NCBI GenBank assembly: GCA_030754595.1
Contig: JASLZZ010000050.1
Coordinates: 1 to 58,283, forward strand
DNA: 58,283 bases
DNA from: Nitrospinota bacterium
GTDB lineage: Bacteria > UBA8248
Direction: 5' to 3'
Shown here: one piece after another, positions 1-58,283 of the stretch
How positions within the stretch are numbered: the first letter of the stretch is position 1
Layout: each line of letters starts with the position of its first letter
Position numbers and translations under genes: made by a program
Notes under the pieces: generated by a model
What the model was told of the DNA's origin: nothing
Database searches by the model: none
What the model saw: the letters and a program-made list of their open reading frames with translations, nothing else

Positions 1-272
1 GGCTACGACAGCAACCTTGTGCGGGCCTCGCTGGCCGCCCTGGGGATCGAGCCCATCATCCCGGCGCGGAGGAACAACACGGTGGCCACCCACCAGGACG
101 GCCGCAGGCTCCGGCGCTACAGGCGGCGCTGGCTGGTAGAAAGGACGCATGCCTGGCTCCAGAACTACCGCCGTGTCCTCGTTCGCTACGAGCGCCTGGC
201 GGCTCTCTACCTGGGATTCGTCCATCTCGCGTGCGCCCTCATCGTGCTGAAAAGGGTTTTGGGATAGGTTCT
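1..272 (+). mobile_element. IS5-family insertion sequence, right end (3' part of DDE transposase, stop at 267, then terminal IR)
   Basis: Frame reads GYDS..LRASLAALGIEPIIPARRN...YRRRWLVERTHAWLQNYRRVLVRYER, the IS5-family DDE C-terminal signature. It ends in GGGATAGGTTCT(AA), resembling IS5-family ends. Truncated by the window edge. Confidence 0.85.
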
Positions 273-423
273 AATTTAACAAGGCATTTGGAAGGCCTCC
301 CGGTTTCCCTTCGGATTTCATCGGTCCACACGTCCGCCGCGCCGCCCGGCAAATTTCCGATATGATGTTAATCGGCGAGCCGATGTATCCGTCCCGGCGA
401 TCTGGTGCGTCCGGAGGAAATGA

Positions 424-1152
424 ATGCCCAAACTCTGTGTTAACGTAGATCATGTGGCTACAATTCGGCAGGCCCGGGGGACAAACGAACCCGATCCCGT
501 GGCGGCCGCTCTCATTGCCGAACGAGCCGGGGCCGTCGGCATCACGATTCACCTGCGGGAAGATCGGCGGCACATTCAGGACAGGGACCTGAGCCTGATC
601 CGGCAAGTCGTCCGAGGCAAACTCAACCTTGAGATGGCGCCGGTTGAGGAGATGAGAGGAATAGCCCTCGACACCCGCCCGGATCAGGTGACACTGGTCC
701 CTGAGCGGCGAGAGGAGATTACAACTGAGGGAGGCCTCGGTGTCTCCGGCCAGATGGACCGGCTCGCGGCAATTATCGATCCCGTTCAAGCAGCTAAAAT
801 CCTCGTCAGCCTTTTCATTGACCCCGAGTCGCACCAAATAGAGGCCGCTCACCGGCTCGGCGCCGATTATATCGAGCTCAATACCGCTGCCTATTCCGAG
901 GCCCGGAATTCAGAGGCGGTTGGCAGGGAGATATCCGCCCTGAAAAAAGCGGCCGACCAGGCGCACGCCCTGGGTCTCGGTGTTCACGCGGGACACGGCC
1001 TCACCTTCCTGAATGTGGAACCGATAGCTTCTCTTCCACACATAGAGGAGTTGAACATCGGCCACAGCATCGTCTCGCACGCCGTATTCACCGGGTTCGA
1101 GGCGGCGGTTGGTGAAATGGCGCGTCTTGTCGAGGGGCGGGGACGGTCCTAA
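424..1152 (+). CDS. pdxJ: Pyridoxine 5'-phosphate synthase
   Basis: [28 protein letters not shown] and ELNIGHSI motifs. Confidence 0.97.
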
Positions 1153-1154
1153 GA

Positions 1155-2732
1155 ATGGCTCTTCCCATTCTCACCGCCGACGAGATGCGCCGCGTGGATG
1201 CTCGCGCAATAGAAGACTACGGTGTCCCGTCGTCCGCGCTGATGGAAACGGCGGGTTGCCAGGCCGCCCGGGCCATCTGGGAGCACTTTGGCCAGCCCGG
1301 TTTGCGGGTTCTCGTCGCCGCCGGCAAGGGAAACAATGGAGGCGACGGATTCGTCATCGCCCGCCACCTGATCAACCAGGGGGCGGAGGTTTGCGTGTTT
1401 GCGCTTTTTCCGCTTGAGGAGGTTTCGGGCGATCCGGCGATTTTTTTGAATATTCTCAATAAAATGGGGGCCTCGCTCAAATCCATAGAAAACAAAGAGT
1501 CTATCGCCCGCCTTAGATCCGCGGCAGTCCACAGCGACCTGGTGGTGGATGCCATCCTGGGGACAGGTTTCAGCCCGCCGGCGAGGGGACTGGCCGAAGA
1601 GGCGCTGGAAGCGCTTGGCGATATCAGGACACCTATCACAGCAGTGGACATCCCCTCTGGCCTTGATGCGACAACGGGCTCATCCGAAGGACATTTTCTA
1701 AAAGCTGACCTTACTGTTGCTTTCGGCGCCTATAAACGTGGGCATTTCCTGTTGCCCGCCGCCGAATTCGTAGGGGAGGTCGTACTCGCCGATATCGGGA
1801 TTCCAACGCCCTGCATGGAAGAGGAAGACATCCCGCTGAAGTTGACCGAAGCGGAGGATATCGCCCGCTTCTTGCCGGAAAGAAGGTTGGGCGCCCATAA
1901 AGGGGATGCCGGGAATTTGCTTGTCGTCGCAGGCTCCCGGGGGATGATGGGGGCGGCTATTATGGCCGCGTCCGCCGGTCTTCGTATCGGGGCGGGGAAG
2001 GTGACCCTTGCCGTCCCGGAGTCACTCGCCTATGCGGTCGAATCCGGCCCACCGGAGATCATGGCGCTGTCGTTGACAGACACACCCGCCGGAACACTGG
2101 ACACCTCGGCTTTCGACCCGATACTCGAGGCTGCGTCTTCCATGGACGCGGTTATTGTTGGTCCCGGAATTTCTACTCATCCGAGGACTGTTGAACTTGT
2201 TCAAAGTCTTATCAAACACTTTGAAATACCTCTTGTCCTTGATGCAGACGGGCTCAACGCGCTTTCTCAGGACATCACGGTGCTCGATGGGACACGCACA
2301 GAGCTTCTTCTTACGCCGCACCCGGGCGAGATGGCCCGTCTTGGACGGATCAGCGCATCGAACGTTCAGGCCGATAGGGCGGGTATAGCCATCGATTTTG
2401 CGTCGGCTCACGGGGTGACACTCGCTCTCAAGGGGGCCCGGACGATCATTGCCACACCGGGCGGCAGCGCCTGGCTGAATCCCACCGGGAACCCTGCTCT
2501 CGCTTCAGGCGGAACGGGTGATATTCTCGCTGGAGTGGTCGGCGGATTGCTCGCACAGGGTATTTCTTCCGAAGGAGCACTGGTGGCAGGCACCTATTTG
2601 CATGGTGCGGCCGGCGATATCGCAGCGAATCGGATTGGAGGAGTCGGTCTGACGGCTACGGACCTGCTTCCCGCACTCCCCTTGGCGCGCTCCCAGACCA
2701 TGGACACAAAGGGGGGGGATGCGCCCTGGTAG
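1155..2732 (+). CDS. nnr: Bifunctional NAD(P)H-hydrate epimerase/dehydratase (YjeF)
   Basis: GKGNNGGDG, DAILGTG, DIPSG, LTPHPGEM and GNPALASGGTGD motifs; 525 aa two-domain length. Confidence 0.95.
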   Translation: MALPILTADEMRRVDARAIEDYGVPSSALMETAGCQAARAIWEHFGQPGLRVLVAAGKGNNGGDGFVIARHLINQGAEVCVFALFPLEEVSGDPAIFLNILNKMGASLKSIENKESIARLRSAAVHSDLVVDAILGTGFSPPARGLAEEALEALGDIRTPITAVDIPSGLDATTGSSEGHFLKADLTVAFGAYKRGHFLLPAAEFVGEVVLADIGIPTPCMEEEDIPLKLTEAEDIARFLPERRLGAHKGDAGNLLVVAGSRGMMGAAIMAASAGLRIGAGKVTLAVPESLAYAVESGPPEIMALSLTDTPAGTLDTSAFDPILEAASSMDAVIVGPGISTHPRTVELVQSLIKHFEIPLVLDADGLNALSQDITVLDGTRTELLLTPHPGEMARLGRISASNVQADRAGIAIDFASAHGVTLALKGARTIIATPGGSAWLNPTGNPALASGGTGDILAGVVGGLLAQGISSEGALVAGTYLHGAAGDIAANRIGGVGLTATDLLPALPLARSQTMDTKGGDAPW

Positions 2733-2740
2733 AGCGTCCG

Positions 2741-3172
2741 ATGACAATTGAGAGCAGCTCCCCCGAAGAGACGGAATTATTGGGCCGTGAATTGGCAAAA
2801 AATCTAACGGCTGGAGACATCGTTCTCCTTTATGGGGACCTGGGGGCGGGGAAATCAGTCCTTGCAAGGGGGATCATTCGCGCTTTGCCGGGAGGAAAGA
2901 ATCGAACAGTCCGGAGTCCCACCTATGTCTACATCCAACAGCACCCCACGAATCCCCCGGTCAGCCATGTCGATCTCTACCGGCTTCCGAGAAAATCCGT
3001 CCCCGAGGACCTTGGCCTGGAAGAATGGGCCAACTCTGAGCGCCTGACTATTGTTGAATGGGCCGGGCGGCTGGCGCGGATGCGATTTGCGAGGGCCACC
3101 GAAATTCACATCGAAATTTTGGGGGAAAATCGCCGAAGATTCCTCGTTCAGAAATATGGTTCCTCTGAATAG
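2741..3172 (+). CDS. tsaE: tRNA threonylcarbamoyladenosine biosynthesis ATPase
   Basis: GDLGAGKS P-loop, SPTY, HVDLYRL and VEW motifs; follows nnr. Confidence 0.93.
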   Translation: MTIESSSPEETELLGRELAKNLTAGDIVLLYGDLGAGKSVLARGIIRALPGGKNRTVRSPTYVYIQQHPTNPPVSHVDLYRLPRKSVPEDLGLEEWANSERLTIVEWAGRLARMRFARATEIHIEILGENRRRFLVQKYGSSE

Positions 3173-3213
3173 GGTTTACTCCTCAATTTTGCTTTACATT
3201 CCAATTCAACTTG

Positions 3214-3229
3214 TGGCATCGTGTCTGCG
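3214..3229 (+). promoter_or_regulatory. Possible sigma54 -24/-12 promoter upstream of lptC-lptA-lptB-rpoN
   Basis: TGGCATCGTGTCTGCG has exact GG-N10-GC spacing but is an imperfect match to TGGCACG-N4-TTGC. Confidence 0.3.
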
Positions 3230-3357
3230 GCATTACATTTGCGTGTGCTTTCGTTACGCCTTTATGAAATTGGGGTTTTTTATTTTGACGGCTGAGAAAA
3301 CAGGTTTGAAAACAATGATATTCAGCACTGATATCAACATTCGAGACGAAACGTAAA

Positions 3358-4008
3358 ATGAAAACCTTTATGCCTTCCAGCCACCAGATTCGCCGGATTA
3401 TTATTGTCATTCTTTTCTTGCTGGGAGGGTCGATCGTCTACTTCCTTGCCTGGCCGTCCAACTATGCTATCAAGGCAAATAATATCTCCTTTACGGGTTC
3501 GGATGCTGATCTGACTATTGATCGGATGCATGTTATTCAAAATAAGCAAGGTACGAAGGACTGGGAGATGTGGGCCGATTCGGCAAAAATCTACCATAAA
3601 AAAAATATAACAAAGCTCGAATCGATTCGAATCCGTTTTTACCCCAAAAAAGGCAAACCAATTGATATCACCGCGGACAGCGGTGTGATGGAAAACGACA
3701 GCCGGAACATGAGCATTCGGGGGAATGTCTTGATTCAAACTTCCGAGGGTTACGCTCTTCGAACTGAAAGATTGCGGTTTCGGCCCAAGGAAAAAAAATT
3801 CGATACCAACGATAAAATACTTCTCAAGGGAAATTCATTCAATCTGACAGGAACGGGTCTTCACGGAGAAACCGACAAGGGACTGTTTAAACTCGACGAA
3901 AAAGTGAAGGCCGTTATTTATAATAAGAGTTCAAATACATATGCCGCCGCAACCGAACGAGCCGCCCCTCCGGCGAAGTCGACACCACCTGAAGGGAGCA
4001 CGCCTTGA
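3358..4008 (+). CDS. lptC: LPS export periplasmic protein LptC
   Basis: N-terminal TM segment, beta-jellyroll-like WEMWADSA..ITADSG..LRTERL pattern, position before lptA-lptB. Confidence 0.85.
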   Translation: MKTFMPSSHQIRRIIIVILFLLGGSIVYFLAWPSNYAIKANNISFTGSDADLTIDRMHVIQNKQGTKDWEMWADSAKIYHKKNITKLESIRIRFYPKKGKPIDITADSGVMENDSRNMSIRGNVLIQTSEGYALRTERLRFRPKEKKFDTNDKILLKGNSFNLTGTGLHGETDKGLFKLDEKVKAVIYNKSSNTYAAATERAAPPAKSTPPEGSTP

Positions 4009-4039
4009 CGCACTTTGCCATCCGAACGGCCTTCTCCCG

Positions 4040-4672
4040 GTGAAGAAAGTTGTTCGCACCTTCACAACGCTGGGGGTTTCATGGATCTTTTTCATCGGTG
4101 TATTGCCAATCGCGGCCTTTGGCGCCGCCGAACCCGCTACATCCCCCTCAGCGACTGAGATATCCGCCCCCAAACCGGAAAAGAAGGAACCTATCCACAT
4201 CACCTCCGATAAAATGGAGGCCTACAACAAAAAAGATATGATTATTTTCATCGGCTCGGTTTCCGCTATACAGGGGAAAATGGAAATTCAGTCGGACCGG
4301 CTCGAAGTATTTATGAAGAAAAAAGAAAAATCCGCCGATGGGGGCTCAGGCACCGCGTCGGGCGATAACAATAACTCCGCCGCCGGACCGGACCAGAGTT
4401 CGGTTGATAGGCTAATCGCAATCGGAAATGTCCTGATCACCCAGGAAAAGTCCAAGTACGCTTCCGGCGAACACCTCGACTATCGAGAAACTTCGGGCAT
4501 CGCCGTGCTCACCGGAAACCCCCGGGCCTGGGATAATAAAAATCAAGTCATCGGGACAAAAATTGAAATATTTCTCAAGGATGGGCGTACGATCGTTTAC
4601 GGTAGTAAGAGCCGGCGGGTGAGCGTGACCCTGTACCCGAGTAACGATAAATCCGGCTCTAATGGAAAATAA
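4040..4672 (+). CDS. lptA: LPS transport periplasmic protein LptA (start uncertain; GTG at 4040 chosen)
   Basis: Signal peptide, [27 protein letters not shown] and LTGNPR OstA-like motifs. Confidence 0.85.
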
Positions 4673-5432
4673 CGGCCACTCCCAAGGCACGCAAGGCGAA
4701 CACCAACGCCATAAGTGCTTGCGCGCCCGAGCGCTCGTCAAAAGTTTTAGTGGAAGGCGTGTTGTGGGCGAGGTGGATCTTGAGGTGATTTCGGGCGAAA
4801 TCGTCGGTCTTTTGGGTCCCAACGGAGCCGGGAAAACAACCATTTTCTATATGATTGTCGGCTTGATTGAACCCGATTCGGGGGAAGTGTTCCTGGACGA
4901 GGAATCCATTACCGATATTCCAATGTATCAACGCGCACGCAAGGGGGTGAGCTACCTTCCTCAGGAAGCGTCGGTGTTCCGGCGCCTGACCGTCGAAGAA
5001 AATATCATGGCCGTACTCGAACTGATACCAGGCGGCCGGTCTACCCGGAGAAAAAGAACGGACGAGCTTCTTGAAGACTTGAATATAGCTCACATAAGAA
5101 AATCCGTTGGGTACACGCTCTCCGGTGGGGAGCGCCGGCGAGTGGAAATCGCCAGGGCGCTGGCCGCTTCGCCCACATTCATTCTCCTTGACGAGCCCTT
5201 TGCCGGGATCGACCCCATTGTTGTCAACGATATTCAAAATATTGTTACTCAATTGAAAAACCGGAATATCGGGATTCTTCTCACCGACCATAACGTCAGG
5301 GAGGCGCTCCAGATTGCCGACCGGGCCTATATCATTAACGAGGGAGAAATTCTGGAGACGGGGACTCCGGATTTAATTGCTACGAGCGATCGCGCTCGTA
5401 GCGTGTATCTCGGAGAAGGTTTCAAACTTTAG
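4662..5432 (+). CDS. lptB: LPS export ABC transporter ATP-binding protein
   Basis: [41 protein letters not shown] and TDHNVRE motifs. Confidence 0.96.
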
Positions 5433-5460
5433 CCGGATTTGCCACGAAGGAGGTTGATTC

Positions 5461-6927
5461 TTGTCGCTTCAGCCGAGAATGGTGCTGAGGGCGGAGCAGC
5501 GGCTCGTCATGACCGCCATGCTGCAGCAGGCAATCGGCCTCCTGCCGATGACGCGTCTCGAACTTCAACAGGCCGTGCAACAAGAGATGATGGAAAACCC
5601 CACCCTCGAGGAAAATACGGATGAAATAAAGGAAACCGTGGACGGCGAAATGCCCGAGGTGCGAGACGACCTCCCGGAAATGCAGACTGACGAACGAGGA
5701 GAGGTTGAAATCGATTGGGAAAATATCGTTCACGATAATTACAGCACAGACAGTTTTTCTCCACCCGCCGGCCCCGACGACTTTCCCTCCTATGAACAAA
5801 CGCTCGCCGTTCCCGAATCCTTGTGTGAGCACCTCGAATGGCAGTTAAATCTCACGGTGGCCAGCAAAACGGTGCTGGCCCTCGCTATGGAAATCATCGG
5901 GAATATCGATGACGCAGGTTATCTGCGCTCCGAACCCGCGGAATTCATCACCCAAAAAAATTTTTCCCAGGAAGCGCTTGACGAAGCCCTGCGCCTCGTC
6001 CAGTCCTTCGACCCACCGGGAGTCGGCGCTAGAGATCTCAAGGAATGTTTGCTTATCCAACTCGATATGCTCGATCCGCCCGAAGAGGACTACGACAATC
6101 TGCTGCCCCTCGCCCGTTCGTTGGTAGAGGGAAATATCGAGGGGCTTTTCGAGAGAAATTTCTCCAGACTGGCGCGCCAGTTCAAGGTGAGCGTGGAAAA
6201 AATCAACGCGTCCATCGAAATTATTCGATCTCTAACTCCCGAGCCGGGTGACCGATTTTCTCAAGAACGAGTGGAAGTCGCCGAACCCGACGTGACCGTG
6301 ACAAAGAGGGGAGAGGGTTTCGATGTGACTTTGAACGACGATGGTCTTCCTCCGCTTCGAATCAGCCCTTCATATAGTGCCATGGCAGCTAACCGGAATG
6401 AGGTCGGGAACGATACCCGAAAATACATCGAAGAAAGAGTGCGGGCGGCCGTCTGGTTCATAAAAAGCATCGAGCAGCGCCGTGAAACCATAATGAAGGT
6501 TTCCCGGAGCATCGTTTCATTTCAAAAGGATTTTCTCGAACATGGCGTCAGCCAACTCCGGCCCCTCGTTCTTCGCGACGTGGCTGAGGATATTGAAATG
6601 CACGAATCCACCGTAAGCCGGGTGACGACCGGAAAATACATGGAAACGCCTCAGGGTGTTTATAATTTTAAATATTTTTTCCATAGCGGCCTCGTTTCCA
6701 TAGGTGGTGGCAGTACCTCCTCTGTAGCCGTAAAAGAGAAAATCCGTGAGATTGTCGATAAAGAAGACAAGTTCAAACCCCTGACCGATCAACAACTCGT
6801 CGAGAAATTGCGGGAAGTGGACGTTGTCATAGCCCGGAGAACAGTCACAAAATACCGCAAAGAGCTCCGCATTCTCTCTGCAAGCCGCAGAAAGCAGTTT
6901 TGTTCTAAGTCTGTTTACCTTTTTTAA
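5461..6927 (+). CDS. rpoN: RNA polymerase sigma-54 factor
   Basis: Q/L-rich region I, HESTVSR, and RpoN box ARRTVTKYR; AAGGAGG RBS before the TTG start. Confidence 0.97.
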   Translation: MSLQPRMVLRAEQRLVMTAMLQQAIGLLPMTRLELQQAVQQEMMENPTLEENTDEIKETVDGEMPEVRDDLPEMQTDERGEVEIDWENIVHDNYSTDSFSPPAGPDDFPSYEQTLAVPESLCEHLEWQLNLTVASKTVLALAMEIIGNIDDAGYLRSEPAEFITQKNFSQEALDEALRLVQSFDPPGVGARDLKECLLIQLDMLDPPEEDYDNLLPLARSLVEGNIEGLFERNFSRLARQFKVSVEKINASIEIIRSLTPEPGDRFSQERVEVAEPDVTVTKRGEGFDVTLNDDGLPPLRISPSYSAMAANRNEVGNDTRKYIEERVRAAVWFIKSIEQRRETIMKVSRSIVSFQKDFLEHGVSQLRPLVLRDVAEDIEMHESTVSRVTTGKYMETPQGVYNFKYFFHSGLVSIGGGSTSSVAVKEKIREIVDKEDKFKPLTDQQLVEKLREVDVVIARRTVTKYRKELRILSASRRKQFCSKSVYLF

Positions 6928-7315
6928 TCAGATATTTGCAGAATATCTTAAGTATTGAGATGAGCTTTGAGGGCGTGGTTGAGCTCGTGTTCTCATATGA
7001 TTAATAATAAACGTGTAACCGATGTTTATACAATATATTATAGCATGTTTCTCAAATATTAGTTACGAAAAATGGTGTAACATATTGCTTTTATTGTACT
7101 TAAACGGGCTGAATGATATTCTGGTCTGCCTGGTGCCAAGCGCATGATCATTTCAAGGTTTTCGACTATAATAAAAATAAGAATTCAACCCGGCGAGAGT
7201 GTGCCGATTCCGTACAGAGGAAATTGACCCGCCCTCGGGCTATTTTGTTTGGCCCTCTCGTTTTCAGTCCAATCCAGCCCGTCATTCGCGACTCAATTTT
7301 GGCCAGAGGCTTTCT

Positions 7316-8284
7316 ATGAACCAACTCGCGGTTTCTCGGTTTTTTGAAGATATGAGGGAGGACCTCGACCTCGTGCTAGCCGCCGGCCGCGAGGGGATTC
7401 ATGGCAAGATCCTGGAAAGCCAGTTCCAGAAAAACGGACTCGCCCTCGCCGGAGATCTGGGACCGGTCCATCCCGGACGGGTTCAGGTGTGGGGCTACAC
7501 CGAACTCTCCTACCTTAACAAGCTCGAAGAACCCGCCCGGTACGACGCGGTTTCGGCTTTTTTCGGCCTCCCTCCCTGTGTTGTCCTCATTGTCGGTGTT
7601 GACACGCTTCCCGACGGAATCACCAACCTCGCCGACACAGCCCAAGTACCTTTGATCATCACAAAGCTCCCGGGCAGGGAGGCTCTACCCCAGATACTCA
7701 CCTACCTGGAGACCCGTCTCGCCCCCCGGGCGCACATGCACGGCGTCCTCGTCGATCTCTACGGTGTGGGCGTCCTGATACAGGGGAAAAGCGGGATCGG
7801 CAAGAGCGAATGCGCCCTTCACCTTATCACCAGGGGACACCGTCTCGTTGCGGACGATGTGGTGGACATCCACCTCCACGGCCAGGAACTCGTGGGCCAG
7901 AGCACCGACCTGCTGAAACATCATCTCGAAGTCCGGGGATTGGGAATCCTGAACATCAAGGATTTGTTCGGCGTTGTGGCCATTCGCTACGAGAAAAATG
8001 TTGAAATGATCATCGAGTTGGTTCCTTGGACCGCCGACCAATCGTTCGATAGACTGGGGATCGATCTCGAATCGAGGGAGATTCTCGGTCATGCGCTCTC
8101 CTTGGTCCGCATTCCGGTCGCCCCCGGGCGAAATGTGCCCACAATTATCGAGGTGGCCGCCCGGAACCGCCTTCTCCAGCGAATGGGATATTTTTCCGCG
8201 CATGAATTCAGCCGAAACCTCGCTACCCAGATTGCCCTGGAAAATTCCCGTCAATCCGTTGATACCTTGGGAGCGGAGAATTGA
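7316..8284 (+). CDS. hprK: HPr(Ser) kinase/phosphorylase
   Basis: HGVLVD, GKSGIGKSE, LVADD, LEVRGLGI and PGRN motifs. Confidence 0.95.
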   Translation: MNQLAVSRFFEDMREDLDLVLAAGREGIHGKILESQFQKNGLALAGDLGPVHPGRVQVWGYTELSYLNKLEEPARYDAVSAFFGLPPCVVLIVGVDTLPDGITNLADTAQVPLIITKLPGREALPQILTYLETRLAPRAHMHGVLVDLYGVGVLIQGKSGIGKSECALHLITRGHRLVADDVVDIHLHGQELVGQSTDLLKHHLEVRGLGILNIKDLFGVVAIRYEKNVEMIIELVPWTADQSFDRLGIDLESREILGHALSLVRIPVAPGRNVPTIIEVAARNRLLQRMGYFSAHEFSRNLATQIALENSRQSVDTLGAEN

Positions 8285-8706
8285 TCGGACTGGTGGTGGT
8301 GGGACATGGGGATTTCCCCGTCGCGCTCCTCAAGGCCGCGGAATCCGTGCTCGCCGGAGTCACCCAGATGCGCGCTATTGGCCTTGAGCCAGGCAGGGTG
8401 CCGGGCACGCTTTCGGCGGAAATCGGCCGGGCGGTGGACGAGATCGATTCGGGCGAAGGGGTAATCATCATGACGGACATGATGGGAGGAACACCGACGA
8501 ATGCCGCCCTGGCCATGTTGAACCGCAAGGGAGTCGAAGTTGTAACCGGCGTCAATCTCCCCATGTTGCTCAAGGTTCCCTTTATTAAGGGCAAAACCTC
8601 CAAGGAGGCGGCTAATTTTCTGGTTGAATACGGAAGGCGGAATCTCGCCCAGCCCAGCGAAATGCTCGAGGCGATGAAACCCGAGAAATCAGGCAAAAAG
8701 GATTAA
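8281..8706 (+). CDS. PTS EIIA component, mannose/fructose family
   Basis: VVVGHG phospho-His, TDMMGGTP and GVNLPML motifs. Confidence 0.92.
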   Translation: MIGLVVVGHGDFPVALLKAAESVLAGVTQMRAIGLEPGRVPGTLSAEIGRAVDEIDSGEGVIIMTDMMGGTPTNAALAMLNRKGVEVVTGVNLPMLLKVPFIKGKTSKEAANFLVEYGRRNLAQPSEMLEAMKPEKSGKKD

Positions 8707-8708
8707 AC

Positions 8709-8972
8709 GTGCCCGAAAGGAATGTCACTGTAACCAACGAACTCGGTGTACACGCACGAGCGGCGGCCGCATTTGCCCAGCTTTCCACCCGGTTTGAATG
8801 CGAGATTTTCGTCTCCTGCCGCGGCATGGAGGTGGATGGGAAGAGCATTATGGGTGTCATGATGCTCACCGCTCCCGTTGGCGCGGAATTGACCATCCGG
8901 GCCGATGGCGAGGACGCCCAGGATGCCGTCGAACAGCTGGCCGCGCTTGTCGATAACAGCTTCGAGGAGTGA
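8709..8972 (+). CDS. ptsH: Phosphocarrier protein HPr
   Basis: GVHARAA (His15) and DGKSIMGVM (Ser46) motifs. Confidence 0.93.
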   Translation: MPERNVTVTNELGVHARAAAAFAQLSTRFECEIFVSCRGMEVDGKSIMGVMMLTAPVGAELTIRADGEDAQDAVEQLAALVDNSFEE

Positions 8973-9309
8973 AAACAGGGCCGCCGCCCGATGCTGGCGT
9001 TGCGCCTGGTCGCTTGATTCGGGGCCGAGGAGCAGGGCGGATATTTGTCATCCGCAATGGCGCAAGATGCGTCCGTGCATTTTTCTCCGGCATGCGGCGA
9101 ATACTGCCCGCGACAAATCGTTCGGCTAACCGCCCATAAAACAGTGTCTTGATGAAGGTCGGGCACTGACCTGTAGCTATTGGCCTTTACTGCAAAAACC
9201 ATTTATATTTCGCCGGGCCAAGAGAGAAAAATCGAGGTCCCGCTCTATTAATTAACCACGGCTGTAATCGCTCGAATTTACAGTTTACGCAATCGCTGGG
9301 AGACACTTG

Positions 9310-10488
9310 ATGGCATCGGTTGGAAGTAACGATTTTATATTCACATCGGAATCTGTATCCGAAGGACATCCGGACAAGATGGCGGACCAGATCAGTGACG
9401 CCGTTCTGGATGCCATATTCGCCCAGGACCCATATGGGAGGGTGGCTTGCGAAACACTGCTCACCACCGGAATTGTATTTATTGCCGGTGAAATCACGAC
9501 AAAAGCGCAGTACGACCCTAAAACAATCGCACGGGAAACCATACGAAGGATCGGCTACGACGATGCCTCCTTCGGTTTCGATTGCGATACATGCGCCATC
9601 GTTAACGCGATTGACCGCCAGTCGCCCAACATTTCCCAGGGGGTATCGGAGGGGGAGGGTCTTCACAAGGACCAGGGGGCCGGCGATCAGGGCATGATGT
9701 TCGGCTTCGCCTGCCGGGAAACCGAAGAGCTCATGCCGATGCCCATTATGCTTTCGCATAAGCTCGTCGAGCGGACGACCGCCGTCCGTCGCGATGGCAC
9801 GCTTCCCTATCTCCGCCCGGACAGCAAAAGTCAGGTTTCGATTCGCTACGAGAAAAATCAGCCCGTTGCCATCGAAAATGTCGTCATTTCCGTCCAACAT
9901 TCAGAAGAAGTGGACCTCGCCACTATCCGAGAGGACATCATCACCCACGTCATCGAACCGATCGTGGACGCGAAAATGATATCCAATGACACGACCTTCT
10001 TTGTTAATCCGACCGGGGTTTTCATCATCGGAGGTCCCATGGGAGACACCGGCCTCACCGGGCGCAAAATCATCGTGGACACATACGGTGGCTACAGCCG
10101 GCACGGGGGAGGGGCCTTCTCCGGCAAGGACCCGTCCAAGGTGGACCGCTCGGCCGCCTACATGGCCCGCTATGTGGCGAAAAATATCGTCGCCGCCGAT
10201 CTGGCTGAGCGCTGCGAAGTGCAGCTTGCTTACGCCATTGGCGTTGCCGACCCCGTATCGGTTCTTGTGGACGATTTTGGAACCGGCAAGGTGGAACCGA
10301 AGAAACTCTCGGCCGCCGTGCGAAATGTTTTCGGTCTCAAACCCAAGGAAATTATCGAAGGCCTTGACCTGAGGCGTCCCATCTACCAAAAGACCGCCGC
10401 CTACGGCCACTTTGGACGGGATCTCCCCGAATTCACCTGGGAGCACATCGACAAGGTGGACGACTTGCATAAAGAGTTGGGAATCTAA
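9310..10488 (+). CDS. metK: S-adenosylmethionine synthetase
   Basis: [28 protein letters not shown] and TAAYGHFG motifs. Confidence 0.98.
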
Positions 10489-10518
10489 CCAACGCCCGCG
10501 AAAATGCCCCACAGGTGA

Positions 10519-11811
<1,293 letters not shown>

Positions 11812-11853
11812 CCCTTTTTTCGCCCCTGCTCTAGCCGCCTAGCCGGAGGTGCC

Positions 11854-13230
11854 ATGTTGGAATGGTCCGATGACCGCTCCGGCGTGCGGGGCACCGGATA
11901 TTCTTTCCCGGTCCTTTCGATCCTTACCCTGTTCGTGGGGTGGGGCCTCTTCGCCGCGCCCGCTGCCATGGCGGCGGTTAGCGTGACAGCCCTCCGGCAC
12001 TTCAGCACCGAGGGCTACACCCGGGTTGTTCTCATCCTGGACCGGGAGTCCCTTAATTTTCGCTCAGGCCGCTTAAAAAATCCGCCACGCCTTTTTGTGG
12101 ACATTCCCTCCGGCCGCCTCCGGCCGGGATTTCAGGTGCCCTCGTTCGACAAAACCAGCATTGCCCGAAAGCTCCGCGTCGGCCGCCCCGGTAAAAACAT
12201 GATGCGTCTCGTAATCGAATTGCGGGGAGGAAAAAACCGCCACAAAATTTTTACCCTTCCCGATCCCAACCGGATTGTGATCGATTTGCGGGAGATCCGG
12301 ATTGCCAGAATGCGTCCGCACCCCTCACAAGCGCGTTCCGGGAAGAGACGTGCTCCTAGGGCGGCTCGCTCCCGGCCCGGCCCGGGAGGCCGGTCACCCG
12401 CCGGCGACGACCGAATTGGGCGTGCGATCCTAGAGGAAGTGGGCAGGAGCCCTGTTCCGGAAGATAAAAAACGGCGATCGCTGAATATGACGGCGCGCTT
12501 CCGGGCAGGCCTCGGCCGCATTGTTCTTGATCCGGGACATGGGGGAAGAGACCCCGGCGCCTCCGGCCTATACGGCCTTGTCGAGAAAAAAGTGGTTCTC
12601 GATATTTCCAGGCGAACGGCCGCGGCGCTTCGCGGTTTGCTTCCCGCAGGGAACACCGTTCTTTTAACGCGCAACCGGGACCGCTTCATCGAGCTTGCCG
12701 ATCGGACATCGTTCGCCAACCGCCACGACGCCGACGTTTTTGTCTCAATCCATCTCAACAGCTCACCGATTCGGAGAACCAGAGGAGTGGAAACCTACCT
12801 GCTGGCCGAGGCCTCTACGCCTCGGGCAATGGCGCTGGCGGCCCGGGAGAGCGGAACCACTGTCAGCCGCCTGAGCGACTTGCAAAAAATCATCAACGAT
12901 TTGACGGTCCGATCGAAAGTGACTGAGTCGCAACTACTCGCCAACGCAGTCCAAAAATCGTCGGTCGCCCGTCTTCGGAAGAAATATCCGGAGGTTAAGG
13001 ATCTGGGCGTGAAGCGGGGCCCCTTCTATGTTCTCGTTGGCGCTAAAATGCCGAGCATCCTTATTGAAATGGCGTTTATCACCAACTCGGGGGAGGCCAG
13101 GCGATTGCGCACGAAGAAATACCGCCATGCCCTGTCCGAGGGAATCGCCAAGGGGATAACGAGGTTCGTAGGTATTTCCGTACAGCGCGCCTCCGGCGCC
13201 TCGCTTATTACCGGAAAGGCCCAGCCTTAG
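11854..13230 (+). CDS. N-acetylmuramoyl-L-alanine amidase with AMIN domain (AmiC-like)
   Basis: AMIN-like RVVL..PPRLFVDI; Amidase_3 LDPGHGGRDPGA, SIHLN and ILIEMAFITN motifs. Confidence 0.92.
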   Translation: MLEWSDDRSGVRGTGYSFPVLSILTLFVGWGLFAAPAAMAAVSVTALRHFSTEGYTRVVLILDRESLNFRSGRLKNPPRLFVDIPSGRLRPGFQVPSFDKTSIARKLRVGRPGKNMMRLVIELRGGKNRHKIFTLPDPNRIVIDLREIRIARMRPHPSQARSGKRRAPRAARSRPGPGGRSPAGDDRIGRAILEEVGRSPVPEDKKRRSLNMTARFRAGLGRIVLDPGHGGRDPGASGLYGLVEKKVVLDISRRTAAALRGLLPAGNTVLLTRNRDRFIELADRTSFANRHDADVFVSIHLNSSPIRRTRGVETYLLAEASTPRAMALAARESGTTVSRLSDLQKIINDLTVRSKVTESQLLANAVQKSSVARLRKKYPEVKDLGVKRGPFYVLVGAKMPSILIEMAFITNSGEARRLRTKKYRHALSEGIAKGITRFVGISVQRASGASLITGKAQP

Positions 13231-13311
13231 CGGAAGGGTAAACCCCTAGCGAAAGGGCCCGGCCTTGGGACGTAATTTCCGATAACAATCGGCTGGAATC
13301 CTGGATCAATC

Positions 13312-14712
13312 ATGCCACTTCCCGTAATCGTCATCGTAGGACGCCCCAACGTGGGGAAGTCCACCCTCTTTAATCGCCTTATCGGCCGGCGGCAGGCCAT
13401 TGTAGAAGCCTCGCCGGGCGTGACCCGGGACCGCCACTATGGCCGGGGGGAGTGGGAGGGAACCCCGTTTCTCGCTGTGGACACCGGCGGTATCACCGAT
13501 GCCGAGGAGGACCCCTTCAGCCCGCTGATCAACCGCCAGGCCGCCGCCGCTATCGAAGAGGGCGATGTGGTGATCTTCATGCTGGACGGCCGCGAGGGGG
13601 TGACTTCGGCGGACGAAAATATTGCCGGGATGGTGCGGGTTACCGGGAAACCGGTCCTGCTCGTCGTTAACAAAACTGACGCAAACCAGGCGCGGGAGGG
13701 AGTTTGGGATTTTTTCGGGCTCGGCCTGGGCGAGCCACGTAGCATCTCGGCCGAGCATGGCGCGGGCGTAAGCGATTTGATCGATGAGGCGCTGGGAATG
13801 GGTCCCGGAGAGGAGCCCGAGCCTTCCTCCGGGGACGGGGAGATCCGTGTCGCTGTCGTCGGCCGGCCCAACGCCGGCAAATCCTCGCTAATCAACTCCC
13901 TGCTGGGCGAGGAGCGCATCCTCGTCAGCCCCGTTCCGGGGACCACCCGCGACCCGATCGACTCTCTTTGCCGCCAGGGAGAGACCCTCTATCGCTTCGT
14001 GGACACCGCCGGAATCCGGAAAAGGGGAAAAGTCGGGAACAACAAGGCCGATGTCGTGAGCATGATCCTTGCCTTCAGGAGCATCGAACGCGCCGAAGCC
14101 GTCTTGTTGGTGGTGGACGCAACCGAGGGACCGAAGGCCATCGACGCCCATATTGCCCGGCACATCGTCGATTCGGGCCGCGCCTGCGCCGTATTGCTGA
14201 ACAAATGGGACCTGGTCGTAAAAGACGAGAAGAGCTTCGATGAAAACGTTCAGTTGGTTCACCGGAAACTCATTCACATCGATTTCGCGCCCGTGGTTTC
14301 AATTTCCGCGCTGAGCGGGCAGCGGACGGACAGGATTTTCGGCCTGATCGACCTGATTATCGCTTCCCACCGCCGCCGCGTCTCGACCGGAAAGCTCAAT
14401 CAGGCGTTCAATCGTTGGACGAGGGAGCATCCACCCCCCTCAGGCCGGACCGGCCGCCGCCCCAACCTTCTCTATGCCACCCAGGCCTCGGTCGCCCCGC
14501 CTCAATTCGTCGTTTTCGCCTCTCGGGCAAAAAACCTGCCCGAGGCGCAATACAGCCGCTTCATCGAAAACCGTTTGCGCAAGGAATTCGATTTCGAGGG
14601 GACGGCGGTTCGCGTGAGCTTCAGGAAACGTATGTTGAAAAAAGGCAGCGGCGGCGCCAGGCGGGGAAGGGGAGAGAAACCCAAGAGCCGTCCTTTCCGG
14701 CAAAAGCGCTGA
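13312..14712 (+). CDS. der: Ribosome biogenesis GTPase Der (EngA)
   Basis: Two G domains: GRPNVGKS/DTGG and GRPNAGKS/DTAG; C-terminal KH-like domain. Confidence 0.97.
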   Translation: MPLPVIVIVGRPNVGKSTLFNRLIGRRQAIVEASPGVTRDRHYGRGEWEGTPFLAVDTGGITDAEEDPFSPLINRQAAAAIEEGDVVIFMLDGREGVTSADENIAGMVRVTGKPVLLVVNKTDANQAREGVWDFFGLGLGEPRSISAEHGAGVSDLIDEALGMGPGEEPEPSSGDGEIRVAVVGRPNAGKSSLINSLLGEERILVSPVPGTTRDPIDSLCRQGETLYRFVDTAGIRKRGKVGNNKADVVSMILAFRSIERAEAVLLVVDATEGPKAIDAHIARHIVDSGRACAVLLNKWDLVVKDEKSFDENVQLVHRKLIHIDFAPVVSISALSGQRTDRIFGLIDLIIASHRRRVSTGKLNQAFNRWTREHPPPSGRTGRRPNLLYATQASVAPPQFVVFASRAKNLPEAQYSRFIENRLRKEFDFEGTAVRVSFRKRMLKKGSGGARRGRGEKPKSRPFRQKR

Positions 14713-14723
14713 CTTTTCCTGAT

Positions 14724-15512
14724 CTAACTCCTGTCTTTCGGCGGCCGCTTTTCGCCCGGCTCTCCATCAACGAAAATATCGTCCACACGCTCGGGGTAGA
14801 AGGCCAGCAGACCTCTGATTTTCGGACATTCCGGTATCGGGTTCGGGTAGCTCCAAACGATATCCTCGAAAACCTCTCCGCCCAACTCGGCCGACCAATA
14901 CACCGCGGTCCCCTTGTAGGGGCAAACGGAAGTGCGCTCGGTTTGGGTCAATATCTCCATCCGAACATCTTCCCCGGGGAGGTAGTAGCGGGGCGGCAGG
15001 CCCGTTTCGAATAGAATATGAGGGCGGCGGCTTTCGGCAATTGTCTCTCCCGCCAGTACAACGCGGATATGGCGCGAGCTTTTCAGCACATCGACCCGCT
15101 TGTAGGGGTCCCTTGGGTGGAGGAATACCTCCTCGTCCTCTTCGTACCATGCGTCCAACCGGTTCCAGTAAAAGGCGATATATTTCGAAATCTCGGGAAC
15201 GCTTTCGATGGGGTTCTCGTAGCTCCAAACCGCGTTTTCGGCCGTCCGGTCCCGGACGGTAAGCGTCCAATAGGACGCATCTCCCTTTACGGGTCAGTGG
15301 GTGCTGTTATCGGTCCGCTCCATGAGATCCATCCGGACCTCCTCGCGGGGAAAATAATAAACCGGGGTGTGCCATGCCTCGCGCATTAACAAGGCTTGTC
15401 GGCTGTCGGCGATAGTTTCACCCCCAAAGAGCACCCGCACCCTCCTGGGGCACACCTCGTTGTGGACCCAATGTTCCTCCTCCGCGCTAATTCCAGCCGG
15501 CCTAGGCGCCAT
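14724..15512 (-). CDS. Tandem DUF427 protein, probable selenoprotein (in-frame TGA at 15296-15294 = U73)
   Basis: ORFs 15294..15566 and 14724..15158 are in one frame, joined across a single TGA: STH-U-PVKGDASYW, while the second domain reads TSV-C-PYKGTAVYW. ATG at 15512 has a GGAAGGGAG RBS. Confidence 0.85.
15263..15278 (-). promoter_or_regulatory. Candidate SECIS hairpin for the DUF427 gene
   Basis: GCGTCC-TATT-GGACGC stem starts 16 nt after the UGA; a second hairpin CCGTCCG-GGAC-CGGACGG follows. The first loop lacks the G typical of bacterial SECIS loops. Confidence 0.45.
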
Positions 15513-15932
15513 TATCCGTCTCCCTTCCGCAAGTGAATTGGTTATCTTCGGGACACTCATATCCAAATAAAAGGGTATTGGGCAACCACGCTGGATCAGG
15601 TGGCCGAATTAGCCAGTTCCGCGGGCGGGGAGTCATGCATTCGCCACATAGGGCAGGGGGGGAACCTCTCCAATTTCCCATTACCTTTTCCCGCCTGCAC
15701 CCAGCACCGTTCCCATTCAGAAAAAAGCGATGAGTATCAATTGTTTATGGCATCAAAAACTTGAAGCCTAGCTTTAAGCACCCACCTCCAAATCTTTCAT
15801 TATGATTGACAAAATAGGTATTCGAATGGCACGATTACTTCAGGTTTATTCTAGATATAAGGGTTTGCGATTCTTTATGACACACTGGGTTTTTTCTCCA
15901 CTCATAATTCGAAATTAAAGGAGTTCATTTTT

Positions 15933-18023
15933 ATGGCCGCGCTGGAGGTAGGGGCCCTTCGAAACGTGGGCTTTTTGGGCGAAGGAGGCAACGGGAAAAC
16001 TTCTCTTGTCGAGGCCTGCCTTTTTACCGCAGGAAGTACGGACCGGCAGGGAAAGGTCGATCAGGGCAATACCATCCTCGACGGAGAACCCGAAGAAATA
16101 AACAGAAACTCCTCGATAACCGCCGCCGTCAGTTTCGCCGACTGGAATAAACACCATCTCAACCTTTTGGACACTCCTGGCTACTCCAATTTCATCGCCG
16201 AAACCGTAGCCTGTATCCGCGCCATGGATAATTCCGTCATCGTGCTGAATTCCCATGACGACCCCAAGGTCACGACAGAGAAGGTATTCAGCTGGGCGGG
16301 CGAGGAAAAAATTCCCCGTTTTATATTCGTCAACCACATGGACCACGAACAGGCCGATTACCTCGGCGCATTGCAAAAAGCGGAATCCCTTCTCGGCACC
16401 CGGGTGGCGGCGCTCCAGTTGCCCATCGGGAGCGGAGAGGATTTCCGCGGGGTAGTGGACCTGGTCTTGGGAAAGGCGTTCACATACAAGACGGACGAGA
16501 GCGGCAAGGGCAGCGAGGAGGATATCCCCGCCGAGCTTGCCGACACCTATGAGGAAATGCGGGGAAAACTAATCGAATTCGCCGCCGAGGCCGACGAGGC
16601 GCTCTTGGAGAAATATCTCGAAGGAGAAGAATTGACATCCGATGAATTCGTCGGTGGATTAAAGCAGGGAATCTTGGAAGGTTCCTTTCTTCCCGCCCTT
16701 TGCGGATGCGGGGTGAAAAATATTGGGACCGACGCCCTTCTCGATGCCCTGGTTAAATACGGCGCCTCTCCGGACGTCAGGTCCTTTGTCTCGGCAAGCG
16801 CGGGCGAGGACAATGAGATTGCCGTAGAAGCGGACCCTGATGCACCGTTCAGGGCATTGGTGTTCAAGACCGTTGTGGATTCATTCGCCGGAAAATTGAA
16901 TATATTCAGGGTGATGTCCGGTTCGATATCCGCCGACTCTTCGGTCCTGAACCCCAACAAAGACGAAAAGGAGCGGTTGGGGGCACTCGTATATATTCAG
17001 GGGAAAAATCAACAACCCGTTTCCGGCAATCTTGTACCGGGCGATATCGCGGCGGTGGCTAAACTCAAGGTCACCGAAACCGGCGACACCCTTTGCGACG
17101 AAAAAGTCAGCGAAAAGTTCAATTCCATCCAGTACCCGACCCCGGTGATTTCATATGCCATCGCTCCCAAGAGCAAAGGAGACGAGGAAAAACTCAGCAC
17201 CGCCCTGAAGCGAATGCAGGATGAAGACCCCGTTTTGACCACCGGCAGGGATACCCAAACCAACGAGTTGCTTCTTTCGGGCCTGGGCGTACTCCACATC
17301 GAGGTCGCCATCAATCGCATCAAGCGAAAATACAATGTCGAAGTTGAAATGCGAACTCCTCGCGTTCCCTACAGGGAGACCATCAAGGGCAAAACCAAGG
17401 TTCAGGGGCGCTATAAGAAGCAAACCGGCGGGAAGGGACAGTTTGGCGATACGTGGCTCGAGATTGAACCGCTTTCCAGGGGCGACGGTTTTGAATTTAT
17501 CGATAAAATCGTCGGCGGGGTGATTCCCAAGACCTACATACCGGCCGTCAAGAAGGGGATTGTCGAGGCAATGGAAACCGGCGCCCTCGCGGGCTATCCG
17601 GTTACCGACCTCAAGGTGACGCTGTTCGACGGAAGCTATCACAATGTCGATAGCTCTGAGATGGCGTTTAAAATTGCCGGTTCGATGGGTTTTAAAAAAG
17701 GTGTGGCGGGTTGTAAGCCCACTTTGCTCGAGCCCATCATGAACATGGAAATTACCGTTTCCGACGATTACATGGGGGACATTATCGGTGACATGAATTC
17801 AAGACGCGGGCGGGTCATGGGAATGGACCCCGCTCCGGGCGGCAAACAGACCATCCGGGCGCAGGTGCCAATGTCGGAGGTGCTTAATTACGCTCCCTCG
17901 CTCCGCTCTATGACCCAGGACCGCGGCGATTTCTCGATGGAGTTTTCCCACTACGAAGAAGTTCCGGGGCAGATGGCCGAAAAGGTGATTTCGGAGGCTG
18001 TCGCCGCCAAGGAAGAGGAATAA
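15933..18023 (+). CDS. fusA: Elongation factor G paralog (EF-G2-like)
   Basis: 696 aa five-domain EF-G (KKQTGGKGQFG, DGSYHNVDSSEMAF, LLEP) with divergent G motifs; not in an rpsL-rpsG-tuf context. Confidence 0.88.
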   Translation: MAALEVGALRNVGFLGEGGNGKTSLVEACLFTAGSTDRQGKVDQGNTILDGEPEEINRNSSITAAVSFADWNKHHLNLLDTPGYSNFIAETVACIRAMDNSVIVLNSHDDPKVTTEKVFSWAGEEKIPRFIFVNHMDHEQADYLGALQKAESLLGTRVAALQLPIGSGEDFRGVVDLVLGKAFTYKTDESGKGSEEDIPAELADTYEEMRGKLIEFAAEADEALLEKYLEGEELTSDEFVGGLKQGILEGSFLPALCGCGVKNIGTDALLDALVKYGASPDVRSFVSASAGEDNEIAVEADPDAPFRALVFKTVVDSFAGKLNIFRVMSGSISADSSVLNPNKDEKERLGALVYIQGKNQQPVSGNLVPGDIAAVAKLKVTETGDTLCDEKVSEKFNSIQYPTPVISYAIAPKSKGDEEKLSTALKRMQDEDPVLTTGRDTQTNELLLSGLGVLHIEVAINRIKRKYNVEVEMRTPRVPYRETIKGKTKVQGRYKKQTGGKGQFGDTWLEIEPLSRGDGFEFIDKIVGGVIPKTYIPAVKKGIVEAMETGALAGYPVTDLKVTLFDGSYHNVDSSEMAFKIAGSMGFKKGVAGCKPTLLEPIMNMEITVSDDYMGDIIGDMNSRRGRVMGMDPAPGGKQTIRAQVPMSEVLNYAPSLRSMTQDRGDFSMEFSHYEEVPGQMAEKVISEAVAAKEEE

Positions 18024-18047
18024 TCTCCGCCTGAAGGGAAGCTCGAT

Positions 18048-19223
18048 ATGGCTGCAAAAGGAGCTAATCTACTCGACGACGACGACGATTCAGAAGATGC
18101 GTCACTGAGTGATTTCGACGATGACCTCGACAGTGAACTAGGCTCATCCTCCGGCTCCTCGGGCGGAAAAAGTGGAGGAGGCCTCATCCGGAAGATTGTC
18201 ATTGCGCTTGTCGTCCTCGTTGTCCTCGGAGGCGGCTCCTGGGCAGGACACCAATTTTGGTGGGTTCCAAGACAAATTCAGGCCCAAAAGAAGATTGAGG
18301 CCCAAAAACGGCTCGAGGAGCTGAAAAAACAACGCCGCGAACAAGCCAAAACGGAAAGGGCGCGCCGGAAAAAAGAGCTCGCTCTTCTCCAGAAAATGCA
18401 GGCCGACAAAAAAGAGGAAGTAAAGCAAAGCGCGCAGCAGGAACCCGAAATAAAAGAACCTGAACCCCCGAAAGCCGTGGCGGCCGTTGAGGTAAGGAAG
18501 CCGGAAAAGGCGAAAAAAGAGCCGGCGTCGCTGCCTAAAACCCGCTCGAAAGCCGTGAAGAAGCCTGCCGTGGTGGCCATTCCCGAAAAAAAAGTCGAGG
18601 CGCCCGAACCGCGCCGGGAGCCCACGCCTCGCCGAATGGCGAGAGCTTCTTCTGTGCCTAAACCCAAGGCGGCGGTTACGCGAAAGAAGAGGCCCCTCGT
18701 CAAGTCAATAATCGCCCGCGCCCCGAAACGCTTGGCCAAGGTGACTCCTGGAAGTTATTTCAGTATTCAGGTGGCCACCTGCAGGACGGATAAATGCATC
18801 AAATCGTTTGTGCGCAACCTTCGGGCGAAAGGATTTAAACCGTTCGTAAGCGGAGGCAGCCGGGTTTCGCCTTTGGCGCAAACCGAAGTTCTACTTGGTG
18901 ATTTCGCAAGCAAATCCGCGGCCGCGGCCATGGCATCGAAGGCTAGGGGAAAGAGGGTCCGGACCACGGTATATAAGAGTGGATCGAAATGGGTGGTGTC
19001 GGCCGGAAGGTTCACCGACCTCGAGGATGCCGCTCAACGCCTGGATCAGGTGGAGGATTCTGGTTTTGTGGGCCGGCTCTCCGCGAGCAAGGCGGTTGCG
19101 AAAAAATCCAACCTTCGAACGGTTCGAATTGGAAGAATGGCAAAAAGGCAAGATGCCGTCGCGATGTTGGCGCGCATCAACCGATCAGGATTTTCCGGAT
19201 CCTACGTCGTCCGGCGGAAATAG
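18048..19223 (+). CDS. Membrane-anchored SPOR-domain protein
   Basis: Acidic N-terminus, one TM segment, coiled-coil and Pro/Lys/Ala linker, C-terminal SPOR-like repeats (YFSIQVA, VRIG..RQDA..L...GF). Confidence 0.75.
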   Translation: MAAKGANLLDDDDDSEDASLSDFDDDLDSELGSSSGSSGGKSGGGLIRKIVIALVVLVVLGGGSWAGHQFWWVPRQIQAQKKIEAQKRLEELKKQRREQAKTERARRKKELALLQKMQADKKEEVKQSAQQEPEIKEPEPPKAVAAVEVRKPEKAKKEPASLPKTRSKAVKKPAVVAIPEKKVEAPEPRREPTPRRMARASSVPKPKAAVTRKKRPLVKSIIARAPKRLAKVTPGSYFSIQVATCRTDKCIKSFVRNLRAKGFKPFVSGGSRVSPLAQTEVLLGDFASKSAAAAMASKARGKRVRTTVYKSGSKWVVSAGRFTDLEDAAQRLDQVEDSGFVGRLSASKAVAKKSNLRTVRIGRMAKRQDAVAMLARINRSGFSGSYVVRRK

Positions 19224-19244
19224 ATCGGCACAGGAGGAAGTGGG

Positions 19245-19664
19245 GTGGCTGAAGAAGCGAACAGCATGACGCGCCCAGAAATCCCCGACAAGCTTTTCTT
19301 CAAAATCGGCGAAGTTGCGCAGCTGACAGGTACAAAACCCCATGTTCTGAGATATTGGGAGAGCGAATTTAAAATGCTCCGCCCGGCGAAGGGGGAATCC
19401 GGCCAACGGATATACCGCCGGAAGGATGTTGAACTGATCTTCTCGATCAAACAGTTGCTCTACGAGGAAAACTTCACCATCGCCGGAGCGAAGAAACAAC
19501 TCCAGAAGAAACGCTCCCAGCGCGCGGAAACCGCCCGCACCGCCGCGCCGCCGCGCCCCCCCGAAGAAGAGACCCCTCAACCGGGTCTTTTCGGAAGTCA
19601 AAGCAATTCCGATATCGAACAGGTCCGCAAAGAGTTGACCGAGCTCCTCGATTTCCTGAAATAA
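19245..19664 (+). CDS. MerR-family HTH transcriptional regulator
   Basis: [40 protein letters not shown] motif set. Confidence 0.92.
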
Positions 19665-19897
19665 AGGGCTCTGGTCCCGCTCAATCAAGCGGATATGCCG
19701 GATTTCATGCCCGGGCGGCCACATTGAGCTGCCGTCCTCGCCTCGGTCCCGCAATTCCCACGGCGCTTTGACCTCGGGGGCGGAATTTGGGTAAAAGAGG
19801 GACCGCACAACCGGAGTTCCCGCCGCCAGGAGACGATAATTCGCCGGGGCGCGGAGCGAAAAAGTTCACCACCAGATAACTCTAAGGACTCTTCCAG

Positions 19898-20572
19898 ATG
19901 GCGCGTTCGTTTCGAAAGGAAATTAAGGAGCCCGACTCCTTTCAACTTTTTGCCGAAAAGGCAGTGGATTGGTATCAGAGCAACGCCAGGGCCGTACTGG
20001 GGAGCGCAGTGGCCGTGGTGGTCGTCGTGGGCGCAATCGTGGGCTACATCGTCTGGTCCGCCCAGGTCCGGGAGCGGGCGGGAATCGCCCTGGCAATCGC
20101 CGAGACGGCCTCGAAGAACCCGCTCAGCCCCGAGACCGAAAACGCGCTGAGATTGGCGGCGGACGGCTACCCGGGGACAAAACCCGGGATTATCGCCAGG
20201 CTTCGTCTGGCGGCGCTCCTGGCCGAGCGAGGAGATACCGCCCCCGCCGAAAAGGAGTACCGCCGGCTTCTCGAAGAGGAGAAATCCCTCACCGAGACCG
20301 ACCGCGAGATTGCCCGGCGCGGCCTCGCGGGCAGCTTGGGCCTACAGGGGAAATGCGCCGACGCCGTCCCGATCTGGCGGGACATTCTCGCCAAGGGAAG
20401 CATTCTGGCGGCGGAGAGCCTCTATCTCTCCATCGGGGGATGTCTCGAGGAGACTGGCCGCTACGGGGAGGCCCTCAAGGCCTACGAGGAGCTCATCCAG
20501 AAGCACCCGTCGAGCCCGTACATCACGTCCCGCCTGAGGGCCCAGATGGCGCGCCTCGGTGGCGGGAAATAG
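19898..20572 (+). CDS. Membrane-anchored TPR protein (YfgM-like)
   Basis: RKEIKEPDSF N-terminus, single TM segment, TPR-like helices ending YEELIQKHPSSPY. Confidence 0.8.
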   Translation: MARSFRKEIKEPDSFQLFAEKAVDWYQSNARAVLGSAVAVVVVVGAIVGYIVWSAQVRERAGIALAIAETASKNPLSPETENALRLAADGYPGTKPGIIARLRLAALLAERGDTAPAEKEYRRLLEEEKSLTETDREIARRGLAGSLGLQGKCADAVPIWRDILAKGSILAAESLYLSIGGCLEETGRYGEALKAYEELIQKHPSSPYITSRLRAQMARLGGGK

Positions 20573-20635
20573 ACGCTAGCGCTTCTCGGGCCGGTGCCGG
20601 GTCGATACCCGGTAATATCCATGCAATACCCCTAA

Positions 20636-20663
20636 CGACACGATAATATATGTTATGTCAAAT
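20636..20663 (+). other. dif-like site (XerC/XerD chromosome dimer resolution)
   Basis: CGACACGATAA-TATATG-TTATGTCAAAT in 11-6-11 layout; right arm matches the E. coli XerD arm TTATGTTAAAT at 10/11; intergenic. Confidence 0.8.
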
Positions 20664-21596
20664 AATACGTATCCCAAGACGGGCCCGTAAATACGGCCGA
20701 TTCGCCAACCTCGGATACCCTCCCGGCTGGCTCGCCCCATGCCCGAATCATTCACCCGGCATTCGGCAACCCATGGCGGAAAACCACTCCCCCGGTTGCG
20801 GGCCATCGCACCCACCGAACGAGTATTAATCCCCCCACTATTTCTCCGGATAGAAATCCCCCGTATGTGACCTAGACCGTACACATCGGAATGCAGATCC
20901 CCCGCATGGAAATTCGTCTGGCTTTAAACCACAGACCTAAACACCGGGATGAGTCTCAACCGCCGAGGAACTCTCTTGGGCGCTCTAGTGAATTTCCGGT
21001 TTTCAGCCCCCGCTTGAATATTGATATTCCAGTAATTGCCTCCACAGATGGCCTCTCATGGCCCATCCGCGCCGCTCCAGCGGCTTGGGGCCTCATTATC
21101 GGCATTATTGGGGTATTGAAATGCGGGGATTTCCACCCGGGGGATTTCCGCTCTGGGGATTTCCCATCAACTCCGGCTCGCGGACCAGCTTGCGGCCAAC
21201 CCGCGGACCCAGAAATCCCCCGAATTCACACACCGGCTTTGGCCGCCCCGATCATGGCTGATCTGTATGGCTGTCCCGGCCTCTAGTTTGGCCTGGCCGC
21301 GGTTTTGTTCTCCGCGCCCCTTGACCTCGAAACTACTTTATAAGCACTATTTCCACGGATTGTAATTCAAATGGTTATGGCGAATTTTTTATGTAGATTC
21401 GAGCTATCGGCAGGGCTTGCCAAATACTCGCCCCTGGTGCTTTGAGAGCCGCGCTACCCGTCCGGGACGGGACAGCCTCCCGGCTGGTGCAAACCCCGGT
21501 CCGGGACGGACCCCAAGCCGGCCAGGACAGCCTCCGGGCACTGAAACAGTCTACCGGCCAGGCCCCCCGTCCAGGACTGACCCCGTGCGGAAGTAC

Positions 21597-21908
21597 CTAG
21601 CCGTACATCTTCGCCGCCCGCTTGATGTCCGGCGCCGCCTTCTCGAGGTCGGCCGGAATCATCGCCGGCACGATATCTACATTCGCCTCAAAAGCGTGGA
21701 ACCAGGGCTCGGCCACCCTCGGAATCTCCGCCGCATCGTCGATATGGAAGATAATCAGACCCGCCCGCTCCCCGTTCGCGGTCGTGAAATACGCCGCCTC
21801 GGGCTCCAATTGCTCCAAAATCTGCCCGATCGTCTTTCCGAGCGATCCGTCCGCCGACATCTCGTTGGCGATCTCGACCGACAACTCCACCTTCATCAAA
21901 AAACGCAT
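21597..21908 (-). CDS. Small ferredoxin-like-fold protein (DUF3303/GYD-like)
   Basis: MRFLMKV...PEAAYF...G.R.G.IIF...IPRVAEPWF...PAM...DL pattern; GGAGGAG RBS. Confidence 0.7.
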   Translation of the reverse strand: MRFLMKVELSVEIANEMSADGSLGKTIGQILEQLEPEAAYFTTANGERAGLIIFHIDDAAEIPRVAEPWFHAFEANVDIVPAMIPADLEKAAPDIKRAAKMYG

Positions 21909-22221
21909 GAGACTCCTCCTTCTTGGCCCTGTGGGCCTTTTGGCCACCTGGCCGCGATTGGGTTGATTCGCAGGATTTTAAGGGCGGATGCGGGATTTTA
22001 GCATATGGGAGCGCCTCCGGGCAGGCGCAGGAGCCACGATCCATTACTCCCAATTCCCCAGCCCTAAAGCTACAAAACGCCCTACTCCAACCCAAGAAAA
22101 GCTGGATGGATTATATAAACAGAAAATATGCCGAACGGCAGGAAAACCCTTATCCCTGATATTCCGGGCAACCGTGGAATCGTTCCATGACCAGTATTCA
22201 GGAGAGCAGACCAGTGGAAGA

Positions 22222-22385
22222 TCAATCCTTCGCCGGTATCCTCCGAATTCCGATCAATTGGCTCAACAGGCCCAGCCCGAGGAAAAGAATTCCAAGGCCG
22301 TCCGTTTGAATTCCGGGGAAAATGAGGAGCAGGCCGCCCGAGACGAAGGCGAGGGTTTCGTGGATTTTGGTCTCGCGCAATAATT
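22222..22385 (-). pseudogene. C-terminal remnant of a TRAP 4TM/12TM fused permease
   Basis: LLRETKIHETLAFVSGGLLLIFPGIQTDGLGILFLGLGLLSQ resembles the last two helices of the intact TRAP permease at 38598-40565; no upstream gene body. Confidence 0.5.
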
Positions 22386-22549
22386 CCCTCTCCTTCGGCC
22401 TGGCACCGTTTGGAGCCCCTCCCCCACCCTCTCCTCGCGGCCTGGAGGGCAGCCATTCCAGGATTCGCCCGAGAGCCTTTTCTGGTAGAACTGGCTCGTC
22501 AAAGAGTTGCTTGAAGAACGCCGGTTGAACCGGAAGCGAGGCGAGAAAA

Positions 22550-23392
22550 GTGAAGATCGGGGATGTCGAGCAGGCGATCAAGGGCCGTTATGGCAAGTTC
22601 GCCGAGAAAGGTGGTCACAAAGAGGCCTGCTGACCCAGTAAGCGAGGGTCCAGTCTGGGCTTTGCGATCGGCCAGGCGCTTTACGGGCGGGACGAGCTCG
22701 CCTCGCTGCCGGAGCTCGCGCTCAATCTCTCCCGCGGTTGCGGCAACCCGACTGGTTTCGCGGGCCTTGCTCCAGGCGACGTGGTTGTGGATTTCGGTTG
22801 CGGAGGGGGGATAGATGTCATCTTGGCCGCCCAGAAGACCGGCTCGAAAGGCAGGGTCGTCGGAATCGATTTCACATATCAGATGATCGAGCGCGCCAGA
22901 CAGGCCGTGGCCGAGGCGGGCTTGGAGGACAGGGACATCGACCTGCGCGTGGCGTCGATGGAGGAGTCGCGGCTTCTGGATAAGTCGGCCGATGTCGTCA
23001 TGTCCAACTGTGTCGTCAACCTGTGTCCCGACAAGGAGGCCGTTTACAAGGAGGCCTTTCGCATCCTGAGAGCGGGTGGACGCCTTGCCGTATCGGACAT
23101 CATACTCACGGAGAACATTGGTGCCGAGGTGCGAGAGCGCTTTCAGTCAACCTGGACGGGATGCTTTGGAGGGGCTGTCCTCGAGGCGGATTATTGGCGA
23201 ACCGTGAGGAAGGCGGGCTTTGCCGAGGTCCGGGTTGTGGCGCGCCATATCCTCGCCCCCGAGGAGTTGGGGGGAATGGCCCGTTGTCCCGGCGAGGAGT
23301 ACAACCCTGCCCCCGCGAAAGAGGACCTCGCCCGCGCGCAAGGGAAAGCGGCCAGCATCAAGTTCACGGCGGTGAAGCCTTCTTCCGGGTGA
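22550..23392 (+). CDS. Arsenite methyltransferase (ArsM)-like SAM methyltransferase, probable selenoprotein (TGA at 22631-22633 = U28)
   Basis: GTG start at 22550 reads IKGRYGKFAEKGGHKEAC-U-PSK... and continues in frame through SRGCGNP, DFGCGGGID, SNCVVNL and WTGCFGGA (ArsM Cys motifs). Confidence 0.85.
22642..22665 (+). promoter_or_regulatory. Candidate SECIS hairpin for the ArsM-like gene
   Basis: GCGAGGGTCCA-GTC-TGGGCTTTGC, a GU-rich stem with a GUC loop 20 nt after the UGA. Confidence 0.5.
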
Positions 23393-23785
23393 ATTTCACA
23401 GAGGTATGTAAAAAACGAAATTCAAAAAACAAGAATCCTGCCCTTCGATAATTTCATTCATTCTCGCCGGCCCGGTTCTTCATGCGGTAGTGGCGCCGGG
23501 TGTGGAGCGAGACGGCTCCGGGATGGGGCCGCTCAGCGGCGGGTGGAGGCCGTGCTCCCTCACCCCAGCCCTCTCCCGGCGTGAGAGGTTTTTTTTCCCG
23601 GGGTCCGGCGAGCGGCGGAAAGTGGAAAGGGCTGTAGCCCTACACCACGGCAAACGCCTCCAAAAGGCGGGAAAGTTCGCGTGAAAGCGGATCTTTGGCA
23701 GACCCGGCGGAAGGTGGATCGAAATTTTCGCCCTGGGCCCTCGCGGTGGGCGCCGGCGGAATATTCCTACTGAGGAGGAGGCGGC

Positions 23786-24538
23786 ATGGAACTCGGCGGC
23801 AAGGTCGCGCTCATCACGGGCGGGGCGCAGGGCATCGGGGCGGCGTCGGCGCGGCTCTTCGCGAAGGAAGGGGCCGCCGTGGCGGTGGCCGATCTCGATG
23901 CGGAGCGTCTCGGCGCCCTCGAGCGGGAAATCGGGGCGGCCGGGGGCCGGATGATGGGCGTCCGGGCGGACTGCGGGAAGGCGGGCGACATCGAGCGGAT
24001 GATCGACGAGGTGGCGGCGGCCTTCGGCGGGCTCGATATCCTCGTCGCGGGGGCGATCTTCCGGCCGACGAAGCCGCTGATGGAGGTGACCGAGGCCGAC
24101 CTCGACCGGGCCCTCGAAGTGAACGTCAAGGGGTATTTCCTGAGCGTCCAGCGGGCGGTGCCCGAGTTCAAGAAACGCGGCGGGGGCAAGGTGGTCCTCA
24201 TATCGAGCACCTTCGGTTTCGCCGGGGCCCCGAATTTCTCGGTTTACTGCACCTGCAAGGGCGCGGTGGTGAACATGGCGCGGGCGCTGACCTACGAGCT
24301 GGCGGGCGAGGGCATCAACGTAAATGCGGTGGCGCCGGGCCCCATCATGACGGAGGGGATGCGGGAACTCATCGCCGCCGACCCCGCCATCGAGAGCCAC
24401 CGGACGGCGTGCATGCCGCTTCCCCGGTTCGGAACCCCGGAGGAGGTGGCCGAGGCGATCCTCTTCCTCGCCTCCGGGCGCTCGGACTACGTCCACGGGC
24501 ACAATCTCGTTGTGGACGGAGGATATCTGGCGGTCTGA
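23786..24538 (+). CDS. Short-chain dehydrogenase/reductase
   Basis: TGGAQGIG, YCTCK (YxxxK), NAVAPG and VDGG motifs; strong RBS. Confidence 0.93.
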   Translation: MELGGKVALITGGAQGIGAASARLFAKEGAAVAVADLDAERLGALEREIGAAGGRMMGVRADCGKAGDIERMIDEVAAAFGGLDILVAGAIFRPTKPLMEVTEADLDRALEVNVKGYFLSVQRAVPEFKKRGGGKVVLISSTFGFAGAPNFSVYCTCKGAVVNMARALTYELAGEGINVNAVAPGPIMTEGMRELIAADPAIESHRTACMPLPRFGTPEEVAEAILFLASGRSDYVHGHNLVVDGGYLAV

Positions 24539-24663
24539 GGGCTGCGGCCGGCGGCCCCCGCTCCCCCCCTCGATCTCTCCTCTCTATTCGCTTATATTGT
24601 TCGGATAGATTTCGCATTTCGAAGGGAGACTTATCCCGATTCTTTTCCTGGGGGATTTTAGTG

Positions 24664-24939
24664 ATGACAAAAGCACGGAATATTCTTCTGGTACCCCTCC
24701 TGGCTGTTTTCGCAGCGGGTTGCGCGGAGTCCCTGACCACATGGTCGAAGCCGGGGGCGAACATGGGCCAGGCGACGGCTGTGCTGAAGGAGTGCTCCGA
24801 AACGGCCGGGATGCTATACGACGAAAAGGGCCTGGGGGACAAACCCCTTGCCCAGGTATCGCATACCAGCTACTCGATTTGGGCTGGAGACCCCTTCGAG
24901 ACTTGCATGGCGGGCAAGGGGTTTAAGAAGAACAATTAG
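24664..24939 (+). CDS. Small lipoprotein, unknown function
   Basis: Lipobox LAVFAAGC, WSKPG, and two further Cys (ECS, TCMAGKGF). Confidence 0.7.
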   Translation: MTKARNILLVPLLAVFAAGCAESLTTWSKPGANMGQATAVLKECSETAGMLYDEKGLGDKPLAQVSHTSYSIWAGDPFETCMAGKGFKKNN

Positions 24940-24971
24940 ACAGGGCCGCCTACCGCCCGGCGGGCGGGCCT

Positions 24972-25255
24972 TTCGCCTCACCGATATCGCCGGCCGGTAC
25001 GGAGGCGAGGAGTTTTGCGTCATCTTGCCCGAGTCGGATATCTCCTCGGCACGGCGCATCGCCCAGAGAATCCACACGAATATCGCCGAAAATTCCTTCG
25101 CCAGCCCCGGCGGAGGGGAGTTCCGCGTCACGTGCAGCATCGGCGTCGCCGAGTACATCCGGAAATCGGAGGATACCCAAGCTCTTCTCGAGCGCGCCGA
25201 CCGGGCCCTCTACCAGGCCAAAGAAGATGGGCGGAACCGCATCAGCTTCTCCTGA
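24972..25255 (+). pseudogene. C-terminal fragment of a GGDEF diguanylate cyclase
   Basis: RLTDIAGRYGGEEF...VTCSIGVA...ADRALYQAKEDGRN; the N-terminal half of the domain and a start codon are absent. Confidence 0.75.
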
Positions 25256-25271
25256 AGCGCACCCCTGAGAC

Positions 25272-26111
25272 CTACAGGAGCAACTCAGTTTTCGAGGCGC
25301 ACCTGAATCCGAAGTAACGGTGGCCGCCGTCGAGGCGGCCAGGATAGACTGGCACCCTCGAGGTCGAGCTCAACTCCTCGCCCACGCTCGAGGTGTTCCC
25401 TCCGCGGGAGACGCGGGCGTCGTGAAAATCGAGGTTCTCGCGCCCGTCCTTGGGAAGATAGGGATAGGGCCTGTAGAGCGAGCGCGTCCACTCCCACACC
25501 TGACCCACCATGTCGAGCGCTCCGTAGGGGCTCGCTCCCCTGGGATACTGGCCGACCGGTGCGGCGTCGTTCCTGAAGCTGCCGAAGAAGGCGAGGTCTT
25601 TCGCGGGTTTTTGGTTCCCCCAGGGATAGAGGCGTCCGTCGGTTCCGCGCGCCGCCTTCTCCCACTCGGCCTCGCTCGGAAGGCGCTTTCCGCGCCACTT
25701 GCAGTAGGCCACCGCACCCTGCCATGCCATTTCGCCAGCCGGAAAATTATCGAATTCCTTCGGAACGATCCACTTTCCGTCCAACAGGAGGATGCGGTTG
25801 TCCTCGTCTCCGACGTCGAGATAGACCTCGCCCTTGGGGCCAGCGGGGCCCTTGGCGCGGATAAACTCGGCGTACCGGGCCCAGGTGACGAGATTCTTGT
25901 CGATATAGAAGGCGGGCAAATGAACGGTGTGGCCCGGCTTCTCATCGGGCGGCCCTCCGCTTCGCCCCATGGTGAACGGTCCGGCCGGGATGAGGACCAT
26001 ACCGGCGAATTTCCCCTTACCCTCGACGATGGCCGCGCCGGCCAACGGGGCGGTGGCTTGAAACGCCCACGCCGCGAGAAGGGAGGCGGCGATGATTCGT
26101 GCCATTCTCAC
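25272..26111 (-). CDS. FGE-sulfatase (SUMF1/EgtB/PvdO) domain secreted protein
   Basis: Signal peptide, MVLIPAGPFTMG, RLPSEAEWEKAARG, MVGQVWEW and GFRCA motifs. Confidence 0.9.
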   Translation of the reverse strand: MRMARIIAASLLAAWAFQATAPLAGAAIVEGKGKFAGMVLIPAGPFTMGRSGGPPDEKPGHTVHLPAFYIDKNLVTWARYAEFIRAKGPAGPKGEVYLDVGDEDNRILLLDGKWIVPKEFDNFPAGEMAWQGAVAYCKWRGKRLPSEAEWEKAARGTDGRLYPWGNQKPAKDLAFFGSFRNDAAPVGQYPRGASPYGALDMVGQVWEWTRSLYRPYPYLPKDGRENLDFHDARVSRGGNTSSVGEELSSTSRVPVYPGRLDGGHRYFGFRCASKTELLL

Positions 26112-26115
26112 CTCC

Positions 26116-26568
26116 TCAGTCCACCTTCACCGATCCGCCCAGCTTGCGCCGATAGTCCCACCACTTCCATCTGGCCGGAAAGACGGTGATGCGGACGCGA
26201 ATCTTTCGGGCGACGGGGCCGTCCTTATAGTTCGCCCACATGTCGGGGCCAAAGAACTGGTCAATAACGCTCCTGAGCCCTTCGTGGTCCGTTCCCATCT
26301 CCCCGGAAACCTCGGCTGCACCCTCGACGATCACCGCGCGGAAGGGAAACTCATCGTCGTCGATGCAGAGGGAGACGGCGGGGTTATGCTTCAGATTCTT
26401 CACCGTGACCGAATCCGAGCCCGTACTGATGAAAAAAGTCCCCGCGCCCGAGTCGAACTTGTAGCAAAGGGGAACGGAATGGGGCAAACCGCCAGCGCTG
26501 ACGGTCGATATCCGGGCCATCCTCGGCTCATTCAGGAACTCGTCCATCTCCCTCGGTCGCTCGGCCAT
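26116..26568 (-). CDS. Pyridoxamine 5'-phosphate oxidase-family (split-barrel, F420/FMN-binding) protein
   Basis: ARISTV..G.PHSVP, KNLKHNPAVSLCID, WKWWDY; RBS before ATG 26568. Confidence 0.85.
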   Translation of the reverse strand: MAERPREMDEFLNEPRMARISTVSAGGLPHSVPLCYKFDSGAGTFFISTGSDSVTVKNLKHNPAVSLCIDDDEFPFRAVIVEGAAEVSGEMGTDHEGLRSVIDQFFGPDMWANYKDGPVARKIRVRITVFPARWKWWDYRRKLGGSVKVD

Positions 26569-26698
26569 GAAACGTCCTCCTCTGGTTGCCCCCCCCCGTG
26601 GATTTTCCCGAAAATCCACGGCGCGGCGGGTCTGAATGTCGTTCTCTTTAGTGTATCATTAAAAGAGACTGCCAGAACCGATTTCAAAGGAAACGCTG

Positions 26699-27730
26699 AT
26701 GGATGAATCCCCCGATCCTTTCGAGTATTTTTTCGGCCTCCCCTGGTCGGACGGCCTTCCCGTCGTCACCCCGACCCCGGATCGGATCGCGTGGATGTTG
26801 GGTGGAACGGTCCGCTCGCCGGAGGAGTTGATCGGGCCCGTCCCCCCGGCCTTCAACGAGGCCACCGTCGAGACGGTCGCCCAGCACGCCCTCATGGCGG
26901 GCTGCTGCCCGGATTACTTGCCCACCCTCCTTGGGGTGGTCGAGGCCGTCCTTACCGAGGAGTTCAACATGAACGGTCTTCAGGGGACGATGGGCCCCGG
27001 CGGCCCCATGATCATCCTGAACGGCCCCTACGCCAAGAAGATCGGCGTCCAAGCGGGCTCGGGTTGTTTTGGGCCCGGCTTCCGGGCGAACGCCACCATC
27101 GGCCGCGCCCTGCGCCTCATCCTGATGAACCTGGGGGGCGGCCTCCCCGGCGTCTCGGACATGAGCTGTTTCGGCAGCCCGGTGAAATTCACCTTCTGCG
27201 TCCGGGAGAACGAGGAGATGAACCCTTGGCCCTCTCTCGCCGCCGACCTGGGCTTCGATGCGGGCGAGGATGTCGTTACCGTCTATCCGGCCGAGGGGCC
27301 CCGCCAAGCGTTCGACGACTCGAGCGCCGAGCCGGAGGGCCTCCTCACCACCATCTCGACGGTGATGAGCTCGATGGGGATGTCCAACTCCTATATGCGC
27401 CAGCACATGGTCGTCGCCCTGAGCCCGGACCATGCCGCCCTTCTCGAGGGCGCCGGCCTCTCGCGCGGCGATGTGAAGCGGATTTTATTCGAGAAGGCGC
27501 GCCTCCCGCTGGGGCTGATGAAGCGGGGCGGCCGCTTCCGCGGGGCAGCCAGTGCGGAATGGCCCGGCTGGGTGGATTTGAATGACGATGAGAGCATGGT
27601 CCCGATGATTCACGATCCGGACGACATCCTACTCATCGTTGCGGGCGGCAGCCCCGGGCCCAATACCATGGTGATCCCCGGCTGGAACAACTCCAGCCAC
27701 ACGACGAGCATCCGCTACCGGACGGACTGA
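26699..27730 (+). CDS. Conserved uncharacterised protein (WSDGLPVVTPT family)
   Basis: 343 aa ORF with WSDGLPVVTPT, ALMAGC.P.YLP, NGP, GPGFRANATIGRALRL and ENEE.NPW motifs. Confidence 0.75.
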   Translation: MDESPDPFEYFFGLPWSDGLPVVTPTPDRIAWMLGGTVRSPEELIGPVPPAFNEATVETVAQHALMAGCCPDYLPTLLGVVEAVLTEEFNMNGLQGTMGPGGPMIILNGPYAKKIGVQAGSGCFGPGFRANATIGRALRLILMNLGGGLPGVSDMSCFGSPVKFTFCVRENEEMNPWPSLAADLGFDAGEDVVTVYPAEGPRQAFDDSSAEPEGLLTTISTVMSSMGMSNSYMRQHMVVALSPDHAALLEGAGLSRGDVKRILFEKARLPLGLMKRGGRFRGAASAEWPGWVDLNDDESMVPMIHDPDDILLIVAGGSPGPNTMVIPGWNNSSHTTSIRYRTD

Positions 27731-27750
27731 TTTTTTAAAGGCGATTACCG

Positions 27751-28098
27751 ATGGCTGACGAGAGGAACGATTTTCCGGCCTGCGAGTTCACTCAAAAGGG
27801 ATTCCTCGGGGAGCGGCGGTGCCCGCATACCGGCGAATTCAAGGAGCTTGGCGGCCGACGCCTCTGCAACTTTCACTGGGACTCCGAGGAGGCCGGCGAA
27901 AGGCGCACCAAGCTCGGGCTCTTCCAGCCCCGGTTCGCCGAGCTCGTCTTTCGCTTCAGATAGGACCCCGAGAAACCGGGCGTGGATTTGAGCGGCCTCC
28001 GCCTCGACTGCCGGGGATTCGTTTTTCCGGAGGGCTTCGCCTACCTGAGCGGGCGGGCGATCCCTCCGGCGGATTTTCACTACGCGCGATTCGGCCGC
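27751..28098 (+). pseudogene. Truncated gene (Cys/His N-terminus, pentapeptide-like start) with internal TAG at 27961
   Basis: ORFs 27751..27963 and 27982.. share a frame: C..C..LCNFH, then DCRGFVFP...ADFHYARF, which breaks off against the convergent OsmC-like remnant. Confidence 0.45.
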
Positions 28099-28506
28099 GG
28101 CGAATCGCTGTCGACGGTGAAATGGGTCCTCATCGCGGTGGCCCCGGAGCGGATATCCCCCGCAGGACCGAACCCTTCACGAACCAGTCGAAAACAACCC
28201 GGCACTTCGCTTTTGAGAACGAAATAATCATCATGTGCGCGTACCGCGCGAGCTGGGTCAGCAGTCAGAAACCCACCCCCATGGCGATATAGGTGAGCGA
28301 CTGCGGGTAGCGATCCTCCCCCCTCCCCGAGACGGGGGGGGCTCGTCGCAGTAGACCTCATGAATCCGGGCGCGTCCGCCCTTGAGTTGGTGCTAGCCCT
28401 CGATGGTTTCGGTGACGGCCTCCATCGTCAGGGCGTAGCCGCCCGGAGGAAGGTCCGTCCGCTCCAGATTGCTCTTCTCATCCCAGGGATTAATGGGCTT
28501 TTCCAC
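28080..28506 (-). pseudogene. Degraded OsmC-like selenoprotein gene (TGA at 28267-28265)
   Basis: AGGAGG RBS and GTG at 28506. Reconstructed reading YCDEPPRLG.EDRYPQSLTYIAMGVGF-U-LLTQLARYAHMM...CRV...GSVLRG.IRSG...THFTVDSDSP needs a TAG at 28395, frameshifts in G/C runs and has lost its C-terminus. Confidence 0.72.
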
Positions 28507-28560
28507 GCAACGATCCTCCTCAGGCAGCTTCGGCTAAATACGATGAGTGGGTGAAATGGC

Positions 28561-30915
28561 TTAAGGCTGTGATAAGTCCGGCGCTGTCACCGCTGTCGCA
28601 TCCTCGGCCGCCGGGGCGCTGGCCGGCTCCCGGAACACCGTAATCTCGGGCGGCTCATCCACATAGCGCTCGATATCGACCAAAACGCTTTGGGCGGCGG
28701 GGCCCTGCCCGAGTTTCGATGTCCCCTTGTCCAGGGTGAGTGCGTTGGGGTTGCCGTGCCTGTCAAGGCCGCCCTGGGTGAGCGGGTCGTACCAGGCGCC
28801 CGTCGCCAACTGAATAACGCCTGGGCGAATCCGATCGGTGATGATAGCTCCGGCCAGCGCCGCCCCCCGGTCGTTGAAAATCCGGACGATATCGCCCTCC
28901 AAAATTCCCCGCCGGGCGGCGTCCGCCGGATGGATTCTAACCGGTTCCCTGCCACGTATCTTGCTCTCGCGGCTCACCCCGGCGGGGTCCATTTGGCTGT
29001 GAAGACGGGTGACGGGCTGATTCGAGATCATGTGCAGCGGATGACGCGCCGCCCCCTCGCCGCCAAGCCACTCGGCCGGGTCGAGCCAGGCGGGGTGGCC
29101 CGGACAGTCGTCGTATCCGAAACCATCGATGGTCTGGGAGAAAATTTCGATCTTCCCGGAGGGTGTGCTCAGCGCCCGGCCGGCCGGGTCGGCCCGAAAG
29201 TCGGCGAGCATGACATAGGGCTCATCTGGGGGAGGGATCTCCACATGACCTTTCTCCCAAAAGTCATTGAAATCAGGGTAGTTAACCAGCCGCTCCGCCG
29301 CCTGCTCGCGGGCTGTGTCGTAGAGGTGGCGGATCCACTCCATCTCGCCGCGCCCCCCGGTAAAGGTTTCCCGTGTGCCGAGGCGCTCGGCGAGGTCCGC
29401 GAATATGTCGAAATCGTTTCGCGCCTCGCCGACGGGCTCGATGGATTTCTTCATCGCCAGGATAAAGCGGTCCATTGCGCTCGCGCCGAGGTCGTTGCGC
29501 TCGACCGTGGTGGTCGCCGGGAGAACGATGTCGGCGTGCCGGGCGGTGGAGGTCCACCAGGGCTCGTGGACGATGACGGTCTCGGGCTTTTGCCAGGCGC
29601 GCACGAGACGGTTGAGGTCCTGGTGGTGGTGGAACGGGTTCCCCCCGCACCAGTAGACGAGGCGGATGTCGGGATAAATCCGCTTCTCCCCGTCGAAGTG
29701 GTACGCCGCTCCGGGAGAGAGGAGCATATCGGCGATCCGCGCCACCGGGATAAAGCTGTCCAGTGGATTATCCCCGGGGGACAGGGCGGGCGTGGGGATC
29801 CGCTTCCGGGGGTTCCCGTTGCCGGCCATGGAACCGTATCCAAAACCGAAGCCCCCGCCTGGAAGGCCGATCTGGCCGAGCATGGCGGCGAGTGTGGCCG
29901 TCATCCAGAAGGGTTGTTCGCCGTGGTCACCCCGCTGAAGCGACCAGGCCGTCAGGATCATCGTGCGCCCCGCGGCCATCCTCCGGGCCAGCTCCCGTAT
30001 CTTAACGACCTCAATTTCGGTGACCCCGGCCGCCCAGGCGGCGTCTTTTGGACGTCCGTCCGAGCGGCCCATCAGGTAGTCCTCGAATTTCGCATACCCC
30101 TCGCAATAACGGCCGAGAAAGCCCTGGTCGTGGAGGCCTTCGGTCACCAGCGTATGGGCGAGCCCGAGCATGAGAGCGGTGTCGGTGTTCGGCCGGGGGC
30201 GGAGCCACTCGGCGGCGAGGAAATCGGAAGCGTCGTCCCGAAGGGGGGCGATGTTGACGAACTCGATCCCTTTTTCCTTCGCCCGGCGCAGCCACACCTC
30301 GGCCGTGTGCTCGCCGGGGCCGCCTCCGGCGACCTGCATGTTCTTGAGGGGAATCCCGCCGAACATGACGATGAGGCTTGAACTCTCGACGAGACCGTCC
30401 CAGGTCGAGCCGCCGTTGATGTGGCCCGATTTTCCCAAGACATGGGGCAGGATGGCCGAGCCTGCGGCGTGGCTGTAAGTGTGTTTTTGGTTGGTGAAGC
30501 CGCCTATGGTGTTCATGAACCGATGGAGCTGGGTCTTGGCGTGATGGAATCGCCCGGCGCTCGCCCAGCCGTAGGAGCCGGCGAAGATAGCTTCGTTGCC
30601 GTGCGCCTCCTTGACGCGGCGGACCTCGGCGGCGACGAGATCGAGGGCCTTTTCCCACGATACGGGGACGAAAGGCTCCGCGCCCCGCCGCCCCTCGCCG
30701 GGACCCTTCTCCAGCCAACCCGCGCGGATCATCGGGCGGCTCACCCGGCTCTCGGCATAAACCGCCTCGGGGATCGAGTCCAGGATCGGCGAGGGGTGAG
30801 GGTCCTTCTCGAAGGGCTCGACGGCCTCGAGGCGGCCGCCGCGCACCTCGGCCCGGAATGCCCCCCAATGGGAGTTGTGGTGATGAAATTCCCGGGATTT
30901 GGATATTGGGGCCAA
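28561..30915 (-). CDS. Molybdopterin oxidoreductase, BisC/TorA/DMSO-reductase family (cytoplasmic)
   Basis: SHWGAF, GSYGWASAGRFHHA, TYS Mo-ligand Ser, QRGDHGEQ, GGNPFHHHQD, RLHSQ and GAWYDP motifs; no Tat signal. Confidence 0.93.
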   Translation of the reverse strand: MAPISKSREFHHHNSHWGAFRAEVRGGRLEAVEPFEKDPHPSPILDSIPEAVYAESRVSRPMIRAGWLEKGPGEGRRGAEPFVPVSWEKALDLVAAEVRRVKEAHGNEAIFAGSYGWASAGRFHHAKTQLHRFMNTIGGFTNQKHTYSHAAGSAILPHVLGKSGHINGGSTWDGLVESSSLIVMFGGIPLKNMQVAGGGPGEHTAEVWLRRAKEKGIEFVNIAPLRDDASDFLAAEWLRPRPNTDTALMLGLAHTLVTEGLHDQGFLGRYCEGYAKFEDYLMGRSDGRPKDAAWAAGVTEIEVVKIRELARRMAAGRTMILTAWSLQRGDHGEQPFWMTATLAAMLGQIGLPGGGFGFGYGSMAGNGNPRKRIPTPALSPGDNPLDSFIPVARIADMLLSPGAAYHFDGEKRIYPDIRLVYWCGGNPFHHHQDLNRLVRAWQKPETVIVHEPWWTSTARHADIVLPATTTVERNDLGASAMDRFILAMKKSIEPVGEARNDFDIFADLAERLGTRETFTGGRGEMEWIRHLYDTAREQAAERLVNYPDFNDFWEKGHVEIPPPDEPYVMLADFRADPAGRALSTPSGKIEIFSQTIDGFGYDDCPGHPAWLDPAEWLGGEGAARHPLHMISNQPVTRLHSQMDPAGVSRESKIRGREPVRIHPADAARRGILEGDIVRIFNDRGAALAGAIITDRIRPGVIQLATGAWYDPLTQGGLDRHGNPNALTLDKGTSKLGQGPAAQSVLVDIERYVDEPPEITVFREPASAPAAEDATAVTAPDLSQP

Positions 30916-31081
30916 ACCTTTCTCCTATCTCCGCCGAACGGCTGTGGGCCGCGAGATCTTCCGGTGTCAACACCGGGGACCAGCTGCGTCAAAAAAGTCC
31001 GGTGGATTATATCATCATCGCCGGCGTCGCTCACCAACCTCACCGGCGCCGTGCGTGCTTAATCGCCCACACCTTGCTTGC

Positions 31082-31747
31082 TCACCCACCTGGCGGCGCC
31101 TGGGGGAACTCGCCGGGCCAGCGCTCGGCCATTTGGACGATATAGGCCCTCAAGTCATCGGGGTCCTGGCGGCGGCTGTCGCTGATGCTCTCCACCCGGC
31201 CGTCGTCCTCGAGCGGAATCCGCAGGGCGTCCTGGAAGCGGTTGCGCATGTTGAAATAGGTGATGACCATCGTGAGCTCAACGACCTCGGCGGGTGAATA
31301 TTGGCGGTGCACCTCCTCGAACACATCGTCGCGCGCCTTGGCCGTGTTGAGCGTCACATGCTCGGCCCAGAGGATCGCCGCCCTCTCGCGGCCGTCAAAA
31401 AGGGGCGAGTCCATATAGGCGTCCGAGGCGATGGTTTCAATCTGCTCGTTCGTGATTCCCGCCGATTGACCAAGGGCGGTGTTGTGCGCGAGTCAGTAGG
31501 CGCACCCGTTCAGGTGGCTCGTCTTGATGACGGCCATCTCCTTGATCTTCGTCGGCAGGGTGGTTCCCAGACCCTCGCGCATCAGCGCGACCGTCAGCGG
31601 GAGGATCATCTTGGCCACATAGGGCTGGTGGGCCATCACCCTGAAGGAGTTCGCCACCCTCCCCAGGAGCCGGGTCACGCCCTCGAAAAGGGCCGTCGCC
31701 TCTCCCCTGCCCTCCTCGGGCGGAATCGGGCGGATTCTCGCCTTCAT
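31082..31747 (-). CDS. AhpD-like (CMD family) protein, probable selenoprotein with CxxU (TGA at 31495-31493 = U85)
   Basis: ORFs 31493..31747 and 31082..31414 are in frame: TSHLNGCAY-U-LAHNTALG...ERAAILWAEHVT...EVVELT...YFNMRNRF. Confidence 0.92.
31459..31479 (-). promoter_or_regulatory. Candidate SECIS hairpin for the AhpD-like gene
   Basis: CCGCC-C-TTG-GT-CAA-TC-GGCGG starts 14 nt after the UGA, with a GU-containing apex. Confidence 0.6.
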
Positions 31748-31769
31748 GTCAGCCTCCTTTCGGCCGGGC

Positions 31770-32165
31770 CTATTTGCTCTCCTCGGCCTGCTCGTCGTGA
31801 ATGCGCTTGAGGGCGTAGAGGCCCTCCATGAGGACCGGGGCGCCGCCGCCGATGCTGGCTACCTCGAAGGCCTCGAGGACTTCCTCCATCGTCGCGCCCA
31901 GGCGCAGCGCCTTCTTCGAGTGGGTGTAAACCTCATGCTTCATGCCCTTGAAGGCGAGGAGTCCGATTTCGATGAGTTCGCGCGTCTTGGGGTCGAGGTG
32001 GCGCGTCTCCTCCTTGAAAAACCCCCAGTGCATCTGGCAGTAAACCTCGAAATAATCCGGGTCGAGTTCGGCCCCGAAGCCGAGCACGTCATATACGAAG
32101 CCTCTGTCCTTATGAATTCTATCGGTGATGCGTTTAACTTTTTCCTCGCGGGTTTCCGGCGCCAT
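31770..32165 (-). CDS. Carboxymuconolactone decarboxylase (CMD/AhpD) family protein
   Basis: LDPKTRELIEIG...HSKKALRLGATMEEVLE motif. Confidence 0.85.
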   Translation of the reverse strand: MAPETREEKVKRITDRIHKDRGFVYDVLGFGAELDPDYFEVYCQMHWGFFKEETRHLDPKTRELIEIGLLAFKGMKHEVYTHSKKALRLGATMEEVLEAFEVASIGGGAPVLMEGLYALKRIHDEQAEESK

Positions 32166-32258
32166 TTTCTTTCCTCCAGGTATGAGAATATTACTAGAAC
32201 AAGATAAAATCCGGCCGCCCGTTAACGCGCGCGGCCAATCGATAGCATTTAGTTCGAA

Positions 32259-32654
32259 TCATGCCGAGGCCTTTCTCTCCTCTAGGACGGCGTTGAGGCA
32301 TTTCACGCCCATCATCAGGGAGGGACCCCCCGCAGGAAAAATCAGGCATTGGACGGTCTCGAAAATCTCATCCTCCGTCGCCCCCAACTCCAGCGCCTGC
32401 TGCATGTGATTCTTCACGTAGGTCGCGGTCTCCGTTGCCGGCAGGCGGACGCACAGGGCGGCGATGATGATGAGTTCCCTGAATTTTTCGGAAAGCGCCC
32501 CCTCGCGCTTGATGACGTGATTGTAGAGCGCGCTCTGGCGGACGTGATATTCAGGGTCCTTGTTGATGTAAAATTCCTGCTCGGGCAAAACCCAGCCGCG
32601 GTCCGCCCGAGTCTTCTCGATCAGTGCTTGTTTTTCCGTTTCATCCATCGGCAT
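32259..32654 (-). CDS. Carboxymuconolactone decarboxylase (CMD/AhpD) family protein
   Basis: LSEKFRELIIIA...HMQQALELGATEDEIFE motif; AAGGAGG RBS. Confidence 0.85.
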   Translation of the reverse strand: MPMDETEKQALIEKTRADRGWVLPEQEFYINKDPEYHVRQSALYNHVIKREGALSEKFRELIIIAALCVRLPATETATYVKNHMQQALELGATEDEIFETVQCLIFPAGGPSLMMGVKCLNAVLEERKASA

Positions 32655-32681
32655 ATCCTCCTTGATGAGACCGCCCCCGGC

Positions 32682-32724
32682 CAGCAAACGGGCGGAGGGA
32701 TATTCCCCCCCCCGCCCGTCTGCT
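32682..32724. terminator. Long intergenic hairpin after tctC (terminator or mRNA-stabilising stem)
   Basis: CAGCAAACGGGCGGAGGGA-TAT-TCCCCCCCCGCCCGTCTGCTG imperfect inverted repeat. Confidence 0.5.
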
Positions 32725-32762
32725 GAGCCGAAAACGCTTCCTTAAAGATGAAACATCTCGAT

Positions 32763-33749
32763 TTACTTTTTCTTTTTGAAACCCATGTCTTTGAAGACTT
32801 TGCCGTAAAAATCGATCTGGCCTAAATATGCTTCCTTAAGTTTGGGACCCGATAGCGGCGAAAGTTTCTCGCCGAATTTTTTGACCAGCTTTTTCAAGGT
32901 CTTGCTCTTGGAGGCCTTGTGGAGGGCTGTTTTGAGAATTTCGATCCGGTCCTTGGGCGTGCCCTTGGGTGCGATGAATACGCGCCATGATTTATATTCA
33001 TAGTTCACCCCAAGTTCATAGAAGGTGGGATGATTGGGAAACTCTGGCATGCGGTTTTTGGACGCCGTGGCGATCAGGGTAAGATCGCCGCTCTTGACCC
33101 GGCCCAGGGTGCCGCCCGTGGTGACGTTTGCCCAACCTAAATCCGTGTGGCCACCATACATGGCCTGCCAGGCCTTGCCGCCGCCCCGGAAGGGAACGTG
33201 TTTGAATTTGACGTTCGCGGCCCGCATGATCTGTATGATACCCAGATGGCTTGAGCCCCAGGCACCGTTCGAGGAGATCGAAATCTTGCCGGGGCGTTTT
33301 TTGGCGTCGTCGATCAGGTCCTTATAAGTCTTCCAGGGAGTCGTGCTTTTTGTCACGAGCATAAACGGGGAACCATTGACCTGGAAAACCGGAATAAAAT
33401 CTGTTTTGGGATCAAAACCCATATTGCGAGCGTGGGGCGCGATGGCGAAGTGCGAGCCCGAGCCGAGGGCGATGGTGTAGCCGTCGGGTTTTGAGCGCTT
33501 GAGGGCGGTCATGCCGATCTTGCCGCCGGCGCCGCCCCGCACCGTGCACAGAAATGGCTGTCCCAGGTATTCGTGAATCACACTCGCCACCGCCCGGCAA
33601 TGCATGTCGTGCGAACCGCCCGCACCGGTGGCCAAAATCACCTTGATGGGCTTAATCGGATATTTCGCCGCCCCGGCCTGGGGCGCGGCCATGAGCACAA
33701 TCGCCGCGGCCATGGTGAACATCCACAGTAATACTTTTCTTGTAAGCAT
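32763..33749 (-). CDS. Tripartite tricarboxylate transporter substrate-binding protein (TctC/Bug)
   Basis: Signal peptide, YPIKPI, AGGSHD, GAGG, PDGYT and HVPFRGG motifs. Confidence 0.93.
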   Translation of the reverse strand: MLTRKVLLWMFTMAAAIVLMAAPQAGAAKYPIKPIKVILATGAGGSHDMHCRAVASVIHEYLGQPFLCTVRGGAGGKIGMTALKRSKPDGYTIALGSGSHFAIAPHARNMGFDPKTDFIPVFQVNGSPFMLVTKSTTPWKTYKDLIDDAKKRPGKISISSNGAWGSSHLGIIQIMRAANVKFKHVPFRGGGKAWQAMYGGHTDLGWANVTTGGTLGRVKSGDLTLIATASKNRMPEFPNHPTFYELGVNYEYKSWRVFIAPKGTPKDRIEILKTALHKASKSKTLKKLVKKFGEKLSPLSGPKLKEAYLGQIDFYGKVFKDMGFKKKK

Positions 33750-33780
33750 GTTGTCCTCCTAACGAGTCAACGAATGCGGC

Positions 33781-35265
33781 TTAGTTGTCGGCCCAGGGCC
33801 GCTTCCAAACCGCCATTCCCAAAAGCGCTACACTAAGGAAAATAAAAAAGGCCGAAATCGGCCGGGTCAAAAAGACGAAAAAGTCCCCGTCAGAGAGTAC
33901 CAGTGCCTGCTTCATCGACTCCTCCGCCGAGGCGGTGAGAATGTAGGCGATGACAAGCGGCGCAAGCGGAAAATTCAACTTGCGAAGACCGTATCCGACG
34001 AGGCCGAAGAACAGGGCGAGCTTCACGTCCTCGATGCTATTCTGGTAGATGAAGCCGCCGACCACGCAAAAGAGCAGAATAATCGGCACGAGTAACGACT
34101 GGCGAACGGTGACGATTCGGGCAAACAGGGGGGTCAGAAGCTTGCCCTGAAGCAACATGATGGGATTTCCGAGCAGGAGCAACGTGAAGATCCCGTACAT
34201 GGTCGCGGCATGCTCTTGAAAAAGATTAGGCCCCGGTCTCAAGCCCTGGGCCATGAACGCGCCCATCAGAATGGCGGCCGAAGCGCTGCCCGGGATGCCG
34301 AAAGCCAGCGTGGGAATCAGGTCCGCCCCCGCCACCGCGCTGTTGGCCGCCTCGGCGGCGGCGATGCCCTCGTAGCTTCCCTTGCCGAATTCCTCGGGCC
34401 GCTTGGCCCCGCGCTTGGCTAGCGCGTAGCTGATGAATGTGGCGATGGCAGCGCCGGTGCCCGGAATGGCGCCGACGGCAGTGCCGATGAAAGAGGAGCG
34501 CATGATGGTCCATTTTACGTTGACGAGTTCCTTTAAATCGAGCGACCTGCCCCCCTTGAGGTGGGCCGTTTCGGGTGGAGTGGAAAGCTCGGAGAGTTTC
34601 TTTTCGGACTGGATCAGGACCTCGCTGACGGCGAACAGGCCGATGAGCATGGGAACGGTTCCCACACCATCCATGATGTTACCGATGCCGAAGGTGAAGC
34701 GCTCCGCGCCCGAGATGATGTCCTGGCCGATGAGGCCAATGAGGATGCCGATGAGCATCGAGAGCAAGCCCTTCAAAACCGAAGAACCCGTCACGGCGGA
34801 TATAATCGTCAGCCCCATCACCATAAGGGCGAAGAACTCGGTCGGCCCGAAGAGCAGCGCCACGGCGGCAAGCGGAAAGGCCGCTACGATAAGAACGATG
34901 TCGCTAAATGAATCGCCCAACGTCGATGAGTAAAGCGCCATCTGGATGGCACTTTTAGCCTCGCCCTTTTGCGCCAGGGGATAGCCGTCGAAAGAGGTGG
35001 CCGCGGCAGCAGCCGTGCCCGGCGTGTTAATCAGGACGGACGGAATAGAGCCTCCGAAAAGGGCGCCTTTGTGGATCCCTAACAAGAACGGGATGCCATT
35101 TATCGGCGTCATGAAAAACGAGAAAGGAACCAGGACGGCAATCGCCATCACACTCGTCAGACCCGGTATCGCGCCCACGGTAATTCCCGCGAAAACGCCC
35201 AGCGACACCATGACCAGCGCCTGGAGCGTGATCGCCGCCCATATGGCATTAAAAACCTGCTCCAC
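33781..35265 (-). CDS. Tripartite tricarboxylate transporter large permease (TctA)
   Basis: GAIPGL, GGSIPSVLINTPGT, DGYPLA, AAEAANSA and GIPGS motifs. Confidence 0.95.
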   Translation of the reverse strand: MEQVFNAIWAAITLQALVMVSLGVFAGITVGAIPGLTSVMAIAVLVPFSFFMTPINGIPFLLGIHKGALFGGSIPSVLINTPGTAAAAATSFDGYPLAQKGEAKSAIQMALYSSTLGDSFSDIVLIVAAFPLAAVALLFGPTEFFALMVMGLTIISAVTGSSVLKGLLSMLIGILIGLIGQDIISGAERFTFGIGNIMDGVGTVPMLIGLFAVSEVLIQSEKKLSELSTPPETAHLKGGRSLDLKELVNVKWTIMRSSFIGTAVGAIPGTGAAIATFISYALAKRGAKRPEEFGKGSYEGIAAAEAANSAVAGADLIPTLAFGIPGSASAAILMGAFMAQGLRPGPNLFQEHAATMYGIFTLLLLGNPIMLLQGKLLTPLFARIVTVRQSLLVPIILLFCVVGGFIYQNSIEDVKLALFFGLVGYGLRKLNFPLAPLVIAYILTASAEESMKQALVLSDGDFFVFLTRPISAFFIFLSVALLGMAVWKRPWADN

Positions 35266-35766
35266 TTAAGACGCTCCTACAAACAATTCGCCCTCTGGCA
35301 AGATCACCTTGAAGGAAAACCAGAAAAACCGCTCGATTATAAGCGGCGTCAACAGCGACACAGGTGCGACGAAGCGCCAATCCCGGGTGCCAAAGTATAT
35401 GATGAGAATGGCCAGAAAAAACGGCGAGGTCAGGTGGAACCCAAACCACTCAAGGGCGTATACATAAACCACGGCAAGGATGAAAACGAAAAAAGCCTGA
35501 AAGGAAGACCGCCCACTCGAGCCCGGCATGAGTTCAGGCGTTCCCCTCTCCCGGAGCGCGCTCACCACTAGCAGCACGCTGACCAGCCCGAAAATGCCGA
35601 TTGCTATCTGCGGGAAGGTCTCGGGCCGGAAAATTCGGCCCGCGAACTCACTCTCTGAGGTCGATAAAATGATCTGGGTGGGGACCAGATAGAAATAATA
35701 AACGAGGCTGAAGACCACGAAAAGGACGCCGACGAGGAAATTCGATCTGTTCATCTGGGTGCACAT
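35266..35766 (-). CDS. Tripartite tricarboxylate transporter small permease (TctB)
   Basis: Four TM segments, P.TFP and F.V.LPEG motifs; abuts tctA. Confidence 0.88.
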   Translation of the reverse strand: MCTQMNRSNFLVGVLFVVFSLVYYFYLVPTQIILSTSESEFAGRIFRPETFPQIAIGIFGLVSVLLVVSALRERGTPELMPGSSGRSSFQAFFVFILAVVYVYALEWFGFHLTSPFFLAILIIYFGTRDWRFVAPVSLLTPLIIERFFWFSFKVILPEGELFVGAS

Positions 35767-36209
35767 CCCGGGCGCAATAGGCCCTGTTTAGTGATTCCGT
35801 GGACCGTAGAAATCCACCTGTTTAAAAAGATTTGGCCGGTCAAGTTTGTCTTTGACCAAAAAAAGATACCATCCCTTCGGACGATATCTCAAGCAGTGGA
35901 AAATGAGTGGCGAAATCGGGAAGAACGAATCCTGAAAACGGCCTCTCCCCTTCCCCGAAGGGGTTTGGATACACGGCAGGCGGTTTGAACACACATTAAG
36001 TTTTGGATAGAAGGATGGGAAATTACATTTTTTGGAAAAACCCGAGCAAAAACCGAAAAGATGGAACCGAAAACGCCCGATCTTTTTGAAAATCGCCCAG
36101 CCGTAATAAACGGCCGAAAACTCATTCCCGTCTGTTTATTACAGACGAAACCTCATGCAACCCATGACAATAAGAATTTTTTCTCATCTGGTTTGCAATT
36201 CGATGTCGG

Positions 36210-37289
36210 TTAAGTGCCTGATAACTTGATCGATTCGCCCGTCCGGGCCGCCTCGTCGATGGCGAGTGTCACCTCGACCGTCCGCCTCCCCTCGCGCGCG
36301 GTCGTGTGGGCCGAAGGGCTCCCGATCGCCAGATGGTCGAGCCAGGAGCGCGTCTCGTTGGCGATAGGTCCCCAGAACTCGCCCAGCGCCCAGTCGCCCG
36401 ATGAATTCGTCTGCATGAAAAGCATGTTTACCTGATGGTCGGGGACATAGGCGTGGGGCACGCCGTTGTCGGTGAAAAGGAGGCTGTCCTTGTTGTCCAT
36501 GTCGAGGAGAATCACCCCCTCCTCGCCCAGTATCTCGAACCGGGCGCTTTGCCCGTAGGTCGGGTACTTGGCCGGGAGGGCGTAGAAAATCCCCAAATTA
36601 ACCACGGCGCCGTTCGCGAAGGTGATGATAGTCCAAGTCACGTCGTCCGCCTTGTGGCCCATACCCTTAAAAATTTTCCCGTTGCTACGTGCGACGACCT
36701 CGACCGGCGGGACACCCTCAAGGTACCAGCAGGCCATGTCCACGTAGTAGGTCAGAACGTCCATCACCGGGGTGGCCTCGGGCGAGCGCTTTATAATCTG
36801 GAGCATCTGGGCCCGCGAGTTGTAGACCCGCGAGGTGATTCCGAGTATCTGGCCGAGCCGGCCCTGGGCGATCTGCTCCTTTGCGAGCATCCAGCGGCGG
36901 TCGTGGCGGCGTGAGTAGCCGACCCGAAGCTCCACGCCGGTCCGCTCCACCGCCTCGACGATGCGGTCGGCGTCCTCAAGGGTGAGCGCCAGCGGCTTTT
37001 CGACGAAAACGGGCTTGCCCAGCTCAAGGGCCTGGAGAATCGCCTCGGCGTGATCGTGTTCGGGGGTCGAGACGATGACCGCGTTCACCTCGGGGCGGGA
37101 GATGACCTCCAGATTGTCTCCCGATGAGAGGTGAGCGGCCACGTTTTCGGCGAGGGAGTCCGCCCGCTCGGGGTCCTTGTCCGAAATGGCGAGAAACTTC
37201 ACCGAGGGGTGGCGGGCCGCCATATTGGCCCGCAGGGTTCCGATGCGGCCCGAGCCCACGACGGCGACTCCGAGTTCTTTTTTCTCCAT
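36210..37289 (-). CDS. Gfo/Idh/MocA family oxidoreductase
   Basis: VVGSGRIG, VEKPLA and GYSRR motifs. Confidence 0.92.
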   Translation of the reverse strand: MEKKELGVAVVGSGRIGTLRANMAARHPSVKFLAISDKDPERADSLAENVAAHLSSGDNLEVISRPEVNAVIVSTPEHDHAEAILQALELGKPVFVEKPLALTLEDADRIVEAVERTGVELRVGYSRRHDRRWMLAKEQIAQGRLGQILGITSRVYNSRAQMLQIIKRSPEATPVMDVLTYYVDMACWYLEGVPPVEVVARSNGKIFKGMGHKADDVTWTIITFANGAVVNLGIFYALPAKYPTYGQSARFEILGEEGVILLDMDNKDSLLFTDNGVPHAYVPDHQVNMLFMQTNSSGDWALGEFWGPIANETRSWLDHLAIGSPSAHTTAREGRRTVEVTLAIDEAARTGESIKLSGT

Positions 37290-37392
37290 GGCGATTGGTC
37301 TCCGGCGGTGTTGCGAAGGTTGTATATCGTGATTGAGATTGGGGTATTATACGCCTCCTTCTCTTATTCTCCGACCTTGGGAGCGGCTCACG

Positions 37393-38490
37393 ATGCGAAT
37401 CACGGAAGCGGATGTCTGGGAAACGGCGAGCCAGGTGAACCAGCGCTCGCGAAACCGCTACGGCGGCGCGACACTCCTTGATCGCGTGATCGTCCGGCTC
37501 AGGGACGACGCCGGAAACGAGGGCTGGGGGGAGGCCATGCCGGTCAGCTTCACCGAAGAGACCGGGGCCGCAGACGCCGTAGCGCTCCGGGAGGCCGCCG
37601 GCAAGATCGCGGGGCGCGAGGTGGAGGACCCGGCCGCCGAGGTGGACCGCCTGGCGGATTTCGGCGGGCTCAAGGCGGCCCGCACGGGCCTCGAGACCGC
37701 CCTGCTGGACCTCTGGGCCAGGGCCTCGGGCAGGCCTTTCTCGGACGCCCTGGGCGGCGAGCGGCGGGATCGCTTCGCGCTCGACGGGCCCATCGGCCTC
37801 GTTTCGCCCGAAGAGGCCGCCGAGAAGGCAAAGGGCTTTCTCGCGTCAGGCATCTCCACCCTCAAGGTCAAGGCGGGCCAGGACCTCGAGGCCGACGCCC
37901 GGCGGCTGCTCTCCCTCCGCGAGGTGTTCGGCGACCGAATCCGGCTCCGTACGGACGCCAACGGCGGCTATTCGGCAGATGAGGCGATCCAGTTTACGAA
38001 TAAAATTCTTCCCGCCGGCATCGATCATTTCGAGCAGCCCGTCCTCCCCTCCGGGGAGGGGTGTTTTGATGTATTCAGGGAGATTCGGGCGATGGGCATA
38101 CCTATCGCGGTGGACGAGTCGCTCTTCTCGCTCGATGACGCCGAGCGGCTCATCGCCGAGGACGCCGTGGACGTGGGCGTCATCAAGATCGCCAAATTCG
38201 GCGGGCCGCTCGCCGCGCGTGAGGTGGCCCGCGCCCTCGAGGCGGCCGGAAAGGCCTGCATTCTCAGCTCCTCGTACGAGTCCCATATCGGCAAATCATC
38301 GGGTCTGGCCCTCGCCCTCTCCCTTGAAAACTGCGACCGCGCCCATGAACTCGGCCACTTCGCGCCGGAGGAGGATTTCATCCGCTGGCGCCATGATATT
38401 TCGGGGGGCGTCATGTCGCGCCGCGAGGGCACAGGCCTTGGCGCCGAGGGAATTTTGGACCGGATGGAGGCGATGACCGTTCCCGCCTGA
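37393..38490 (+). CDS. Enolase-superfamily enzyme (muconate lactonizing/dipeptide epimerase subgroup)
   Basis: GWGEA, KVKAG (KxK), DANG, EQP, DES metal ligands and a second Lys in IKIAK. Confidence 0.88.
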   Translation: MRITEADVWETASQVNQRSRNRYGGATLLDRVIVRLRDDAGNEGWGEAMPVSFTEETGAADAVALREAAGKIAGREVEDPAAEVDRLADFGGLKAARTGLETALLDLWARASGRPFSDALGGERRDRFALDGPIGLVSPEEAAEKAKGFLASGISTLKVKAGQDLEADARRLLSLREVFGDRIRLRTDANGGYSADEAIQFTNKILPAGIDHFEQPVLPSGEGCFDVFREIRAMGIPIAVDESLFSLDDAERLIAEDAVDVGVIKIAKFGGPLAAREVARALEAAGKACILSSSYESHIGKSSGLALALSLENCDRAHELGHFAPEEDFIRWRHDISGGVMSRREGTGLGAEGILDRMEAMTVPA

Positions 38491-38597
38491 ACCGCTCCGG
38501 AGCGGACGCGCTCCCGCCTGCGGCGATTGCGTGCCCGGCGGCATTGCGTGCCCGGCTACCCTGACAGGGGGAAACTCCGGCGGACCCGGGCTGCTTG

Positions 38598-40565
38598 TCA
38601 GGCCGCCTCGAGCGAAGGGGACGCGGCGCCGGGCTCGCCCTCGACCAAAAGCCGCTTTCGCTGGATGAGGAAAACCCCGCCCAGAATCAGCGCCCCGGCG
38701 GTATGCGCGAAAATCCCCGGCCAGAAGAGCAAAATGGCGGCGGCGATCAGGAGCGCCCGCATCGGCGCCCCGAAGGGGAAGTACATGTGCCCCACCATCG
38801 CCGCCGAGAGGCCCGTGAACCCGATTATGGCCGCGACCAACGCCTCGAGCGCGGAAAGAGGCTTCGTCCCGATGAGTAGGAGCGGCGTGTAGGCGAACAT
38901 CAGGGGGATGACGTACATGCCCTTCGCCGCCCGGAAGGCGGCCCACGCCGCCTTGGCGGGATTGGCGTCCGCCAGCCCGGCCGCCGTATAGGCGGGCACA
39001 CAGACCGGCGGGGTGAAGCAGCTGTCCAGGCTGTACCAGAACACGATGAGATGGGCCGCCAGCATCGTCAGCCCTATCGACTCGCCCAGCTCCAGCATGG
39101 CCGGGACCGCCATGACCGACAGGACGATATAGGCCGCGCTCGTCGGAAGCCCCATGCCGAGGACGAACGAAGCGATTCCCACCAGCAAGATTCCCAGGAA
39201 AAGGTTGCCCTGCGACAACGAGACGACCAGGGAGGAGAATTTAAGCCCCAGGCCCGTCTGGTAGAGCGCCCCGATGATGATTCCCACGGTAGCCACCGCC
39301 GCGCAGATGGGAAGGGTTTGCTTCGCGCCGCTCTCCATCGCCAGGAAGATATTCCAGACTCCGTCGGCGACGCTCCTGGCGACTTCGCCTGGGCTGACGC
39401 CCTCGGCCCGCGCTTTCTTGATCAGCCTCCAGGCGCCCTTCAGGAAGGCGAGCAACACGACGGTGAGGATGCCGAAGATGCCGGCGTAGGGCACACTTCG
39501 CCCCAACATCAGGTAGGCGAAGATCACCAACGGAGGAAGCAGAAAAAAACCGCCCTCCTTCATCACCAACCACACCGGCGGCACCATGTCGCGGGGCATC
39601 CCCTTCAACCCCCCCTTCCGCGCCTCGAAATGCACGATCATGTAGACCGAAAAGAAATAAAGGGCGGCGGGGAGGACCGATACCTTGACGATCTCCCAGT
39701 AGGAGATTCCCGTGAACTCGACGATGAGAAAAGCCGAGGCGCCCATGACGGGAGGCATGATTTGGCCGCCGGTCGAGGCGGCCGTCTCGATCCCCGCCGC
39801 GGTCTCGGGCTTGAAGCCCGCCCGCTTCATCATCGGGATGGTGAATGTCCCCGTCGTAACGACATTGGCGTTCGTGCTGCCCATGATGGTGCCCGTCATG
39901 GCGCTGGCGAAGATCGCCGCCTTGGCGGGCCCGCCCCGAAGCCTTCCCGCCACGGCGGTGGAGAGCTTGACGTAGAAATCCGCCGCCCCCATCCGGTCCA
40001 GGAACGCGCCGAAGAGGATGAAGAGGAAGATGTAGACCGAGAACACGCTCAGCGGCGTCGTCCAGAGCCCGTCGTAAGTCATGTACTGATGGTCGATGAT
40101 AAGGGTGAATGTCTCGCCCTTGTGCGCCAGCTTCCAAGGGAAATAAGGACCGAAATAGGAATACACCAGAAAAAAAAGCGAGATCAGGGGGAGCGTGGTG
40201 TTGATGGTCCGCCGGGTCGCCTCAAACGAGACGAGGATCGCGCAAATTCCGAGAACGTAGTCGAGCGGTAAGATGGGGTCAACGTAGGGTAGCCGATCGA
40301 TGATGTAATCGGTGAAAAAAACCGGGTAGCCGATCGAGAGCAAGGCCATCACGAGGAAAAGACCCGACGCCCAGGCCCGCCACCCCTTCTCCTCGGGAAA
40401 GCGGAGCAAAAAGATCAGCGTCACCCCGAACATGTAGGAAAGCGTCCGCTGAAACATGGGCTCGTAGCCGCCCGTGTAAGCGATATCCAGGTGATAGTAA
40501 GACATCCCGACGGCTACGGCCGCGATGAGCCAGTCGATCGGTCTCCTCTTGGCGATGTCGGCCAT
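38598..40565 (-). CDS. TRAP transporter 4TM/12TM fused permease
   Basis: GGPAKAA, NVVTTGTFTIPMMK, ASTGGQIMPPVMG, LGMGLPT and TPPVC motifs. Confidence 0.95.
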   Translation of the reverse strand: MADIAKRRPIDWLIAAVAVGMSYYHLDIAYTGGYEPMFQRTLSYMFGVTLIFLLRFPEEKGWRAWASGLFLVMALLSIGYPVFFTDYIIDRLPYVDPILPLDYVLGICAILVSFEATRRTINTTLPLISLFFLVYSYFGPYFPWKLAHKGETFTLIIDHQYMTYDGLWTTPLSVFSVYIFLFILFGAFLDRMGAADFYVKLSTAVAGRLRGGPAKAAIFASAMTGTIMGSTNANVVTTGTFTIPMMKRAGFKPETAAGIETAASTGGQIMPPVMGASAFLIVEFTGISYWEIVKVSVLPAALYFFSVYMIVHFEARKGGLKGMPRDMVPPVWLVMKEGGFFLLPPLVIFAYLMLGRSVPYAGIFGILTVVLLAFLKGAWRLIKKARAEGVSPGEVARSVADGVWNIFLAMESGAKQTLPICAAVATVGIIIGALYQTGLGLKFSSLVVSLSQGNLFLGILLVGIASFVLGMGLPTSAAYIVLSVMAVPAMLELGESIGLTMLAAHLIVFWYSLDSCFTPPVCVPAYTAAGLADANPAKAAWAAFRAAKGMYVIPLMFAYTPLLLIGTKPLSALEALVAAIIGFTGLSAAMVGHMYFPFGAPMRALLIAAAILLFWPGIFAHTAGALILGGVFLIQRKRLLVEGEPGAASPSLEAA

Positions 40566-40644
40566 GCGGGATCCTTCATGGGGCGGCTCTCACCCCGCGG
40601 CGTCAAGCGCCGCCGCGGGGTGAAAACGAACTGGCTGAGCGCCC

Positions 40645-41613
40645 CTACTCCTTGTAGAAACGCGCGGCGCCCGGGTGCAGCGGAGCGCCGAGGCCCTTGC
40701 CGGCCGATTTCGGTTTCCATTTCTTGTAAATCTTGTGGACGCCGCTGAGGAATTTTTTGTTGTCGACGATGATCTTGAGTGTGTTGTAGACTACACTTGG
40801 GTCCATTTTGTCGGTGGTCAGGAGGACGCCATTCGCCCCCACGGACGGAGTCGCCTTATCGATGCCCCGGTAGATGCCGCCCGGAATCTTGCAGGGAGAG
40901 AAGCCGGCCTTTACGAGCATATTCTTAGCGTCATCCTCCAGTCTGAGAAATCGGAGGTTGCGTCCGATCGCCGCCTGGATTCCGGCGCCGTTCGGATCGC
41001 CCGAGTTATGAAAGTAAAAATCGATCTGACTCGAGCGAATCGCCCGCGACATGCCGTTCACGCCCGCGAAATTCAGCTTGTAGCCGCGCTTCTTGAGATC
41101 CTTGTAGCTGGATCCGTAGTGCGTGACGATGAGCCGGGTAATGTACTCCGTGCTCGTCCCCTTCTTTGCGGGCCCGACCTTGAGCGGTTTCTTGGAGTTG
41201 ACGATGTCCTTCCAGGAGCGGATACCCGCGTCAATCTGGTCCTTCGCGGCGTACTGGTGGTAGCAAGACTGCCAGAACTGGGCGATGCCCCTGAGATTCG
41301 GATACTTCTTCTTGAAGGGCACCTTGCCCGCAGTGGCGTTCGCCACGAAGTTCGAGAACGAATAGCCGATGTCGCCGCCGCCGCTGCCGATGCGGGCGGG
41401 GTTCGCCCGGCCGCCGCCGGGGACGACGCTGAATTTGAAGTTTTTCGCCTTGCGGTTGACGATGTCGGCCAGACCCGCTCCGAGACGGCCCATCGTGCCG
41501 CCGAGGCTGCCGACCACGAGTGAATACTGCTTGGGCGCGCTTTCCGCCCGGTTGATCACCGCGAGCGGTGCCGCCAGAGCCAGGATCGCCGCAATAATCG
41601 TTGCCTTTCGCAT
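40645..41613 (-). CDS. TAXI-family TRAP solute-binding protein
   Basis: Signal peptide, GSLGGT, GGGRAN and PLHPGAARFYKE motifs. Confidence 0.92.
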   Translation of the reverse strand: MRKATIIAAILALAAPLAVINRAESAPKQYSLVVGSLGGTMGRLGAGLADIVNRKAKNFKFSVVPGGGRANPARIGSGGGDIGYSFSNFVANATAGKVPFKKKYPNLRGIAQFWQSCYHQYAAKDQIDAGIRSWKDIVNSKKPLKVGPAKKGTSTEYITRLIVTHYGSSYKDLKKRGYKLNFAGVNGMSRAIRSSQIDFYFHNSGDPNGAGIQAAIGRNLRFLRLEDDAKNMLVKAGFSPCKIPGGIYRGIDKATPSVGANGVLLTTDKMDPSVVYNTLKIIVDNKKFLSGVHKIYKKWKPKSAGKGLGAPLHPGAARFYKE

Positions 41614-41741
41614 GATTTTCCTCCTGTTTTCGTTCTCGGCCTACGCTTGCGCGTACACCCTTCATGGAAGAAGGCATGCGGCGAAAAATTTTTTAAAAAA
41701 ACCGTCATGCCGCCACTGCGTGGCCTGAATTTATTTAACCG

Positions 41742-41761
41742 TGTAGTGGATATATACTACA
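41742..41761. promoter_or_regulatory. Palindromic operator candidate between divergent TAXI and cupin genes
   Basis: TGTAGT-N8-ACTACA perfect inverted repeat in an AT-rich spacer. Confidence 0.4.
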
Positions 41762-41849
41762 AACACGGAGGGAAAGATATCAAGACAACACAGTCTCGAA
41801 TAGCGCCGGGCGACGTGTAGCGGCGCCTCTGGACTTCGCTAAGGATGCC

Positions 41850-41901
41850 CACCGGAGACGTTCACCGGAGGTGTTCACCGGGAGTGCTTACCGGATACGG
41901 G
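41850..41901 (+). repeat. Four degenerate 13-bp tandem repeats
   Basis: CACCGGAGACGTT / CACCGGAGGTGTT / CACCGGGAGTGCT / TACCGGATACGGG just upstream of the cupin RBS. Confidence 0.6.
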
Positions 41902-41919
41902 AGGGGGAGATAGAACGAA

Positions 41920-42270
41920 ATGCCGTTTTACAACTGGAACGAGATGAGGCGGAAGAACCTGGCCGCGCCTTCGGAATCGGAGGGTAGCATCATCATCGGC
42001 GAGCGCGTGACGCTGAACCGCTCGGTCGCCGCCCCCGGCAAGCTGGCGCGCCCGCACAGCCATGGCTGCGAGCAGTTGATCAGCATCGTGAGCGGATCGG
42101 GGTGGTTCCGGATCGGAGACGAGGAGCGGACCGTCACGGCCGGCGAAATTCTTCATATCCCGTTGGGGACGGAGCACGAGTTCAAGAACACGGGGGGCAC
42201 CGAGCTCGTCTACCTCTCGTTCAAGAACAAATCCGAGGATTGGCCTCCCCCGACGGCGACCATGGACTAG
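41920..42270 (+). CDS. Cupin domain protein
   Basis: PHSHGCEQ and HIPLGTEH metal-binding cupin motifs. Confidence 0.9.
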   Translation: MPFYNWNEMRRKNLAAPSESEGSIIIGERVTLNRSVAAPGKLARPHSHGCEQLISIVSGSGWFRIGDEERTVTAGEILHIPLGTEHEFKNTGGTELVYLSFKNKSEDWPPPTATMD

Positions 42271-42365
42271 ACCCCCCTTCTATTCTGCCCCCCTTCCCTT
42301 TTGACGGAAAAGGCGGGCCGGTTTTCATCGTTCACGCGGTTTTCACCGTTTAGGGAGGCTCGGAG

Positions 42366-42716
42366 ATGCCCTTTTACAGCTGGGACGATATGAAGCGGCG
42401 TAATCTGGTGAAGACGACCGACTCCGAGGGTAGCCTCATCCTCGGGGAGTTCACCACGGTGACCCGCCAGGTCCAGGGGCCCGGAAAGGCCACCCGGCCG
42501 CACATCCACGGCTGCGAGCAGATGATTCAAATCGTCGAGGGCGAGGGGTGGTTCCGGGTGGGCGATGAGGAGAAAACCGTCCACGCTGGTGAGATGGTGC
42601 ATATCCCCGAGGGGACGCTGCACGAGCAGCGAAACGCTGGCGCTGGTCGCTTCGTCTACCTCTCGTTCAAGAACCGCTCGGAAGACTGGCCCCCGCCCGA
42701 GGCGCTCGACTCCTGA
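42366..42716 (+). CDS. Cupin domain protein (tandem paralog)
   Basis: PHIHGCEQ and HIPEGTLH motifs; same 116 aa length and shared MPFY.W and YLSFKN.SEDWPPP ends. Confidence 0.9.
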   Translation: MPFYSWDDMKRRNLVKTTDSEGSLILGEFTTVTRQVQGPGKATRPHIHGCEQMIQIVEGEGWFRVGDEEKTVHAGEMVHIPEGTLHEQRNAGAGRFVYLSFKNRSEDWPPPEALDS

Positions 42717-42774
42717 TAATCCCTTGAAGACCTGACGGCTCCTGAAGGGCTGAAGGCCTCACGACTCCGGGGCT

Positions 42775-43893
42775 CTAGCCCCGCCCTTCGATCTCCTCGG
42801 CCGTGATCGGCAGTTTGACCACATCTCCATTCGCAGCGGAAAGATCCATCGCCATCGTCAGCAGCAGATTCTCGTGCCCCTCGGCGGCCGTCGTGTGGGG
42901 CGTGTCGATTCCCATGTAAATCCGGGCGAGCCAGGAGTTCGTCTCCTCGCGCATGGGCCCCCAGAGCTGGCCCAGGGCGATGTCGCCCGGCGGATAGCTG
43001 GTCAGGAAGCTCACGCTCTTGCGCTCGGTGGGCCGCTGGGTCGTGTGCGGGGTGTCAGAGGCGAGGACCAGATCGCGGTGGGTGTCGTCTATCGTCAGCA
43101 CCCCGTCGGTCCCCACGATTCCGATCTCGAGGCTGTAGACCGTCGGCGGCCAAAGGGACGGCAGCGCCCAGTTGATGCACATATTCCAGATCGTTCCGTC
43201 CTCGAAAGTGAATACTCCCATGGTGGCGTCCTTCGTCCCGTAGGGGACGAACGCCTTGGCCACCGAGCGGGCGTAAACCTCGGCGGGTTTTTTGCCGGCC
43301 AGAAGCCACATGCAGATGTCGAGGGTGTGCGTCCCGGAAATGACCATCGGCGTCATCTGGCGGGGGTCCTCCGCCGCCTGGAAGACGCCGATGGGCGTCA
43401 GGCTGTTCAAAAAGGCGAGAGAGACCACGGTGGTCACGTCGCCCAACTCGCCCGCGCCCACTTTCTCCTTGGCGACCAGAAAACGCCGCCTGAAGCGCTG
43501 GGTGTAGCCGATTACGGTGTCCGATCCGTTTCGCTCGATGAGCGAGAGGAGCTCGGCCGACTCGCGCGCCCCGGTCGCCAGCGGTTTTTCGACCAGCATG
43601 GGGAGGCCCCGCTCGGCCGCCGCGCGGACGGGGGCGACGTGCGTGGACGCGTCGGTGGCGATGATAGCGGCGTTGACCTCGGAGCGGTCGAGAAGCTCGT
43701 CGATATCGGTGGTGAAAAAATCGGCCCCGGTGTCCTCGGCCAGTTTTTTTTCCGCCCCCTCGTCGATGTCGCACAACCCCAGCCACTCGACGCCGGGGTA
43801 GTCGGCGGCGAAGCCGGCCCGGATTCGCCCGATACTGCCGCACCCGATCAGGGCCAGGCCTATCGGTTTTTTTTCTCGTTTCGCAGCGCTCAC
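42775..43893 (-). CDS. Gfo/Idh/MocA family oxidoreductase
   Basis: IGCGSIG, VEKPLA and GYTQRF motifs; GTG at 43893 with AAGGAG RBS. Confidence 0.92.
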   Translation of the reverse strand: MSAAKREKKPIGLALIGCGSIGRIRAGFAADYPGVEWLGLCDIDEGAEKKLAEDTGADFFTTDIDELLDRSEVNAAIIATDASTHVAPVRAAAERGLPMLVEKPLATGARESAELLSLIERNGSDTVIGYTQRFRRRFLVAKEKVGAGELGDVTTVVSLAFLNSLTPIGVFQAAEDPRQMTPMVISGTHTLDICMWLLAGKKPAEVYARSVAKAFVPYGTKDATMGVFTFEDGTIWNMCINWALPSLWPPTVYSLEIGIVGTDGVLTIDDTHRDLVLASDTPHTTQRPTERKSVSFLTSYPPGDIALGQLWGPMREETNSWLARIYMGIDTPHTTAAEGHENLLLTMAMDLSAANGDVVKLPITAEEIEGRG

Positions 43894-43932
43894 AAAATCT
43901 CCTTTATAAGATCGAAAAATAAGGACCAAAAC

Positions 43933-44677
43933 TTACGAAGACAAGAATTCCACCCGCGGCGGGTGGTAAGAGAAGCATCCCTCGGGCCGGAGAAGAACCC
44001 GGGTTCCCGGCGCGAGGGTCTCGGCGTGTTTCCGGAATTCCTCGGGGCTTTTCGACTCCGGGAAATAGTGCATCGGAATCACCACGTCGGGGCCCAGCCA
44101 CTGGGTGGCCAGGGCCGCGTCGAGGGGGCTCATCTCCGAGGGGGTCTCGGGGAGCACCGAATCCACCGGCATCATCACCACCTGGGGATGGCAAAGCTCG
44201 GCGATGAGGCGGATGTCCCCGAACAGGCAGGTGTCGCCCGGATGATAGATTCGAACGCCATCCTCCGTGTAGATGACGAAGCCGAGGGGGGGGCGACGAC
44301 ATGTAGACATCTTTTTCCGGCGAGATGAACGAGGCGTGATGCGCCACCGTGGCGCGGACCCGGACGCCCTTTACCTCCCGCGTCGCGCCGGGCTGGGTTC
44401 CGAGAATCTGCGCCTTCGGCAGCCCCTCCCGATCCGCCAGGGCGCGCACATCGTGGCCCGACATGAAGACGGCGCCGGTGCGCCGGGCGATCTCGACTGA
44501 CTCGCCGACATGGTCCCACGCGCCGTGACTGACGAGGATCAGGTCTGCGGCGTCGATCTCCTCGGCCTTGAGTGGGCTGAGGGGGTTCCTGTTGAGGCAG
44601 AGGTCGATAAATATCCGCACCCCGCTCGCGGTGACGACCTCGAAAGCGGAGATGCCCAGAAAACGTATCTTGACCAT
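43933..44677 (-). pseudogene. Metallo-beta-lactamase-fold hydrolase with +1 frameshift in a C8 run (44286-44293)
   Basis: SHGAWDH in one frame and PLGFVI..IYHPGDT..IPMHY in another; C7 instead of C8 restores a single ORF. Confidence 0.82.
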
Positions 44678-44827
44678 CGCATCCTCCTAGCGCTGGCGGA
44701 CGCCAGCCGTTGCGCGAATTTGGCGGTGAAAGCGGATTCTAGCCTTTCGATATTCTCCGGTCGAGGCGTGGGCCCTGGCCGAGCCACAGGCTCGGGTTGA
44801 GACGCCCGCCGCCGGTTTTGGCGCACA

Positions 44828-45229
44828 TCATTTCTCCTGTTTCCAGTCCCCTTTTTCTTCGTCCCACAGATCGAGCACTTCCTTGGCGGCGTAGAGCGCG
44901 TGGTTCGTCTTCGGGAATCCGATATAAGGCGCGCAGTTCAGGATGGTGTCGATCACCTCGCCCCTCGTCCCCCCGCGGTTCAGCGCCCCCCGGACGTGCA
45001 TCTTCACCTCTCCGGGGAGGTCCTGTGCGGCAGCGGTGGCGATGACGATCAGCTCGCGGAACTTCATGTCGAGGTGCGGCTGGTCCCACATCTGTCCAAA
45101 ACAGTATTCGTGAATGGCCCGCGCATGGGACGGGGCGATCTCGTTCAACTCGTTCCACCGCCCGGTGCCCTCGTCCCTGAATGCCTCGTCCCGGATCTCT
45201 TTTCCCCTGGCGTATTCTTGCTCGCTCAT
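44828..45229 (-). CDS. Carboxymuconolactone decarboxylase family protein
   Basis: EYCFGQMW..LDMKFRELIVIA..HVRGALNRG..APYIGFP motif. Confidence 0.9.
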   Translation of the reverse strand: MSEQEYARGKEIRDEAFRDEGTGRWNELNEIAPSHARAIHEYCFGQMWDQPHLDMKFRELIVIATAAAQDLPGEVKMHVRGALNRGGTRGEVIDTILNCAPYIGFPKTNHALYAAKEVLDLWDEEKGDWKQEK

Positions 45230-45480
45230 GCGCAACTCCTCTCGTGAATTGAAACCGATTGGGCGCCCGGCGCCGGGGCGGCGCCCGCCCCATACGCCAT
45301 CGGCCGGCAAATATTTCCTCTTGTGGAATCATCAGATTCCCGTTTCCCTGAAATCGCTCGTTCCCCCATTCGTCAAATACTCCAATTTCATTTTTTCAGT
45401 TGATGCTTCATTTCCCTGTTTAAAAACCAAAAGAGATCGGGGACACAGTAAATCGGGAGGCGCCAGCTTACTCTAGTTTC

Positions 45481-47030
45481 ATGGGTGGCGAGTTCTCCGA
45501 AAGCAATTCCAACGGCAAAGAGGATGACGCGATGTCGTATTCAAGCCCCCAGATTTCCGCGCCGGAGTCGCCGATGAGGGAACACCCTTAGACAATTCAC
45601 ATCGTCTACAGCGATCCCCGTGAAAGCGGGAAAATCGAATCCCATCTCCGCCGCGAGGGCTTCTCCGTCCAGTGTTTCCCGGACGGGGAATCGTTCTTGG
45701 CCGCCAGCCACCCCTCCCCCACATCATCCTGCTCGGCATCGTCCTGCCCGGCATCGGGAGCCTCGAGACCCTCTCGCGCATCAACAACCTTTATACGGAC
45801 TCCCGGGTCATCCTTCTCTCCGATCATGAGAGGGCCGAGTTCTGCTTCCGGGCGATGCGTCTCGGCGCGCACGATGTGGTTCTCGATCCGTATGCGCCGG
45901 GCCACCTCGGCCTTTCGATCCAAAACGCCTTGGGCACAATAAACCTGCTGAGCGAGATTAAAAGGCTCAAGAGGGAGCTGCGAATCAAGCACGACTTCAA
46001 GGAAATCATCGGATCGAGCCCCGCCCTTTGCAAAATGATGGACGATCTCAGGCGGATGGCCGAGAACAATCTCCCCGTCCTTTTCCGGGGAGAAAGCGGC
46101 ACCGGCAAGGAACTCGCCGCACGCACTCTCCACTACAACAGCCTGCGCTTTGACGAGCCTTTTTTCACCATCAACTGCGCGGTCTTGAGAAAAGAAAGCT
46201 CTCTGGAAGAAGTGTTCGCCCCTATTCTGACGACCCCCTCCCGGAAAGACAGAAAACCGGGGTCGGAGTGGCAGCGCCATCAAGGCGGAACCCTGTTCCT
46301 CGACGAGATCGGCGACATGGACCCCGCCATTCGGGTAAAACTCCTCGAAAGAATCGGCTCGGGCGGAAACTTCCGCGTATCGAGTTCCGGCCCGACAATC
46401 GGCGCGAGGCTCTTTTTCTCGGTCCGGACCGATCCCCGCGACCGGGAGCGGGCGGAACGGGTCATCTCCAGCCTCTCGGAGCGGTTCGCGCCCCGCGAAA
46501 TCGGCGTTCCCCCTCTACGGGACCGTCCGGGCGATATCGATCCTCTCGTGAAGCATTTCCTCTCGGAATTCGAAGTCGGGGCCCATGGCCTGATCACCCG
46601 CGTGAGCCGGGAAGCGCTCGAGGTCCTAGGCGCCTACGGTTGGCCGGGAAATATCCGGGAGCTTAAGAACATCGTTTGCCAGGCCTCTCTCATGAATGCG
46701 GCCTCTCCTATCGACCCGGAGGACCTTCCGCCTTCGATTCGCACGGGGGCGGTCCGCACCGACGACTGGGCAGGAAGCATCCAGGCCGGAGACATGGTTG
46801 ATTCCAAGAGAGGAGAACCGGCGATCGGAGCTGGGAAGCCGCCGCTGATCGATCATCCGCCCCGGGAGGAGAATCCCGCCTTTAATTTCTCGCTCCGGGA
46901 AACCGAGAAGCGTCAGATCCGGCGGGCGCTGGGCCACACGGGCGGCAACCTCTCCCGCGCGGCCTCCCTATTGGGGATCAGCCGCTCCGCGCTCTACCGC
47001 CGACTGGAGAAGTTGGGCATTTCCAGATAA
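45481..47030 (+). pseudogene. Degenerate NtrC-like sigma54 response regulator
   Basis: GESGTGKE, GGTLFLDEIG, WPGNIREL and a Fis HTH are present. The receiver region has a TAG at 45589, a frameshift near 45720 and no phospho-Asp; GAFTGA is absent. Confidence 0.78.
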
Positions 47031-47174
47031 TCGCGAAAAAATCCGTCCGGGCTCAAACCCCCTCCGGCAGGGGGAGCTTGACCGCTTCCCCGGCCCGGAC
47101 GGACGCCTCGATTGCCGTCGTGACCCCCAGGGTCTGGCGGGCTTGATCGGCCGTGGTGTGGGGCACGGTCTTCC

Positions 47175-48353
47175 CTACAGATCGTCCATCGCCTTGAGCA
47201 TGTTGACCTGGTTGGTGTTACCCATATGGAAGAGCTGGATGGCGTCGCGGTATATCTTCTCGATCGGGGCCTCTCTCATCACGCCCATGCCGCCCCAGAT
47301 TTCGACCGCGCGCGTCGTGACGAAGTTGAGCATATTGACAGTCATGACCTTCGTCGCCCGCGCCAACTTCGGGTCGTCGCTTCCCCCGTTGTCGATGCTG
47401 GTGGCCGAGCGCCACATCATCGTCCGCGACGCTTCGAGCCGGGTGAACATCTCGAGGAGCAGCGATCCGATAAGATGGTGCTCGATGATGGGCTTGCCGC
47501 CCTGGACACGCTCTTTCGCATAATCCAGCGTCAGTTCGTAGGCTCTCCGCGCGATGCCCAGGGCCGTCGAGGTGGCCTCGAGCGTGCCGATGTTGGTGAT
47601 ATCACGGCGGCCCGCATGGACCTCGTTCTCCACGCCCAGCAATTCGCTCTCGGGTATTCTACAGTCGTTGAAAATGAGGTCGTGCTGCGGATAGAGGCGA
47701 AGTCCCACCTTGTCGTGCAGGCGGCCGACCTCGAACCCCTCCTTTGGCGGAAAGAGCATGAATCCCGAGGTCCCCTCCGTCCAGGGAACGGATTTGTCCG
47801 TGCGCGCGAATATCGTCATGAATTTCGCCTGGGCCCCCATGGCGATGAACTGCTTGGTTCCGTTAAGGAAGTAATCGCCGCCCTTGCGCTCGGCGGTGAG
47901 CCCGGGCCCCGCCGACAGCGTTCCGCTATAGGGGAGCGAATTGTCGCTTCCCGAGTTCGGCTCGGTGATCCCGATGCTGATGCAGTAGCGGGGGTCCTCG
48001 AGGAAACCGGGAATCACGCGTTTGACCTGTTCCTCCGCGGCGATAGCCATCAGCCCGAAGAGGGCCTTCCAGTTGTGGCTGTATACCTTCGAGACCGCCG
48101 GCTCGCCCGCCGAGAGCTCCTCGATCACGATGCACTGGGTCAGGACATCGGCTCCGCTGCCACCGTATTTCTCGGGGACGGCCAGCGCGTTGAAGCCCAG
48201 CTTCGAGCCGCGCTCGACCAGCTCCCACGGAAACGAGTCGTCGCCGTCCGGAAGGCGGTCGAGTTCGGTGCACTGCGGGATAAGCTCGTCGCGGGCGAAA
48301 GTCCGGGCCAAGTCCCGAATCGCGCGCTGCTCCTCGGTCAGACTGAAATCCAT
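47175..48353 (-). CDS. Acyl-CoA dehydrogenase family protein
   Basis: MDFSLTEEQ, ITEPNSGSD, LNGTKQFI, RVQGGKPI, GGMG and EKIYRDA motifs. Confidence 0.93.
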   Translation of the reverse strand: MDFSLTEEQRAIRDLARTFARDELIPQCTELDRLPDGDDSFPWELVERGSKLGFNALAVPEKYGGSGADVLTQCIVIEELSAGEPAVSKVYSHNWKALFGLMAIAAEEQVKRVIPGFLEDPRYCISIGITEPNSGSDNSLPYSGTLSAGPGLTAERKGGDYFLNGTKQFIAMGAQAKFMTIFARTDKSVPWTEGTSGFMLFPPKEGFEVGRLHDKVGLRLYPQHDLIFNDCRIPESELLGVENEVHAGRRDITNIGTLEATSTALGIARRAYELTLDYAKERVQGGKPIIEHHLIGSLLLEMFTRLEASRTMMWRSATSIDNGGSDDPKLARATKVMTVNMLNFVTTRAVEIWGGMGVMREAPIEKIYRDAIQLFHMGNTNQVNMLKAMDDL

Positions 48354-48614
48354 ATGAATTCCCCCTAATATTTTCTCGGATGAATGAATTTTCACTTTAG
48401 GCCGCCGCCAGCCGAAGCGTCAACGCCGCAGGAGCCTCAACAGAGAAGCGATTCGGAATCGTGGCCGGAGTAATCGAGGCCAGTGGTAACGGATATAGGT
48501 GCCTCGTGATAGGCTGAAACAAAATCTCTCCAGGAAAGGACCCTCAAGGCGCTCTTTCGGGCTATCACCCGGCAGGCATTCACCCGAAGAGAGGGAATCG
48601 CAGGAGGCAGAAAT

Positions 48615-49973
48615 ATGAACGCTACCGAGAAGTTGGCGAAATTCATTGTCGAAACCCGTCTCGAAACGATTCCCGGGCCTGTCGTCCACACGGCCAAGAG
48701 ATCGATCGTGGACACTATCGGCGTGGCCCTGGCGGCGGGCGGGGAGCTCGTGGCGAAAAGCATCTCCGCCTACGTCCGGGGAATGTCGGAGGGCGGGGCC
48801 GCCACCGTTATCGGAGCGAGCCTGCGGACTTCCCCTCCCTGGGCGGCGCTGGCCAACGGCACCCTTGCGCACGCCCTTGATTTCGACGATACGAACTGGT
48901 CGATGGGCGGACACGCCAGCGCGGCCGTGCTGCCCGCCGTCCTGGCACAGGGAGAGGCGCAGGGCGCCTCGGGGCCGGAGATTATCGAGGCCTTCATCAT
49001 CGGTTTTGAAGTCGCCTCGAAGCTGGGCGCGGGCACGAGCATGGGGCTATACAACAACGGCTGGCACCCCACCAGCGTGCTGGGCACGATGGGGGCCGCC
49101 GCCGCCGCCGCCCATCTCAGGGGGCTTGACGTCGAGACCACCCGTCTCGTTCTCGGGTGCGCCGCCTCGCAGGCCTCGGGCGTGCGGTCGAATTTCGGAA
49201 CCATGACAAAACCGCTTCACGCCGGCCTCGCCGCCGAGGCGGGGGTGCGGGCGGCGGGGTTCGTCTCCGCCGGAATCACGGCCAACAGCGGAATCTTAGA
49301 GGCGCCCGTCGGCTATTGCGTGGCCTTCTCGGGCAAGGACGGCTACCGCCTCGACGAGATAACCGGCCGCCTGGGCAGCCCCTACGTCTTCGAGAAGCCG
49401 GGCAACAACCTCAAGCCCTACCCTTGCTGCATGTCGGCCCACGCCTCCATCGACGCCCTGCGCGATCTGATCGCAGAGGAGGACCTTTCCGCCGAGGGGG
49501 TCGAGCGCATCGATCTGGCACTGATGGCGCCGAATTTGTCGAACCTGAGCTATCACGAGCCAAAAACGGGGCTGGAGGGAAAATTCTCGGCCGAATACAC
49601 GTTGGCGCGGATGCTGACGGACCGCGCCCTGACCCTGGGCACGTTCACCGACGAGGCGGTCAACGAGCCCGCCGTCCGGGAAACGATGAAGAAAGTTCAC
49701 GTCCATCTAGCGGAAAACGAGGAATTGATCCAGGGCGCCTCACGCCCCATTACCCTGATCGTCCAAACCGGCGACGGGCGCAGGCTCGAAAAGCGCGCGA
49801 ATATTTCCCGGGGCAACGCGGGTTGGCCCCTGACCGACGAAGAGGTCCGGGACAAGTTCAGGGACTGCGCCGGGACGAAATTCGGTCCGGAAAAAACCAG
49901 GGAGGCGCTATCGGCGCTGGACCGGCTCGAGTCGGCCTCCGACATCCGGCCCGTTATGTCGCTGCTAGCCTGA
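48615..49973 (+). CDS. MmgE/PrpD family protein
   Basis: NGTLAHALDFDD, GWHPT, TKPLHAG, KPYPCC and KFS motifs. Confidence 0.93.
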   Translation: MNATEKLAKFIVETRLETIPGPVVHTAKRSIVDTIGVALAAGGELVAKSISAYVRGMSEGGAATVIGASLRTSPPWAALANGTLAHALDFDDTNWSMGGHASAAVLPAVLAQGEAQGASGPEIIEAFIIGFEVASKLGAGTSMGLYNNGWHPTSVLGTMGAAAAAAHLRGLDVETTRLVLGCAASQASGVRSNFGTMTKPLHAGLAAEAGVRAAGFVSAGITANSGILEAPVGYCVAFSGKDGYRLDEITGRLGSPYVFEKPGNNLKPYPCCMSAHASIDALRDLIAEEDLSAEGVERIDLALMAPNLSNLSYHEPKTGLEGKFSAEYTLARMLTDRALTLGTFTDEAVNEPAVRETMKKVHVHLAENEELIQGASRPITLIVQTGDGRRLEKRANISRGNAGWPLTDEEVRDKFRDCAGTKFGPEKTREALSALDRLESASDIRPVMSLLA

Positions 49974-50663
49974 GTCGCGGAACCTCGCCCGCTCCTCCCC
50001 CCGCTCCTGGGCCCGGCGCGCGGGGGTATCGGCCTGCTCCCGTTGGTCCGCATTTCCAGGGACTTCGGTGCATTTGGATGGACTTTTACCGCGAGACGAT
50101 TTTGACCCATTCGGCTTGCCGGCACGTCTCATGATCTCTCTGTTTCCCGGACAATTTTGCCTTTTCATTTTCACCTCAAACGCAATTTTTTTACGCCACG
50201 AGATTCATAATCGTTCCGCGCACCTGATCCAGCTCGGGATCGGAGGCCTCTCCCTGCCCGGACGGAGCAGGCACGAAGGTCGTCTCGGTTTTGAATTCGA
50301 GGTGAAATTTGCCCTGGAATTTAACGGCTGCGGCGACAACGTCTAACTGAGGGATACTTGATTCGACGATCATAAAAAAACTCCTCTTTCGTTCGGCAGG
50401 TCAACCATCAGTTCTATCCGGGCGAAACTGATTTGTGCCTTTGCGCCCCCGCCTCGCGGCGGGTTTGCCTTTATCGCGAAAGGACTAGGTCATATGGGTT
50501 TGGACGATAAAATTATCTCCAAGAGATAATATGGGGCGCAGGCAAACATTTTTTGTTAGATTGCTGTTAGGTTACGGTTAGATTTACCGCCAGAAAATTA
50601 AAACAAAGCGAAAATTGCTCAATACCGCCTCCCCGGGAGGCAGATCATCGGAGGATTTTCAGC

Positions 50664-50882
50664 ATGACCTACCCGCAGGCCATCATTGCCGCCGCCGTCC
50701 TCATCGCCGGAGCGATTTTTCTCTCCGCTCCCCGTTACCGGATTATATCCACCCCCACATGGAACGTCGTCTGGCGCGTGAACACCAGCAGCGGCGAAAC
50801 CGCCTACTGCTCCCAGGGCGAGGGCTCGTGCATCAAGTTGAGCGAAAAAGACATCTCACTGGTCCGCAAGGTGAAGAAATAG
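50664..50882 (+). CDS. Small membrane/secreted hypothetical protein
   Basis: GAGGA RBS, N-terminal hydrophobic helix, WRVNTSSGETAYC..C, followed by a hairpin. Confidence 0.6.
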   Translation: MTYPQAIIAAAVLIAGAIFLSAPRYRIISTPTWNVVWRVNTSSGETAYCSQGEGSCIKLSEKDISLVRKVKK

Positions 50883-50884
50883 CA

Positions 50885-50912
50885 CCGCCTCCCCCCGCCC
50901 GGGGGGAGGCGG
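50885..50912. terminator. Hairpin between convergent genes
   Basis: CCGCCTCCCCCC-GCCC-GGGGGGAGGCGG perfect 12-bp stem. Confidence 0.65.
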
Positions 50913-50928
50913 CGTATTTCGCTTCGGA

Positions 50929-51934
50929 TTACTTCAATCCCAGTTCGGCCGCCGCCTTGCGCAAGGCCGAATCGTTGAGTTTCTTGATCGTCAAATAATC
51001 CGGGTGGCTTTTGATCCACCCGAGCTTCACCTGCTTGTCTGCCATGTCGTTGAGGTAGGCACGGACTTTTTTCGTGATGAAAGGAACGGCTCTGACCCGC
51101 TTGATGACCGCCAGAATCACCGGATACTTGGCCTTCCACCCTATTTCCTGGAGCCCCGCGGTATAGACCTTGGCGAATTTTTCCAGGTTATTCTTCCTGA
51201 GCTCGTGGGCCGTAAGCCATGCCTTGAAATAATTCACAAAAAGCCCCGGGTGTTTTTTCAGCGTGACGGGATTGCTGATCATCATCGCGCTCACGGTGTC
51301 GTACTTACAGAAATTCTCGAGAACGCGGACCTTCCCCCTTCTTTCCAGAATTCCCGACAGAGGATCGATACCGACTCCGACCGCCGCATTTCCCGAGATC
51401 ACCGCCTGGACGCGGGCCGCACCCTTGAGGCTCATCCACTTCAGGTCTTTTTCCGACATCCCGATCTTCGGCAGACCATACATTTTCAGCGCGAAATCGA
51501 AGCTCGTCCCCTTACTCGTGGCGAAATAGGTGCCCTTGAGGTCTTTCAGGGATTTCGCCTTCGAGCCGGGCTTGACGAGAATTTTCGCCATCTCGTAGAT
51601 ATCGCCCGCCTTGGCGATGCCGACGACCTGCCCCCTTGGCGACCGCCAGGGAGAAGGGCGAAAACCCCACCCCGCCTGCGGTGTCGAGATTATTCTGGAT
51701 AACGGCGTTGCGCACCACTTTGCCCTGCTTGAAATAATTCGTCGTGTACAGGAGCCCGTATTTCTTGAAATACCCCAACCGGTGGGCAACGACGTCAGGC
51801 ACCCCGTTCACCGAACGATGAACGCCGAGGCGAAGCTTCGCCGCTTCCGCGGCCGGGAGAACAGCGAGCAGTCCGGCCACGATTGACAGGATCATCGAAA
51901 AAACAGGTCTCTTCTTCATCATGGGTGCCTCCAT
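50929..51934 (-). pseudogene. ABC substrate-binding protein (SsuA/TauA/NMT1 type) with frameshift at a G5 run (51631-51635)
   Basis: Signal peptide and GYFKKYGL...AVAKG in one frame; QVVGIA..SLKDLKG..KGTS continues in another. Confidence 0.8.
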
Positions 51935-52132
51935 TAGAATTTAAAACCCATTGATGGACCAGGAACACCGACAAAATTCCAAAAAAACTTTGTATTTGAT
52001 TTTCGATGCGCTATCACAACTTCCGAAGAAACGGTAAACTTCCTTTTTATTGGCGAAGTTTTTCTCTTACAGGGTGAAACATTTCTTCTCTGAATCCGAA
52101 ACGCGTCATTTTTTGCCGGGAGGTCGCTCTCG

Positions 52133-53416
52133 ATGTCAAGACCCTTGTATAAAATTCCGCCCCGCTCGGTAGACACCCCTTTCGGGGTGTACGACAACCT
52201 TCCGCCCGGGCCCGCCGAGCCCCTGCCCGAGCGGAGCCGGAACGTCCGCCGCGTCGGCCACTCGGACATGAACGGCTGGGGCGACACCATGACGCTCCAG
52301 GTGCGGGACGGCGTCCTCTACTCGGCCCACTCGGGAACGGACGGTCACGACGGACTGACGATCCTCGACGTCAAGGACCCCACGAAACCCAAGGTCGTCC
52401 GCCAGACCGCCGACAAGACCGGCATCGCGCGTTCCCACAAAATCGCCCTCGTCGAAAATGTGTTCTACACGAACATGGAAAAACTCCCCGGAGCGGGGAT
52501 GGAGGACCCCGAACTCATCGGCGGGCTCCGTATCTTCGACGTCGAGGACCCGCGAAACCCTAAGTTCGTCAACTACGTCGAGGTCGAGGGGCGGGGAATC
52601 CACCGGCCCATCTACGACCGGGCGCGGAAGCTGCTCTATTGCTCGGCGTTCAAGGACGGCTGCCGGGGGAAAGTCATGCAGAACTACGATGTCTCCGATC
52701 CCTTCGGTCCCGAGCTCCTCTCCGAGGCCTGGATCGAGGGGCAAAACGAGGCGGCGGGCGAGACGCCCTCGTGGGACTTCGATTACGTGGGCTGGGGCTG
52801 CTGGCTCCACGAAGCGAACCCTTTTGGAAACTACGCCACCTGCGGCTTCTGGAACGGGGGGATCGCCATGTTCGACATGACCGATCCGTGCGAGCCCGGG
52901 TTCATGTGGCGTCACAACCCCCACGAGACCCACGGCTGGCCCGGCTCCTACCACACTTTTCTCGTCCCGCCGGGATCTGAGTTCGCCATCGCCACCACCG
53001 AGTGCTGCTCGATCGATTGCGGACACCCGCCCGCCTTCGTCACCTTCTACGACATGCGGAACGTTCATCACCCGCTGCCGATCAGCACTTTTCACCCCTA
53101 CGAGATCGACCCGCTCACAATGCACCCCCTCGATCAGAGCTGGTGCGATACGGGCTTGAAGTACGGGGCGCACAACGTCTGGCTCGACATGAAAAAAGAC
53201 GACTTCATGTACATCGCCTGGCACAACGCCGGACTCCGCATCGTGGATTGCTCGAATCCCTTCTCCCCGAAGGAAGTGGGCTACTACATCCCGCCCGGAA
53301 ACAGCCACCGGACAGTTCCCCAGAGCAACGACGTTGTCGTGGACCCCTCGACCGGGCTCATTTATCTCGGCGACCGTTGGGGGCTCGGAATCGACATTCT
53401 CGAATTCACGGGTTGA
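52133..53416 (+). CDS. LVIVD-repeat beta-propeller protein
   Basis: Repeated ILDVKDPTKP, IFDVEDPRNP and IVDCSNPFSPKEVGYYIP; His-rich (SHK, IHR, LHE, YHT, GAHN). Confidence 0.85.
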   Translation: MSRPLYKIPPRSVDTPFGVYDNLPPGPAEPLPERSRNVRRVGHSDMNGWGDTMTLQVRDGVLYSAHSGTDGHDGLTILDVKDPTKPKVVRQTADKTGIARSHKIALVENVFYTNMEKLPGAGMEDPELIGGLRIFDVEDPRNPKFVNYVEVEGRGIHRPIYDRARKLLYCSAFKDGCRGKVMQNYDVSDPFGPELLSEAWIEGQNEAAGETPSWDFDYVGWGCWLHEANPFGNYATCGFWNGGIAMFDMTDPCEPGFMWRHNPHETHGWPGSYHTFLVPPGSEFAIATTECCSIDCGHPPAFVTFYDMRNVHHPLPISTFHPYEIDPLTMHPLDQSWCDTGLKYGAHNVWLDMKKDDFMYIAWHNAGLRIVDCSNPFSPKEVGYYIPPGNSHRTVPQSNDVVVDPSTGLIYLGDRWGLGIDILEFTG

Positions 53417-53434
53417 GGCCGGAGGGGGAATTCG

Positions 53435-54181
53435 ATGGAAATGGAAGGCAAGGTCGCCCTCGTGTCTGGCGCGAGCCGGCGAATCGGCGCGGCCGTCGCC
53501 GCCGGCCTGGGCGCGCGCGGCGCGGCGGTCGTCGTCAACTACCTGAACAATAAAGAACGGGCCGAGGAGATCGCGGCGCGGATCGAGGCCGCGGGCGGGC
53601 GCGCCCTGCCCATCGCCGCAGACGTGCGCGACCGCGGGGCCGTGCGCGCCATGGTGGCGCAGTGCACTGCCGAGTTCGGGGGCCTCGACATTTTGGTCAA
53701 CAACGCCCGCACGCCCCATCCCGTGCGCCCGATTCTCGAAATGGACTGGGAGCGAGACATGCTCTCCCAGCTTCAGATCCACCTCGGCGGGGCGTTTCAC
53801 CTCTGCCAGGAGGCGATTCCGCACATGAAGCGGCGCGGCGGCGGGGCCATCGTCAACATGCTCAGTATTTCGTTCCGGCGGGGAAATTACCGGTCCCACG
53901 CCTACGGGCCGGCCAAGGCGGCGCTCCGCAGCTTTACGATGAGCCTGGCGACCGAACTCGGTGAGTACGGCATCCGCGTCAACTCGGCCTCGCCCGCCAC
54001 CACCGCCCCCGAGCGGGCGGACGATGCCCGGCGGGAGAGCCTCATCGCCCAGACCCCCCTCGGGCGAATCGCCACCCCCGAGGAAGTCGCCGACAACGTG
54101 ATCTACCTCTGCTCGGACGCCGCCCGCTTTGTCACGGGGGTGGACCTTCAAGTCAGCGGCGGAAGGGACATGGCTTTCTAG
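53435..54181 (+). CDS. Short-chain dehydrogenase/reductase
   Basis: SGASRRIG, VNNA, YGPAK and VSGG motifs. Confidence 0.92.
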   Translation: MEMEGKVALVSGASRRIGAAVAAGLGARGAAVVVNYLNNKERAEEIAARIEAAGGRALPIAADVRDRGAVRAMVAQCTAEFGGLDILVNNARTPHPVRPILEMDWERDMLSQLQIHLGGAFHLCQEAIPHMKRRGGGAIVNMLSISFRRGNYRSHAYGPAKAALRSFTMSLATELGEYGIRVNSASPATTAPERADDARRESLIAQTPLGRIATPEEVADNVIYLCSDAARFVTGVDLQVSGGRDMAF

Positions 54182-54185
54182 ATCA

Positions 54186-54929
54186 GTGTGGACCTTAGAG
54201 AATCTGCTCATCATCGCCGCGACGTTTCTGTTCGCCGGGTTCGTGAAGGGAATGATCGGCCTCGGCCTGCCGACGGTGTCCCTGGCGATTCTCGCGGCCA
54301 CGCTCGGGCTGAAGGAGGCCATGGTCCTGATGCTGCTTCCTTCGTTTCTGACCAACGTGTGGCAGGGGATTTCGGGGCCCGCGTTCACTCGGATCATCCG
54401 GAGGCTTTGGAGCCTGCTACTGGCCGGATTCGCCGGAACCTGGCTCGCCGTGGGTGTCCTGGCGCGGGCGGACACAGTCCTCCTGACGGGTCTCCTCGGG
54501 ATCATGCTTTGCGTATACGCGGGGGTCAGCCTGGCAACTCCTCAGATTCCCCCGCCGGGCCGGCGGGAGGGGTGGCTTTCTCCCGTCATCGGCGGGGTGA
54601 CGGGGGTTCTGACCGGCCTGGTCGGCACGTTCATCGTGCCGGCGGTTCCCTATTTTCAGGCTCTCGGGTGGCCGAGGAACGTCCTGGTGCAGGCCATGGG
54701 AATCTGGTTCACCGTCGCCACCCTGTCGCTGGCGGTGGGGCTGGGAAGCCACCGGCTTCTGCCCGCGGAACTGGGAGGGCTTTCCGCTGTGGCGCTTGTT
54801 CCGGCCTTTGCCGGGATGTGGGTGGGCCAGAAGGTTCGCGGTCGGATGTCGGAGGGGAGGTTCCGCCAGGTCTTGCTCGTCTCGCTGCTCATCCTGGGGG
54901 TGTATATCGCGGGGCGGTCCTTTCTGTAG
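54186..54929 (+). CDS. Sulfite exporter TauE/SafE family protein
   Basis: AGFVKGMIGLGLP, TNVWQ, about 8 TM segments. Confidence 0.9.
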   Translation: MWTLENLLIIAATFLFAGFVKGMIGLGLPTVSLAILAATLGLKEAMVLMLLPSFLTNVWQGISGPAFTRIIRRLWSLLLAGFAGTWLAVGVLARADTVLLTGLLGIMLCVYAGVSLATPQIPPPGRREGWLSPVIGGVTGVLTGLVGTFIVPAVPYFQALGWPRNVLVQAMGIWFTVATLSLAVGLGSHRLLPAELGGLSAVALVPAFAGMWVGQKVRGRMSEGRFRQVLLVSLLILGVYIAGRSFL

Positions 54930-54963
54930 TACTGCTTCTCTCAGCGCCGGAAAATAGTGTTTT

Positions 54964-55866
54964 TCAGAACAACTTCACTCCGGGCGCGTTCACCCGCGCG
55001 TGATAGAGTGAGGTGCGCGCGATGATGAATAGGCTCCGCATGTCCTCGCCCCCCCAGGTGAAATTCGCGGGCGGCTCGGGAACGAGGATAACACCCAGGC
55101 AGGCCGCGTCGGGCGCGAAAACGTGAATCCCGCCCGGTCCGGTGCAAAACAGCGAGCCCGCGCTGTCCACTTTCATCCCGTCGAGCACTCCGTCGAGCTC
55201 GCCCGTCACCTCGGCCCGCTCTTCGCCGCCGCTCACCGCGCCCCCCTCCCCCAGGTCGAAGACGCGGATGTGGCGGCGCATCGTGTCGTTGACGTAGAGG
55301 CGCTTACCGTCGAGCGAAAAACAAAGGCCGTTGGGCCGCTGGAAATCGTCGGCGAGCAGGGTCAGCCTCCCCCCCAGCTCGGGCTCGAGGCGAAAGACAC
55401 CCTGGAAATCAAGCTCCGGCTCGCGCGAGACACCGTATTCCGCCGAACGCCCTGATGTCGGATCGGTGAAATAAATCCCCCCGTCGCCCCTGACGACGAT
55501 ATCGTTCGGGCTGTTCAACTCTTTGCCCTCGTAGTGGGTGGCGAGGACGACGGGCTCGCCCCCCCCCTCGGCGCGGACGACGCGGCTCGTCGCGTGCTCG
55601 CAGGTCAGGAGCCTCCCCTCGCCGTCGTAGGTGCTTCCGTTTCCCATGTTGGAGGGCTCCCGGAAGACCGACACCTCGCCGCCTCCCCTCGCCTTCGGGG
55701 TCCAGCGGTGCATGCGGTTCCCCTTAATGTCGGAGAACGTGAGGTGCCCCTCGCGGGGGTGCCAGGCCGGCCCCTCGGTGAAAACAAAGTCGGCCGCCAG
55801 CCGCTCGACTTTCACATCGACGCCGACTACATCGTAAAAACGGTCGTCCTTGATCTCGGCGGTCAT
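54964..55866 (-). CDS. SMP-30/gluconolactonase/LRE family protein
   Basis: FTEGPAW, FSDI, LNSPND, YFTDP, PNGL and DGMKVD motifs. Confidence 0.93.
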   Translation of the reverse strand: MTAEIKDDRFYDVVGVDVKVERLAADFVFTEGPAWHPREGHLTFSDIKGNRMHRWTPKARGGGEVSVFREPSNMGNGSTYDGEGRLLTCEHATSRVVRAEGGGEPVVLATHYEGKELNSPNDIVVRGDGGIYFTDPTSGRSAEYGVSREPELDFQGVFRLEPELGGRLTLLADDFQRPNGLCFSLDGKRLYVNDTMRRHIRVFDLGEGGAVSGGEERAEVTGELDGVLDGMKVDSAGSLFCTGPGGIHVFAPDAACLGVILVPEPPANFTWGGEDMRSLFIIARTSLYHARVNAPGVKLF

Positions 55867-55879
55867 GCTTTCTTCCCCG

Positions 55880-56950
55880 TTATGGCTTGATCATGACGCG
55901 CATGACCCCGTCCTCGCGCGCCTTGAACATCCGCATCGCCTCCCCGAACTCATCGAGCGAAAAGGTATGGGTGAGCATCCGGGGGGTGTCGATGACGCCC
56001 TGCGTCATCAACTCAATCGCCCGGGGATAGCAGTTAGGCGAGCCGCGCCCTCCGAAAACGGCGATTTCGTCCAGAACGATTCGGTCCGTGACGAAGGGTA
56101 CATTCTCGCCCCCGTTGATCCCCTCGAGCACCGCCCGTCCGCCGCGGCGTACCATCCCCACCGCCTGCTTCATCGCCTCGGGGGGGCCGGCACACTCCAC
56201 CGAGAGATCGACGCCCCGGCCCCCGGTGTCCTTCATCACCACCTCCACCGGGTCCTCCTTCGTGATGTCGATGACAACATCGGCGCCGAGTTCGCGGGCG
56301 ATGTCAAGCCGGTACCCCCTTCCGGTGATATAGGTTCTGGACGCCCCCATCGTTTTCGCCAACTGAAGGACGGATAGCCCGAGCAGCCCCGGCCCCAGGA
56401 TCGCCACCTGGTCGGCAGGTTCCACCTTCCCCCGGTCGAGGGCGTGAAGGGCGACGACCACCTGATTCACGATCACCGCCTCCTCCCAACTCATCGACGC
56501 GGGCATTTTATGGAGATTGTTCGGCGGGGCCACGCCGTACTCGCTGAACGCGCCGTCCGCCGTGTGCCCGAGGAGCTTGTAGCCGCCATCCGGCTCCCCT
56601 GCCCGCTCGCACAGATGGTACGCGCCCCGGATGCAGGTGGCGCAGCGGCCGCAGCCGATGGTGGGCTCCATGATGACCCGGTCCCCCGGCTTCAGAGCGC
56701 TTCCGGAGTCGCTTCCGACGGCCGCCACCTCACCGCACCACTCGTGCCCCTGAGTGAAGGGATAGTAAGGCGGCCACGCCGGCCTCATATGACCGTCCAT
56801 GATATGAACGTCCGTCCCGCAGATACCGCAGGCGGCCACCTTGACCAAAACCTTGTCCGGCTCATGGGCCGGGACGGGAATCTCCTCGATCCGTACGTCC
56901 GACGGCCCGTGGGTGACCGCCGCCTTCATCTTCTCGGGAATTGTCGGCAT
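55880..56950 (-). CDS. Zinc-dependent alcohol dehydrogenase (MDR family)
   Basis: CGICGTD, GHEW, CGRCATC...C structural Zn site and GPGLLG. Confidence 0.93.
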   Translation of the reverse strand: MPTIPEKMKAAVTHGPSDVRIEEIPVPAHEPDKVLVKVAACGICGTDVHIMDGHMRPAWPPYYPFTQGHEWCGEVAAVGSDSGSALKPGDRVIMEPTIGCGRCATCIRGAYHLCERAGEPDGGYKLLGHTADGAFSEYGVAPPNNLHKMPASMSWEEAVIVNQVVVALHALDRGKVEPADQVAILGPGLLGLSVLQLAKTMGASRTYITGRGYRLDIARELGADVVIDITKEDPVEVVMKDTGGRGVDLSVECAGPPEAMKQAVGMVRRGGRAVLEGINGGENVPFVTDRIVLDEIAVFGGRGSPNCYPRAIELMTQGVIDTPRMLTHTFSLDEFGEAMRMFKAREDGVMRVMIKP

Positions 56951-57046
56951 CGAAACGCCCTCCGGTGGATTAAGTCGAATGTATATTAACCGAATGATCA
57001 ATCATATTTCGTCCGCCAGGGAGCCGGGCGGTGCGAATGAGGTGCG

Positions 57047-57538
57047 TTATTTTTTTCGGGCGCCCGATTTTCTCTTCGCTCCGGCGGTCTTTTTCGCCTT
57101 GGTCAATTTCGCCTTGATAGCGGGCGGCAGCTCGCCGGCCTTTTTTCCGCGCTTGAGCGACGGGAAAATATCGTTGGCGGTGCGCGCCGCCTGAAGCATA
57201 TAGGGCATGCCGCAGTATGTGGCCATTTGTAGGATGACCTCCATGATCTCACGCTTGGTGGAGCCGCAGTTCCAGGCGGCCTGGATATGGGTGCGGAGCT
57301 GAGGGTTGGCGTTCGCCATGACGCAAGCCGCCACGGCGCAGAGCTCGCGCGTCTTCTGCGGGAGCACATTCCGGTCGTAGAGCCCTCCGTAGCAAAACTC
57401 CATGAACATCTTCATGAAAGCGGGGTCGGCCCAATCCGCCATGTCCGCGGCGATCCCCTCGGTGAACTCCTTGTTCCACAGCATCGTGCCGCGCTTGAGG
57501 GCGCGGGGCGGAATTTTGACGTTCTTTCTCGGCGGCAT
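57047..57538 (-). CDS. Carboxymuconolactone decarboxylase family protein with basic C-terminal tail
   Basis: EFCYGGLY.R..LPQKTRELCAVA..HIQAA..QMATYCGMP; Lys/Ala-rich tail. Confidence 0.88.
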   Translation of the reverse strand: MPPRKNVKIPPRALKRGTMLWNKEFTEGIAADMADWADPAFMKMFMEFCYGGLYDRNVLPQKTRELCAVAACVMANANPQLRTHIQAAWNCGSTKREIMEVILQMATYCGMPYMLQAARTANDIFPSLKRGKKAGELPPAIKAKLTKAKKTAGAKRKSGARKK

Positions 57539-57621
57539 TTTCTCTCCTTAGTGGACATCACATTATAAGTGCGCTTGGCGAGCCTCACCCGAAACCGGCC
57601 CGCTCAAGCAAACGGAACAAA

Positions 57622-57670
57622 TGGTACCCCCTGGGTGACTCGAACACCCGACCTCCGGATTAGGAATCCG
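57622..57670 (-). repeat. 3' half of tRNA-Arg(CCT), probable att site of an integrative element
   Basis: Minus strand CGGATT-CCT-AATCCG-GAGGTCGGGTGTTCGAGTCACCCAGGGGGTACCA has anticodon arm, T arm and CCA, but no D arm or 5' acceptor strand upstream. Confidence 0.85.
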
Positions 57671-57814
57671 TCAAACTACCTTCCCCGTATATCCCCTCGG
57701 TAAGAAATATCTTGATTTTACTGATCATTAGACTTACCTTTCTCCCTGAAGCTACCTCCAAATTGATCTGGGGAGCTGACATAGCGCTGACACGGCCGCC
57801 ACATAGAATTTATC

Positions 57815-58111
57815 ATGAAACTCACCAAGCGAAACATCGACGCCCTGCCCATTCCGTCCAAAGGCCAAAAGATTTACTGGGACTCAAGCATTCCAAATTT
57901 TTGCGTCAGAGTCACCTCCACGGGCGTCATATCTTATCTTTTGAACTATAGGTTTAACGGCCGCGAAAGACGCTATACCATCGGTCGGCATGGAGAACTC
58001 ACCCCAACGCAAGCCAGAGACGAGGCTCTTCGCCTCAAAGCTAGAATACGCTCGGGGAACGACCCACTAGCTGAGCGCAAAAAATCCAAGCTTGAACCGA
58101 CATTTAATTGA
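57815..58111 (+). pseudogene. Tyrosine integrase N-terminal Arm-DNA-binding domain, truncated by IS insertion
   Basis: KLTKRNIDAL...YWD...VRVTSTG..SY...YRFNGRERRYTIGRHG.LT..QAR...G.DP; its stop codon is the TGA at the IS left end. Confidence 0.85.
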
Positions 58112-58283
58112 CCTGCCCCCCCCAAACCGGTCCATGCTGAACGAGAGGATTTTCGATACTCTTTCGGTGAGACTGCCCAATCTGGGGGGATTTGCATGAG
58201 CAAGAAGCGTCATACACCTGAGCAGATCATATCCAGGCTGAGAGAAGCCGAAGTGCTGCTTTCCCAGGGCCAGAGCGTCCCTG
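58109..58283 (+). mobile_element. IS3-family element left end with orfA start (ATG at 58196)
   Basis: TG-starting end TGACCTGCCCCCCCCAAACCGGTCCA; MSKKRHTPEQIISRLREAEVLLSQGQSV is typical of IS3/IS407 OrfA. Cut by the window edge. Confidence 0.88.

Follow-up and report, generated by a model that had tools for sequence, protein, structure and literature searches.

A probable DUF427 selenoprotein gene in a Nitrospinota bacterium

Selenocysteine (Sec) usually replaces a catalytic or redox cysteine, and in the canonical bacterial SECIS element (bSECIS) the apical loop contains a G and lies about 16-37 nt from the UGA. The AhpC/TSA-like, AhpD-like and similar selenoproteins belong to published families and carry a thioredoxin-like or AhpD redox motif, with the second Cys 2-3 residues away. 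Nitrospinota-type bacteria, the group to which the organism studied here belongs, are marine nitrite oxidisers. The nearest counterparts of the gene described below are tandem DUF427 proteins with Cys at the corresponding position, which occur in Alphaproteobacteria, Binatia, Chloroflexota and other groups; none of them carries an annotation beyond DUF427 or uncharacterised. A crystal structure of the same fold is available from Rhodobacter sphaeroides (3DJM, function unknown), but that protein is single-domain and has Cys in place of Sec. MsrB, with the mammalian selenoprotein MsrB1 (SelR), is a beta-tent protein; in PMC4287342, DUF427 is assigned to the same fold and described as systematically lacking a zinc site.

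The window analysed is the whole stretch of DNA, 58,283 nt in length, from a Nitrospinota bacterium (GTDB lineage Bacteria; UBA8248; contig JASLZZ010000050.1 of assembly GCA_030754595.1). Sequence comparison indicates that its minus strand very probably carries a genuine selenoprotein gene, with UGA codon 73 read as Sec. The features of this locus are as follows:

15520..15524, minus strand: GGGAG, a Shine-Dalgarno-like motif seen in the sequence 7 nt upstream of the ATG
14724..15512, minus strand: the whole predicted selenoprotein gene, from ATG (15512-15510) to TAG (14726-14724), with 262 codons before the stop, one of them for Sec
15165..15440, minus strand: DUF427 domain 1 (residues 25-116), with the predicted Sec73; PF04248, 109.6 bits, with 1 TGA inside
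15294..15296, minus strand: UGA codon 73, probably read as Sec (the U of U-P-V-K-G), from its conservation and its alignment with Cys
15283..15293, minus strand: mini-hairpin CCC-GUAAA-GGG adjoining the UGA, 95% paired; alternatively the 5' arm of an extended stem around hairpin 1
15263..15278, minus strand: SECIS candidate hairpin 1, GCGUCC-UAUU-GGACGC, with its stem from +16 (15 nt after the UGA) and its loop 21 nt after the UGA
15242..15259, minus strand: SECIS candidate hairpin 2, CCGUCCG-GGAC-CGGACGG, from +35, with its loop 41 nt after the UGA and with compensatory pairs
14790..15068, minus strand: DUF427 domain 2 (residues 149-241), with Cys197 in C-P-Y-K-G; PF04248, 120 bits
14922..14924, minus strand: TGC codon of Cys197, the domain-2 counterpart of the predicted Sec73; Cys in 80/80 tandem homologues

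The minus-strand frame contains a single internal stop, the TGA at 15296-15294, in the context ...DNSTH-U-PVKGDASYW; the matching context in domain 2 is ...RTSV-C-PYKGTAVYW. The read-through product of 262 aa contains two PF04248 (DUF427) stretches, and as a whole it scores 231 bits in Pfam (E 7e-70), over the gathering score. When the halves are aligned by BLASTP, domains 1 and 2 are 42% identical in an ungapped stretch of 101 residues (E 2e-30), and U73 falls on C197. A first-pass annotation, made from the sequence alone, had described the locus as one frame broken only by this TGA, had set STH-U-PVKGDASYW against TSV-C-PYKGTAVYW with the TGA placed on the Cys, and had proposed a two-domain DUF427 selenoprotein with one Sec and one Cys site, followed by hairpins starting 16 and 35 nt downstream of the UGA. 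Reading of the sequence and alignment of the halves bear out the frame and the position of the TGA, the PF04248 matches in both halves support the two-domain U/C architecture, and both hairpins were found at those distances.

On the comparative evidence given below, the locus is very probably a single gene whose product is a DUF427 protein of 262 residues and two domains, with UGA 73 decoded as Sec by SelA, SelB, SelC and SelD. Decoding would be directed by RNA within the coding region, namely an invariant 6-bp hairpin 15 nt after the UGA and then a covarying second hairpin. Sec would thereby take the place of the conserved C-P-x-K-G Cys of domain 1, with Cys kept in domain 2.

Scanning a single genome for each species yielded 560 confirmed relatives, and the best 80 were kept for position counts. 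Position 73, covered in 79 of these best 80, is occupied by Cys in 71, TGA in 4, His in 2 and Ser in 2, and all four TGA homologues are labelled Nitrospinota or are close to them; the domain-2 position is Cys in every one of the best 80. The closest relatives among them are Nitrospinota or Nitrospinaceae MAGs (87-97% identity). The Cys tandem proteins resemble the predicted Sec protein in length, two-domain architecture and conserved residues, with 55-66% identity, but have TGC or TGT at position 73, and the complete downstream hairpin occurs in 0/67 of them. In the single-domain 3DJM, C-P-L-K-G-E-A-S-Y is aligned with U-P-V-K-G-D-A-S-Y.

In these alignments the domain-1 position is more variable than the domain-2 Cys, a caveat for any reading of it as a redox site. 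Class-level relatives in a sister family have His at the position within a degenerate motif (HPKLG or HPHRG) and retain C-P-Y-K-G in domain 2, and two Chloroflexota proteins have Ser. These His and Ser forms would speak against a strict need for Cys or Sec at position 73. The His forms have also lost the Lys and adjoining motif residues, which suggests that the site in domain 1 is decaying. A quick maximum-likelihood tree built from 58 tandem proteins separates the Sec forms into three groups on an unresolved backbone, and a single Cys-to-Sec origin may be compatible with this tree. The His forms were considered as a possible sister group of the Sec forms, an arrangement rejected by the tree, which puts them with Cys forms from Binatia and Myxococcota; they do not represent the immediate counterpart without Sec. 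Loss of the Sec machinery was likewise set aside as a cause of the His forms and of absent genes: selA is present in 49/51 genomes from this phylum; it was missed only in two, which are 67% and 79% complete.

The AlphaFold model of the read-through protein (44 homologues) has a pLDDT of 89.4 and a pTM of 0.78. In this model U73 closes the strand formed by residues 64-73 and is followed by the P-V-K turn and then by the strand 77-86. The model superimposes on 3DJM with a VIA Z of 18.7 (rmsd 1.4 Å over 113 residues; Foldseek TM 0.86), and more distantly on other beta-tent proteins: Mis18/yippee (Z 8-9), the RIG-I C-terminal domain (6.6), cereblon (6.1), human MsrB1 (3MAO; 5.9), S. aureus MsrB (4.9), and Mss4, TCTP and Gfa (about 4). 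The likeness to MsrB is one of general fold class and is modest (Z 5.9 and 4.9); there is no sequence relationship (the only Pfam match is PF04248), and both a zinc site and the MsrB motif are lacking.

Conserved columns around the site comprise the Cys/Sec and the equivalents of Lys76, Arg60, Glu45, Tyr81 and Trp82, with one Cys per domain. In our reading, each domain would have its own site around these residues, with the domain-1 site upgraded to selenium in this lineage. Residue 73, at the tip of a beta-hairpin in the model, would be the reactive centre of its domain, with the selenol acting as a nucleophile, in redox chemistry or in transfer of S or Se; domain 2 may provide either another site, based on sulfur, or the resolving partner. 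The case for a redox or nucleophilic role of Sec73 is made by analogy, because of what is generally known of Sec/Cys pairs, and we regard this role as evenly balanced between holding and failing. The literature search found no paper that assigns DUF427 a function.

A different account of the same residues, which concerns function only, is that Sec73 and Cys197 are ligands of a metal or cofactor and not redox nucleophiles. Sec serves as such a ligand in formate dehydrogenase and [NiFeSe] hydrogenase, and the four residues found at position 73 (C, U, H and S) are all possible ligands. The C-P-x-K-G turn also resembles a zinc-knuckle C-P-x-C-G minus one Cys, and PMC4287342 places zinc at the hairpin tips of other beta-tent proteins. 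Against this stand the systematic lack of a zinc site that the same paper reports for DUF427, the presence of only one conserved Cys per domain, and the degeneration of the His forms elsewhere in the motif (K76 and its neighbours), which looks like loss of a site and not like a swap of ligands. We consider a ligand role unlikely.

The genomic surroundings of the gene are housekeeping in character within the window, where der and an EF-G paralogue flank it. Among the 150 nearest neighbours of tandem homologue loci the commonest are MarR (9 loci), AefR-like TetR (9) and HAD_2 (7), with zinc ADH (4) and AhpC/TSA (2) further down, most of them from closely related MAGs. No constant partner gene was found among these 150 neighbours, and therefore no functional conclusion is drawn from the neighbourhood. 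The genome also encodes EgtD (390 bits) and EgtB-like proteins, but on contigs (C130 and C23) other than that of the DUF427 gene. COG2343/DUF427 is co-encoded in 5.7% of ergothioneine/selenoneine-type synthase clusters according to Table 1 of PMC13674229. The ergothioneine link is a lead only. A bolder and rather doubtful extension of these ideas would have DUF427 as an unrecognised class of chalcogen-based enzymes that use Cys or Sec on a beta-tent scaffold, in which the Sec and Cys of the tandem domains face each other across a pseudo-dimer and cycle by way of an intramolecular selenenylsulfide, the substrate is a sulfoxide or a small S/Se compound, such as a thio- or seleno-imidazole of the ergothioneine type, and a distinct two-hairpin SECIS is read by the SelB of Nitrospinota.

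The read-through protein was searched against 41 genomes around the source genome, 19 of which gave matches. In the organism's own family the TGA stands at the same codon in 15/15 orthologues, always as U-P-x-K-G (since these orthologues are kin, the 15 cases do not amount to independent events). The 14 genomes other than the source that have the in-frame TGA represent the genera coded g1, g2, g3, g5, g6, g7 and g9, at 57-97% identity. A sweep of the phylum (51 genomes) returned 15 Sec forms and 4 stop-free forms in a sister family, nothing beyond the earlier matches; the tandem DUF427 gene was not found in this sweep in genus g8 (0/23 genomes) or g4 (0/4). Two of the orthologues are damaged, both in fragmented assemblies: G014 has a 1-nt deletion just past the motif, compensated by an insertion some 50 nt further on, and in G019 the end of domain 1 is fused to the tail of domain 2, with domain 2 itself lost. 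A search of relatives had been suggested with the first reading of the locus as a check on whether the TGA aligns with Cys and is kept; it is kept throughout the family and pairs with Cys in the homologues.

Coding constraint was estimated from 11 of the 15 Sec orthologues; the four omitted were the frameshifted copy, the truncated copy and two that run off their contigs. Pairwise dN/dS has a median of 0.22 over codons 16-72, of 0.24 over codons 74-117 and of 0.21 over codons 118-250. These values are rough, as synonymous divergence approaches saturation (median dS 0.9-1.4) and 10, 7 and 15 of the 55 pairs were left out for want of a defined dS. Codons 74-117 are the stretch that would be left untranslated if the gene were truly split. 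By these sequence estimates dN/dS is clearly far below 1 in each of the three segments, in agreement with the purifying selection on both sides of the TGA that the first-pass annotation had named as a test.

These data bear on the alternative that the TGA is a true stop in a split or decaying gene, which would leave a 72-residue fragment and a single-domain protein starting from an internal TTG at 15158. The mechanical ORF list yields exactly this division, 15566..15294 (90 aa) and 15158..14724 (144 aa), and the compensated frameshift just past the TGA in G014 and the missing domain 2 of G019 could be taken as signs of decay. Among database proteins, moreover, the best full-length match is a Cys form with only 66% identity, and therefore the Sec forms have evidently been cut in annotation, gene callers having split the locus in the same way. 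A true stop is nevertheless very improbable: the same codon is kept in all 15 orthologues across seven genera, it falls exactly on the conserved Cys, and codons 74-117 show a dN/dS like that of the rest of the gene. In the structural model the 72-residue fragment would also break domain 1 in the midst of its beta-sheet.

Across the Sec forms hairpin 1 has the consensus GCGUCC-UAYU-GGACGC, and hairpin 2 begins three nucleotides after it. All six stem pairs of hairpin 1 are complete in 12/13 distinct Sec sequences, versus 0/67 Cys sequences. The Cys forms encode much the same A-S-Y-W-T motif and provide a control for the hairpin. This contrast between Sec and Cys forms is a stronger test than the covariation shuffles, in which a score of 0.100 was reached in 0/500 cases under a control inflated by relatedness. 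In the RNA alignment (14 Sec sequences, with the frameshifted one left out), 98.8% of cells are paired in hairpin 1 and 87.8% in hairpin 2, and hairpin 2 has compensatory pairs in two places (CG 8, GC 5 and UA 1; CG 13 and UA 1). Codon choice at the four-fold-degenerate stem position of Ala79 is frozen, with GCG in 11/11; its domain-2 equivalent, Ala203, is encoded by GCC (8), GCG (2) and GCA (1).

Folding energies follow the same pattern. For the 57 nt that follow the UGA, the MFE averages -27.9 kcal/mol among Sec forms and -18.5 kcal/mol among Cys forms; for the equivalent domain-2 stretch of these Sec proteins it averages -17.5 kcal/mol. By region, Sec versus Cys forms give -11.7 versus -5.4 for hairpin 1 and -12.6 versus -8.2 for hairpin 2. 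RNAalifold favours a longer stem, in which the CCCG right after the UGA pairs with CGGG and hairpin 1 is enclosed. This longer stem and the mini-hairpin adjoining the UGA are mutually exclusive.

When set against the canonical bSECIS, hairpin 1 fits in distance (21 nt) and has a UAYU loop, and hairpin 2 has the GGNC/GGG type of loop but lies at 41 nt. By eye, the hairpin 1 loop is without G, unlike those of the other Sec genes of the genome; the hairpin 2 loop (GGAC, GGAU, GGGC or GGG) is like the loops after the other Sec codons, which in the AhpC/TSA, AhpD-like and Rdx genes are GGUC, GGA, GGC and AGGU at about 17-21 nt after the UGA (also by eye). It is a matter of speculation that hairpin 1 acts as a folded insert that brings hairpin 2 to a normal distance. 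The arrangement resembles the E. coli fdhF-type SECIS (bSECISearch criteria as described in PMC12013277) in having a stem-loop within the ORF after the UGA and an apical loop about 20 nt downstream. It differs in the loop of hairpin 1, which is not G-rich, in the second conserved hairpin, and in the lack of an Rfam match; the Rfam search of 15100-15400 (E <= 10) used a library without a matching bacterial SECIS model and is hence uninformative. The two-hairpin element is somewhat unusual, and it may widen the bacterial SECIS model on which prediction tools are built.

All four components expected for Sec decoding are encoded in the genome, with matches above curated cut-offs in each case: a tRNA-Sec (73.6 bits; anticodon TCA according to ARAGORN), selA (552 bits), selB (364 bits) and selD (345 bits), the last with its own TGA at the G-G-U-G-S-K site. 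The presence of selA, selB, selC and selD had been proposed as a check together with the original reading, and all four are there. TGA is also the commonest stop in the genome, ending 1148/2763 ORFs of at least 300 codons, and is the terminal stop of this DUF427 gene in at least six orthologues; TGA is therefore not reassigned.

In-frame TGA codons occur in other genes of this genome as well: in 8/16 AhpC/TSA matches (U-x-x-C), in 10/23 CMD/AhpD matches (C-x-x-U) and in the single Rdx/SelW-like match. About 20 further genes are thus candidate selenoprotein genes, and the predicted selenoproteome is rich. The DUF427 gene shares with SelD and with the AhpC/TSA-like, AhpD-like and Rdx/SelW-like genes a UGA at a conserved Cys, a hairpin in the coding region and the same decoding machinery. 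It differs from these families in having no CxxU or UxxC motif, in its beta-tent fold, and in its UAYU loop at about 21 nt with GGNC at 41 nt. A query with FdhA found no Sec-FdhA in this genome (0/17 molybdopterin-enzyme matches with a stop). A de novo selenoprotein scan based on codon usage and hairpin energy gave 317 noisy candidates, missed the DUF427 gene itself and was abandoned.

Read-through of the UGA could in principle proceed without Sec, either through a near-cognate tRNA that inserts Trp or Cys with the aid of the structure or under a variant genetic code. Downstream RNA structure can stimulate stop-codon read-through in general, and the loop of hairpin 1 is without the usual G. 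This explanation is hardly credible, however, in a genome with complete Sec machinery, with TGA as its commonest stop and as the terminator of this very gene in several orthologues, and with about 20 other genes in which TGA lies at textbook UxxC/CxxU redox positions; the pairing of TGA with Cys in homologues is, in addition, the signature of Sec. Insertion of Sec at codon 73 remains the reading that we adopt.

The first-pass annotation had not recognised the protein among the classic selenoprotein families, and the searches made since agree. DUF427/PF04248 is absent from Table 1 of an inventory of 119 selenoprotein families dated May 2026 (PMC13188914), and NCBIfam, which includes many selenoprotein-specific models, gave 0 matches for the read-through protein. 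Literature searches returned no relevant paper linking DUF427, PF04248, NTP_transf_9 or COG2343 with selenoproteins, with the proviso that BSepDB or a groundwater survey might have an unlisted mention, and DUF427 is not among the new families in the excerpted part of the deep-Sep paper. One literature match for DUF427 and selenoprotein proved to be a false match to DUF4277. On these searches, DUF427 very probably contains selenoproteins but has not been published as a selenoprotein family.

Few signs of a chemically reactive residue can be read from sequence only, and a natural replacement of Cys by Sec is among them. Sec73 marks the likely reactive centre of DUF427, and the question of function becomes testable on one residue. 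The replacement also has a practical side, as gene callers split this gene in every Nitrospinota genome examined. Another selenium-dependent protein would fit the view that the proteome of the Nitrospinota group is rich in selenium; BSepDB (PMC13326102) lists Nitrospinota-labelled genomes among the richest.

An assembly error at the TGA, raised at the outset as a way in which the reading could fail, is countered by three other assemblies: the same TGA, with no difference at the codon, is present on contigs of three other public metagenome studies. A metatranscriptome contig of 172 nt covers 14730-14896 only, short of the UGA, and may reflect DNA carry-over. One of the three metagenome contigs is near-identical over 8.8 kb and may itself be the source of the DNA studied here.

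The tandem DUF427 selenoprotein gene is a lone minus-strand gene between its plus-strand neighbours:

13312-14712, plus strand: der (EngA GTPase), convergent with the DUF427 selenoprotein gene
15933-18023, plus strand: EF-G paralogue, divergent from the DUF427 selenoprotein gene

These flanks are common to the same-genus relatives L044, L045, and L051, and are absent in L046. Two Sec-DUF427 orthologues are aberrant as assembled. L041 (genome G014) has a 1-nt deletion directly 3' of U-P-V-K-G and a compensating insertion approximately 50 nt further on, which together place the A-S-Y-W motif out of frame; both candidate SECIS hairpins are retained at the RNA level despite the frame shift. L042 (genome G019) is a single-domain Sec form in which the end of domain 1 is fused to the domain-2 tail.

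In the tandem DUF427 proteins of the Nitrospinota sister family, L034, L038, L039, and L040 (genomes G029, G033, G030, and G032), His occupies the Sec position, and the domain-1 motif of these His forms is degenerate (HPKLG, HPHRG). The G033 protein also carries Arg at the position of the domain-2 Cys. selA is still present in all four of these genomes.

The window contains another gene with an in-frame TGA, which belongs to an AhpD-like paralogue cluster at approximately 31.3-32.5 kb, and further AhpD-like copies:

31271-31720, minus strand: AhpD/CMD-like gene (PF02627), in-frame TGA at 31495-31493
44879-45133: AhpD-like copy
57173-57424: AhpD-like copy

This TGA lies within N-G-C-A-Y-U-L-A-H-N, a CxxU motif, and a CUUGGUCAAU-type hairpin is found approximately 20 nt 3' of it; the 31271-31720 gene is probably another selenoprotein gene.

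The candidate selenoproteome of the window's own genome (G000) is large, with 8 AhpC/TSA-like UxxC genes, 10 AhpD-like CxxU genes, one Rdx/SelW-like gene, and SelD. Candidate genes are carried on contigs C65, C17, C109, C43, C110, C114, C30, C64, C137, C102, C122, C131, and C45. The Prx-like candidate at C109:8334-8717 has two TGAs, reading W-U-P-Y-U (a UxxU motif).

This organism may also be a producer of ergothioneine, or of a thio- or seleno-imidazole related to it. At C130:19327-22499, a gene for EgtD (390 bits, above the cut-off) adjoins an EgtB-like gene that is broken into two frames. Another EgtB-like gene, located elsewhere at C23:6247-7500, scores 321 bits, below the cut-off.

Follow-up and report, generated by a model that had tools for sequence, protein, structure and literature searches.

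An ArsM-family gene from a Nitrospinota bacterium with a predicted selenocysteine at its first conserved cysteine, and its widely distributed and generally mis-annotated relatives

Gene structure and neighbourhood of the locus

The window analyzed here, a 58,283-nucleotide stretch of contig JASLZZ010000050.1 from a Nitrospinota bacterium (assembly GCA_030754595.1), carries on its forward strand a reading frame of 280 codons plus a stop, which runs from a GTG at 22550 to a TGA at 23390-23392. The only internal in-frame TGA of this frame is codon 28 (22631-22633); it is directly preceded by the Cys27 codon TGC (22628-22630) and followed by 252 more codons. In a table-11 ORF list the only ORF in this frame is 22781-23392, a call of 203 aa that starts 77 codons late, inside the SAM-binding motif, with loss of the GCGNP cysteine. 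The initial annotation, made from the letters alone, had already judged this call to be 77 codons short and had read the frame from the GTG through the TGA into GCGNP, NCV and GC motifs; both observations are borne out, the motif cysteines being C64, C154 and C205. The features of the locus are as follows, with the evidence for each in brackets.

22537..22540, forward strand: putative Shine-Dalgarno-like GAGG, 9 nt 5' of the start codon (reading of the sequence)
22550..23392, forward strand: full predicted selenoprotein CDS, 280 residues plus stop, with a GTG start (translation; ATG at the same codon in orthologues; NF008823 aligned over residues 5-278)
22550..22630, forward strand: 27 N-terminal codons that ordinary ORF calling misses, the last of them Cys27 (amino acids kept and synonymous sites varied among 68 distinct sequences)
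22631..22633, forward strand: UGA predicted to be read as selenocysteine, U28 (TGA column in 69/80 loci, the best 80 of 169, with Cys in 10/80; Sec machinery in the genome)
22642..22665, forward strand: SECIS-like hairpin (folds; core helix 92% paired; compensatory pairs; dip in synonymous entropy; within the bSECIS constraints)
22739..22741, forward strand: Cys64 of GCGNP, the second ArsM cysteine, equivalent to CmArsM C72 (invariant in the subfamily profile A1; aligned to solved ArsM chains)
22781..22807, forward strand: SAM-binding motif VVDFGCGGG, where the miscalled 203-aa ORF begins (Pfam methyltransferase domains; ORF list)
23009..23011, forward strand: Cys154 of SNCV (SNCVVNL), the third ArsM cysteine, equivalent to CmArsM C174 (invariant in A1; aligned to solved chains)
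23162..23164, forward strand: Cys205 of GCxGG (WTGC), the fourth ArsM cysteine, equivalent to CmArsM C224 (invariant in A1; Sec site of TGA-bearing paralogues)
23390..23392, forward strand: terminal TGA, the true stop (conservation ends there)

Both ends of the frame can be compared with those of orthologues. In four of them an ATG stands at exactly the codon that is GTG in the window, and the orthologue L024 ends a few codons later, at TAA or TAG instead of TGA. Short RNA contigs (~150 nt, at least 99% alike) that cover 23114-23285 only occur once each in three metatranscriptome runs from two studies, and a fourth run holds a contig over 23390-23500; the UGA region lies outside all of these contigs, which may not be transcripts and carry no weight in the argument here.

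Upstream of the gene are found EF-G, a SPOR protein and a TPR protein, and downstream an SDR (named from its GGxxGIG motif only), an FGE-sulfatase-family protein and a molybdopterin oxidoreductase. No ars genes occur within ~7 kb of the window gene, which agrees with the initial annotation that no ars operon genes are adjacent. Clustering of 678 flanking ORFs gave no conserved neighbour, the largest cluster being the SDR in 6 of 81 loci. An ars operon context is common for ArsM/AS3MT but not defining, and arsM genes often stand alone. As the surroundings of a Cys-only paralogue (contig C35) are likewise free of ars genes, the missing ars context says little in this genome.

Conservation of the UGA column and of the downstream hairpin

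A search of 41 genomes, comprising the window's own and 40 relatives, recovered orthologues in four of the relatives' genomes at 96, 90, 82 and 68% identity; each holds exactly one in-frame TGA, and all four of these close orthologues read KE-x-C-U-PSKR. The subfamily profile A1 was then scanned against one genome per species, and the best 80 of 169 confirmed loci were kept. Among these 80 the U column holds TGA in 69 and a Cys codon in 10, with no reading at the one remaining locus (L106, whose alignment begins only at residue 37), and TGG is found in 0 of the 80. In each of the 69 TGA loci a Cys codon, TGT or TGC, comes directly before the TGA. The nearest TGA locus to the window is from Nitrospinota (96%), and the phyla represented further include Rokubacteria/Methylomirabilota, many Desulfobacterota, Chloroflexota, Nitrospirota, Actinomycetota, SAR324 and others.

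The region 5' of the TGA behaves as coding sequence. Across 68 distinct TGA sequences the amino acids of codons -23 to -1 are conserved and the synonymous codons are mixed: Tyr is split between TAT (35) and TAC (33) and Phe between TTC (44) and TTT (24), Arg is written in six codons and Ala and Gly in four, and Cys stands at position -1 in 68/68. Since the amino acids are kept while synonymous codons vary, the 23 codons upstream of the TGA are taken to be translated. Beyond the subfamily, distant stop-free ArsM homologues hold CC or CCC at the U column. The family is very large, with 21,841 matches at E ≤ 0.001 in a search of representatives.

The relationship of the Sec and Cys forms was examined with a quick maximum-likelihood tree of 83 rows, made up of 80 clade members including the window and three distant homologues as outgroup; L106 was not included, and the U column stayed in the alignment as C. 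A single clade, with 100% SH-aLRT support, unites the C-U-PSK proteins with their Cys relatives. Within it the 10 Cys forms fall into three small groups, for which 2-3 state changes suffice, and the tree mixes phyla, which suggests horizontal spread.

Public protein collections present these genes in a different way, as 51 of the 120 best matches are fragments of 226-268 aa that start after the U column. Twelve of the 69 full-length matches among the 120 read C-W-PSK at the column, the remaining full-length matches have cysteines at the site, mostly as a CC pair, and U is present at the column in 0 of the 120. The C-W-PSK readings are evidently TGA translated as Trp by gene callers, because TGG is absent from the column in the 80 loci described above.

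A GUC-loop hairpin after the UGA had been pointed out in the initial annotation, and it is indeed present, with its loop 19 nt after the A of the UGA. Its stem pairs 22642-22652 with 22656-22665 (10-bp, with a bulged G) around the apical loop GUC at 22653-22655, with an energy of -8.5 kcal/mol alone and -9.9 kcal/mol for columns 10-40. In the window sequence taken singly the fold gave z = 0.53 against shuffles, 131 of 200 of which fold at least as well; significance of the single-sequence fold was set aside as a test, because comparison with shuffles does not single out hairpins that are short and rich in GC. As this single fold is no better than chance, the reality of the hairpin rests on comparative evidence. 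An Rfam scan of 22400-23500 at the E-value threshold returned 0 matches, a result that is uninformative because no family matched bacterial SECIS elements of this type.

The comparative evidence comes from alignment A2, which takes 48 nt from the TGA in 70 sequences and is gapless. Columns 17-22 pair with 26-31 in a 6-bp helix with the consensus AGCCCG-GUU-CGGGCU, and 92% of the cells of this core helix are paired over 67 distinct rows. Compensatory changes are seen at pair 21/27 (one U-A and one A-U) and at pair 22/26 (A-U three times, window included); covariation is modest, with 5 of 536 cells changed on both sides, a level that 1 of 500 shuffles attained. Four loci that form one clade (L062, L090, L101 and L109) break the register and hold a different hairpin in the same place, shifted by one base. 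The lower stem (columns 12-13 against 34-35) shows pairing in just 49% of cells and is not claimed as conserved. Conservation of the hairpin is mostly sequence identity, and it overlaps conserved codons.

Selection on the RNA itself is best supported by the suppression of synonymous variation. The synonymous entropy of codons +5 to +9 is 0-0.59 bits, compared with ~1.1-2.1 for most fully degenerate codons in the remainder of the stretch, with Gln written CAG in 42/42, Pro CCC in 55/59, Gly GGT in 36/42, Ser TCG in 57/63 and Gly GGC in 64/68. The minimum free energy of nt 10-40 is -10.2 +/- 1.7 kcal/mol in 69 Sec forms versus -6.8 +/- 3.1 in the 10 Cys forms at equal GC; in the Cys-form relatives the element is absent and an unrelated peptide occupies that place. 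A 2026 review models bacterial SECIS elements with a 4-16 bp stem, a 3-9 nt loop, a G in the first two loop positions, a spacing of 16-37 nt and an MFE of -7.5 or lower (PMC13188914). The window element lies within the stem, loop, spacing and energy limits of that model as given there, and 67 of the 70 sequences reach -7.5 kcal/mol or lower.

Protein family, selenocysteine machinery and known ArsM selenoproteins

Pfam places the protein among class I methyltransferase domains (Methyltransf_31 at E = 3.4e-26, also Methyltransf_11 and Methyltransf_25). The NCBIfam model for arsenite methyltransferase, NF008823, aligns over residues 5-278 with E = 1.4e-67 when Cys is written for Sec, and as this alignment reaches so far towards the N-terminus, the N-terminal extension is homologous to ArsM. 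The score of 228.1 bits lies below the curated cut-off of 263 bits, so that NCBI would not name the protein arsenite methyltransferase by that model; no NCBIfam model scores at or above its cut-off on the window protein. Against solved structures the best match of the subfamily profile is ArsM of Chlamydomonas (5evj, 4e-33), followed by that of Cyanidioschyzon (4fr0/4kw7), and the U column aligns with the Cys of the TSAC motif in solved algal ArsM, which is CmArsM Cys44.

The AlphaFold2 model has a pLDDT of 89.9 and a pTM of 0.90, and the top 11 Foldseek matches to it are all ArsM or human AS3MT, with TMq of 0.64-0.70. Confidence is lower near U28, with a pLDDT of 71 for residues 21-30 and 53 for 31-40, residues 31-34 being below 50; this fits the U28 segment being a mobile loop in the predicted structure, the same loop whose codons hold the hairpin. 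A SECIS placed in the codons of this low-confidence loop would be an RNA signal fixing an otherwise free peptide segment, PSKRQPGSG. A1 shows no variation at cysteines C64, C154 and C205 and at least 90% conservation of C27; an extra Cys246-Pro-Gly near the C-terminus is nearly invariant in the subfamily. All four ArsM cysteine positions are therefore present, the first as a putative Cys-Sec dyad (C27-U28). In comparison with ArsM/AS3MT (CmArsM 4fr0/4fs8, CrArsM 5evj and human AS3MT 8xt7), the window protein has the fold, the four cysteine positions and their motifs in common, and it differs in the predicted Sec at the first cysteine, in the conserved Cys preceding it, in the missing ars neighbourhood and in a shorter C-terminal domain (280 aa in total, against 320-390 in the solved chains).

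The window's own assembly of 3.55 Mb was searched for the components of Sec decoding, and all four were found over their curated cut-offs:

contig C102: tRNA-Sec (selC), 73.6 bits
contig C113: SelB, 364.5 bits
contig C113: SelA, 551.8 bits
contig C16: SelD, 345 bits, with an in-frame TGA of its own

A tRNA-Sec of ~74 bits is also present in each of the four genomes with TGA orthologues. The initial annotation had proposed that a CC pair has become CU, and had named a Cys column at U28 in ArsM homologues, TGA-containing orthologues, a conserved region upstream of the TGA and Sec machinery in the genome as points on which to check it. All four were found: the column matches CmArsM Cys44, TGA orthologues account for 69 of the best 80 of 169 loci, the upstream protein sequence is kept as synonymous sites vary freely, and tRNA-Sec, selA, selB and selD are encoded. 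The change from CC to CU is supported by the CC or CCC of distant homologues, by the Cys codon in 10 of the 80 loci and by the alignment with the TSAC cysteine.

ArsM itself is already a listed prokaryotic selenoprotein family, with 41 proteins in 39 organisms according to the family listing in Peng et al. 2016 (PMC5029168), and two reviews, in the passages that cite Fomenko et al. 2007, place it among characterised selenoproteins (PMC9312934, PMC13188914). The motif table of the 2026 review gives UxxG for the arsenite methyltransferase selenoprotein (NF008823), and also for ArsM/AhpD (NF041537), ArsM/DUF2284 (NF041536) and methyltransferase/UXPK-star (NF047649) (PMC13188914). The Sec position in the published ArsM selenoproteins is thus known here from the motif column of that table, and its placement on the fourth Cys comes from paralogues: this genome (on contig C117) and five relatives have TGA-bearing paralogues whose fourth cysteine position reads WTG-U-IAG and which have lost cysteines 1-3, a pattern that fits UxxG corresponding to the fourth cysteine (GCxGG). 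Two of these paralogues were scanned and gave 243 bits with NF041537, versus 165 for the window protein, and 212-214 bits with NF047649, versus 154.

The window protein resembles the known UxxG ArsM selenoproteins in its ArsM-family methyltransferase domain, in the predicted Sec in place of a catalytic Cys and in its occurrence in Sec-competent bacteria. It differs in the site: where their Sec fits the fourth position, the window protein has Cys205 there and its predicted Sec at the first position. It stays below the curated cut-offs of NF041537 (165.1 of 510), NF041536 (155.1 of 575) and NF047649 (153.9 of 460), and Pfam and the translation show no fused AhpD or DUF2284 domain and no UXPK end in its 280 aa, which finish with ...KPSSG-stop. 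Because the fourth position is Cys205, the fusions and UXPK end are lacking and the cut-offs are not reached, the Sec site differs from the listed UxxG site; this is a different Sec site in a known selenoprotein family, not a new kind of system. In the literature searched, outside which fall Fomenko 2007 and Haft and Tolstoy 2025, the passages retrieved contain no statement of an N-terminal Sec in ArsM, and the retrieved passages of PMC8938466, PMC7996765, PMC5552862, PMC13745706 and PMC13326102 make no mention of one. Earlier tallies of "arsenite methyltransferase" selenoproteins may silently include the N-terminal Sec form.

Adjacent Cys and Sec residues have precedents in other proteins. 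Mammalian thioredoxin reductase carries a vicinal Cys-Sec pair in its GCUG end. The motif table of the 2026 review has MbdU and SaoB as selenoproteins with a CU motif (PMC13188914). What these proteins would share with the window protein is a flexible segment bearing neighbouring Cys and Sec residues, a pair that could chelate a soft metal or close into a selenenylsulfide; their folds are unrelated and the window dyad is near the N-terminus of a methyltransferase, the analogy being mechanistic only.

Proposed mechanism, rival readings and significance

Sec commonly replaces a redox-active nucleophilic Cys, and Sec at the Cys44 position fits this pattern. As described in PMC6138428, all arsenic methyltransferases share four cysteines (C44, C72, C174 and C224 in CmArsM), the trivalent arsenical is bound by the C-terminal cysteine pair, and Cys44 acts as the reductant of a transient enzyme-bound MAs(V), then forming with Cys72 a disulfide that is reduced by thioredoxin; Cys44 and Cys72 are required for the first methylation and dispensable for the second. 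The initial annotation had suggested selenium-assisted metalloid binding or methylation. As Cys44 is portrayed there as the reductant and not as part of the binding pair (PMC6138428), a selenium-assisted redox step is the better fit and the metalloid-binding role is not favoured.

In the mechanism proposed here, the UGA at 22631-22633 would be decoded by SelB and tRNA-Sec, directed by the hairpin 13-34 nt downstream within the CDS. In the resulting protein C154 and C205 would hold the trivalent metalloid and SAM would serve as the methyl donor. Sec28, as a stronger nucleophile, would be the reductant of the pentavalent intermediate and would end up joined to C64 or to the adjacent C27 as a selenenylsulfide, to be recycled by thioredoxin; a bond to C27 would recall the vicinal Cys-Sec of thioredoxin reductase. 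We infer that selenium is incorporated, that U28 has the redox role and that arsenite is methylated; arsenite would be the default substrate by homology, and is less certain than the identity of the gene.

One rival to this reading is that the TGA is a genuine stop, the product being an N-terminally truncated methyltransferase or the gene being in decay. The 51 of 120 best public matches that start after the column would agree with it, as would the lack of significance of the hairpin in a single sequence, but it is very improbable when the TGA occupies one column in 69 of the best 80 of 169 loci across phyla, purifying selection acts on the 23 codons upstream of it, and sister clades have Cys in its place. 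The downstream starts chosen by gene callers also vary between loci, and the window's first such start, 22781, would delete the invariant GCGNP cysteine. Insertion of Cys or Trp by near-cognate readthrough, or a reassignment of TGA, would likewise dispense with selenocysteine, and the twelve database proteins that read C-W-PSK could be taken in its favour; against it, the gene's own terminator and those of its orthologues are TGA, TGG stands at the column in 0 of the same best 80 loci, complete Sec machinery is present, and the conserved downstream hairpin has no role in plain readthrough, which leaves such decoding hardly credible. Decoding as selenocysteine is the reading preferred here: the window gene very probably belongs to the ArsM family and decodes Sec, placed at the first conserved cysteine, and the statement as a whole, with the redox role included, is held to be probable with slightly less assurance.

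A further rival keeps the selenoprotein and changes its substrate, to Sb, Se, Te, Hg or a thiol/selenol in place of arsenite detoxification. The NF008823 score below its cut-off, the clear separation of the clade from other ArsM homologues (100% SH-aLRT), the lack of ars context in the window and across 81 loci, the extra nearly invariant Cys246-Pro-Gly and the fusion of a MerT mercury-transport domain (PF02411) in the Cys-form relatives P0032, P0060, P0070 and P0080 all point in this direction; however, all four ArsM cysteines and their flanking motifs are retained, the nearest solved folds are exclusively ArsM/AS3MT, and the missing ars context is matched by the frequent stand-alone occurrence of arsM and by the C35 paralogue. 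Another thiophilic substrate is considered rather unlikely, while being a serious candidate. Arsenite stays the default, if provisional, substrate. On a broader scale it is tentatively suggested, as a possibility that we rate below even, that the C-U-PSK clade makes up a metalloid methyltransferase family of its own, spread across phyla and distinct in function, in which a vicinal Cys-Sec centre like that of thioredoxin reductase replaces the first ArsM cysteine and operates through a reduction cascade with a selenenylsulfide in place of a disulfide. If this were true, such enzymes could methylate where substrate or reductant is very scarce, or could act on something other than arsenite, and a role in marine and anoxic metalloid cycling would have been overlooked, since public annotation truncates the genes.

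The gene encodes a genuine selenoprotein that is widespread and, as a rule, wrongly annotated, with selenium incorporation predicted from the conservation described above. By the reasoning used for Sec/Cys pairs, the natural pair at the first ArsM cysteine independently marks that residue as a redox-active nucleophile, in line with the disulfide-cascade model of arsenic methylation. The gene also brings a systematic annotation error to light, as most genes of the clade are called as 226-268-aa fragments or are given Trp at the UGA; with such calls, and with no NCBIfam cut-off reached, surveys of arsM and of selenoproteomes probably miss or mislabel this gene, those of marine nitrite oxidisers, sulfate reducers, Chloroflexota and Rokubacteria probably being affected.

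Tryptophan readings and a divergent hairpin clade

Among the 120 best-matching public protein records, twelve (P0007, P0009, P0010, P0013-P0016, P0018, P0020, P0023, P0027 and P0037) carry Trp at the Sec column (codon 28), reading C-W-PSK. As TGG occurs at this position in none of 80 genomic loci of the subfamily (the best 80 of 169), these records are apparently translations made under a table in which TGA encodes Trp. Four loci (L062, L090, L101 and L109) form one clade that retains a hairpin 3' of the UGA, at columns 16-33 of the ungapped 48-nt alignment of 70 sequences; its sequence differs (GAGGCCG...CGGCUUC), the register is moved by one base, and the underlying peptide reads EAGSGFA as opposed to QPGSGYA. 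In this clade the structure of the hairpin is kept while its sequence is not.

Related genes elsewhere in the genome

Three genes lie on other contigs of the same genome:
C117:149-783, second ArsM-like selenoprotein gene, of the other type (Sec at the fourth cysteine)
C35:4792-5655 (-), Cys-only ArsM paralogue, 37% identical
C16:24543-25505, selD with one in-frame TGA

The C117 paralogue reads WTG-U-IAG at the fourth cysteine, with cysteines 1-3 gone. It is spread over two reading frames (HSPs 149-457 and 478-783), and this copy may therefore be frameshifted or mis-assembled; the paralogue is intact in five relatives' genomes (G001, G003, G010, G025 and G029). The C35 paralogue holds a CC pair, ACGNP, SNCV and CACIAGA, and is surrounded by genes for an M20 peptidase, a xanthine-dehydrogenase-like protein and a glyoxalase-family protein; as with the methyltransferase gene of the window, no ars genes lie around it. 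The single in-frame TGA of selD leads to the prediction that selenophosphate synthetase is itself a selenoprotein in this genome.

Downstream neighbours, the Cys246 motif and MerT fusions

Three features lie in the window, the last two downstream of the methyltransferase gene:
23285-23293, Cys246-Pro-Gly (residues 246-248), conserved across the subfamily
25272-26111 (-), FGE-sulfatase-family protein (E = 1e-46)
28561-30915 (-), molybdopterin oxidoreductase, 784 aa (Molybdopterin, Molydop_binding and Molybdopterin_N domains)

No tie of either neighbour to the methyltransferase was seen at other loci. Cys246, which lies outside the canonical four ArsM cysteines, is present in at least 90% of the subfamily, often directly preceded by a second Cys (CCPG), and Pro247 and Gly248 are invariant; in L022, the closest orthologue, residue 246 is Gly instead. 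Four Cys-form members of the subfamily, about 415 aa in length (P0032, P0060, P0070 and P0080; N-terminus SCCSKPAPSACC), are fused at the C-terminus to a MerT domain for mercuric transport (PF02411), an arrangement which hints that a thiophilic metal or metalloid is delivered to the methyltransferase.

Follow-up and report, generated by a model that had tools for sequence, protein, structure and literature searches.

A selenoprotein gene row around a BisC-type molybdoenzyme in a Nitrospinota-type genome, read as a probable mosaic of neighbouring modules

Introduction

The AhpD-like 1 and OsmC-related selenoprotein families have both been known since 2005. The first (COG2128; Sargasso Sea and GOS selenoproteomes), with its CxxU motif, is catalogued in PMC1088965 and PMC2398784, and the second, a UxxT family (NF041052), in PMC1088965. 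Pairs of an AhpD-fold gene and a peroxidase-type gene are familiar as AhpC/AhpD and as the Prx-like/AhpD-like selenoprotein gene pairs of GOS. Further points of comparison for the locus described here are the BisC/cytoplasmic DMSO reductase family (E. coli and R. sphaeroides BisC; DorA 1EU1, TorA 1TMO, MtsZ-type 7L5I) and the TTT transporters (TctCBA), with their Bug-family binding proteins. E. coli BisC reportedly requires a small thiol protein as its reductant.

In this study, we analysed a stretch of 58,283 nt (contig JASLZZ010000050.1 of assembly GCA_030754595.1, a Nitrospinota bacterium), hereafter called the window, whose genome is G000 and whose genus, g1, is represented by genomes G000-G004. 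The original prediction, made from the letters of this DNA, had read eight of its genes as a single route that imports an oxidised organic acid and reduces it through selenol relays. Were the row a single pathway, it would provide a function for AhpD-like 1, which is among the commonest marine selenoprotein families, and would put a name to the reductant of BisC-type enzymes, long missing. The evidence points instead to known families sitting side by side as modules in a marine Nitrospinota-type lineage rich in selenoproteins, and the practical value of the locus is one of annotation: gene callers truncate two selenoprotein genes, of which one is a real pseudogene.

Results

Layout of the row and the TTT importer

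All eight genes are present and co-oriented on the minus strand, as predicted, in the order tctB-tctA-tctC, CMD1, CMD2, an AhpD-like gene, bisC and an OsmC remnant. By coordinates, the intergenic gaps down the row are 0, 31, 108, 93, 22, 166 and 55 nt, the tctC-CMD1 gap of 108 nt shrinking to 75 nt if a TTG start is used for CMD1, and MR_MLE, GFO and TAXI-TRAP genes flank the row. Profile matches and alignments also bear out the family names assigned earlier, i.e. a TTT importer, two CMD proteins lacking the Cys motif, an AhpD-like selenoprotein with CxxU, a Ser-ligated BisC-type enzyme of the cytoplasm and the remnant of a Sec-OsmC gene.

The importer consists of tctB, for the small membrane subunit (35266..35766, minus strand; PF07331, 49 bits, cut-off 29.1), tctA, for the large permease subunit (33781..35265, minus strand; PF01970, 478.7 bits), which abuts tctB, and tctC, for a predicted periplasmic substrate-binding protein (32763..33749, minus strand; PF03401, 182.9 bits), so that all three TTT subunits are represented, each above its Pfam cut-off. 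Read by eye, the N-terminus of TctC is hydrophobic; its closest solved structures are the Bug-family binding proteins 2DVZ and 2F5X (E ~1e-38), and its relatives include BugD, BugE, Bug27 and PDB entries for binders of the terephthalate and adipate type. Amino-acid binders are among the Bug-type proteins related to this TctC. The cassette differs from described TctCBA systems in its gene order, B-A-C, and in showing signs of exchange between genera. At conserved residues, third-codon-position identity between G000 and its nearest relative, G001, is 72% for TctB, 79% for TctC and 85% for TctA, compared with 90-94% in the flanks; between G000 and G003, it is 78% for TctA and 80% for TctC, and 58% for CMD2, 58% for AhpD and 50% for BisC. 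GC3 is 0.70-0.76 in tctBAC and 0.81-0.86 in the AhpD-like gene and bisC. The tctBAC genes have thus had an evolutionary history separate from the rest of the row.

Just after tctC lies a very stable GC-rich hairpin (32676..32732, minus strand; -50.1 kcal/mol, z -7.67, with 0 of 200 shuffles folding equally well), predicted to be a terminator, an attenuator or a protector of the mRNA end. Its stem core is kept downstream of tctC in all five genomes of the genus, and contigs from metagenome runs X9 and X11 end at this hairpin. A clean U-tract is missing in G000 and G003, and the hairpin may serve mRNA stabilisation instead of transcription termination.

CMD proteins and the AhpD-like selenoprotein

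CMD1 (32259..32654, minus strand; PF02627, 40.4 bits) and CMD2 (31770..32165, minus strand; PF02627, 52.3 bits) encode PcaC-like CMD-fold proteins with neither CxxC nor CxxU at the aligned position. Both resemble gamma-carboxymuconolactone decarboxylase-type structures (2Q0T, E 1.5e-14 and 1.1e-11; 2AF7), and CMD2 stays far under the PcaC equivalog cut-off (TIGR02425, 34.6 vs 155.7). The TTG at 32687, proposed earlier as the start of CMD1, sits within the hairpin stem, and an ATG at 32654 or 32648 is likelier. CMD1 is a variable, dispensable accessory gene, carried by a 523-nt indel (32166-32688) in the comparison with G001 and found in two of the five genomes of the genus (present in G000 and G003; absent from G001, G002 and G004). 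CMD2 is highly conserved in the whole family (amino-acid identity 89-99% at 31 of the 37 related loci), and its third-codon-position identity is not above that of neighbouring genes, which indicates purifying selection on CMD2.

The AhpD-like gene (31082..31747, minus strand) encodes a 221-aa selenoprotein of the AhpD-like 1 type (COG2128/YciW-type) with the motif C82-A-Y-U85 (TIGR00778, 32.6 against a cut-off of 27.8). It shares with that family the CMD/AhpD core (PF02627, 40 bits against 23), the CxxU motif and a SECIS-like element right after the UGA, and differs from it by a 40-residue C-terminal extension. Scores fall below the cut-offs of two specific subfamilies (NF053654, 79.8 vs 310; TIGR01926, 63.2 vs 81.8); the protein is thus a relative of the peroxidase-related TIGR01926 and the YciW-related selenoprotein NF053654 and a member of neither. 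The Sec codon, TGA at 31495-31493, is followed by a SECIS-like hairpin at 31479-31459 with GGUC in its apical loop (together 31459..31495, minus strand). The Sec reading is well supported, because the aligned codon, at the second Cys of CxxC, is TGA in 12 of 12 orthologous loci, the hairpin covaries (4 of 11 predicted pairs with compensatory double changes across nine orthologues), and the genome holds tRNA-Sec as well as SelA, SelB and SelD, each above its cut-off. This protein is one of about 10-13 paralogues in G000 (13 matches), and most paralogue matches in 24 genomes of the family have exactly one TGA. Nine further AhpD(Sec) paralogues were found in G000 by tblastn, none near CMD, Tct or BisC genes, and the window gene is the sole G000 paralogue paired with a Cys-less CMD gene.

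BisC and its upstream -10 box

The bisC gene (28561..30915, minus strand) encodes a 784-aa cytoplasmic molybdopterin guanine dinucleotide S/N-oxide reductase of the BisC family, with a full-length match to TIGR00509 (1054.7; cut-off 1017.55); scores with the TorA and DmsA models stay under their cut-offs. In the alignment with DMSO reductase 1EU1, Ser148, Tyr115 and Trp117 fall on Ser147, Tyr114 and Trp116, which correspond to the serine that ligates Mo and to the active-site Tyr/Trp of S-oxide-reducing members. A Ser-ligated Mo enzyme was therefore rightly predicted, but its ligand site had been misplaced in GSYGW: Ser148 lies in a TYS motif, and GSYGW holds the aligned Tyr and Trp. The protein aligns with mature 1EU1 from residue 15, which leaves no room for a Tat signal, in agreement with the earlier reading; 14 residues precede the position aligned to mature residue 12 of 1EU1, and an upstream stop blocks any N-terminal extension of the reading frame. 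Unlike the solved periplasmic enzymes (DorA, TorA), to which it is ~45-50% identical (judged by eye over the alignment), BisC of the window has no Tat leader. We did not find the arrangement seen in this genus, bisC flanked by two selenoprotein genes, in the literature, including the available part of PMC13188914.

A predicted extended -10 promoter element, TGATATAAT (31006..31014, minus strand), lies 91 nt before the bisC start. Its TG.TATAATC columns are invariant in all five genomes of the genus, within an AhpD-bisC spacer of 60% mean column identity, and the box (TGnTATAAT) may well act as a promoter. It was not among the results of a consensus promoter scan, because no -35 hexamer matches.

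A decayed OsmC selenoprotein gene

Downstream of bisC lies an OsmC-related UxxT selenoprotein pseudogene (28098..28505, minus strand, with the 3' limit at ~28098), whose start is GTV at 28505 and not, as first placed, at 28361. That this gene is a remnant was correctly recognized: it has an in-frame TAG (28395-28393), one surplus C in the run 28341-28334, paired +1/-1 frameshifts about the codon that once encoded Sec (28267-28265) and a lost 3' end, and it yields no Pfam match. Intact orthologues of 175-180 aa stand downstream of bisC in G001, G002 and G003 and carry the G-F-U-L-L-T motif and C-terminal Cys of the UxxT family; that of G001 scores 164.7 with NF041052 (cut-off 95), and those of G001 and G003 pass PF02566.

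A deletion of ~1.65 kb has joined the OsmC remnant to the N-terminal part still left of a convergent gene for a pentapeptide-repeat membrane protein (27751..28113, plus strand). By tblastn, this part is 85% identical to residues 1-123 of the 564-aa G001 protein, and it also has an in-frame TAG (27961-27963); the intact G001 protein matches PF13576. Independent metagenome contigs from runs X9 and X11 show the same deletion junction and the same TAG (28395-28393), which confirms that in the window's population the OsmC gene is dead, next to an intact bisC. Nearness of a CxxU AhpD-fold gene to a peroxidase-type OsmC selenoprotein gene recalls the AhpC/AhpD and the GOS pairs, but here the Mo enzyme and the predicted promoter stand between the two, and the peroxidase is of OsmC type, not a peroxiredoxin.

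Gene order in other genomes

The full gene order is found in five of five genomes of the window's genus and in that genus only; conservation of synteny, proposed earlier as a check on the pathway, is not kept outside it, where the pieces scatter (BisC, CMD2 and OsmC loci). Within the genus, collinearity continues into the flanks on both strands (p289, p204, p343, the pentapeptide-repeat gene, GFO, MR_MLE and TAXI-TRAP), and since genes on the opposite strand share it, the order reflects common ancestry. In the fetched flanks of nine BisC loci from four other genera, neither AhpD nor CMD genes occur near BisC, and OsmC is likewise absent from all nine; an OsmC(Sec) orthologue at least 87% identical adjoins BisC in g1 only. 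Among 37 CMD2 loci, five have an AhpD gene and three have BisC, whereas 26 hold orthologues at least 89% identical with no other window gene nearby. Four of these solitary loci were annotated, with E1-type 2-oxoacid dehydrogenase genes downstream in all four and an alpha/beta hydrolase gene upstream in three.

Orthologues of the AhpD-like protein accompany a CMD1- or CMD2-type gene in four genera (g1, g6, g9 and g8), and BisC in g1 only; the arrangements are tctBAC-CMD1'-AhpD-CMD2 in g6, CMD2-AhpD-GFO-GFO in g9 and CMD1-X-AhpD in genome G024 of g8. BisC adjoins a TTT system in two genera, namely the window's own system in g1 and a sister paralogue in g4, where the order BisC-enoyl-CoA hydratase-tctBAC is found in all three genomes fetched. 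A genuine BisC-TTT link is hinted at, because chance adjacency would occur in ~1-2% of cases per genome (a rough estimate) and TctA loci are few per genome (7 in G000, 4 in G007).

Discussion

We favor, with a probability of roughly 0.6, the reading that the eight genes make up a mosaic, at the level of the genus, in which three co-oriented units lie side by side, and not one dedicated pathway; transcription-unit boundaries, substrates, and physical or electron-transfer contacts among the units are what we infer. In the first unit, tctBAC would be a binding-protein-dependent secondary importer of a carboxylate, an exchangeable cassette that probably ends at the very stable hairpin. The second, (CMD1)-CMD2-AhpD(Sec), appears tightly coupled at CMD2-AhpD (22-nt gap, own Shine-Dalgarno sequence), and its AhpD(Sec) may be a selenol/thiol oxidoreductase working, and possibly co-assembled, with the CMD-fold partner. 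An extended -10 promoter of its own probably drives transcription of the third, bisC(-osmC Sec). As a cytoplasmic Ser-ligated Mo-bisMGD enzyme, BisC would, by analogy with its family, reduce free S-oxides or N-oxides, with methionine sulfoxide, biotin sulfoxide, DMSO and TMAO as candidate substrates. In sister genomes, BisC and a Sec-containing OsmC-type hydroperoxide reductase may form an oxidative-damage repair pair; in the window's genome, BisC would function alone, given the decay of its OsmC partner. Against three units stand the co-orientation and gaps of at most 166 nt, and read-through transcription is possible. RNA-library contig X18 (32076-32271) spans from CMD2 over the CMD1-CMD2 spacer, so that the units may be less discrete than drawn, although such contigs are sparse and give neither strand nor transcript ends.

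The close, co-oriented spacing and the order shared by the whole genus would also suit the pathway of the original prediction, in which TctBAC imports an S- or N-oxide carboxylate (e.g. methionine sulfoxide, biotin sulfoxide), BisC reduces it, and AhpD(Sec), ancestrally with OsmC(Sec), passes electrons or handles by-products. The sister TTT paralogue beside BisC in g4, with so few TctA loci per genome, the reported thiol-protein requirement of E. coli BisC, and the amino-acid binders among the relatives of TctC are consistent with it as well. Such a single uptake-and-reduction pathway is nevertheless poorly supported and, to the extent that they can be probed computationally, does not withstand the refuting conditions named in the original prediction. 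We consider it unlikely, since the order is lost outside the genus, none of the nine BisC loci elsewhere has AhpD, CMD or OsmC, and the gene between BisC and tctBAC in g4 codes for an enoyl-CoA hydratase rather than for a redox protein. Moreover, the conserved hairpin and the conserved -10 box split the row, the history of tctBAC is discordant, CMD1 is missing from three of the five genomes, OsmC(Sec) is dead beside an intact bisC, and AhpD(Sec) is one among about 10-13 paralogues. OsmC-type proteins are established as peroxidases and are not known to act as donors to Mo enzymes. The row reads as an ordinary mosaic of known families. It is very unlikely, in our judgement, that BisC was recruited at the genus level into a selenium-dependent module, in which AhpD(Sec), stabilised by a Cys-less CMD partner, feeds electrons to BisC or recycles its product, a TTT-imported S-oxide carboxylate is reduced, and OsmC is an optional peroxide-handling accessory. 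If true, a BisC-type enzyme would have its first defined protein reductant, and the AhpD-like 1 selenoproteins, abundant in the sea, would have a physiological role.

A carboxylate-catabolism island is conceivable but doubtful. CMD1 and CMD2 would then be true decarboxylase- or isomerase-type enzymes acting on a substrate imported by tctBAC or TAXI-TRAP, together with the neighbouring GFO/IDH/MocA dehydrogenase and the enolase-superfamily enzyme MR_MLE, with AhpD(Sec) as an accessory redox partner and BisC unrelated. This agrees with the structural matches of both CMD proteins, with the MR_MLE, GFO and TAXI-TRAP genes around the row, with the nearness of GFO to CMD2 or AhpD in three arrangements (g1, g9 and, as CMD2-GFO, L062), and with the usual alpha/beta hydrolase-CMD2-E1 dehydrogenase context, which is reminiscent of PcaD-PcaC pairs. 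It sits badly with the low TIGR02425 score of CMD2 and with the absence of TTT, GFO or AhpD neighbors from CMD2 in most genomes; no substrate can be named, and why a decarboxylation route should include a CxxU protein is not explained. That the row or the OsmC pseudogene is a chimera or sequencing error is hardly credible. The genome is a 138-contig MAG with an estimated contamination of 6.4%, and one frameshift falls in an 8-C homopolymer (position 28334) that is one base shorter in X9 and in a minority of X11. Independent contigs from other studies, however, span 27500-29490 and 29686-32718, differ there by no more than 3 bases each and share the deletion junction, no alternative letter is reported at the TAG, the order recurs in four other genomes of the genus, and at least half of the sampled words are present in 17 runs from 10 studies.

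Apart from these readings, a side observation that is itself testable is the recurrent pairing of the AhpD(Sec) orthologue with a CMD-fold protein that lacks the Cys motif.

Organization of the gene row

Eight genes run along the minus strand from 35766 to about 28098, and we read them best as three neighbouring units, with a probability of about 0.6. In order, they encode a tripartite tricarboxylate-type (TTT) transporter, with tctB (PF07331), tctA (PF01970, 478.7 bits) and tctC (PF03401, 182.9 bits), two small CMD-fold proteins, CMD1 and CMD2 (PF02627, 40.4 and 52.3 bits, respectively), an AhpD-like protein whose gene has an in-frame TGA, a molybdoenzyme of 784 aa (bisC), and finally a broken OsmC gene; the spacers along the row, taken from coordinates, are 0, 31, 108, 93, 22, 166 and 55 nt. 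The window is an entire contig of a 3.55 Mb genome (138 contigs, 60% GC), and the related loci come from marine and groundwater Nitrospinota/Nitrospinaceae-type MAGs. Rfam at gathering thresholds gave no match inside the gene row; elsewhere in the window, a c-di-GMP-I-GGC riboswitch aptamer lies at 50391-50478 on the minus strand (61.3 bits, gathering score 59). A run of plus-strand genes at 23695-27730 (414, 100, 289, 204 and 343 aa) matched no Pfam or NCBIfam family, and the three that were queried (289, 204 and 343 aa) adjoin the row also in the nearest relative, G001, and in G003, a second genome of the genus.

Selenoproteins of the row

The selenoprotein reading of the AhpD-like gene is sound. 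The ORF carries C82-A-Y-U85 and is read on to 221 residues, and the selenocysteine of the original prediction was borne out by a TGA at the aligned codon in each of the 12 orthologous loci taken from relatives. When nine of these orthologues were aligned (the near-duplicates L002, L008 and L010 left out), a SECIS hairpin was found 13 nt 3' of the UGA, its loop containing GGUC and 4 of 11 predicted pairs having compensatory double changes; support for the hairpin comes solely from this alignment, the fold of the single sequence being not significant (z -1.31). The genome encodes tRNA-Sec together with SelB (364.5 bits), SelA (551.8) and SelD (345), all above cut-offs, and the SelD gene (contig C16, 24543-25505) has one in-frame TGA of its own. 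The protein passes the AhpD core-domain model TIGR00778 (32.6, cut-off 27.8) and reaches the cut-off of neither TIGR01926 nor NF053654; its family is the 'AhpD-like 1' CxxU selenoprotein that appears in passages of the Sargasso Sea and GOS surveys (PMC1088965, PMC2398784). AhpD-like genes are expanded in this bacterial family, with 13 matches in the window's own genome and 3-21 per genome across 24 family genomes, as are OsmC-like genes (2-11 per genome). Nearly all listed matches of both kinds have exactly one in-frame TGA, and two AhpD-like matches in G003 without a stop are presumably Cys forms.

The OsmC gene in the window is a genuine pseudogene, and comparison of this broken copy with the intact orthologues of sister genomes confirmed its earlier description as an OsmC(Sec) remnant. 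An intact gene of 175-180 aa lies 55 nt after bisC in three genomes of the genus (G001, G002 and G003), its product having the motif G-F-U-L-L-T (UxxT) as well as a C-terminal Cys. Scores exceed the PF02566 cut-off for the copies of G001 and G003, and that of NF041052, 'OsmC-related (seleno)protein', for the copy of G001 (164.7, cut-off 95). The window copy has a TAG at a codon that is Gln in the orthologues, one additional C within an 8-C run, and a +1/-1 pair of frameshifts, which garbles the region of the former Sec codon. A deletion of about 1.65 kb took away its 3' end and the greater part of a pentapeptide-repeat gene convergent with it; what is left of that gene likewise has a TAG, replacing Trp. 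Independent metagenome contigs from two runs have the identical deletion junction, and no alternative letter was reported at the TAG: one (run X9) covers 27500-29490 with three differing bases and a single 1-nt gap, located in the C run, the other (run X11) covers 27884-28340 with zero base differences. At the level of at least half of the sampled words, the stretch is present in 17 runs from 10 studies. Pyrrolysine at the TAG codons of both remnants was considered and rejected, since the corresponding codons of the intact orthologues are CAG (Gln) and TGG (Trp), the TAGs occur together with frameshifts and a deletion, and aragorn found no tRNA-Pyl. The same genome has another OsmC(Sec) paralogue, this one intact, on contig C131 (5437-6783); a pentapeptide-repeat-like gene comes after it, and the pair echoes the one deleted from the window.

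Molybdoenzyme and CMD genes

The molybdoenzyme passes the bisC_fam model (1054.7 bits, cut-off 1017.55) and its alignment with DMSO reductase 1EU1 (E 3.6e-233) runs end to end, query residue 15 corresponding to mature residue 12. This alignment start leaves no space for a Tat leader, in agreement with the original prediction, which had also placed the Mo-ligand serine in GSYGW. The residue aligned with Ser147, the Mo ligand of 1EU1, is instead Ser148 in a TYS motif, and GSYGW contains the residues aligned with Tyr114 and Trp116.

As had been noted, CMD1 and CMD2 lack Cys at the sites that correspond to the AhpD CxxC motif. The start of CMD1 had been set at TTG 32687; ATG 32654 or 32648 is favoured, because the TTG sits within a 25-bp stem. 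CMD1 is present in two of the five genus genomes and absent from the other three, and lies on a 523-nt indel at the hairpin foot. The CMD2 protein (31770-32165) is 89-99% identical across the family (loci L034-L061), and this high protein identity without raised synonymous identity indicates strong purifying selection. A scan with one genome per species gave 37 CMD2-related loci, with an AhpD gene in five, tct genes in four and bisC in three; 26 were orthologues of at least 89% identity without any window gene nearby. Four of these 26 were annotated and had E1-type dehydrogenase genes downstream (4/4) and an alpha/beta hydrolase upstream (3/4). In most species CMD2 has an alpha/beta hydrolase gene on one side and 2-oxoacid dehydrogenase E1 alpha/beta genes on the other, and faces an SBP_bac_5 gene. 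At one locus of genus g8 (L021, 8564-9301, plus strand), a 245-aa protein with no family save a weak DUF4286 match (E 0.007) is encoded between orthologues of CMD1 (87% identity) and AhpD(Sec).

Proposed boundaries within the row and history of tctBAC

A hairpin 3' of tctC (-50.1 kcal/mol, z -7.67) has its core kept in all five genus genomes. The AhpD-bisC spacer is weakly conserved (60% mean column identity) except for an invariant TG.TATAATC at 31014-31006, which is 91 nt upstream of the start of bisC; this box matches the extended -10 consensus. A scan with promoter and terminator consensus patterns found two promoter-like sites (2.9 expected) and 18 terminator-like sites (11.9 expected), and listed neither the conserved box nor the tctC hairpin. 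Contigs of two RNA-library (metatranscriptome) runs, X18 and X19, are sparse and show neither strand nor ends nor continuity; their pieces, seven from each run, fall in bisC, in CMD2 together with the spacer upstream of it, in tctC and in the tctB leader, one extends from CMD2 into the CMD1-CMD2 spacer, and none spans tctC-CMD1 or AhpD-bisC.

Judging from third-position identity at conserved residues, tctBAC (32763-35766) behaves as an exchanged cassette. Relative to G003 and a further genome, G009, identity was 78-83% for tctA and tctC vs 50-62% for CMD2, AhpD, BisC and GFO; relative to G001, it was 72-85% for tctBAC vs 90-94% for the flanks. GC3 is 0.70-0.76 in tctBAC and 0.81-0.87 in its neighbours. 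Discordant identity and lower GC3 indicate that the importer cassette was exchanged independently of its neighbours. Synonymous-site identity of tctBAC to other genomes is about 72-85% regardless of flank divergence (50-62% or 90-94%), and identity to G001 is patchy (80-97%). Between the GFO/IDH/MocA gene and tctB lies a 443-nt leader (35767-36209), conserved with the nearest relative only, in which two hairpins resemble terminators (36150-36126 and 35890-35863, the latter with a T-run). An Rfam search of this leader up to E 1 gave nothing, and none of its ORFs is convincing; X19 contigs map to 35917-36209.

Proposed integration of the row

The original prediction joined all eight genes in one selenium-dependent uptake-and-reduction pathway. 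The two selenoprotein families are already established, as are the BisC family and TTT transporters, and Nitrospinota/Nitrospinaceae MAGs (under UBA8248) have been reported to carry 48-54 selenoprotein genes each, which places them with the richest bacteria in this respect (PMC13326102). The part of a review that deals with selenoprotein operons (section 9 of PMC13188914) names no AhpD-BisC-OsmC arrangement, and a full-text literature search found no paper tying BisC to TTT (in a 'sulfoxide' context) or to CMD genes. The arrangement is therefore undescribed, as the pathway claim held, and it is genus-specific and internally punctuated by the conserved hairpin and -10 box. The complete order was found in all five genus genomes, with pieces scattered in other genera, and did not extend beyond close relatives; within the genus, synteny shows common descent only, because collinearity includes opposite-strand genes on both sides. 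In the flanks that were retrieved, none of nine BisC loci outside the genus (genera g4, g6, g8 and g9) had AhpD, CMD or OsmC. The AhpD orthologue accompanies CMD-fold genes in four genera and BisC only in the window's genus, and the OsmC(Sec) orthologue likewise adjoins BisC in that genus only; elsewhere the best OsmC copies are 59-67% identical and distant from bisC. The other AhpD(Sec) paralogues of the window's genome (nine further tblastn hits; 13 HMMER-scored matches) are flanked by neither CMD nor Tct nor BisC genes. An integrated pathway across the row is thus improbable, and three neighbouring units remain the reading we prefer.

A narrower link is suggested by the transporter. Two genera have BisC beside a TTT system. 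In g4, bisC is followed by an enoyl-CoA hydratase gene and then tctBAC, and this TTT system is an orthologue of a sister paralogue on contig C10 of the window's genome (its TctC shares 67% identity with the C10 copy, 48% with the window copy). With seven TctA loci in the window's genome and four in the genome G007, a rough, assumption-laden estimate puts the chance of BisC-TTT adjacency at about 1-2% per genome, so the two independent juxtapositions are suggestive of a possible link, for BisC and TTT only; they carry no support for a selenol relay. In g8, the gene after bisC is a RidA-domain fusion: at loci L017 and L020 a 463-aa RidA/L-PSP protein is encoded directly 3' of bisC, with amidase, amidohydrolase and 3-hydroxyisobutyrate-dehydrogenase-type genes nearby.
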